From a virus (Duplodnaviria > Caudoviricetes), in the IMG/VR virus record IMGVR_UViG_3300010234_000046, positions 1 to 31,292 of that record: 31,292 nucleotides of DNA. The stretch is one strand, 5' to 3'. Under the pieces are notes generated by a model. The model did not search any database. It was not told the DNA's origin and saw only the letters and a program-made list of their open reading frames with translations. A program made the translations under genes and the position numbers. Every line of letters begins with the position of its first letter. The stretch's first letter is position 1. Positions 1-31,292 of this stretch are shown here, one piece after another.

Positions 1-69
1 GTTGTACCCTGCGGCCATTACAGGCTCTTCTTTGGGGCTGTAGGTATTCCAGACAACGACAATCACCAT
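1..69 (-). CDS. 5' part of a small hypothetical protein (runs off window)
   Basis: ATG at 69 preceded by AATAGGGACG SD-like; reads MVIVVVWNTYSPKEEPVMAAGYN with no stop; not in the ORF track. Confidence 0.5.
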   Translation of the reverse strand, partial: MVIVVVWNTYSPKEEPVMAAGYN

Positions 70-80
70 TTTAAACGTCC

Positions 81-242
81 CTATTCAGTGTAAGATTTGA
101 CGCCTTCGTCACGTAAGGTTTGGATCATGCTTTCGACATGCTCAAGAATGTGTTCCAAGTCGTCCAGCGTGTCTGCTGCGGGTTGCGATGTGTCTGAATA
201 AAGCTTGTCGATTTCACGCATTGCTGCTTGTCGTTTTGCCAT
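81..242 (-). CDS. small hypothetical protein, 53 aa
   Basis: Manual translation MAKRQAAMREIDKLYSDTSQPAADTLDDLEHILEHVESMIQTLRDEGVKSYTE*, preceded by GAGAGG SD, tiles between neighbours; below the ORF-track cutoff. Confidence 0.7.
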   Translation of the reverse strand: MAKRQAAMREIDKLYSDTSQPAADTLDDLEHILEHVESMIQTLRDEGVKSYTE

Positions 243-268
243 CTTAAACCTCTCAATTACGTCCCTAT

Positions 269-484
269 TTATGCGTCTTCTGAAAAGGCGATTGCATCAC
301 CAATTTGAGCGGCCATTGCGGTGGCGTGAGCGATGCTGCCCTTCATAACTTCAAGGAGACCAAGCGCATCACCATCCAGTTTCGCAACATCTTCAAACTC
401 AGCAATCAAATCGCTTAGTTGCTCAAGAACGGAATCAACCTTGTCTATCGCTGCGCTCTGGTTTGTGGCTTTGAAATCAATCAT
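269..484 (-). CDS. hypothetical acidic helical protein
   Basis: 71 aa ORF, AGGGAG SD, tiles with neighbouring minus-strand genes. Confidence 0.7.
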   Translation of the reverse strand: MIDFKATNQSAAIDKVDSVLEQLSDLIAEFEDVAKLDGDALGLLEVMKGSIAHATAMAAQIGDAIAFSEDA

Positions 485-495
485 CGTTTATCTCC

Positions 496-720
496 CTATT
501 CCTGCGCCCAATTTGTTCCCGACGCGCCCCAATAAAAATCAGTTGTTTCCAACTGTCCATTGTTCGTCACTATTTCGACAATTGCGGTCATCTGCTCGCC
601 TGACGGCGCGTCCCAAATCAATTCGGCCATCGCCTCGTTCCCACCGGCAACTCTCAAAATTGCCTCCATGAGTTCAATAGATGTTTCGCGGCTGTCTGCT
701 GTTTTTACAAAATCGTTCAT
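496..720 (-). CDS. hypothetical early protein
   Basis: 74 aa ORF directly downstream of promoter cassette copy 1. Confidence 0.75.
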   Translation of the reverse strand: MNDFVKTADSRETSIELMEAILRVAGGNEAMAELIWDAPSGEQMTAIVEIVTNNGQLETTDFYWGASGTNWAQE

Positions 721-810
721 GATGTTCTCTTTCTTTCTCTATCTTGTTTCTGACACCTTGATAGCATATGAAAAGGGGGTCGTCAACCCCCTAATTAAAT
801 TTATTTCATG
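718..810 (-). repeat. promoter/stem-loop/RBS cassette copy 1 (PeSL-like)
   Basis: ~93 bp near-identical to 1118-1210; minus strand AT-rich UP tract, GGGGGT-TGACG-ACCCCC-TTTT hairpin, TTGACG-N17-TATCAA, purine-rich leader and ATG. Confidence 0.9.
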
Positions 811-1120
811 CTCTTGCTTTTGCCATAACATCTGCATACCAGATTGGATCAGCTTCTTCCAAAAGACCTAAAGGAGTAGTGTTTTGCTCCATCATGCGAG
901 TGGCATACTCTTCAACTGTGAAGAGTTCCATCACTTTCTTCATTACTTTAGCTTTAGTGAATGGTCCGCGATACTTGAATCTCGCGATGAAGAGGTCTTT
1001 ACCTGTCCCCAAACGAGTTGGATGACAAGGCATTTGATATGTTGGGCGACCTTCGTAATCGCCTTTATATGTCAAGTAACCACCGTGGTATTCGAAAAGG
1101 CTGCGGTTGAACTGTGTCAT
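806..1120 (-). CDS. hypothetical early protein (start corrected to ATG 1120, MTQFNRSLF...)
   Basis: ATG sits at the same position in cassette copy 2 as the ATG of 496..720 in copy 1; the longer ORF-track start lies inside the promoter. Confidence 0.8.
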   Translation of the reverse strand: MTQFNRSLFEYHGGYLTYKGDYEGRPTYQMPCHPTRLGTGKDLFIARFKYRGPFTKAKVMKKVMELFTVEEYATRMMEQNTTPLGLLEEADPIWYADVMAKARA

Positions 1121-1210
1121 GATGTTTTCTTTCTTTCTCTGTCTTGTTTCTGACCCCCTTATGTCATAGAAAAAGGGGGTCGTCAACCCCCTAATTCATT
1201 TTATTTCATG
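1118..1210 (-). repeat. promoter/stem-loop/RBS cassette copy 2 (PeSL-like)
   Basis: 400 bp from copy 1; TTGACG-N17-CATAAG with the same hairpin followed by TTTTT. Confidence 0.9.
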
Positions 1211-1224
1211 TTTTTTTAAAAAGC

Positions 1225-1539
1225 TTACTCTTTCAATGCCCGCGCATTACGTGCAAACATGACTGTCTGTTGTCGACCAGACTTCCCAGGTCGAGTTTCC
1301 TCAGTGCGGTAGACCATTTTCTTTTCAGTCAGGTCTTTGAAACGTGCAGTAACAGTTGAATATGCATAGCCATCTCCAGCGATACGCAACACATCATCCT
1401 GAATACAACCCTGCGGGAACTTTTTGATAATGTGGTACACCATGTTTTCCATGGCAGTAATGTTGATTGATTTCTTAGCTTCAGCCGACGTCACGTGGCC
1501 TTTTTTTGCGTAAAGTTTATATTTCATAGTAGTCTCCAA
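1225..1539 (-). CDS. winged-helix DNA-binding protein
   Basis: STVTARFKDLTEKKMVYRTEETRPGKSGR resembles the recognition helix plus wing of phage wHTH proteins. Confidence 0.6.
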   Translation of the reverse strand: METTMKYKLYAKKGHVTSAEAKKSINITAMENMVYHIIKKFPQGCIQDDVLRIAGDGYAYSTVTARFKDLTEKKMVYRTEETRPGKSGRQQTVMFARNARALKE

Positions 1540-2133
1540 TTATTTAATAATGAAATCGGCCATGGGATCATTCCTATGACCAATGGTAGTTTCACCCTGC
1601 ATTTCACGCGTATCGATATCGCGTCCAAGGATGTAGTTCATGAGCCTCGTCACTTCGAAGGAGAGGTCATCGTGATCGCCGTTGTTATCGATTATAAAGT
1701 CGCACATCCACGGCTCAATTGTGCAACTAGCCTCTGTTTCTGACTCAACGCGGTCTTCCGAATCAACCCAGATCGAAGCATTATACATACCACAGTTTTT
1801 CATAGCGTGAAGTTCTCGTTTGTTACGAAGACCGCAATAGATATCCATTTCATTATAGATCGCCCGACCCAATGTGGTTGGATCATCTCTATTGTACTCT
1901 GTGATCAATGCGTACCATTCCGATCTATGGTTACGCCTATCCGCATAGCATTCATCAACTGTGTTATAACCAAATTTATCCTTCAAGGCTGGAAAGACCA
2001 CCTTATCCGCTAGGAATTTGCTTGAAGAGGTGAACTTGAACCCGTAGTAAATTTCAAGCATCTCGCAGACGGTATCCTTGCCGTGTTCACCATACCCCGT
2101 GACCAAAAGTTTAGGTAGACTCTGTTGCATCAT
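1540..2133 (-). CDS. P-loop deoxynucleoside monophosphate kinase-like protein
   Basis: N-terminal LLVTGYGEHGKDT Walker A, GLR motif, C-terminal DFIIDNNG typical of phage dNMP kinases. Confidence 0.65.
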   Translation of the reverse strand: MMQQSLPKLLVTGYGEHGKDTVCEMLEIYYGFKFTSSSKFLADKVVFPALKDKFGYNTVDECYADRRNHRSEWYALITEYNRDDPTTLGRAIYNEMDIYCGLRNKRELHAMKNCGMYNASIWVDSEDRVESETEASCTIEPWMCDFIIDNNGDHDDLSFEVTRLMNYILGRDIDTREMQGETTIGHRNDPMADFIIK

Positions 2134-2361
2134 TTACTCCGTTAACATAATCATATTAGACCACGTGAGCGCATCCTCTCGCACTTCAGCGAGGGATTTT
2201 TTCCCAGCCGCAGATGTCATTCCGACCATCCGACCTTCTGAATCGTAACGTTTGGTGAGGATATTCTCAGTTCCATGTTCGACCCAAATTTCAATACGTC
2301 CGGACCCATCAACTTTATCATAGGTCTCAACCAATTCTTCACGACTAGTCATCATTTCCAT
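2134..2361 (-). CDS. hypothetical protein
   Basis: 75 aa ORF tiling between thyX and the kinase. Confidence 0.65.
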   Translation of the reverse strand: MEMMTSREELVETYDKVDGSGRIEIWVEHGTENILTKRYDSEGRMVGMTSAAGKKSLAEVREDALTWSNMIMLTE

Positions 2362-3016
2362 TCTCCTTTATTAATGGGAACACGTCGGATAACACGTGTG
2401 CTATTTCACGCACCAAATCCATATGCTCTTTCTGTGTCCCGCTTGCCTTTCGTACTTCTATATAGTGCACCCAAGATCGAAGGGTTCCGTTGACGATAAC
2501 GGTAGACAGCGTATTTCCCTCTGGAAGGACACAACGTGCCTGCTCTTTGGCAATACCATTATCTATAGCCCATTTATAAGCCATCGCGGCTTCATTGATG
2601 ATTTGTTCTTGTTTCATTACCCAAGTTTTCTGAAGATCATCATCAGTTGTATCAATCGAATTCTGACGATTCTTAGGGTCTTGTAAACGAGCGTCCCGCA
2701 CAACAAATCCACAATCCTTCGTAGGATCGGCATACCGCTGTGAAAATTCCTGAAACGAAAATGATCTATGTCTCAGCAATTGTCGTGCGATATCCCGCGT
2801 GGTCGTGACTTCAATTGTAGCCGACGCCATTTCGAGCGGTGACCAATGTTTATGTTTGATCAAATAGCGGATCAGTTTTTCTGATGTATTGGTATTGAAT
2901 TGGTTAGCTGGATTTGATACTCGTGCACAATAAGCAATTAATTCCTGTGCATCGAATATACCCTCTATGGCCAATTGTTTAATAGGTCTGGTCGACCCAA
3001 TCAATCTCGCTTTCAT
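2345..3016 (-). CDS. thyX: flavin-dependent thymidylate synthase
   Basis: HWSPLE and RHRSFSFQEFSQRY ThyX motif, AKEQARCVLP. Confidence 0.97.
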   Translation of the reverse strand: MKARLIGSTRPIKQLAIEGIFDAQELIAYCARVSNPANQFNTNTSEKLIRYLIKHKHWSPLEMASATIEVTTTRDIARQLLRHRSFSFQEFSQRYADPTKDCGFVVRDARLQDPKNRQNSIDTTDDDLQKTWVMKQEQIINEAAMAYKWAIDNGIAKEQARCVLPEGNTLSTVIVNGTLRSWVHYIEVRKASGTQKEHMDLVREIAHVLSDVFPLIKENGNDD

Positions 3017-3024
3017 TACTACTC

Positions 3025-4431
3025 CTATGCCTCTATTTTGAAATCTCTGAACCGTGAACTGATATTACTGTTGTCGAACGGGGGGGGATCATCCCCCATC
3101 GGATGACCAGCATCCACCAGACGTGTGTCTTCGATCGGTGAATCGAACAAACGCATTTTTGTCCTGTCGATACCGACCGCGAAACGCTTAAATATGGTCG
3201 TATCGTTATAGCGATTCTTCAATTGCTTGAACACAACCTTACCGTCGTTCTCCAAATCTTCATTCGACATCATTGCAATCATAAGATCAGCCGTTGCTGG
3301 CAAACCAAAAGATTCAGATGTATCACCCAAATCGATATCTGTACTGTCGAACCCAGAACGAGTAACCTGCGTTGCGGTCATGATCGGAACATTATGCTCA
3401 ACTCCAAGACCCCGCAACTCTTCTGCAATCGATTTGATCAGGGAGTAAGTATTAATGGACCCCCCCATCTTCATACGTGAAGATGCACAGATGTTCAGAT
3501 AGTCCACATAAATAATATCCGGAACGAACTGTTTCTTCAGTTTCAGTTCAGTCAACAGTGCCCGAAAATGTGAAGAATTGGCCGACCCCGTAGGATACTC
3601 TTTAATGATCAGATTACCCTCCGTCTTCTTTTTGATGCTACTAATCCGACTACTGAACATGTCCCTCGACAACGATTTGATTTCGTTAATATCGATATCC
3701 ATCAGATTGGCATCGATGCGCTCAGCAATCATTTCCTCAGACATTTCCATAGTGATATATAAAACGTTACTACCCGCCGAAATGTTGGCCGCAGCCATAT
3801 GGCACATCGCAAGCGATTTACCCACGCCCGTGCCCGCGAGGATAACGTTTAGGGTTTTGACCGCCACACCACCTTGAGTAATAGTGTTGAGCAATTCAAT
3901 ATCAAATGGAACCTTTATTGCATCAGTATGATAGTAATCGTACCGTGCTTGTGCATCATCAATATAGCTATGACCAATATTAGTATCAAAGCTAATAGAC
4001 AAAGCATCAGTCAGAATTGAGGGGATCGCGGTCTTGGTTAATTCTTCATGTTTGCCATCAATGATCGCAATCGATTCCATAATCGAATTGTAAAGAGCTT
4101 TATCCTGACACCATTTTTCCGTAGTGTTAAGAAGCCACTCTTCATCCACATTTTCATTACTAAAAAGATCAGGTAGAATTTCAATACCAGATCGATAATT
4201 TTCATCTGACCATTTGTCACTATTATCAATTTCAACTTTGAACGCCTCCATCGTAGGAAGCTTATTATATTTCATTACATATTGACCAAGCTCAGTATAC
4301 ATAACCTTGTATACGCCTTCGAAATATGAGGTCTTGACGAACGGGAGCACTTTTCTCATATACTTTTCATCCGTCATGATATTCCGAAGAATGGTCTGTT
4401 CGGTATTAATACCAGATGCATTCATATGCAC
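3025..4431 (-). CDS. 41: replicative DnaB-like helicase (T4 gp41); start may be ATG 4425
   Basis: LAGTGVGKS Walker A, YITMEMSEE, IYVDYLNI, SESFGLPATAD, KQLKNRY. Confidence 0.96.
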   Translation of the reverse strand: MHMNASGINTEQTILRNIMTDEKYMRKVLPFVKTSYFEGVYKVMYTELGQYVMKYNKLPTMEAFKVEIDNSDKWSDENYRSGIEILPDLFSNENVDEEWLLNTTEKWCQDKALYNSIMESIAIIDGKHEELTKTAIPSILTDALSISFDTNIGHSYIDDAQARYDYYHTDAIKVPFDIELLNTITQGGVAVKTLNVILAGTGVGKSLAMCHMAAANISAGSNVLYITMEMSEEMIAERIDANLMDIDINEIKSLSRDMFSSRISSIKKKTEGNLIIKEYPTGSANSSHFRALLTELKLKKQFVPDIIYVDYLNICASSRMKMGGSINTYSLIKSIAEELRGLGVEHNVPIMTATQVTRSGFDSTDIDLGDTSESFGLPATADLMIAMMSNEDLENDGKVVFKQLKNRYNDTTIFKRFAVGIDRTKMRLFDSPIEDTRLVDAGHPMGDDPPPFDNSNISSRFRDFKIEA

Positions 4432-4456
4432 ACCACTCCATTATAACATAACCAAC

Positions 4457-4485
4457 ATTATACCATATTATGGCATAGCCCGCAA
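4457..4485 (-). promoter_or_regulatory. sigma70-type promoter for gp41
   Basis: TTGCGG-N17-TATAAT with extended -10 (TATGGTATAAT). Confidence 0.75.
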
Positions 4486-4490
4486 CCCTA

Positions 4491-4808
4491 TCACCAAGCC
4501 GACGGGCCGAATCCTCTATAACTTTTCGTCTTTTTAGTGGTCTCGACCGTCTTATCCTGCTCATGTAAAATGCTTGATATGATATCACCAACAACTGGAG
4601 ATATTTCCAGATTGGTTGAATCACTGGGGTTCACCATTACTTCAAAGTTGTATTTCAGATCGAAATCGTCTTCCCCACGGGGTACTGCCTCTAGTACCCC
4701 GATTCTAATAACGGTTTCCACGAACTCACCAACTAAAATTCGCACATCCCAACCATCATCTTCGACTGGAATGAATTCATAGTCGATATTTTCCCTGAGA
4801 TTACTCAT
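4491..4808 (-). CDS. hypothetical protein at the T4 gp40 position (start corrected to MSNLRENID)
   Basis: ATG 4808 overlaps the end of uvsX; lies between uvsX and 41 as gp40 does in T4 (positional inference only). Confidence 0.65.
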   Translation of the reverse strand: MSNLRENIDYEFIPVEDDGWDVRILVGEFVETVIRIGVLEAVPRGEDDFDLKYNFEVMVNPSDSTNLEISPVVGDIISSILHEQDKTVETTKKTKSYRGFGPSAW

Positions 4809-5859
4809 CCCCAACTTCCTCTGGATCATCACCGTAGTCGACTGCCAAAGAATCAGGTGCCTTATATTTACTCTCAACGAACTCAGAGAACGCAGGATCG
4901 GCGAAAATCGATTTCCAGAAATCGCCATTCAGCGTATCCTTCTCTCGACATTTAGGCTCGATCAATTCACCAGTTTCCTGATCAACCTTACAGTACCACC
5001 CATTTGATGGTTTGCTTACAAATCCACCATCCAAGGCCACATCCAACAATCCACTGAACTGTTGAATACCACCTTCCCAACTCACAGAGATAGGAATTTT
5101 GGACTTCTCGCGCACGAACCGTGACTTCTCGACATTGATAATGAAGTGATAACCCTTAATATCTGTCCCTACTTTATCCTGTTGGCGTCCGATAATCCAA
5201 ATCGTATCAGCCGAATAATAGATACCAGTACCGCCAGATACGACATCCTTTGGATATAAACCGATTTCTTTATATGTATGGTTGATCGCTAACATCGGAA
5301 CTTCCTTCTGCTTCAGCATAGGTGTGACCATGCGGAACACACTTTTAAACGCCTTTGCGCGGGACATATCAGCCACCGACTTCTCATTCAAAGCATCCTC
5401 TGTCTCCTTCAATGAAGCCAAGTTACCTATAGAATCGACAACGATAATCACGTCATCATCTTTGCCGATTTGCTCTTTCAATTGCTCAACAACGTCAAAC
5501 TTGAATTCTTCAGCATTCGTAATCGGGATATGTAGAACACGATCTGTATCGATTCCGAAATTCTTGAAGTATGACTGAGGTGACCCAAATTCTGAATCGT
5601 AGAATAGCATAATAGAGTCAGGTTTGGCTTTCAAATAGGCACCCGCCATGAGCAATGCAAATGACGTTTTAAAATGCTTACTAGGTCCAGCCAGAACAGT
5701 CAGCCCTGGAATAAGACCGCCAGTCAAACTGCCACTCAGCGCAACGTTAATCATAGGCACGCTCGTAGAAACCATATCCTCACTAGTGAACACCCTCGAT
5801 TTCGTCAATACTCTAGCGTCTAGTTTTGATGCCTTTTTGCACCGGTCCATAATATTCAT
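4801..5859 (-). CDS. uvsX: RecA-like recombinase UvsX
   Basis: LAGPSKHFKT, FYDSEFG, DSIGNLAS, SVADMSRAK, VVSGGTGIYYSA, KSRFVREKSKIP. Confidence 0.97.
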   Translation of the reverse strand: MNIMDRCKKASKLDARVLTKSRVFTSEDMVSTSVPMINVALSGSLTGGLIPGLTVLAGPSKHFKTSFALLMAGAYLKAKPDSIMLFYDSEFGSPQSYFKNFGIDTDRVLHIPITNAEEFKFDVVEQLKEQIGKDDDVIIVVDSIGNLASLKETEDALNEKSVADMSRAKAFKSVFRMVTPMLKQKEVPMLAINHTYKEIGLYPKDVVSGGTGIYYSADTIWIIGRQQDKVGTDIKGYHFIINVEKSRFVREKSKIPISVSWEGGIQQFSGLLDVALDGGFVSKPSNGWYCKVDQETGELIEPKCREKDTLNGDFWKSIFADPAFSEFVESKYKAPDSLAVDYGDDPEEVGDE

Positions 5860-5892
5860 TCATTGTTTCCTTATTGCTTCGAATGATTACGT

Positions 5893-5921
5893 ATTATACC
5901 ATATTTTCACTATTATGTATA
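5893..5921 (-). promoter_or_regulatory. sigma70-type promoter for uvsX
   Basis: TATACA-N17-TATAAT with TATGGTATAAT extended -10. Confidence 0.7.
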
Positions 5922-6848
5922 GTAGGACATGTACCATTCATGAAATTTCCTAACCCCTTCGGCCATGTCGACCGTCGGATTCCAACCAAGTTTCTGTAGC
6001 TTGGTGGTATCCGACCACGTTTCAACCGCATCCGCTGGATGTTTAGGTGCGAATACGACATCAGCCTGAACTTCACAATTACGCTCAATCTCTCTAACAA
6101 AATCCATGAGATCAGATTGTTTTCCATTACCCACACAATATAGGTCACGCTTAGTCATATTATTACTAACGCTGAAAATAGCCGAAACCACATCGTCAAT
6201 GTACGTAAAGTCCCGCTTCATCTCACCATTGTTGAAAACTGTAATCTTATTACCAGCAAGAATGTTCTTGGTGAAATCTAATAGCGCCATATCAGGCCGA
6301 CCCCATGGGCCATAGACCGTGAAAAATCTTAGACCGACCGCGTTTGGAATTTTACTAATTGCAAATTGCTGTTCGCTACACGCTTTGGTGTATCCATATG
6401 GACTCAAGGCTGGATTTAGTTTATCGGTCTCATTCCACGGAAGGGGATTATCGTGCATGACGCACGACGTACTCGCGTATATCACGTCTTGGACACCCAA
6501 AGCTTCGCAGGCATCAATAACATTTTGACTGCCCACGATGTTATTGTTGATATAATCCATTGGATTATCCATGGAATGTCTAACGCCCGCGTATGCAGCC
6601 AGATGAATCACCAAATCAGGCCTGTTGATACCCATCACGACTTGTAGCCCTACAGGCTGGAGATGGATATCCAAATCATGTACACCGATTTCATTTTCAC
6701 GAAGTAGATTTGCACGATCATGCTTGAGTTTAGGGTCGTAATAATCATTGAAATTATCAATCCCCTCAACATCAAACCCCTGAGACTTATATTTCAATGC
6801 CGTATGGTAACCAATGAACCCCGCAATACCTGTGATAAAAACCTTCAT
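5913..6848 (-). CDS. NAD-dependent epimerase, UDP-glucuronate 4-epimerase (WcaG/CapI-like)
   Basis: ITGIAGFIG Rossmann, HLAAYAGVR, YGYTK YxxxK, RFFTVYGPWGRPDMA, RDFTYIDD; start at MKVF gives an ATGA overlap. Confidence 0.92.
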   Translation of the reverse strand: MKVFITGIAGFIGYHTALKYKSQGFDVEGIDNFNDYYDPKLKHDRANLLRENEIGVHDLDIHLQPVGLQVVMGINRPDLVIHLAAYAGVRHSMDNPMDYINNNIVGSQNVIDACEALGVQDVIYASTSCVMHDNPLPWNETDKLNPALSPYGYTKACSEQQFAISKIPNAVGLRFFTVYGPWGRPDMALLDFTKNILAGNKITVFNNGEMKRDFTYIDDVVSAIFSVSNNMTKRDLYCVGNGKQSDLMDFVREIERNCEVQADVVFAPKHPADAVETWSDTTKLQKLGWNPTVDMAEGVRKFHEWYMSYYT

Positions 6849-7054
6849 ACCTTTTCCACCCAATCGTAACAGTCCACCAAAGGATGGTGGTATTTCATTG
6901 TATCAGGAGTCATGATCGGTGCAATAATGTCCACACGTGGCGGCTCAGATTTATTCCAACGGCGACCCATGAACACCCATTCGTTGTTCTCATCATATTG
7001 AGCAATTTCGACATTGCCACCACTGCTATGATTGATTATCCAATAGTATCTCAT
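6845..7054 (-). CDS. hypothetical protein
   Basis: 69 aa ORF with 4-nt overlaps on both sides. Confidence 0.7.
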   Translation of the reverse strand: MRYYWIINHSSGGNVEIAQYDENNEWVFMGRRWNKSEPPRVDIIAPIMTPDTMKYHHPLVDCYDWVEKV

Positions 7055-7617
7055 TTCATTTCCTTTCCCACAATGCGGTAATCGTCAGACATAAATCTAA
7101 GATATTCATCGATTTCGTCTACCTCACACACAGTCCCATCTGCCCACTCAGCATGGGGCGATGATGAGTGGTCAACATCATTAATTATGTTATTCAAAGT
7201 ATACTCCTGACCGACACGTTCGCGCAATTCTGACGATGACCACGAATGGTCTCTTGTGTTGTACCTAATATCGATACCCAAATCATTACCTGTGAAATCC
7301 TTATTCAAATATTCTAATCCGACAAATCTAACGTCAATCGGCTGTGTCACTAATAGGTTGAGCAGATCGGCCTCAGTTGAGTATGGAATGATATGATCGA
7401 CGTATTTACAGCCCCTCAACTGAACCCACCGTTCATATACGCTCTGTACTGGTCGGTGTTTGTTGGTGCGGTCAACACTTGGATCAACCTGAAGCCCCAC
7501 GATTAAAACATCACAAAGACCCTTACACTCCTCAAGCATTAGGACATGACCAGCATGTAGCAAATCGAATGTTGAGCAGGTAAAGCCCACCCTTCCAGCA
7601 TCTAAAATATCAATCAT
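7051..7617 (-). CDS. cytidylyltransferase (TagD/RfaE-like) with C-terminal extension
   Basis: FDLLHAGH HxGH motif, LIVGL, R-x-H-x-W-SSSELR. Confidence 0.88.
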   Translation of the reverse strand: MIDILDAGRVGFTCSTFDLLHAGHVLMLEECKGLCDVLIVGLQVDPSVDRTNKHRPVQSVYERWVQLRGCKYVDHIIPYSTEADLLNLLVTQPIDVRFVGLEYLNKDFTGNDLGIDIRYNTRDHSWSSSELRERVGQEYTLNNIINDVDHSSSPHAEWADGTVCEVDEIDEYLRFMSDDYRIVGKEMK

Positions 7618-8519
7618 TTGAATTTAACTCCTTGTGACTTTTCCCTATCATCCAATTCATACTTAGAGCGAATCTTGTTGTTGATTTTCGATACGACTTC
7701 GAGTAATGGAAACTTCGTAAATTTGATCAGGGCATTCACGTCTTTCGGAAAGCACGCTCCACCATAACCGTTCTTCAAATCAGGTCCGGGCACGAATGTA
7801 TGACTGGCCCCAATCCGATCATCACCACCCATCACACGGGCGATTTTGTCATACGACGCGCCGTCAAAATTCTCAACGACATCTTTAAACTGGTTAAACC
7901 AAATGATTTTGGATGCCAGATATGAATTGATCCCGTACTTGATAAATGATGCTTCAGCGGCGGAGACTTGGTGAACAGGGCAGGATGCACAGATAGACAT
8001 CTCATCATAAACCCGCGCACAGATCGAAGTGGCCACCGGATAACCACCAAATACATGCATAGGTGGATTAACAAAATCAGTCATCGCGCTTCGTTCAGTT
8101 AGAAACTCAGGATTGTAAACGAAGTACAGACTCTCATAGTTATCGAACCTGTCCTGTATAACGTCCACTAGGTCTGGAGTAAGAGTGGACTTCAGAACAA
8201 TCAGATGATCTTTCATCTCTGTGCTTAGTGTTTGGAACGGTGCAAAGTGCCGGATATCTTTAAGATATTGGTCATAATCATCAATAATTTTATCGACAAC
8301 GCTCTCGACTATACTACCGTCAACTGACCCATCTTTTCCCATGGGAGTCGGAACGCAGATAAAGACGACCTGCTCAGCATGGAAATCGAGGCGTTCGTCC
8401 GACACATATTTTTTGCTTCGTTTCCTTGCGTAAATCGGGTCGAATACCCGTTTGACGTGTTTACCGAAACCATATTCGACGGCTTTACCGACAAAGCCGT
8501 GCCCAAAAATAGTAACCAT
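7614..8519 (-). CDS. ugd: UDP-glucose/GDP-mannose 6-dehydrogenase family, lacking the C-terminal domain
   Basis: GHGFVG, FICVPTP, LKST, YNPEFL, KYGINSYLA, catalytic GYGGACFPKD; only 301 aa. Confidence 0.88.
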   Translation of the reverse strand: MVTIFGHGFVGKAVEYGFGKHVKRVFDPIYARKRSKKYVSDERLDFHAEQVVFICVPTPMGKDGSVDGSIVESVVDKIIDDYDQYLKDIRHFAPFQTLSTEMKDHLIVLKSTLTPDLVDVIQDRFDNYESLYFVYNPEFLTERSAMTDFVNPPMHVFGGYPVATSICARVYDEMSICASCPVHQVSAAEASFIKYGINSYLASKIIWFNQFKDVVENFDGASYDKIARVMGGDDRIGASHTFVPGPDLKNGYGGACFPKDVNALIKFTKFPLLEVVSKINNKIRSKYELDDREKSQGVKFK

Positions 8520-10094
8520 TTAACCTCTCCATTTCCCATCACGAATTGTAATGAGTGTGCGTTTACCATTAGGATATGTCACAATGTGGCTGTGATCCCA
8601 AGAAGACAATCCTTCAGCATTATACCCCATATTGAGTTTTCCCGAAACCCCTGCCTGAAAAGTTCCTTCGATAATAGCAGGAGAGTGGGCATGACCGACG
8701 TTATATTTTCGAGCAGCTTTACTAAACTGGACAGCGGAACCACGTGAGCCGTTAGTGCCTTTATGGCCATGCAAAGCACACTCAATTGGACTTTGTACAC
8801 CTTGACAAATCAGGAACGAATTCTCACCAGTGACAAACGAAATACCATCCAAGTGAGTTGGGGATTCTTCACGGCACGCATACTCAAACGTATTGAGCTG
8901 TTCCCCCGCTTCAATCGACCGATACACTGCGGCATTCAGCTCGTGCCAATAACGGGCATTCATATGATCTTGAGCAACCTTAGCATCCTTTATCCAACGG
9001 CCCAGAGCCTGATCGTGGTTAGATTCTACTACTACTGTCTGACAGAAATCACGACGTGACCATTCGAGCCAGTTAGATGATTCCGCAATCTCTTTCTGGA
9101 CACCATTAGTTCCCCACTGCATATCTGCCTTAGCCAAAAAATGCGGATCATCGCGGTTATGGTGGTTCCGAACATAGAAATCCAATAGGTCATGCATGAA
9201 CTGGTATTTTGGCTTGAGGACATCGATAATGGAATCCTCACGGCCCCAATTAATATATTCAATGTCAATGTCCAACTGTTCTTTATGTATATCACCCCAA
9301 TTCACCGCTTCAACCCTATGGTCGTGGGTGATTGACCCATGCTGTATAAACGTAGTCAAATCATAGAACGACCCGTCAGAGGTGGCGTTAATATGTCGAC
9401 ACCAGAATGTACCATTTGAAGCGACCTCAACCACGACAGCCCCAGGGGTGTGATGGAATTCAGCCTTTTTACCAGCAGAACGCTGAATGTAATTTGGATC
9501 AGTGACCGTACCTGTGGACATGATTTGTTTAGGCAGTGATGACGGTGAAATCGGCACCGACTGCAATCTGATCCGGCTGTGGGGAATAATCGCCCAGTTG
9601 TCCCGTGAGAGGTTTTCGTAACCCGACAGGGGGTTAACCGCAGTTGGTAGAATGTTCGCATCTCCGACCCACATAAGGCCAGGGGCAAGCATTTTTTTCT
9701 CAGTACACATATACGGACCCAAACGAGTGTCGTAAGTTGCGGTTTCTGTGTTTTCTTCAGCCTTGAACATATTCTTACTGTAGGTATAACCACCCACTAA
9801 CAATTCCGCTTTTCGGTGTTCAACATATGCCAACAGATTGGTCCAAAAATTCTTGAAAAGCGGTGTGTCATCTTGAGCCGACGTGAGAACGTACACTTTA
9901 GTGCCTGAGTGACTGACTGGTTGACGACCCTCCTCGACCAATCCCATTTCCATGGCTTTATCAAGGCGGCGTCCGACAGTGCGGCGATGGATACCCAAAG
10001 CCTTTGCAGCGGCGGTGATCGAATTACCATTTTCTCGCCAACTATCAACCGTGCGTTTAATTTCATGGTAAGTGAGTGGTTCTTTTTTGGACAT
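8520..10094 (-). CDS. HTH plus calcineurin-like metallophosphoesterase, T5 A1-like nuclease
   Basis: N-terminal SITAAAKALGIHRRTV HTH; TSAQ, NILPTAxxPLSG, STGTVTxxNYIQxxAGxKAE blocks as recalled for T5 A1; metal motifs GDIH, HDLLD, SNHD, HGH, GHAH. Confidence 0.8.
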   Translation of the reverse strand: MSKKEPLTYHEIKRTVDSWRENGNSITAAAKALGIHRRTVGRRLDKAMEMGLVEEGRQPVSHSGTKVYVLTSAQDDTPLFKNFWTNLLAYVEHRKAELLVGGYTYSKNMFKAEENTETATYDTRLGPYMCTEKKMLAPGLMWVGDANILPTAVNPLSGYENLSRDNWAIIPHSRIRLQSVPISPSSLPKQIMSTGTVTDPNYIQRSAGKKAEFHHTPGAVVVEVASNGTFWCRHINATSDGSFYDLTTFIQHGSITHDHRVEAVNWGDIHKEQLDIDIEYINWGREDSIIDVLKPKYQFMHDLLDFYVRNHHNRDDPHFLAKADMQWGTNGVQKEIAESSNWLEWSRRDFCQTVVVESNHDQALGRWIKDAKVAQDHMNARYWHELNAAVYRSIEAGEQLNTFEYACREESPTHLDGISFVTGENSFLICQGVQSPIECALHGHKGTNGSRGSAVQFSKAARKYNVGHAHSPAIIEGTFQAGVSGKLNMGYNAEGLSSWDHSHIVTYPNGKRTLITIRDGKWRG

Positions 10095-10104
10095 GAGAAT
10101 CCTC

Positions 10105-11034
10105 CTATAATTTATTCTTGTAAATGAATTCTAAAGCCCTATCCGCTTCAACATCCAGCGGTCGATCTTTATACCAATTACCATTTCGAGCGTCGAATTC
10201 ACGACAGAGATTAGCAATCTCCATTGACGTTATCGGGTAGCCTTTATAGATTGCATGACCAGCAACAGCCACCATGATCTGATACATTTTATGATACCAG
10301 CCTGAATCAGAAATCGACCTGTACTCATCAGCCAATCGGACTGGCCAAAACGGACAATCATTATAACCAGACCATTTGTAATTCAAATTAATCAACTGGT
10401 CTTTTCTGTAGTTAATGATTTTTTCCTTCACGTCTTCCGGCAATCGATCAACGAATGATTTGCTATCTGCACTCTTGTCATATGGGTATTTAGCAATCAG
10501 TTTATCGACATCAAGCGTACATCCTTCCTGCTCGAAAAAGAAGTTATGATCTCCGACCATGCCGGGAGCGTAAAACATTCGAGCCTGATCCTTTGTCTGA
10601 ATATCAGCCAGATCACAAAGCTCTCTATTCAATGCATACCAAAAGCCCCTGATCTCATCTTTCATCACATCACGTGACAGATCAAACACCAGACGAAATT
10701 TAGGATGCTCTTCAGTGCTGGACGCAGTGGAGTAGCACACGTATTTCCAATCGGGTATTTTTTCTCGCAACTCATCCTTCATGTTAGATTTGGGAACCCA
10801 CTCGTCCACATCAATTGCACACCACCCAGCCCATTTTGCAACATTAGCATTTGCGCGAGAAGTGCCTTTTGGATAATCGGCTGGAGACATCAGTGTAGCA
10901 TCCTCCTTCTTATCCAAACGGCGGTCTGATAGTTTACGGAGAGTCGAAGCGAAATCGTCCCAACTCTCTGTGATAAAGCGAGTATCTGTTCCGGTATCAA
11001 ATCTGTCTTTAAAGATTGTTACAATATATTCCAT
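10105..11034 (-). CDS. primase-polymerase (AEP-like) / primase subunit
   Basis: AIDVD DxD, YSTASS...PKFRLVF and D...RMFYAP motifs of phage PrimPol-like proteins. Confidence 0.75.
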   Translation of the reverse strand: MEYIVTIFKDRFDTGTDTRFITESWDDFASTLRKLSDRRLDKKEDATLMSPADYPKGTSRANANVAKWAGWCAIDVDEWVPKSNMKDELREKIPDWKYVCYSTASSTEEHPKFRLVFDLSRDVMKDEIRGFWYALNRELCDLADIQTKDQARMFYAPGMVGDHNFFFEQEGCTLDVDKLIAKYPYDKSADSKSFVDRLPEDVKEKIINYRKDQLINLNYKWSGYNDCPFWPVRLADEYRSISDSGWYHKMYQIMVAVAGHAIYKGYPITSMEIANLCREFDARNGNWYKDRPLDVEADRALEFIYKNKL

Positions 11035-11040
11035 GACTGT

Positions 11041-11069
11041 ATTATACCATACTCAGCCTCGACAATCAA
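11041..11069 (-). promoter_or_regulatory. sigma70-type promoter, probably near-leaderless
   Basis: TTGATT-N17-TATAAT (TATGGTATAAT); ATG only 6 nt after the -10 hexamer. Confidence 0.75.
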
Positions 11070-11070
11070 G

Positions 11071-11367
11071 TTAAAGGTCAGCCTCCTTTACAAAAATTCC
11101 ATCGACCATTCGGCCCTTACGATCCTTAATATCATCGTATGCAACGTCCAGACAATGCTGTAGTGTTAGGCCATTGCGTTCAGCGATGTTGATCAGAACA
11201 ACCAGCATATCGCCAATATCGTCTGCTACATCTTTATATTTACAGATGTTATCAGATAATTCACCCGCCTCTTGGATCAGTTTCATGAACTGCATTTTAT
11301 CGTTTGACCCATCGATTAGATTGCGGTCGTAATGCCAATCGATAATTTTCTTTACTACTTCTTCCAT
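11071..11367 (-). CDS. mazG: MazG-like NTP pyrophosphohydrolase (start corrected to MEEVV)
   Basis: KLIQEAGEL...DDIGDMLVVL, AYDDIKDRKG. Confidence 0.88.
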   Translation of the reverse strand: MEEVVKKIIDWHYDRNLIDGSNDKMQFMKLIQEAGELSDNICKYKDVADDIGDMLVVLINIAERNGLTLQHCLDVAYDDIKDRKGRMVDGIFVKEADL

Positions 11368-11369
11368 TA

Positions 11370-11906
11370 CTATCGTCCTATAAATTCCACACTTGATGTG
11401 GGTTTTGGTTGAAATCTGTACCAGCAACAATTATCCTTGCCAGTGAATTTGCTATCAGGAATCCACTTCACGCGACCGACTGCCACTATTTTATCACAAT
11501 ACTCCATATATGTAGAGGATTGTTTTGTGTGTGGCCAATCTGCATCAAACAGAAGCCACGTCGGACACGGGAATGTCCTACACTTTTCCAGCATCGGGTG
11601 AAGAAATTTTCGATCCCAAGGTGGATTAGTAATAACATAATCAATATGCTCCCCAACCTCCAGATCAAAGAAATCCCGTTCCATAATACTTTCATCCATT
11701 GGATGGATATCATAAGCCTCAGTACACAAGAACTCTTTGGGTGTTAAATGATCGATATGATCAATCAAGGCTCCGTCGCCCGCACAAGGCTCGATCCATT
11801 TTTGATTTATCTTCCAATTTAGATGTGGTATCAAAGGATGAACAGCCTCAACAGGTGTGCGGTAAAAATCCCTTGGATTCCGTTCAAAATCACTTCGTTT
11901 ACCCAT
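11370..11906 (-). CDS. amino (N6-A/N4-C) DNA methyltransferase
   Basis: DFYRTP, EPCAGDG SAM-binding motif I, ITNPPW motif IV. Confidence 0.88.
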   Translation of the reverse strand: MGKRSDFERNPRDFYRTPVEAVHPLIPHLNWKINQKWIEPCAGDGALIDHIDHLTPKEFLCTEAYDIHPMDESIMERDFFDLEVGEHIDYVITNPPWDRKFLHPMLEKCRTFPCPTWLLFDADWPHTKQSSTYMEYCDKIVAVGRVKWIPDSKFTGKDNCCWYRFQPKPTSSVEFIGR

Positions 11907-11914
11907 GTTATACC

Positions 11915-14404
11915 CTATTCAAAAAAATCGTCCAATGTGTGGACTTCTTCACCCATCCATCCGATTGCATTCAGAATTGGCGCAAGCGGATCAAGAAACG
12001 TCTTTTGATATTGTAGCTCGTAATCAACGTATCTGTCAATACCAAATTCTTTCGGTAAATGTTGGGGGAACCCTATAACATTACCGCGAGTTTGATTTGG
12101 AGTCCTCAAATAGCAGAACTTGATCTTATCACCGTTGCTTATTACATCATGCACGCCCGACAAAGCCAGCTTGTTGACTTGATCGTTATAAACCAATGCG
12201 GCTCTAACATGAATTGGTGTGCCCTTTTTGTAACCGTCAACCGGATCAGCCCATTTATCAACGTCGGAAACGCCACGGGGAAATGATATATCTGCCACTG
12301 GCATTTTCTCGAAATCGGCTTTAAACTTTACCAGATCAGCCTGCATTTCTTTCTCAGTGCCATTCATAATGATCTTGAAGATGTCGCGCATTTTATCACG
12401 CACAACTTGAGGGGTGGATGACTTAATGGCTTCAATACCAGATACCTTGATCTTAGGCTCAGCATATTGAACACCTTCGTTGTTATGGACGTTCAGAATG
12501 TAACGCTTCTTAGCAGTCCAGAAACCCCGATCAGCAATTGCTTCACGAGCCATCACCATCCGATTAGTATATGAATTCATATTTTCATGAAGACGTTCAT
12601 ATGCATTATTGAACACATTAACAAAATGGCTTTCACATATTTTATCAATTGCCTCAACCGGATTATCTGGTTTTAGTTTTTCGATCATCGGCCCAAAATT
12701 CATATACAAGGAGTCCGTATCCATAGCCACCACGTAATCAATATTATCAGTTTTCAGCAACCTATTCATTTCGCGATTGGCTTCACGCTCAGCCCAACGA
12801 ATTGACAACTGACCGGACAACGTAATACCTTCAGCAATCCGCATATCGAAGTATCGAAAATATTTGTTAGCGAGAGCGCCATACAGAGAGTTGAGCAAAA
12901 TCTTGACCGCCATCTGGCCATTATTCAACTGGATAATATTTGCTTCAGCATCAGAGCTTTTGTTCAATTCGAACTCTTGTTGAGCTTTCAGCATGTTGCT
13001 CTTAATCACGCGACGTTGGTCATACAGCCCCATAATGATTTCCGGTAGTACGCCCACCCGATCCTTAGAGAACATCGCTCCATTGGCCGCTACGGCGTAA
13101 TCACCACCTACTGGCGCACAGTCCATGTAATGATCCGGTCCATAATCTCTAGCCCCCTCAACTATTGTCTCAGGACTCATATTATATTGGACGATCAGGT
13201 TTGGATAAAGTGAGTTCAGATCGAATGACACAAGCCATTCTTTCACACCCAGTTGTGGGTCTTTCACATAGCCACCAGGGTAACTCTGTTTATTCTTCAC
13301 CTTTGATGGTGGAACCGCAATCTTTTTACGATTCAACTCTCGATAGATAATCGAATCCCATATAGCAACTGTTCCAAACGTATCGGAAATATTAACCCCC
13401 GCCATATAAGCCATCGTCATAGCCAAGCTAATCAGCTTCAGCTTCTCTTCAAGCTGGACAATCAACATAACGTCTTTGATATTATAATCGATATATAACT
13501 GCGGATTCTGTTCCCACAGATTCGCCAATGAGCCATATTCATCGTAGGACAGTTTGGCCTCGCCCAAAACTACGTGCGCGACGTGACCCAGAGAATACGA
13601 TTCCAATGTTCCATATGAGTATCCGAACTTTTTGAATAGCACCATATAATCGACAGTCTGGATGCCGACAATCTCGTACACATTCACATCATTATGGTAC
13701 GAGTCTTTTTGCGTTTTTGAGTTGATAACCCCCCAAGGACTCATCCGAAGCGCAGCTTCTTCACACGCAACTCTACGTAAACGATTGACCAGATATGGTA
13801 AATCGAACATGAGAACGTTATAGCCCGTGATAATGTCTGGATAATTATTACACCAATGCGCCAAAAACAAGGCCAGCAATTCATTCTCAGTTTGGCATTC
13901 ACGAAATACCACTGGAACATCCAAGAGTGATTCAGATGCTTTCCAGTCCTTCGATGCCCAGACCATATAACTTTCGTTATTACTTGACTTTAGAGTGATC
14001 GCAGTGACTGGATAGATCGCCTCAGATGGATCAGGAAATCCCTTACCAGCGGATTCAACCTCAATGTCCAGATATGTCGTGTTGATCCATTCTTCCTTAT
14101 ATGGAATCTTGTCGGGCCAACGATCAGTAATGAATTGGTGCACATAATTGGTCGTGCCGTGCACCTCAAATCCAGCAACCTCTTTAAAGGCTTCCAGAAA
14201 TTGACGAGCCTCTGACATTTTATCAAATGTCTTAGGGACCAAAGGATAGCCCCTCAACGTAGTCCAATCTGAATCACTTTTACTGGTAGTCGTATAGAGA
14301 GTCGGACCAAACTTTTCCTTCTTCTCTATCCGAACACCCGCATGATTATACCCACGGTATAAAATATCATTTTTATGCCGATTGACTGATGTGTAAAATG
14401 ACAA
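11915..14404 (-). CDS. 43: family B DNA polymerase (T4 gp43); probable TTG start at 14404
   Basis: DIEV exo I, FDLPYL exo II, YNIKDV exo III, SFDLNSLYP, KILLNSLYG, DTDS, C-terminal clamp-binding TLDDFF. Confidence 0.98.
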   Translation of the reverse strand: MSFYTSVNRHKNDILYRGYNHAGVRIEKKEKFGPTLYTTTSKSDSDWTTLRGYPLVPKTFDKMSEARQFLEAFKEVAGFEVHGTTNYVHQFITDRWPDKIPYKEEWINTTYLDIEVESAGKGFPDPSEAIYPVTAITLKSSNNESYMVWASKDWKASESLLDVPVVFRECQTENELLALFLAHWCNNYPDIITGYNVLMFDLPYLVNRLRRVACEEAALRMSPWGVINSKTQKDSYHNDVNVYEIVGIQTVDYMVLFKKFGYSYGTLESYSLGHVAHVVLGEAKLSYDEYGSLANLWEQNPQLYIDYNIKDVMLIVQLEEKLKLISLAMTMAYMAGVNISDTFGTVAIWDSIIYRELNRKKIAVPPSKVKNKQSYPGGYVKDPQLGVKEWLVSFDLNSLYPNLIVQYNMSPETIVEGARDYGPDHYMDCAPVGGDYAVAANGAMFSKDRVGVLPEIIMGLYDQRRVIKSNMLKAQQEFELNKSSDAEANIIQLNNGQMAVKILLNSLYGALANKYFRYFDMRIAEGITLSGQLSIRWAEREANREMNRLLKTDNIDYVVAMDTDSLYMNFGPMIEKLKPDNPVEAIDKICESHFVNVFNNAYERLHENMNSYTNRMVMAREAIADRGFWTAKKRYILNVHNNEGVQYAEPKIKVSGIEAIKSSTPQVVRDKMRDIFKIIMNGTEKEMQADLVKFKADFEKMPVADISFPRGVSDVDKWADPVDGYKKGTPIHVRAALVYNDQVNKLALSGVHDVISNGDKIKFCYLRTPNQTRGNVIGFPQHLPKEFGIDRYVDYELQYQKTFLDPLAPILNAIGWMGEEVHTLDDFFE

Positions 14405-14408
14405 TGAA

Positions 14409-15113
14409 TCACCCCTCATATATTGAATTTTTATCCAAAGCAATCCAATATTCGATTGCCTCACTTTCGTGTTCGAAATGCGAGATCAGACGCTTGGACA
14501 AAGAGGCTTTATAGTCGCCAGCATATAGCTGAAGATTGGCCTTGTTAAACATCATGTTGAATTTGACATCGGGATCGAATTCGCAAATACCACCCGTGAC
14601 AATCTGGAATGTTGGTGCGGTGGTATCTTTCTCATCAATGACGCCCAAAGTAATGGAATCGGAATCCTTACCAACGGTAATGAAATCTTGGCGACTGAAC
14701 GAAGCGGCTTTCAACAGCTTGCTCAACGTGTCGGACGATAGATCAAACCGGATATCCACAGAAGGCATCCGTGGGGTCTTATCGTAAGCCCCAGATTCAT
14801 TCTTCATCAGTCCTTCACCAGAGTAGTAATATTTTGTGCGGATCAGTCCAGTCTCTTCACGGATCAGGAAATGGTTATCATTGAATGTAATATCCAATGG
14901 TGTGCCATTAGCTGTCATTCCGCAATAGCCAAGAAACATACCAAGATCATAGATTCCGCAATCCTGCGGAATAGTTTCATCGATAGTAGCTTGTGCGTAA
15001 ATCGTCCCCGCATCGTTCATCGCACGAATCAGGTTGCCTTCTTTTAGGTAAATCCCTGGAGAGAATGACGAGAAGGTTTTCAGAATCGCCATAGTCCTAT
15101 TAGAAATAATCAT
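14409..15113 (-). CDS. 45: sliding clamp (T4 gp45)
   Basis: ILKTFSSF, GIYDLGMFL, GDYKASLS, IEYWIALD pattern; 234 aa. Confidence 0.9.
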   Translation of the reverse strand: MIISNRTMAILKTFSSFSPGIYLKEGNLIRAMNDAGTIYAQATIDETIPQDCGIYDLGMFLGYCGMTANGTPLDITFNDNHFLIREETGLIRTKYYYSGEGLMKNESGAYDKTPRMPSVDIRFDLSSDTLSKLLKAASFSRQDFITVGKDSDSITLGVIDEKDTTAPTFQIVTGGICEFDPDVKFNMMFNKANLQLYAGDYKASLSKRLISHFEHESEAIEYWIALDKNSIYEG

Positions 15114-15142
15114 TATCAGTCTCCATATTAATTTAATGGTAT

Positions 15143-15171
15143 ATTATACCATATTCACATTTCGATTGCAA
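15143..15171 (-). promoter_or_regulatory. sigma70-type promoter for gp45-gp43
   Basis: TTGCAA-N17-TATAAT (TATGGTATAAT). Confidence 0.8.
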
Positions 15172-15460
15172 CTCTATTCGATTTGGTAGAGCCGCATTTT
15201 CTATGACAGACGATGGGTGCGTCTACTGGATTGTTTTTTATCAAGTCGAAGAAATCCTGCCAGTGGACTGACTCATAGATTTCATGCAGGCTTTCAACAT
15301 TTTCGATTTTCAACTCATCACGTTTAAAAAAATCATCGATATGTTGAATGTCCATCTCGATACCCGCGTATGCGTCCAGCCAGCAACATGGATAAATGTA
15401 TCCAGTTGCTGAAACGGCTGGACCTGTTTCACCCCTCAAGCATTTCGGATATAACATCAA
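15155..15460 (-). CDS. stand-alone SPASM/Twitch-like Fe-S domain protein
   Basis: PKC...VSATGYIYPCCW...CHRKC cysteine pattern. Confidence 0.7.
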   Translation of the reverse strand: MMLYPKCLRGETGPAVSATGYIYPCCWLDAYAGIEMDIQHIDDFFKRDELKIENVESLHEIYESVHWQDFFDLIKNNPVDAPIVCHRKCGSTKSNRVAIEM

Positions 15461-15740
15461 ACGCCTCCCTTTCGGTCAACAACTGCATCTTGTCTGGAAA
15501 TGCAGTGATCACGCCAACCCCATACGCAGTTGATCCGTATGAAGACCGATCACATTGATACACAGACCCGCTATGGCCCTCGAAATGAAAGAGGTTATCA
15601 TCAACACGTACGTGTTTAATTCCGCTATTAAGTCTCCACGAATCACCATCAAGATAGCCACCAGACCACGTACCGAAAATGCGGTAATGAGGGTCGTCAG
15701 ACTCAACTCTGAACATGAGCCATTTGTTTGGTCGATACAT
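15429..15740 (-). CDS. conserved phage hypothetical protein
   Basis: WSGGYLDGDSWRLNSGI...FEGHSGSVYQC motif, recalled from many myophage hypothetical proteins. Confidence 0.75.
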   Translation of the reverse strand: MYRPNKWLMFRVESDDPHYRIFGTWSGGYLDGDSWRLNSGIKHVRVDDNLFHFEGHSGSVYQCDRSSYGSTAYGVGVITAFPDKMQLLTEREAFDVISEMLEG

Positions 15741-15743
15741 GTT

Positions 15744-16418
15744 TTATTTCTCCTGAAAATGTTTAGTAGGTTTCAAGGGGTCACCATCAGGGAGCCAACG
15801 ATGTGACTCAATGATCATGAATTTTATTCCTTCATTGTACGCTATTTTTTTGGCTTCGTCAATGTCATTCTCGTTGTAACTGAAAACTATGTACTGCCAC
15901 GTGATATCATTACCCATCCTAGCTCCCTTTTTCATGATCTCAAACACGGCCTCACCGTCTTGGTTCTTTCTGTATTTGTGGGAATCCTTGGGTAGACCAT
16001 CGACGCCGAATAGCCATTTCACCCGATCATAATAGAACGCGTTTGACCAAAAGTCATCCTTTTTTCCGTGACCATTCGTGGATACGGTGATGTCGTTCTC
16101 ATTCAGCCATGCGATGTGGAGTAGTTTGATAAAGCGGGGGTGGTAAATGGGATCACCCATCGCGCCACACAACCAAAGATTCTCATGAAATTTGCATATT
16201 TTTTCAAAGCTCTCGTCGGTAATATCTGATCCACGTTTCCACCACCCCTTCGGCCCTTCCATCCGTGCACATTTACTGCACTGGAGTAGGCAACGGTGAG
16301 TCACGTCTACGTTAACCAATAATTCCTCTGGCCCATAATTGCTTAGTTTTGGGGAATCTGTCATAGCAAAACTCATACGATTTCTGGTGCCTGATCTGGC
16401 ACCGGTTATATGCTTCAT
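15744..16418 (-). CDS. radical SAM protein (true start probably shorter, e.g. TTG 16319)
   Basis: CLLQCSKC CxxxCxxC, GAMGDP, STNG, FGVDG, WQYIVFSYNE. Confidence 0.88.
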   Translation of the reverse strand: MKHITGARSGTRNRMSFAMTDSPKLSNYGPEELLVNVDVTHRCLLQCSKCARMEGPKGWWKRGSDITDESFEKICKFHENLWLCGAMGDPIYHPRFIKLLHIAWLNENDITVSTNGHGKKDDFWSNAFYYDRVKWLFGVDGLPKDSHKYRKNQDGEAVFEIMKKGARMGNDITWQYIVFSYNENDIDEAKKIAYNEGIKFMIIESHRWLPDGDPLKPTKHFQEK

Positions 16419-17109
16419 TCATCCAACCATCAGTCTCCAAAGCTGGAATGGATGGATAGTGATTCACAACTTTGTTGATAAATTCCACCTTCGGCGGAAG
16501 CCCCAAAAAGTAGTAAAGATTCTCAAGCGTTTCCCACCGAAACATCTCCTCAAAAATTATGTACTCAATGTCGTCTGGCTCGAACACTTTTTCAATTTCA
16601 GGAATGATAATATCATAACGATTAGCTCGTTCATCGGAAGACATGGGTAAATTCTCACGACCGATAATCGCCGGATCAATACTATACGCCTCAATGAATT
16701 CGCTTGGAAATAGGCGTCCACCTGTATAATGTTCACGTGCACGTAGACGGCTCATATTATTAGTCCATGGGTCTCTGAGTATGAAAATCAGCTTGACCTT
16801 GACCCCAATGGATTCGCAATAATACCTGATCCGCTCATAATCTCCTGATTCAAATACGGGGGAATATGCCGGACTGATATCTGTAACCATGTCATTATGG
16901 TATATCCAGAAATCGTCAACTAGGGTCTGAGGCTTGATATTATTATTACGCTCGTACCTGACGTATTCAGGATATCGGTCAACGCAATTCGGTATCCAAG
17001 AATTCGGCTCTTTCATGCCGTCGGCCACGCAGTCATATGAGGTCAAATACTCATGCAGCCATGTAGTACCTGATCGATATGAACCTGGGCATAATATAAG
17101 TGTCTTCAT
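16312..17109 (-). CDS. PAPS-dependent sulfotransferase-like protein
   Basis: PGSYRSGTTWLH 5'-PSB loop, KE, DISPAY, ILRDP 3'-PB motif. Confidence 0.82.
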   Translation of the reverse strand: MKTLILCPGSYRSGTTWLHEYLTSYDCVADGMKEPNSWIPNCVDRYPEYVRYERNNNIKPQTLVDDFWIYHNDMVTDISPAYSPVFESGDYERIRYYCESIGVKVKLIFILRDPWTNNMSRLRAREHYTGGRLFPSEFIEAYSIDPAIIGRENLPMSSDERANRYDIIIPEIEKVFEPDDIEYIIFEEMFRWETLENLYYFLGLPPKVEFINKVVNHYPSIPALETDGWMNEAYNRCQIRHQKSYEFCYDRFPKTKQLWARGIIG

Positions 17110-17516
17110 TAATTGTTACCAATTGAATACTTTGGACAAAGTTCCCATGATCCCTTCTCGGCATACGACAAAATCTTGATCTGCTTCATAGGCGAACGAA
17201 GCGATGGAACTGGGCCAACAATATCTAAAAGCCCCCAATCGCTCAACAGAATGGTAATGGTATTTCTACGGCCAACGTCACCCTCATCCAAAGTCGAACG
17301 TTTTCCGTCAAGTAGAAACAACTCTTTGAAATGGAGGATATAGTATTTTCCGCGCTTGTGTAGGATGTGACAGGATTGAAACAGCTTCTTATCTTTTCGG
17401 GACGGCACGCCAATACGGCTCAATGTCTCCATAATTTTTAGAAAGTCGTCTGGTTCATTCAAAGACACTTCCAACATTTTAGAGGTGTCCCAATCATATA
17501 GCTCATTTGTGGTCAT
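17109..17516 (-). CDS. regA: translational repressor RegA
   Basis: DDFLKIMETLSRIG, QSCHILHKRGKYYILHFKELF, RRNTI..LLSDWGL. Confidence 0.97.
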   Translation of the reverse strand: MTTNELYDWDTSKMLEVSLNEPDDFLKIMETLSRIGVPSRKDKKLFQSCHILHKRGKYYILHFKELFLLDGKRSTLDEGDVGRRNTITILLSDWGLLDIVGPVPSLRSPMKQIKILSYAEKGSWELCPKYSIGNN

Positions 17517-17557
17517 AATATACCCTTATTATTATTATTCATTCAAGGGTACTTATA
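17515..17557 (-). promoter_or_regulatory. RBS-sequestering hairpin overlapped by a late-promoter-like TATAAGTA
   Basis: mRNA ATAAGTACCCTT-(GAATGAATAATAATAAT)-AAGGGTATATTATG; the arms pair over the SD. Confidence 0.55.
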
Positions 17558-17569
17558 ATCCGGTAAAAT

Positions 17570-17944
17570 TCAACCGCCGCCTTCAGCCATGGATGCTTTC
17601 ATCAATTCAATCTGTCCATCATCGAACAAGTCTTCCACCTGTTGAGCCTTGACGCGGCTGTAATCATAGTAACGCATCAGCACATCAACCTTATCTGAAA
17701 TGACAGATTTGTCCCATTTACTAAACCGTTTACGCTTTCGGATAACCTCACGGAGGAAATCGTATTGCATCCGATTATCCATGTTATGGTATCTGTTCAT
17801 TTCATTAGCAAAATGGATTGTGTCCTGAAAATATGACAGGCTTCGGTTCACCACAAATGCGTTATATGCGGCTTCATCCTCATCATCAAGCATAATGTTC
17901 TGCTTGGTTTCGTTGATCGATTTCACATAGTCAAATGGGTTCAT
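17570..17944 (-). CDS. 62: clamp loader small subunit (T4 gp62)
   Basis: MNPFDYVKSIN, YNAFVVNRSLS, ANEMN, QYDFL, RKRKRFSKW. Confidence 0.93.
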   Translation of the reverse strand: MNPFDYVKSINETKQNIMLDDEDEAAYNAFVVNRSLSYFQDTIHFANEMNRYHNMDNRMQYDFLREVIRKRKRFSKWDKSVISDKVDVLMRYYDYSRVKAQQVEDLFDDGQIELMKASMAEGGG

Positions 17945-18470
17945 TTGATTTCCTCCTCAGCTTGTTCTTGTGAGAGTAACATGCTGGTGGCTCAGAGTCA
18001 AGAGTTAAAAACTTCCAGAGATTTTCTGGGTCGTCACCCCCAACTACGTTCACCTCAATTAAATCATTACGACCGTAAAAATACTGGCCAACTAAAGCAT
18101 GGTGGCGGTCATATGCCAGAGATGCTTCAAATTCAGTTGGAAAGGCTGATCCGTATATCATCTCCCGAATTTGGATTTGCGCTTTGGACTGTGGCCAATC
18201 ACGCTTCCGCTCGAAATATGGGACAATAGATTCCAGCCATTCATATTTATCCCGCACAGTCAATATGAATTTTGAGTCGGGAAACTTCTTATCCAAATCC
18301 ATGAAATAGAGAGCTACTGGAATATCAGTAGCCCCGTCGTAGTTGCCATGAAACAATTCCACCCTGTTGGGGTAGTGTATCATATTGATACCCGCTTCAT
18401 CCCTCAGAGTGTCGTTGAGCGACGTTGTTCCAGTTCTAGATAGTCCAATACCAAAAATTTTACCCATCAC
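17931..18470 (-). CDS. sulfotransferase family protein (Sulfotransfer_4-like)
   Basis: IFGIGLSRTGTTSL, D-x-P, FPDSKFILTVRD..WLES. Confidence 0.82.
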   Translation of the reverse strand: MMGKIFGIGLSRTGTTSLNDTLRDEAGINMIHYPNRVELFHGNYDGATDIPVALYFMDLDKKFPDSKFILTVRDKYEWLESIVPYFERKRDWPQSKAQIQIREMIYGSAFPTEFEASLAYDRHHALVGQYFYGRNDLIEVNVVGGDDPENLWKFLTLDSEPPACYSHKNKLRRKSNEPI

Positions 18471-18994
18471 TCAGCGGCCACTTTTTCGATGGCATTACGG
18501 GGGTCAATGAATTCGACTTGAATCTCAGTTCTCTGAGTCTTTTCACCACTCGGAGATTTAGTTTTTTTCTTGGCGGTAATTTTAACGCGCATACCGTTCT
18601 GCTTGTTTCGGTTGGCTTGATCGACCCTCTTTTTATTTTCCTTCGTGTATGGAATCTCATACGCACGTGGAAGCATATCCAAATCGGATTTAAAAATCCT
18701 TTCGAAAACCGTTTCGGATGTTTTTGAATCGGTGAGCCACACAAAGATGCGGCCCTCCTCCATACCATTCGGTTCAACGCTGTATCCGGAAATAAATTCG
18801 GCATCCTCAAAATTCGATGAGTGTGTAGGATATCCCCTATACTCAGACAACGAAAAGAACGAGAGGTTTGCACATAGTAGTAACAAAATCCCTAAAATAA
18901 TTGACCACTTGCTGCTAATCACGAAGGCGAAATAGAAAGTGAACAGAGCGACTACCACGAAGAAGGTTATTAGAAAAATGTCGATGTAGATCAT
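18467..18994 (-). CDS. membrane protein (two N-terminal TM helices, periplasmic domain)
   Basis: Two hydrophobic segments, then GYP, IFVWL, PRAYEIPY. Confidence 0.75.
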   Translation of the reverse strand: MIYIDIFLITFFVVVALFTFYFAFVISSKWSIILGILLLLCANLSFFSLSEYRGYPTHSSNFEDAEFISGYSVEPNGMEEGRIFVWLTDSKTSETVFERIFKSDLDMLPRAYEIPYTKENKKRVDQANRNKQNGMRVKITAKKKTKSPSGEKTQRTEIQVEFIDPRNAIEKVAAE

Positions 18995-18995
18995 A

Positions 18996-19649
18996 TCAGA
19001 ATCCTGACGCTGGGGTTGGTAGACGCTTCATTCCGATCAGCGTTTCGAACGAATCGTCTTTCAGATGATACATTGATCCCTCGTCAGAAAGTTCAAAGCG
19101 AAGAGCCGTTTTCTCTTGCCAAATTTTGGTCATTCTGATTTTCTTGCGAATGATCATGTTATATTTCGGGTTCAGTTTTACCAGTTTTATGACCACTGGA
19201 ACATCAATAGGCAATCCAAGTTTGTTACCTGAAGGAAGCCCTTTACACGCATACACATGTAAGTTGGCCAGATATTCACCGTCAAATTTTGAGCGCAAAG
19301 TCCAGATTTCAGAATTCCCTTTATGCAGAATCGGCTTTCCGTTATGATAAATGGTATCAGTTTGATTGCCCATATCGTCACGCTCAAGGTGCATATATTT
19401 GTTATTTTTCTGCCTGAACGACACCTTACTGCCGTCAGGACCGCGTACCCATAGGTCAACGTCACAATCAATTTCATCAGGCCAGTTTACCTCAAACATG
19501 TACTGAGCCACTTTTTCGATATCCGCCTTTTTCGCGATAGGGTTAACAAGTAAAAATAACAACCCAGTAATCACGATAAATGCTAAAAGCTTGGCGAAGA
19601 GGAGATCAGAAAAGACCCCCTCCGGAAGTGCGTCTTTATGATTTTGCAT
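18996..19649 (-). CDS. ExbD/MotB-like single-TM protein with YfaP/DUF2135-like periplasmic domain (start corrected to MQNH)
   Basis: FSDLLF Asp at the start of the TM helix; W...DVDLWVRGPDG...LERDD.G...N.E...GEYLANLHVY. Confidence 0.7.
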   Translation of the reverse strand: MQNHKDALPEGVFSDLLFAKLLAFIVITGLLFLLVNPIAKKADIEKVAQYMFEVNWPDEIDCDVDLWVRGPDGSKVSFRQKNNKYMHLERDDMGNQTDTIYHNGKPILHKGNSEIWTLRSKFDGEYLANLHVYACKGLPSGNKLGLPIDVPVVIKLVKLNPKYNMIIRKKIRMTKIWQEKTALRFELSDEGSMYHLKDDSFETLIGMKRLPTPASGF

Positions 19650-20112
19650 TTTTGAAAATCCGATCCAACAGTACAAGCTGTGTGGCGAGTGCCATGCTCG
19701 CGATGAGGCCTACAATGGTGGTCACGAGGGCCGTTCCTAAGGCTGAAAACATCAACTTGATCATGCCCATAATTGCCGATTGGTTGTTCACATCAATTGT
19801 GAGCTGACTCAAGCCATCTACAGCAACCATCAGTCCAATCACCGTTCCCAACAGGCCCAACTGTGTCAGACGACTTGAGATGTAGTAATGAGTATCAAAA
19901 CGTCGAGTGTTCGATTTCGACCAGTCGAATTCGGTGAACGGTAGGCTAACCAAACAGCCCACATAGAGCGCCATTATCATAACTGAAATGTATGTGAAGT
20001 CGTGCGAAACCACCCACCCAAATACTCCAGAATATACGAGCCAAACAGCAACACAAAGATTACTCGCTATCATGGTGGCCCAAAAGGCCATAATTTTCTT
20101 AGTCGTGTTCAT
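19636..20112 (-). CDS. MotA/TolQ/ExbB proton channel family protein
   Basis: LGLLGTVIGL and GTALVTTIVGL signature helices; four TM segments. Confidence 0.88.
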   Translation of the reverse strand: MNTTKKIMAFWATMIASNLCVAVWLVYSGVFGWVVSHDFTYISVMIMALYVGCLVSLPFTEFDWSKSNTRRFDTHYYISSRLTQLGLLGTVIGLMVAVDGLSQLTIDVNNQSAIMGMIKLMFSALGTALVTTIVGLIASMALATQLVLLDRIFKNAKS

Positions 20113-20816
20113 TCTGTTGACTCCGTTTCTTGATTGAGTTCGCTATACAGCACGGCCATTTGTGCTGCTGTATATGTCATTGATGTTAAATAATCTGTCG
20201 GGATGCTATGCTCCAAAATCTGCCTCAAACTGGAATCCAAATCGATAAGCAGCGGGAGCAGTTCAACATTTTTCTTAATGATCAGGAAAACTTCCTCTGA
20301 CGTGTTCGCCATTACATACCCTGAAAAAGTTGGACTGAAACCCATCTGCATCAGATAATGCAGAGCGATTTGACCGGTTATATGACCGCCGACGAAAATA
20401 TCTTTGCGACCCAAAAGCTGACTTGGTGGAATGCCCTCCTGATCGTAATAAGGGCGGTGGAACGCGACAATACCTTCAATTTTAACCTCTTCGGAAGCAA
20501 TTGCGGCGAACGCACAGGCACTGATGCAGACGGCTCTGGATGGGATGTGGACTGCGACACCCATCTCGCGAATGAGTTCACCGGTCGCGATTCCTTCGCT
20601 GAAGATTCCTCCTGGGGAGTTCATAATCATCGTCCGTTCAGGATTTTCATTCAAAAATGCTTTAAGTCGGTCGGTTGTTCCTCCCGAAAACTGTCCATCA
20701 AACAAAATAGTCCTCACACCGTTCCACTCGACGAATTTCAATTCTTCCGAATGACTAACTGAGACAGAAATTAGCAATGCTATTGATGATATTAGAAGTT
20801 TTACAAATTGGTTCAT
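20109..20816 (-). CDS. secreted ClpP/crotonase-fold protein
   Basis: Signal peptide, MNSPGG, CISACAF, VAFH motifs. Confidence 0.7.
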   Translation of the reverse strand: MNQFVKLLISSIALLISVSVSHSEELKFVEWNGVRTILFDGQFSGGTTDRLKAFLNENPERTMIMNSPGGIFSEGIATGELIREMGVAVHIPSRAVCISACAFAAIASEEVKIEGIVAFHRPYYDQEGIPPSQLLGRKDIFVGGHITGQIALHYLMQMGFSPTFSGYVMANTSEEVFLIIKKNVELLPLLIDLDSSLRQILEHSIPTDYLTSMTYTAAQMAVLYSELNQETESTE

Positions 20817-20864
20817 ACGATTTCCTTTTGGTTCACGCTTTTACTTATACTCGTGGAACCCTTA

Positions 20865-20893
20865 TATGTTACACCTTTTTGAAGCGTTTGTAA
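20865..20893 (-). promoter_or_regulatory. putative sigma70 promoter for the leftward arm
   Basis: TTTACA-N17-TAACAT; a TATAAGTA late-like box also lies at 20842-20849. Confidence 0.5.
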
Positions 20894-20926
20894 ACCCCAT
20901 AAACATATGTTATCCACATTTCAGGG

Positions 20927-20934
20927 TATAAATA
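20927..20934 (+). promoter_or_regulatory. T4-type late promoter
   Basis: Exact TATAAATA 20 nt upstream of the gp3 ATG, with AAGGAG SD in between. Confidence 0.85.
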
Positions 20935-20954
20935 GTGGTGAAGGAGATTTCGAA

Positions 20955-21455
20955 ATGACATCAATTAACAACCTAACCAGCAACATCAACCTGTTACAGC
21001 CAACCGGTTTCAAGCTAGTAGCCGACCGCCGACGTTTATCCAACATCGCATTTTTCTGCCAGAACGTTAGCCATCCGTCGATCATGAGTAACGAAATCCA
21101 GCAGGGTTACAGAGGCTATATGAACGTTCCACACGTTGGCGAATCTGTGGATTATGGGACACTCACTGTGAATATGTTGGTGGATGAGAATATGGCCGCA
21201 TATATCGAGGTCGTGGATTGGATCAAGCTATATCTCGAAAATGAGAATGCGGACGATCCGACCGATGTGGAATCTCATTATTCCGATCTACATCTATCAA
21301 TCCTGAATTCAAAAAACAATACTACGAAAGAAATCCAATACATCGACGCATTTCCAACGGACGTTGGTGAGTTAATGATGGAGGCATCGCAGGATGGCGC
21401 ACAACCCATTACCGTGCCCATTACTTTTAAATTCACAAGCTTTACAATCCGCTAG
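20955..21455 (+). CDS. 3: tail completion / sheath stabiliser (T4 gp3-like; start corrected)
   Basis: NLLQPTGFKL, FFCQ, LVDENM..Y.E..DW, SDLHLSILNS, DAFP; gp3-uvsY-uvsW synteny. Confidence 0.85.
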   Translation: MTSINNLTSNINLLQPTGFKLVADRRRLSNIAFFCQNVSHPSIMSNEIQQGYRGYMNVPHVGESVDYGTLTVNMLVDENMAAYIEVVDWIKLYLENENADDPTDVESHYSDLHLSILNSKNNTTKEIQYIDAFPTDVGELMMEASQDGAQPITVPITFKFTSFTIR

Positions 21456-21469
21456 AAATGTGTTATAAT
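21441..21469 (+). promoter_or_regulatory. sigma70-type promoter for uvsY-uvsW
   Basis: TTTACA-N17-TATAAT with TGn extension. Confidence 0.8.
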
Positions 21470-21496
21470 ATACTGTAATGAAAGAGGATTTTTATA

Positions 21497-21976
21497 ATGA
21501 ACGTAATTGACCTATCTACCATGGAACCCCAGCAATGGGTCCAACATATAATTAAAATGTGGGGCGATGATTCAACAATTGATGATTCAGAGTTGGATGC
21601 AGACGGAATCAAGTGTGCTAAACTGCACGCTAAATATTTGGGGATACACTCACATGCCAAACGAATGGTTCATAAGTCCAAAATGCAGCAAAAGAGGCTG
21701 TTGCTGGAAAAATGGGAATGGTATAATGGGAAGATGCATAAGAGTCGTATCGATGAGTTGGGTTGGGAATACGATCCTTTGGGTGGTAAAAAGGTACTCA
21801 AGGGTGATATGAATCGTTACTATGACGCCGACCTCGACATTCAGGAATCCGAAAACGTACTGGAGGTGTGGAAACTCATCGAGTCAACCACGCGTGAAAT
21901 TATCGACACCATTCGATGGCGTCACCAAACCATCAAGAACATGATTGAGTTCAAAAAATTTAAGGCAGGAATATGA
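21497..21976 (+). CDS. uvsY: recombination mediator UvsY
   Basis: W..DSTID, LHAKYL, KWEWYNGK, IKNMIEFKKF.AG. Confidence 0.9.
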   Translation: MNVIDLSTMEPQQWVQHIIKMWGDDSTIDDSELDADGIKCAKLHAKYLGIHSHAKRMVHKSKMQQKRLLLEKWEWYNGKMHKSRIDELGWEYDPLGGKKVLKGDMNRYYDADLDIQESENVLEVWKLIESTTREIIDTIRWRHQTIKNMIEFKKFKAGI

Positions 21977-22206
21977 AACTGGAAGATTTGGAGAGTCATA
22001 TTGAGGAATATGCCAAACGTCGTCGGGATAAGATCGGCATATATTCCGAAAATGCTAGAGAGTTGTATGCGTGGAAACTGGAGTACAATGATTACTGGAA
22101 AGGTGTGTCGAAAAAAGAAAGGCCATCTGATCTGGTTGAGAACAATGGTGCATTCTATAGAAAGCATTGGGCAACCATGGGTGGCTTTGGAGCGTTAGTT
22201 CGATGA
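21973..22206 (+). CDS. hypothetical protein
   Basis: 77 aa with ATGA overlaps to both uvsY and uvsW. Confidence 0.7.
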   Translation: MKLEDLESHIEEYAKRRRDKIGIYSENARELYAWKLEYNDYWKGVSKKERPSDLVENNGAFYRKHWATMGGFGALVR

Positions 22207-23726
22207 TGTCGACGGTTGAGGTCACACAGATAGACAACTGCGATATGCTCATTCACTGTGCACCGAATATCGCAACTGAACTACATCAGCATTTCAGTTA
22301 TCGGGTTGAGGGTTATAGATATATCCCTGCATATCAGAGCGGTGCATGGGATGGTTTTATTCGGATATTCAAGATTGGAGAGCGCAAGCTTCCCGTGGGT
22401 CTGTATCAGCGATTGGTCGAGTTCTGTGATCAACATGGGTATGAGGTAGTAGTAAAACGTCACGAGAACGTGCCTGCACCAATTGACCGAATCGATATGA
22501 CGCGAGATCAGTTGATGGAGTTCGTGAAAACCTTGAACCTACACGCGGGCGGAGAGCCTATCATTCCATACGATTATCAGATTGATGGTGTGCTTGAGGG
22601 TATTCGCTCACGTCGAAAGGTTCTAATTTCACCGACAGGATCAGGTAAATCTTTAGTATTTTACATTCTGGTCAGATGGTGCATGGAGTATCTGGCGGCG
22701 GGTAAGCTGTTGGTGATCGTCCCGACGACCAGTTTGGTCAAGCAGTTGTATTCGGATTTCAATGACTATTCATCTGATGACCCATACTTTGACGTTAATG
22801 AGGATGTGCATCAGATCATGGGTGGCACTGATAAAAACGCTGAGCAACGGATATACATTTCAACGTGGCAATCAATCTACAAACAGCCACAGGCGTACTT
22901 CCGTCAGTTTCACGCGATATTCGGTGATGAGTGCCATGGGTTTGCGGCAAAGTCATTGTCTAGCATCATGAACAAATCCAGAAACGCTGAATTGCGATTT
23001 GGTGCAACTGGAACTTTGAACGGAAGCAAATGTCACCAAATGGTTTTGGAAGGGCTTTTCGGTACTACTTTTAATGTGACTACCACCAAGAAGTTGCAGG
23101 ACGCCAAGACTTTGGCTCAATTGGAAATCAAAATGTGTGAGTTCAGACATCCGGATCATACGCGTGCGGGCATAAGTAATTTGACATATCAGCAGGAGGT
23201 CAGTAACATTATTCAGTGTGATGCTCGGAATAATGCCATTGCCAATCTTGCATCTAATTGTGACGGCAACACACTTGTTTTGTTCCAATTTGTTGAAAAG
23301 CAGGGCAAGCCTTTACGTGATCTGATTAGAAATTTGGTGGGTGATACTCGAAAGGTCTATTATGTTGCTGGATCGGTCAAGGCTGGTGACCGTGAAAAGA
23401 TTAGAAAAATTGTTGAAGGCCAACGCAATGCAATTATAGTAGCGTCGATGGGAACTTTCTCGACAGGGATTAATATCAAAGAATTACACAATCTGATATT
23501 TGCATCGCCATCCAAATCACAGATTAGGGTACTCCAGTCAATTGGACGTATTCTAAGACTATCAAAAGATCGATCTGTAATGACTCTATACGATCTTTCT
23601 GATGACTATAAATATAAGGGACGAGAGAACTACGCAATTAAACACGCACGGGATCGTTTGAAAATCTACAAAGAGCAACAATTCAATACGACTCACCATT
23701 CAATACCTTTAGAATATGGAGAATGA
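22203..23726 (+). CDS. uvsW: SF2 helicase UvsW (start corrected to MMSTVEV)
   Basis: WDGFIRIF, SPTGSGKS, GDECH, TGT, STGINIK, QSIGRILR. Confidence 0.96.
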   Translation: MMSTVEVTQIDNCDMLIHCAPNIATELHQHFSYRVEGYRYIPAYQSGAWDGFIRIFKIGERKLPVGLYQRLVEFCDQHGYEVVVKRHENVPAPIDRIDMTRDQLMEFVKTLNLHAGGEPIIPYDYQIDGVLEGIRSRRKVLISPTGSGKSLVFYILVRWCMEYLAAGKLLVIVPTTSLVKQLYSDFNDYSSDDPYFDVNEDVHQIMGGTDKNAEQRIYISTWQSIYKQPQAYFRQFHAIFGDECHGFAAKSLSSIMNKSRNAELRFGATGTLNGSKCHQMVLEGLFGTTFNVTTTKKLQDAKTLAQLEIKMCEFRHPDHTRAGISNLTYQQEVSNIIQCDARNNAIANLASNCDGNTLVLFQFVEKQGKPLRDLIRNLVGDTRKVYYVAGSVKAGDREKIRKIVEGQRNAIIVASMGTFSTGINIKELHNLIFASPSKSQIRVLQSIGRILRLSKDRSVMTLYDLSDDYKYKGRENYAIKHARDRLKIYKEQQFNTTHHSIPLEYGE

Positions 23727-24123
23727 AATGATTTACATAATGCTAAAAAGTGGCGACCAGATCATCTGTGAGTCTGGCGAATATCGGGACGGCTGGATAA
23801 AAATACGTAAGCCTCTCTTGGTGCATCAGATGCAAGTGCAAGATCAGACGACAGGTGAGGTGATTGTTAAGGTCGCATTTGATCAATTTATGATTGGAAT
23901 GTTAGATGATGATCAGGTCGTGAGTCTACTCAATGACGAGATCATTGCTGAAAGTTCAGACATATCTGAAGACCTGATTAGTGGTTATCAATATTCTTTA
24001 GCCATGTTTAAACGTGAACGAGATGAATTCCAATCAATGTTGAATGAAGCATCTGATACAAAATCTAACAGCGAAAGCAAGGTGGTCCCGTTTTCGGTAA
24101 TTCCGAATAATACAGAGCATTGA
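23716..24123 (+). CDS. conserved hypothetical protein (small beta-barrel, possibly Sm-like)
   Basis: LKSGDQIIC N-terminus; usual position between uvsW and 55 in marine T4-like phages. Confidence 0.65.
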   Translation: MENEMIYIMLKSGDQIICESGEYRDGWIKIRKPLLVHQMQVQDQTTGEVIVKVAFDQFMIGMLDDDQVVSLLNDEIIAESSDISEDLISGYQYSLAMFKRERDEFQSMLNEASDTKSNSESKVVPFSVIPNNTEH

Positions 24124-24162
24124 TTCGGAATCCGGAATCTGACCTCCCGGAGATGTTACCTT

Positions 24163-24190
24163 ATTATACAGCAATTTTCGGATTTGTCAA
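24163..24190 (-). promoter_or_regulatory. consensus sigma70 promoter in antisense orientation
   Basis: TTGACA-N16-TATAAT on the minus strand in an intergenic gap between plus-strand genes. Confidence 0.7.
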
Positions 24191-24219
24191 GCGAAATCTG
24201 AAAGATTAGGAAAATTATT

Positions 24220-24819
24220 ATGACCAAAGAATCCAATTACTATATCGATAAAGCCGAATTCGCAGAAGCGGTGGTCGATTACGTCGAACGTCACAATGCC
24301 GCATTGGAGGCTGGTTTGAGCGGGGATGAGCTTCCAGTCGTGTCTGAATACATCGGGTGGTGTTTTTTAAAGATTGCTCAAGGTACTGCACGACGTGAAA
24401 ACTTCAGAAGTTACACATTCATCGAAGAGATGGAATCTGACGCAGTGGATAATTGCCTGAAGGCGATTAAGAATTACAGGCTAGACGCCAAGACGCAATC
24501 TGGCAAGCCGAACCCATTTGGATATTTCGGACGCATCACATGGTTTGCATTTTTGCGTAGGATTGCTAAAGAGAAGAAGCGTGAAACCCTTCGAAGCGTT
24601 TACATCTCAATGTCCCCCTCAGATAGTTTTTTTACTGGTGGTAGTGAGCATCAGAAAGAAACTTTGATGGGGCAGTTGAAAAATAAGATTGATCGTGTTA
24701 AAATACGCGATACGGAAATTAAGGAATTGGCCACCAAATTAAAAACGGAGAAGCGAAAGCGGAAAGCCAAGAACTCGAAAAGTGATACTGATTCCGATCT
24801 AACGGAGTTTATGGTATAG
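24220..24819 (+). CDS. 55: late sigma factor (T4 gp55)
   Basis: YIGWCFLKIA, NFRSYTF.EEM.SD, NPFGYF...FAFLRRIAKEKK, C-terminal DLTEFM clamp-binding-like motif. Confidence 0.95.
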   Translation: MTKESNYYIDKAEFAEAVVDYVERHNAALEAGLSGDELPVVSEYIGWCFLKIAQGTARRENFRSYTFIEEMESDAVDNCLKAIKNYRLDAKTQSGKPNPFGYFGRITWFAFLRRIAKEKKRETLRSVYISMSPSDSFFTGGSEHQKETLMGQLKNKIDRVKIRDTEIKELATKLKTEKRKRKAKNSKSDTDSDLTEFMV

Positions 24820-24828
24820 GAGAACTAC

Positions 24829-25902
24829 GTGAAAATTGCAGTGATAAATGATACCCACTCAGGTATCAGAAATAGTAATGATGATTTTATAGCCTACTCG
24901 AAATGCTTTTACGATGAGTTATTCGAAGAGATGGATGCACGCGGTATTCATCATATCCTTCATTTGGGTGACATATTCGATAGCCGTAAGGCTGTGAATG
25001 TTAAGGCGATGAACCACCTACGCAAGGATTTTTTAGAACCCGCTGATACGCGTGGCTACACAATGGATTTAATTCTGGGTAACCACGACGTGTTCTATAA
25101 AAATACGAACAGGTTGAACGCGGTTGAAGAGATTATCACCCCTTACAAATTTGTAAACATCGTATCGTCTCCGAAAGAGGTTGATTACGATGGGCTAAAG
25201 ATTGCATTGATACCATGGATTACTGATGACAATTTGGAAGATACGATGAAATTCGTAGGCCAGACAAATGCTGATTGGGTTGCTGGGCATTTTGAATTTA
25301 CTGGATTTGAAATGTCTCCTGGTCATTTGGCCACTCATGGGATGGACCCCAAGCCGTTCGAGCGATTTGACAAAGTTCTGTCTGGGCATTATCATACCAA
25401 AAGTAGTAAAGGAAACGTTTTCTATCTGGGTTCACAGATGGAGTTCACGTGGATCGATAGTCATGACCCGAAATACTGGCACGTCATTGATACAGAAAAG
25501 GCCACACTAGAGCCTGTCAGGAACAAATACGATACGCTACACATATCTTTCACGTATGACGCCGGAGAGGTCGTCACGCCTGAAGGTTACGTGTTTGATG
25601 AGGAAATGCTTGATAGTCGATACGTCAAGATCAACGTTTTGAACCGTGGTCCGGATGGTGAGCTTGATAAGTTTATTGAAATGGTCGAGAATCATGACAT
25701 TCTGGGTAAATTGATTATCAATGAATCCTTCAGTGAATATCGTGGCGAGTCGGTCGAAGATAATGACGTGACGGTTGCTGAGACTCCAGTGCTACTAAAA
25801 TCATATGTGGATGCAGTAGAGAGCGATCTGGATAAAGACAAACTCAATAAAATTATGTATATGGCCTATGTCGAGGCTCAAAATATGGAGAGTGGTGAGT
25901 GA
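24829..25902 (+). CDS. 47: recombination endonuclease subunit, Mre11-like (T4 gp47)
   Basis: DTHSG, HLGDIFD, GNHD, GHFE, SGHYH. Confidence 0.95.
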   Translation: MKIAVINDTHSGIRNSNDDFIAYSKCFYDELFEEMDARGIHHILHLGDIFDSRKAVNVKAMNHLRKDFLEPADTRGYTMDLILGNHDVFYKNTNRLNAVEEIITPYKFVNIVSSPKEVDYDGLKIALIPWITDDNLEDTMKFVGQTNADWVAGHFEFTGFEMSPGHLATHGMDPKPFERFDKVLSGHYHTKSSKGNVFYLGSQMEFTWIDSHDPKYWHVIDTEKATLEPVRNKYDTLHISFTYDAGEVVTPEGYVFDEEMLDSRYVKINVLNRGPDGELDKFIEMVENHDILGKLIINESFSEYRGESVEDNDVTVAETPVLLKSYVDAVESDLDKDKLNKIMYMAYVEAQNMESGE

Positions 25903-27623
25903 TTAAATTTGGTATGTTGCGATTCAAAAACATCAATTCTGTTGGTGATAATTGGATCGAAATTGATATGTCGGCGACGAGTCGTACATTAATCATTGGG
26001 CACAATGGAGCAGGTAAATCAACAATGCTGGATGCACTATCCTACGTCCTGTTTGGAAAGCCGCACCGTGAAGTCAAACTGGGTCAATTGGTCAACACGA
26101 TTAATAATAAAGGGCTGTTGGTCGAGATCGAATTTACTATCGGCCCAAACGAATATAAGATCGTGCGCGGGATGAAGCCTAACAAGTTTGAAATCTGGAA
26201 AAACGGTGAAATGTTCGACAAGGAATCGCATAGCCGTCTACAGCAAAATCGTCTGGAAAAAGACATTCTGATGATGAATCATAAGTCGTTCCATCAGGTG
26301 GTTGTTCTGGGATCAACGAATTTCATTCCATTCATGAAGCTGAAAACCTTGTCACGTCGTGAGGTCATTGAAGACCTGTTGGACATCAACATTTTCAGTA
26401 AAATGAATATCGTGATGAAGGCCAAGCAGAAGCATATCAAGTCACGCCTGTCCGAAGCTGTACATAACATTTCACTCAAACAAGTGGAGATCGATGCCAA
26501 GCGACAGTTGATTGATGAATTAACCTCATCACACGACGACGAGGTCGCCCTTAAAAACGCTTCTATTGATGAGTTGGCCACTACCATGTCAGAGATTGAA
26601 ACGGCGCTTAAAACGGCTCCTATGGACAAATATAAGGAGATGAATGAGCAGATACAATCTAAACTATCTGAAATTGAAGATGAGGTGTCAGATATCACGC
26701 GTGAAAAGTATCAGGTATCACATAAGGTGAAGGATGATAAAAAGGCGGTCGAATTTTTCAATAACCATGACGATTGCCCCACGTGCAATCAACTCATCGA
26801 CCCTGCCATGAAGAAAGACAAATTATCTCAAGCCATGCAGTCGATTGAGACATGCGCCGAAGTGTTGGAGGCATCGGACTCTAAGATTAATGAATTGAAT
26901 ACGAAAAAGCGGGCAGTCAAAGAGGCTGAAGACAAGCTCAAAGAACGGGTCCAAGGCTTGAATAACGAAAAGGCCCGCATGGAAAACATGCAGTGGAAGA
27001 TTGATAATTTCAAAAAAGAGATTGGTCGATTGATGGTCAAATCTGGTAATCTGGATGCTGAGCGTGATGAATTGGATACGTTGAATATCCAATTAACCTC
27101 GATGCAGCAAACCAATATGGCGATGAAGGATAGCGAGGCCTATAATAATGCGGTTCTGGAAATGTTAAAGGATAGCGGCATCAAGTCCAGAATCATCAAA
27201 CAGTATGTTCCAGTGATCAACAAGGTTGTGAACGAGTATCTCGAAATTCTGGATTTCTTCGTGCTGTTCAATCTTGATGAAGAATTCAACGAAACCATCA
27301 AGTCGCGGCATCGCGACACGTTCTCATATTCATCATTTTCTGAGGGTGAAAAACAACGTATCGATTTGGCACTTCTCTTCACCTGGCGCGAGATCGCACG
27401 CATGAAGAATTCCATTTCAACCAATCTGCTGATCATGGATGAGACCTTTGACAAATCATTGGATGACGATGGGATCGATAACCTATTCAGAATTCTCTAC
27501 TCTTTGGATAAATCTAGTAACGTTTTCGTGATTTCTCATAAAGGGGAGATGTTGGAGGGCAAATTCGAACGCACCTTCAAATACTCAAAACCTAAGAATT
27601 TTACCGAAATGGCAATTGTTTAG
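25899..27623 (+). CDS. 46: recombination ATPase, Rad50-like (T4 gp46)
   Basis: GHNGAGKST, CPTC zinc hook, coiled coil, FSEGEK, LIMDE, ISH. Confidence 0.96.
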   Translation: MIKFGMLRFKNINSVGDNWIEIDMSATSRTLIIGHNGAGKSTMLDALSYVLFGKPHREVKLGQLVNTINNKGLLVEIEFTIGPNEYKIVRGMKPNKFEIWKNGEMFDKESHSRLQQNRLEKDILMMNHKSFHQVVVLGSTNFIPFMKLKTLSRREVIEDLLDINIFSKMNIVMKAKQKHIKSRLSEAVHNISLKQVEIDAKRQLIDELTSSHDDEVALKNASIDELATTMSEIETALKTAPMDKYKEMNEQIQSKLSEIEDEVSDITREKYQVSHKVKDDKKAVEFFNNHDDCPTCNQLIDPAMKKDKLSQAMQSIETCAEVLEASDSKINELNTKKRAVKEAEDKLKERVQGLNNEKARMENMQWKIDNFKKEIGRLMVKSGNLDAERDELDTLNIQLTSMQQTNMAMKDSEAYNNAVLEMLKDSGIKSRIIKQYVPVINKVVNEYLEILDFFVLFNLDEEFNETIKSRHRDTFSYSSFSEGEKQRIDLALLFTWREIARMKNSISTNLLIMDETFDKSLDDDGIDNLFRILYSLDKSSNVFVISHKGEMLEGKFERTFKYSKPKNFTEMAIV

Positions 27624-27624
27624 G

Positions 27625-27653
27625 TTGTAACGAGGCCACAGATGTGGTATAAT
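27625..27653 (+). promoter_or_regulatory. sigma70-type promoter
   Basis: TTGTAA-N17-TATAAT (TGTGGTATAAT). Confidence 0.8.
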
Positions 27654-27685
27654 ACACAAGTTAACAATTAAGGAGCTAATTAGCT

Positions 27686-27898
27686 ATGGACAAGAATGAG
27701 TTTTCTCAAACAGCTACGACAGTAGCACGTAACACCATTGCGGTGATCGACACTATGGGTCAACGTGGTGCAATCAAAGGTGAAGAACTGGAAACCTTCG
27801 GGGTTCTCCGGCGGCAGTGTAACAATCTGGTACACATGGCTGAGGAATTTGCCAATGAGTTGGCGGAGGCTGAAGAGGTCACGACCAAGAAAAAATAA
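27686..27898 (+). CDS. conserved hypothetical protein
   Basis: 70 aa, AAGGAG SD; VIDTMGQRGAIKGEEL motif. Confidence 0.8.
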   Translation: MDKNEFSQTATTVARNTIAVIDTMGQRGAIKGEELETFGVLRRQCNNLVHMAEEFANELAEAEEVTTKKK

Positions 27899-27979
27899 CG
27901 AGGAACTGAAGCCTCTAGACTAACCTCATGATGGGGTGACACGCAGGAGAGACTGCGCCCAAATTACGAAAGATTGATC

Positions 27980-28921
27980 ATGGATAATAATACATTATGG
28001 GTTGAGAAGTATCGGCCAGAGCGGGTTGCGGATTGTGTCCTACCTGATGACATTAAAAAGACATTTCAGGGCATTGTCGATTCAGGGGATATCCCTAATA
28101 TGATTCTGAGCGGAACAGCAGGAATTGGCAAGACTACAATCGCCAAAGCTATCTGTAAAGAGATGGGTCTGGATTTTATGATGATTAACGGATCGAAAGA
28201 CCGTAACATTGATACATTGAATGGTCGCATCCAGTCATTCGCCTCGACCGTATCTCTGAACGGTGGCGTGAAGGTAGTAATAATTGATGAGGCCGATTAC
28301 CTCAACCCGCAATCTACTCAACCAGCATTGCGTGCGTTCATCGAAGAGAATTCCTCCAATTGCAGGTTCATTTTCACTTGTAATCTGAAGTCTAAGATCA
28401 TGAAGCCATTGCATTCGCGGTGTACTACGTTCGATTTCAATTCGGTTAATCAGGATTTGTCTAAACTGAGTATGGAATTTTACAAGCGCATGGCTTGGAT
28501 TCTGGACAATGAGAACAAAACATTTGACAGTGCAGTGCTTGGTGCTTTGATTATCAAACATGCTCCAGATTGGCGGCAGGTAATTAATGATTGTCAACGC
28601 TATACTAAGGCTGGATCGCTTGATAAAAGCGTAGTATCCAGTACTGCGGGCGATGATGAATATGATAAGTTGTTTACTGCTATGAAGGTGAAGCAATTTA
28701 CTACGGTTCGCAAGTGGGTTGTGGCCAACCTAAATACAGACGTTAGTACAATATTCAGAGGCATTTATGACCGCATGGATGGTCGTTTAGCGCCACATTC
28801 AATACCGTCAGCAATTGCTATTCTGGCTGAGTACCAGTTCAGATCGGCATTTGTGGCGGATCACGAAATCAATTTGATGGCGTGCTTGGATGAAATTATG
28901 AGAGATGTGGAGTGGAAGTGA
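27980..28921 (+). CDS. 44: clamp loader AAA+ subunit (T4 gp44)
   Basis: LWVEKYRP, GTAGIGKTT, IIDEAD, SRC motif. Confidence 0.96.
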   Translation: MDNNTLWVEKYRPERVADCVLPDDIKKTFQGIVDSGDIPNMILSGTAGIGKTTIAKAICKEMGLDFMMINGSKDRNIDTLNGRIQSFASTVSLNGGVKVVIIDEADYLNPQSTQPALRAFIEENSSNCRFIFTCNLKSKIMKPLHSRCTTFDFNSVNQDLSKLSMEFYKRMAWILDNENKTFDSAVLGALIIKHAPDWRQVINDCQRYTKAGSLDKSVVSSTAGDDEYDKLFTAMKVKQFTTVRKWVVANLNTDVSTIFRGIYDRMDGRLAPHSIPSAIAILAEYQFRSAFVADHEINLMACLDEIMRDVEWK

Positions 28922-28965
28922 TGTGGATTACTAATCAAAAAGAGCTAGAGTGGGGAGACGATTAT

Positions 28966-29256
28966 ATGGGTCTGAAAATGTATACTAAAGAGGAATGTGT
29001 CTATTGTCATATGTTGGCCGAGAGACTGAAGGAATGGGGTGTCGAATATACGGCGGTTCCGTTTTCAGATACCGACCGCACATTCGCTAAATATCCGCAA
29101 TTGATGTTCGATGATAATGATGTGCTACTTGACGATACGGCAGGTCTAACGTTGGAACTTCTGACCAGTCGCATTGACGATTTGAGTTCAGTCGAAATTT
29201 GGGGAGAACACGTAGGCTGTGATTTCACATTAAGAAATCCGAATGGAGAGGTGTAA
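28966..29256 (+). CDS. glutaredoxin-like protein (start corrected to MGLKMY)
   Basis: YTKEECVYC CxxC, YPQL cis-Pro motif, GGGGAG SD. Confidence 0.8.
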   Translation: MGLKMYTKEECVYCHMLAERLKEWGVEYTAVPFSDTDRTFAKYPQLMFDDNDVLLDDTAGLTLELLTSRIDDLSSVEIWGEHVGCDFTLRNPNGEV

Positions 29257-29528
29257 TGTTTGAATATCTAGTATACCATTTACGAGAGGCTAAGCGGGCC
29301 GCAGGAAGCGACGAGCCTCTGACGGTGAAAGACTACTTCGTACACTGTGTGATCGCTCTACGTGAGGCTGTGAGCCTTTTATACAAGGTCTGGGCATCAG
29401 TGGTACATGCATTCTTCCCGTGGTTATATGGGTTTGAAATGATCGATTGGCAGATCGACGCATTGAAGCGTCTGAAAGCCGCGCTACCTTCCCTGCCTGT
29501 TTGGGATCGAATCGAATTTAAAGATTGA
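29256..29528 (+). CDS. DUF6356-like small protein
   Basis: HL...YFVH...A...VVHAFFPWLY pattern. Confidence 0.55.
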   Translation: MFEYLVYHLREAKRAAGSDEPLTVKDYFVHCVIALREAVSLLYKVWASVVHAFFPWLYGFEMIDWQIDALKRLKAALPSLPVWDRIEFKD

Positions 29529-29553
29529 CACGAGTAAATGATTCGTATATAAT
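29525..29553 (+). promoter_or_regulatory. perfect consensus sigma70 promoter
   Basis: TTGACA-N17-TATAAT. Confidence 0.9.
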
Positions 29554-29576
29554 ACACGTAAATTAAGGAGAAACTA

Positions 29577-29756
29577 ATGACTGAAAATAATAGTGGCGGG
29601 ATCGGGTTTGTTGGTCTGTTGACCATCCTTTTCGTTGGCCTCAAATTAACTGGATACATAGCGTGGTCATGGGTGTGGGTGCTTTCACCTCTCTGGATTT
29701 CGCTAGGTATCTTTATATTGGTTATCACATTAATGATTATAGCTAAGGAGAAATAA
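29577..29756 (+). CDS. 59-aa two-TM membrane protein (phage TMEM185/'Fragile-X-F'-like)
   Basis: Manual translation MTENNSGGIGFVGLLTILFVGLKLTGYIAWSWVWVLSPLWISLGIFILVITLMIIAKEK*; AAGGAG SD; missing from the ORF track. Confidence 0.88.
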   Translation: MTENNSGGIGFVGLLTILFVGLKLTGYIAWSWVWVLSPLWISLGIFILVITLMIIAKEK

Positions 29757-29758
29757 AA

Positions 29759-30106
29759 ATGGCTAAGAAATTTACCAATGTTGCTGCTCAGGGTGACTTC
29801 ATCATCTTCAGGGTTCCGGACATTCCGGCTGATGCGACGCTCCTCGATAAGCCAGGAACAGTCGCTCATTCAGAGACTGGACATGATCACGTGCTTGATC
29901 GTCCAAGCGTGGTTGATATGTACGTTCCAAAAGGTGAGACGCTGGACGATACGTTCACTCTTTGGTTGAACGTTAAGGACGACACTGAGATTAAACATCT
30001 CCGCAATCATGATACACATGAGCCTATTCATGTTGGATTTGGCACCTACAGAATCGCTCGACAACGCGAGTACGTATCGGAAGGTTTCCGTCGCGCTCAA
30101 GACTAA
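29759..30106 (+). CDS. His-motif 'QGD' protein, typical neighbour of DUF6745 genes
   Basis: QGD, HSETGHDH, H...HEPI, G.Y.I.RQREY. Confidence 0.75.
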   Translation: MAKKFTNVAAQGDFIIFRVPDIPADATLLDKPGTVAHSETGHDHVLDRPSVVDMYVPKGETLDDTFTLWLNVKDDTEIKHLRNHDTHEPIHVGFGTYRIARQREYVSEGFRRAQD

Positions 30107-30120
30107 CAAATAATTTTATT

Positions 30121-31005
30121 ATGGAGAATGAAATGGCCGAAAAAATTACAGAACTCACACCATCACAAACGGCACTAATGCCCGAATACGTGAAAAAGTG
30201 GACAGACATTGGTTTGTCCACCGGTCCCGTCGATAAAGAAAATGCCGTAGCCGCTATCAAAAAGGCGTATCGGGTGGCTGGATTGGACGAGCCTACTCAA
30301 TTCTATTATACCAAGAGTCCCTTGGATGCAATCAAATGCATCCAGAAATTAGACCCTTCGAAGTCTAAGTCGGACATTTACGGCGAAATGATTTATGGTA
30401 ATCAGGACGCATCATGGTTGTCATTTTACGACTACATGTTCGAAGAAGTGATCCATGAAAAGGATCATATCGCCAAAGGTCTGATGGACATTGCAGAATG
30501 TTCTGGATGGCTGAACGTATATGAAGACGTTGTGGTCTTTCAAGATCGTCCAGTTTTTATCAAAATGGATGAGAACAACTTGCTTCATTCTGAGACAGGC
30601 CCAGCTATTGAATATTCAGACGGCATGTCTGTTTATTCTTGGCACGGAACACGTATTCCCGGCGAATGGATCGATACCCCCGAAAAACTGAAACCTGCTG
30701 ATGCTCTGGCGTGGGCAAATGTCGAGCAGCGCCGATGTGCGTGTGAAATTATTGGTTGGGATACTATCCTAGAGTCTCTCAACTGTGAGGTGATCGATGA
30801 AGACGGTGATCCATCGATTGGAACGCTCGTTGAGGTCGATAGCGTATCAGGTGATGGGCGTGATCGGTTCTTGCGTGTAGTTTGTGGAACAGGTCGTAAG
30901 TTTGCCCTTCCAGTCCCACCAGAAATGACCACCGCACTTGAAGCTCAATGTTGGGGGTATGATGTCCCTGTGGATATCATCGAGGGCATTGAAGTCCGGA
31001 CATGA
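30121..31005 (+). CDS. DUF6745-like protein (start may be ATG 30133)
   Basis: ELTPSQ...KW...GLST, SP, GNQDASWLSFYDY, SGW, DRP, LHSETGPAIEYSDG...WHG, NVEQRR, C.TGRKFALPVPP. Confidence 0.8.
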   Translation: MENEMAEKITELTPSQTALMPEYVKKWTDIGLSTGPVDKENAVAAIKKAYRVAGLDEPTQFYYTKSPLDAIKCIQKLDPSKSKSDIYGEMIYGNQDASWLSFYDYMFEEVIHEKDHIAKGLMDIAECSGWLNVYEDVVVFQDRPVFIKMDENNLLHSETGPAIEYSDGMSVYSWHGTRIPGEWIDTPEKLKPADALAWANVEQRRCACEIIGWDTILESLNCEVIDEDGDPSIGTLVEVDSVSGDGRDRFLRVVCGTGRKFALPVPPEMTTALEAQCWGYDVPVDIIEGIEVRT

Positions 31006-31199
31006 ATAGTGTTAAGAAACAGGTCTGTAATCAGACCTGTAATCAGGTCAGGGATCAGGTCAGGAATCGGGTCTGGGATCAGGTGTATTTTCAGGTGCAT
31101 TTTCAGGTCAGGGATCAGGTCTATAATCAGGTTGAGGATCAGGTCAGGGTTCGGGTTAATACTCAGGTCTATAATCATGTGTATGATGGAATCAGTTAA
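31002..31199 (+). CDS. QVxx tetrapeptide-repeat protein 1
   Basis: MNSVKKQVCNQTCNQVRDQVRNRVWDQVYFQV...; ATGA overlap with the DUF6745 gene. Confidence 0.75.
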   Translation: MNSVKKQVCNQTCNQVRDQVRNRVWDQVYFQVHFQVRDQVYNQVEDQVRVRVNTQVYNHVYDGIS

Positions 31200-31292
31200 G
31201 AAACAGGTCTGGGATCAGGTCAGGGATCAGGTCTATAGTCAGGTCTGGAATCAGGTCTGGGATCAGGTCTATAATCAGGTCAGTATTCAGGT
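31020..31292 (+). repeat. degenerate 12-bp tandem repeat CAGGTC-NNN-RAT
   Basis: About 20 units visible, e.g. CAGGTCTGGGAT, CAGGTCAGGGAT, CAGGTCTATAAT. Confidence 0.92.
31183..31292 (+). CDS. QVxx tetrapeptide-repeat protein 2 (partial, runs off window)
   Basis: Manual translation MMESVKKQVWDQVRDQVYSQVWNQVWDQVYNQVSIQV; same SVKKQV start as copy 1, overlapping its 3' end. Confidence 0.75.
   Translation, partial: MMESVKKQVWDQVRDQVYSQVWNQVWDQVYNQVSIQ

Follow-up and report, generated by a model that had tools for sequence, protein, structure and literature searches.

A DUF6745 unit in a T4-like phage fragment that carries its family's tetrapeptide repeat as separate mini-genes

Why does the gene of a DUF6745 protein that lacks the tetrapeptide tract of many of its relatives stand directly in front of small genes built from this very repeat? 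The question is raised by one end of the virus record IMGVR_UViG_3300010234_000046, the whole available sequence of which (31,292 nt) was analyzed and is referred to here as the window. It represents a 31.3-kb piece of a T4-like phage genome with a GC content of 43%, and its genes encode DNA polymerase, the sliding clamp, clamp loaders, a RegA-like repressor and UvsX/Y, as well as an SbcC/D-like nuclease pair, a late sigma factor and a tail tube. Sequence related to the window was detected in marine metagenome runs of four studies, with no run containing half of its words. Two further regions of the fragment can be highlighted. Within the replication region, a sugar-modification cluster (5913-10094, minus strand) encodes a nucleotide-sugar epimerase, a heptose kinase/adenyltransferase-like protein and a UDP-glucose dehydrogenase-like protein. 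A block of ORFs mostly without PHROG matches (15744-17109, 17931-19676 and 19636-20816, all on the minus strand) separates the clamp-loader/RegA genes from the tail-tube gene and includes a protease-like ORF (20109-20816) and a radical-SAM-like ORF (15744-16418). The unit under study had been outlined in a preliminary description as a promoter followed by a micro-ORF, a QGD gene, a DUF6745 gene and at least two overlapping mini-ORFs, and each of these elements was found in its place:

29525..29553, plus strand: sigma70-type promoter, TTGACA-17-TATAAT, matching at 12 of 12 positions
29577..29756, plus strand: membrane micro-ORF, 59 aa (phrog_1374, E 1e-19)
29759..30106, plus strand: QGD/His ORF, 115 aa (phrog_27831, E 1e-8; ESM Atlas name PF31129)
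30121..31005, plus strand: DUF6745 core, 294 aa (PF20530, E 1e-26)
31002..31199, plus strand: mini-gene 1, (QVxx)n, 65 aa, starting MNSVKKQV; ATGA overlap with the core stop
31183..31292, plus strand: mini-gene 2, (QVxx)n, start at 31183 or 31186 (M-MESVKKQV), cut by the contig end

The core protein scores 93.7 bits against PF20530 over residues 90-283, where the gathering cut-off is 27. The DUF6745 family comprises 11,696 representatives at 50% identity (E<=0.001) and ranges over lytic phages, prophages and bacterial chromosomes; no paper on DUF6745, PF20530 or such arrays was found in the literature searched, the coverage of which leaves out most subscription journals. A four-residue-periodic tract inside other DUF6745 proteins, which the preliminary description had attributed to the family, is present in family members: QVxx, QLxx, SVxx or similar tracts occupy the insert position in many of the 150 best representatives, and an internal tract is also found in the annotated records prophiGD102-1 gp38 and MW202476. 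The internal-repeat form is recognized by its tetrapeptide tract, which follows the SP motif and precedes G-x-x-D-x-x-W, and the window core lacks this tract. Here, P67 and G93 are separated by 25 non-repetitive residues, and the P-to-W distance is 32 versus a median of 138.5 in 48 complete internal-repeat clusters. A search for longer homologs of the core returned four proteins, each with a long insert. The structure of the short core is predicted confidently (pLDDT 91), with short helices at residues 67-77 and 83-89, the position of the tract in its relatives. Foldseek with this model identified no solved fold at E<=0.001, the best result of a VIA search (Z 4.8 over 73 residues) gave no clear PDB fold match, and PDB sequence searches with the core and QGD profiles reached at best E 0.02.

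The missing repeat appears instead downstream. All 13 occurrences of a 12-nt CARGT lattice in the window fall within 31002-31292 (mean 0.115 and maximum 2 in 200 shuffles). A profile of 41 mini-proteins aligned with the internal tract at 99.6%, a value that is subject to the caveat of low complexity, and a search with mini-ORF1 against 50,697 annotated phage records had a single match, the tract in prophiGD102-1 gp38 (E 0.03). The similarity of mini-proteins and inserts is of low complexity and could be convergent. To compare the distribution of the two forms among DUF6745 loci, 317 loci were classified, 13 unclassifiable ones were dropped, and 164 clusters were formed at 90% identity of the core C-terminus. 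Mini-ORFs within 3 kb of the core were found in 49 of 67 short-insert clusters (including one mixed cluster), 40 of the 49 having two or more, whereas they were found in none of the 70 internal-repeat clusters. The short-insert clusters without a mini-ORF consisted of nine on full flanks, eight on short flanks and one mixed cluster. The absence from internal-repeat clusters held for those with flanks of at least 2 kb (0/38) and for viral and metagenome loci only (0/41), and among clusters with a long non-repeat insert one in 27 had mini-ORFs. A Fisher test gave a nominal p of 5e-18, and of 2e-10 with 70% clusters, but the clusters are related to one another. In a quick tree, a single clade of 44 rows holds 35 of the 40 array rows, which makes the clusters non-independent; array rows outside this clade are L076, L081, L068/L073 and L071, and the starred branches force at least three changes of array state. 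The core of L076, which has QL-type mini-genes, groups with QL-internal cores. GC content is a confounder, as low-GC phages (<50%) account for 47 of the 49 array clusters and for only nine internal-repeat clusters.

Searches of whole records and of repeat-bearing loci agree with this division. Whole-record searches of 28 internal-repeat phage records (17 of them at least 90% complete) yielded repeat matches in 27, and their numbers equaled the counts inside the core gene, in one record after allowing for wrap-around. When loci were instead sampled by the repeat (the 80 with flanks among 129, not dereplicated by contig), 39 lay inside DUF6745, 22 were ORFs, short or cut by the contig end, in the vicinity of a core free of repeats, 18 were such ORFs in loci lacking the core, and one was inside an unrelated ORF. 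The core-less loci derive from 17 records, of which two have the core elsewhere and 15 have no PF20530 match; these 15 are mostly 3-19% complete, with one 63% complete and one complete. The unrelated 125-aa ORF with a QVxx tract (L386:9815-10192, minus strand) belongs to a complete 38-kb phage record without a PF20530 match, in which a protein with AAxx tetrapeptide repeats, reminiscent of Tweety gp54, is encoded about 2 kb away. These records speak against action together with the core, as do arrays that sit kilobases from it and the detection of distal arrays in only three of the 20 records with a repeat-less core and no array close by (searched whole, almost all of them fragments). The complete genome of Ma-LMM01, which has a non-repeat insert, contained no array in a whole-record search. 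The outcome named in the preliminary description as refuting it, insert-less cores that stand without repeat ORFs equally often, did not occur, and the externalization of the repeat from the core that it had proposed is strongly supported by these counts and by the coding signal of the mini-ORFs. The split unit is a real, widespread and undescribed variant of an uncharacterized family, and we hold with good confidence that its mini-genes originate from the internal tract of DUF6745.

Multiplication of the variable slot is also seen in a second form, as whole DUF6745 paralogs stand in tandem on the bacterial contigs L265, L305 and L315, the last with three of them. Other members carry LRRs ahead of the domain: on a bacterial MAG contig, an LRR-DUF6745 fusion (L282:1178-2164) directly follows an McrBC component, and the ESM Atlas contains a cyanobacterial LRR-DUF6745 cluster. 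LRR-fused and tandem forms are as expected for a variable recognition slot. Among the neighbors of 18 bacterial DUF6745 loci (49 proteins scanned), no family other than DUF6745 recurred.

As descendants of the DUF6745 tract, the mini-proteins might now function alone, acting on a host target as decoys, sponges or self-assembling peptides, with the short core working without them. This would fit arrays that lie far from the core and at several places per genome, the insert-less cores without arrays (9-10 full-flank clusters), the modeling of the short core as a complete, confident fold, and the QV tract that a complete phage lacking DUF6745 carries in an unrelated ORF. Independence would not predict, however, that no tract-keeping core among 70 has an array, and most arrays adjoin the core or the QGD gene; stand-alone action is the less likely reading but a serious rival. 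The strict exclusivity is most simply explained by substitution, a phage having either a built-in tract or free peptides in its place, and this suggests that the mini-proteins act in trans with the DUF6745/QGD core, and their binding to this core is slightly favored.

The arrays give several indications of coding. The detector reported 225 mini-ORFs, about 22 of which are off-frame readings of the same tracts; their median length is 64 aa and the lengths cluster near this value. Stops were counted on the DNA, independently of ORF calls, and are depleted in the QV frame. The Gln slots contain one stop in 1806, with AAA (29), CGA (22) and CCA (12) far exceeding TAA (1). Position 3 of the tetrad (2137 slots) shows TAG 0 and TGA 1 next to AGG 330, TTG 97, TCG 97 and TGG 554, and position 4 shows no stop in 2137 slots. 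In addition, variable codons change less at their third position than at the first two, as reported for Tweety gene 54. Overlaps between consecutive genes include -4 (66 cases), -14 (18) and -17 (8), and in the window mini-ORF2 overlaps mini-ORF1 by 17 or 14 nt, depending on the start. A relative with 85% core identity (L001) has seven mini-ORFs, the first of which ends in a copy of the last residues of the core, so that duplication of the junction can build an array. From these signatures, we predict with high confidence that the mini-genes are translated, likely by coupling at the overlaps. Contigs from RNA libraries covered 26 and 12 of 30 bins, upstream genes included, and transcription of the mini-genes is not thereby shown. 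The hydrophobicity spectrum of the mini-proteins, with peaks at 90 and 180 degrees, restates the Val at every fourth residue and leaves helix and strand undecided. In L073/L074, more than twelve QV mini-genes, nearly all ending in VKENLK, form an array that is split by an unrelated insertion.

The mini-genes change quickly between strains. At 94-98% core identity, strains have no identical mini-protein in common, and L017, L018 and L022 combine identical cores with different gene numbers, differences to which assembly collapse in the repeats may contribute in part. A contig with 63 differences from the window over 28109-31084 (about 2980 nt) carries a rearranged mini-gene 1, and all contig joints in four runs fall within 31020-31283, inside the repeat region. 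The recombination of arrays among themselves would fit a role that the preliminary description had considered, in which the array is a silent store of cassettes and the core gene receives repeats from it through recombination or gene conversion. Silent-cassette systems such as Neisseria pilS and the orphan Rhs/MafB cassettes recombine into an expressed gene via shared flanks, and the window unit resembles them in lining up variable modules next to a constant gene. Shared DNA flanks are missing here, however: in 47 clusters, the longest word in common between the insertion zone and the cluster's own array was at most 11 nt, equal to a control zone. Moreover, no repeat unit, not even a partial one, was found in 67 short cores, and no contig joint in the four runs led from the core interior into repeats. 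One internal-repeat core (L174) falls within the array clade, but its flank is of the ancestral type. Since start codons, overlaps and stop avoidance also speak for expressed genes, donation to the core is very improbable and this part of the earlier proposal was abandoned.

Two other explanations deny that the mini-ORFs are genes of their own. Programmed frameshifting could join them to the core or to each other into long fusion proteins, and every junction is indeed a frame-shifted overlap. The core ends, however, in an invariant E-x-R-T, no slippery run is present at the core end of the window, the junction sequences vary between lineages, and arrays are frequently located upstream, on the far side of the QGD gene, or at a distance, making fusion by frameshifting scarcely credible. 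Least probable of all is a non-coding or selfish minisatellite with ORFs as by-products, for although 12-nt units expand easily and other frames are often open too, stop avoidance is specific to the QV frame while other single-base neighbors are common, lengths lie near 64 aa, and an ATG and a constant overlap recur in every unit.

The core has an almost constant companion in the QGD gene. The QGD gene lies 14 nt upstream of the core in the window and beside the core in 143 of 153 loci with flanks of at least 2 kb. Natural DUF6745-QGD fusions are found in two (P0283, P0290) of 43 longer QGD homologs, and in the ESM Atlas the QGD protein also aligns to part of a 366-aa DUF6745 cluster. Across 71 sequences, G12, E39, H44, H87, G95, E104 and D115 are invariant and H42 and H80 are conserved in at least 90%. 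The conserved His/Glu/Asp residues suggest a metal site and hence a putative metal-binding protein, and the QGD and DUF6745 proteins probably form a heterodimer with this His metal site. Compared with Pfam, 8 of 71 members matched DUF4399 (best E 0.001), which is a lead only, and a relation of QGD and core as paralogs was rejected (1.4% in a profile-profile comparison). In many of the 43 longer QGD homologs (P0275-P0315), the QGD domain follows C-terminally on an HNH-like endonuclease region, annotated as Pfam HNH in three and recognized by eye in the others, suggesting repeated in-frame insertion of homing endonucleases at the start of the QGD gene.

Known members of the family contain the same pair of a DUF6745 core (PF20530; phrog_31813) and a phrog_27831 partner, as in prophiGD102-1 gp38/gp37 and Ma-LMM01 gp174/gp175, the latter being transcribed as middle class B5 according to Table S3 of PMC5780444. 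The tract of internal-repeat members is x-Q-V/L-x, the same tetrad as in the window mini-genes, and the window unit differs in that the tract is missing from the core and present as separate genes. Expression of the unit likely depends on the site at 29525-29553 as a host-polymerase (early/middle) promoter. Perfect sigma70 sites number two in the window versus a mean of 0.02 expected from 500 shuffles, while promoter-like sites overall are not enriched in the window (7 vs 9.7), and a promoter of at least 11/12 within 400 nt of the module start was found in 19 of 42 array-bearing clusters versus 50 of 680 background windows. The second perfect site (about 24160-24190, minus strand) lies directly upstream of the late sigma factor gene and faces away. 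The membrane micro-gene, which the preliminary description had listed within the operon, was rejected as a member: no homolog was found at any other fetched DUF6745 locus, the relative L001 included. The 59-aa gene is a co-transcribed passenger and not a conserved member.

A mechanism can be proposed for this split unit. The strong host-polymerase promoter would yield a single mRNA on which ribosomes would re-initiate at every overlap. Slippage and unequal recombination, at 12-nt units and gene junctions, would reshuffle tetrad positions 3 and 4 and the number of genes while Q-V stays fixed, and one phage would thereby hold a cocktail of variants. The mini-ORFs would then be fast-changing, free-standing copies of the tract, likely translated, that bind the repeat-less DUF6745/QGD core in trans as exchangeable parts and are possibly tuned against host defenses, a reading for and against which we see the chances as about equal.

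Variable tetrapeptides of this kind have a precedent. Gp54 of the mycobacteriophage Tweety (with Che8 gp57 and PMC gp51) is described as containing tetrapeptides with two fixed and two variable residues, encoded by 12-bp units that vary in number and in which the third position of a codon is better conserved than the other two (PMC2884959), and its repeat number is reported to tune counter-defense against Phrann gp29/gp30 (PMC9262239). Both systems thus use a variable tetrapeptide repeat from a 12-bp unit, and they are analogous with different residues: gp54 is a single gene with internal AAxx repeats, for which these accounts describe no partner pair or mini-gene array, whereas the window has QVxx in separate array genes. 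Homology of the N- and C-terminal domains was rejected, as gp54 had no PF20530 match, shared no Pfam match with the unit and reached an hhalign probability of 0.07%. A further variable short repeat, VR2 of bbp36 in Bordetella phage BMP-1, differs between isolates in a non-essential phage gene (PMC2884959); its unit is 24 bp inside one gene, and the likeness extends to what is described in that source. In light of the hypervariability, the strong promoter, the LRR-DUF6745 gene by McrBC and the non-homologous Tweety gp54 precedent, a role in phage-host conflict may tentatively be suggested, which is the weakest step of the proposal. Defense families (PADLOC, NCBIfam) compared with five window proteins produced no match better than E 0.009.

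Genes of about 65 codons with other frames that are often open represent a class that gene callers can misread. The exclusivity of internal and detached forms suggests that it is the tract that works and varies. It is conceivable, if unlikely, that the segment giving a conserved pair of proteins its variable recognition has repeatedly left its gene in evolution and been expanded into a set of recombining, co-expressed mini-genes that may reach a dozen or more, bringing many specificities on one scaffold into each infection against host defenses. If true, this would represent a protein-level route to phage hypervariability without reverse transcriptase or gene conversion.
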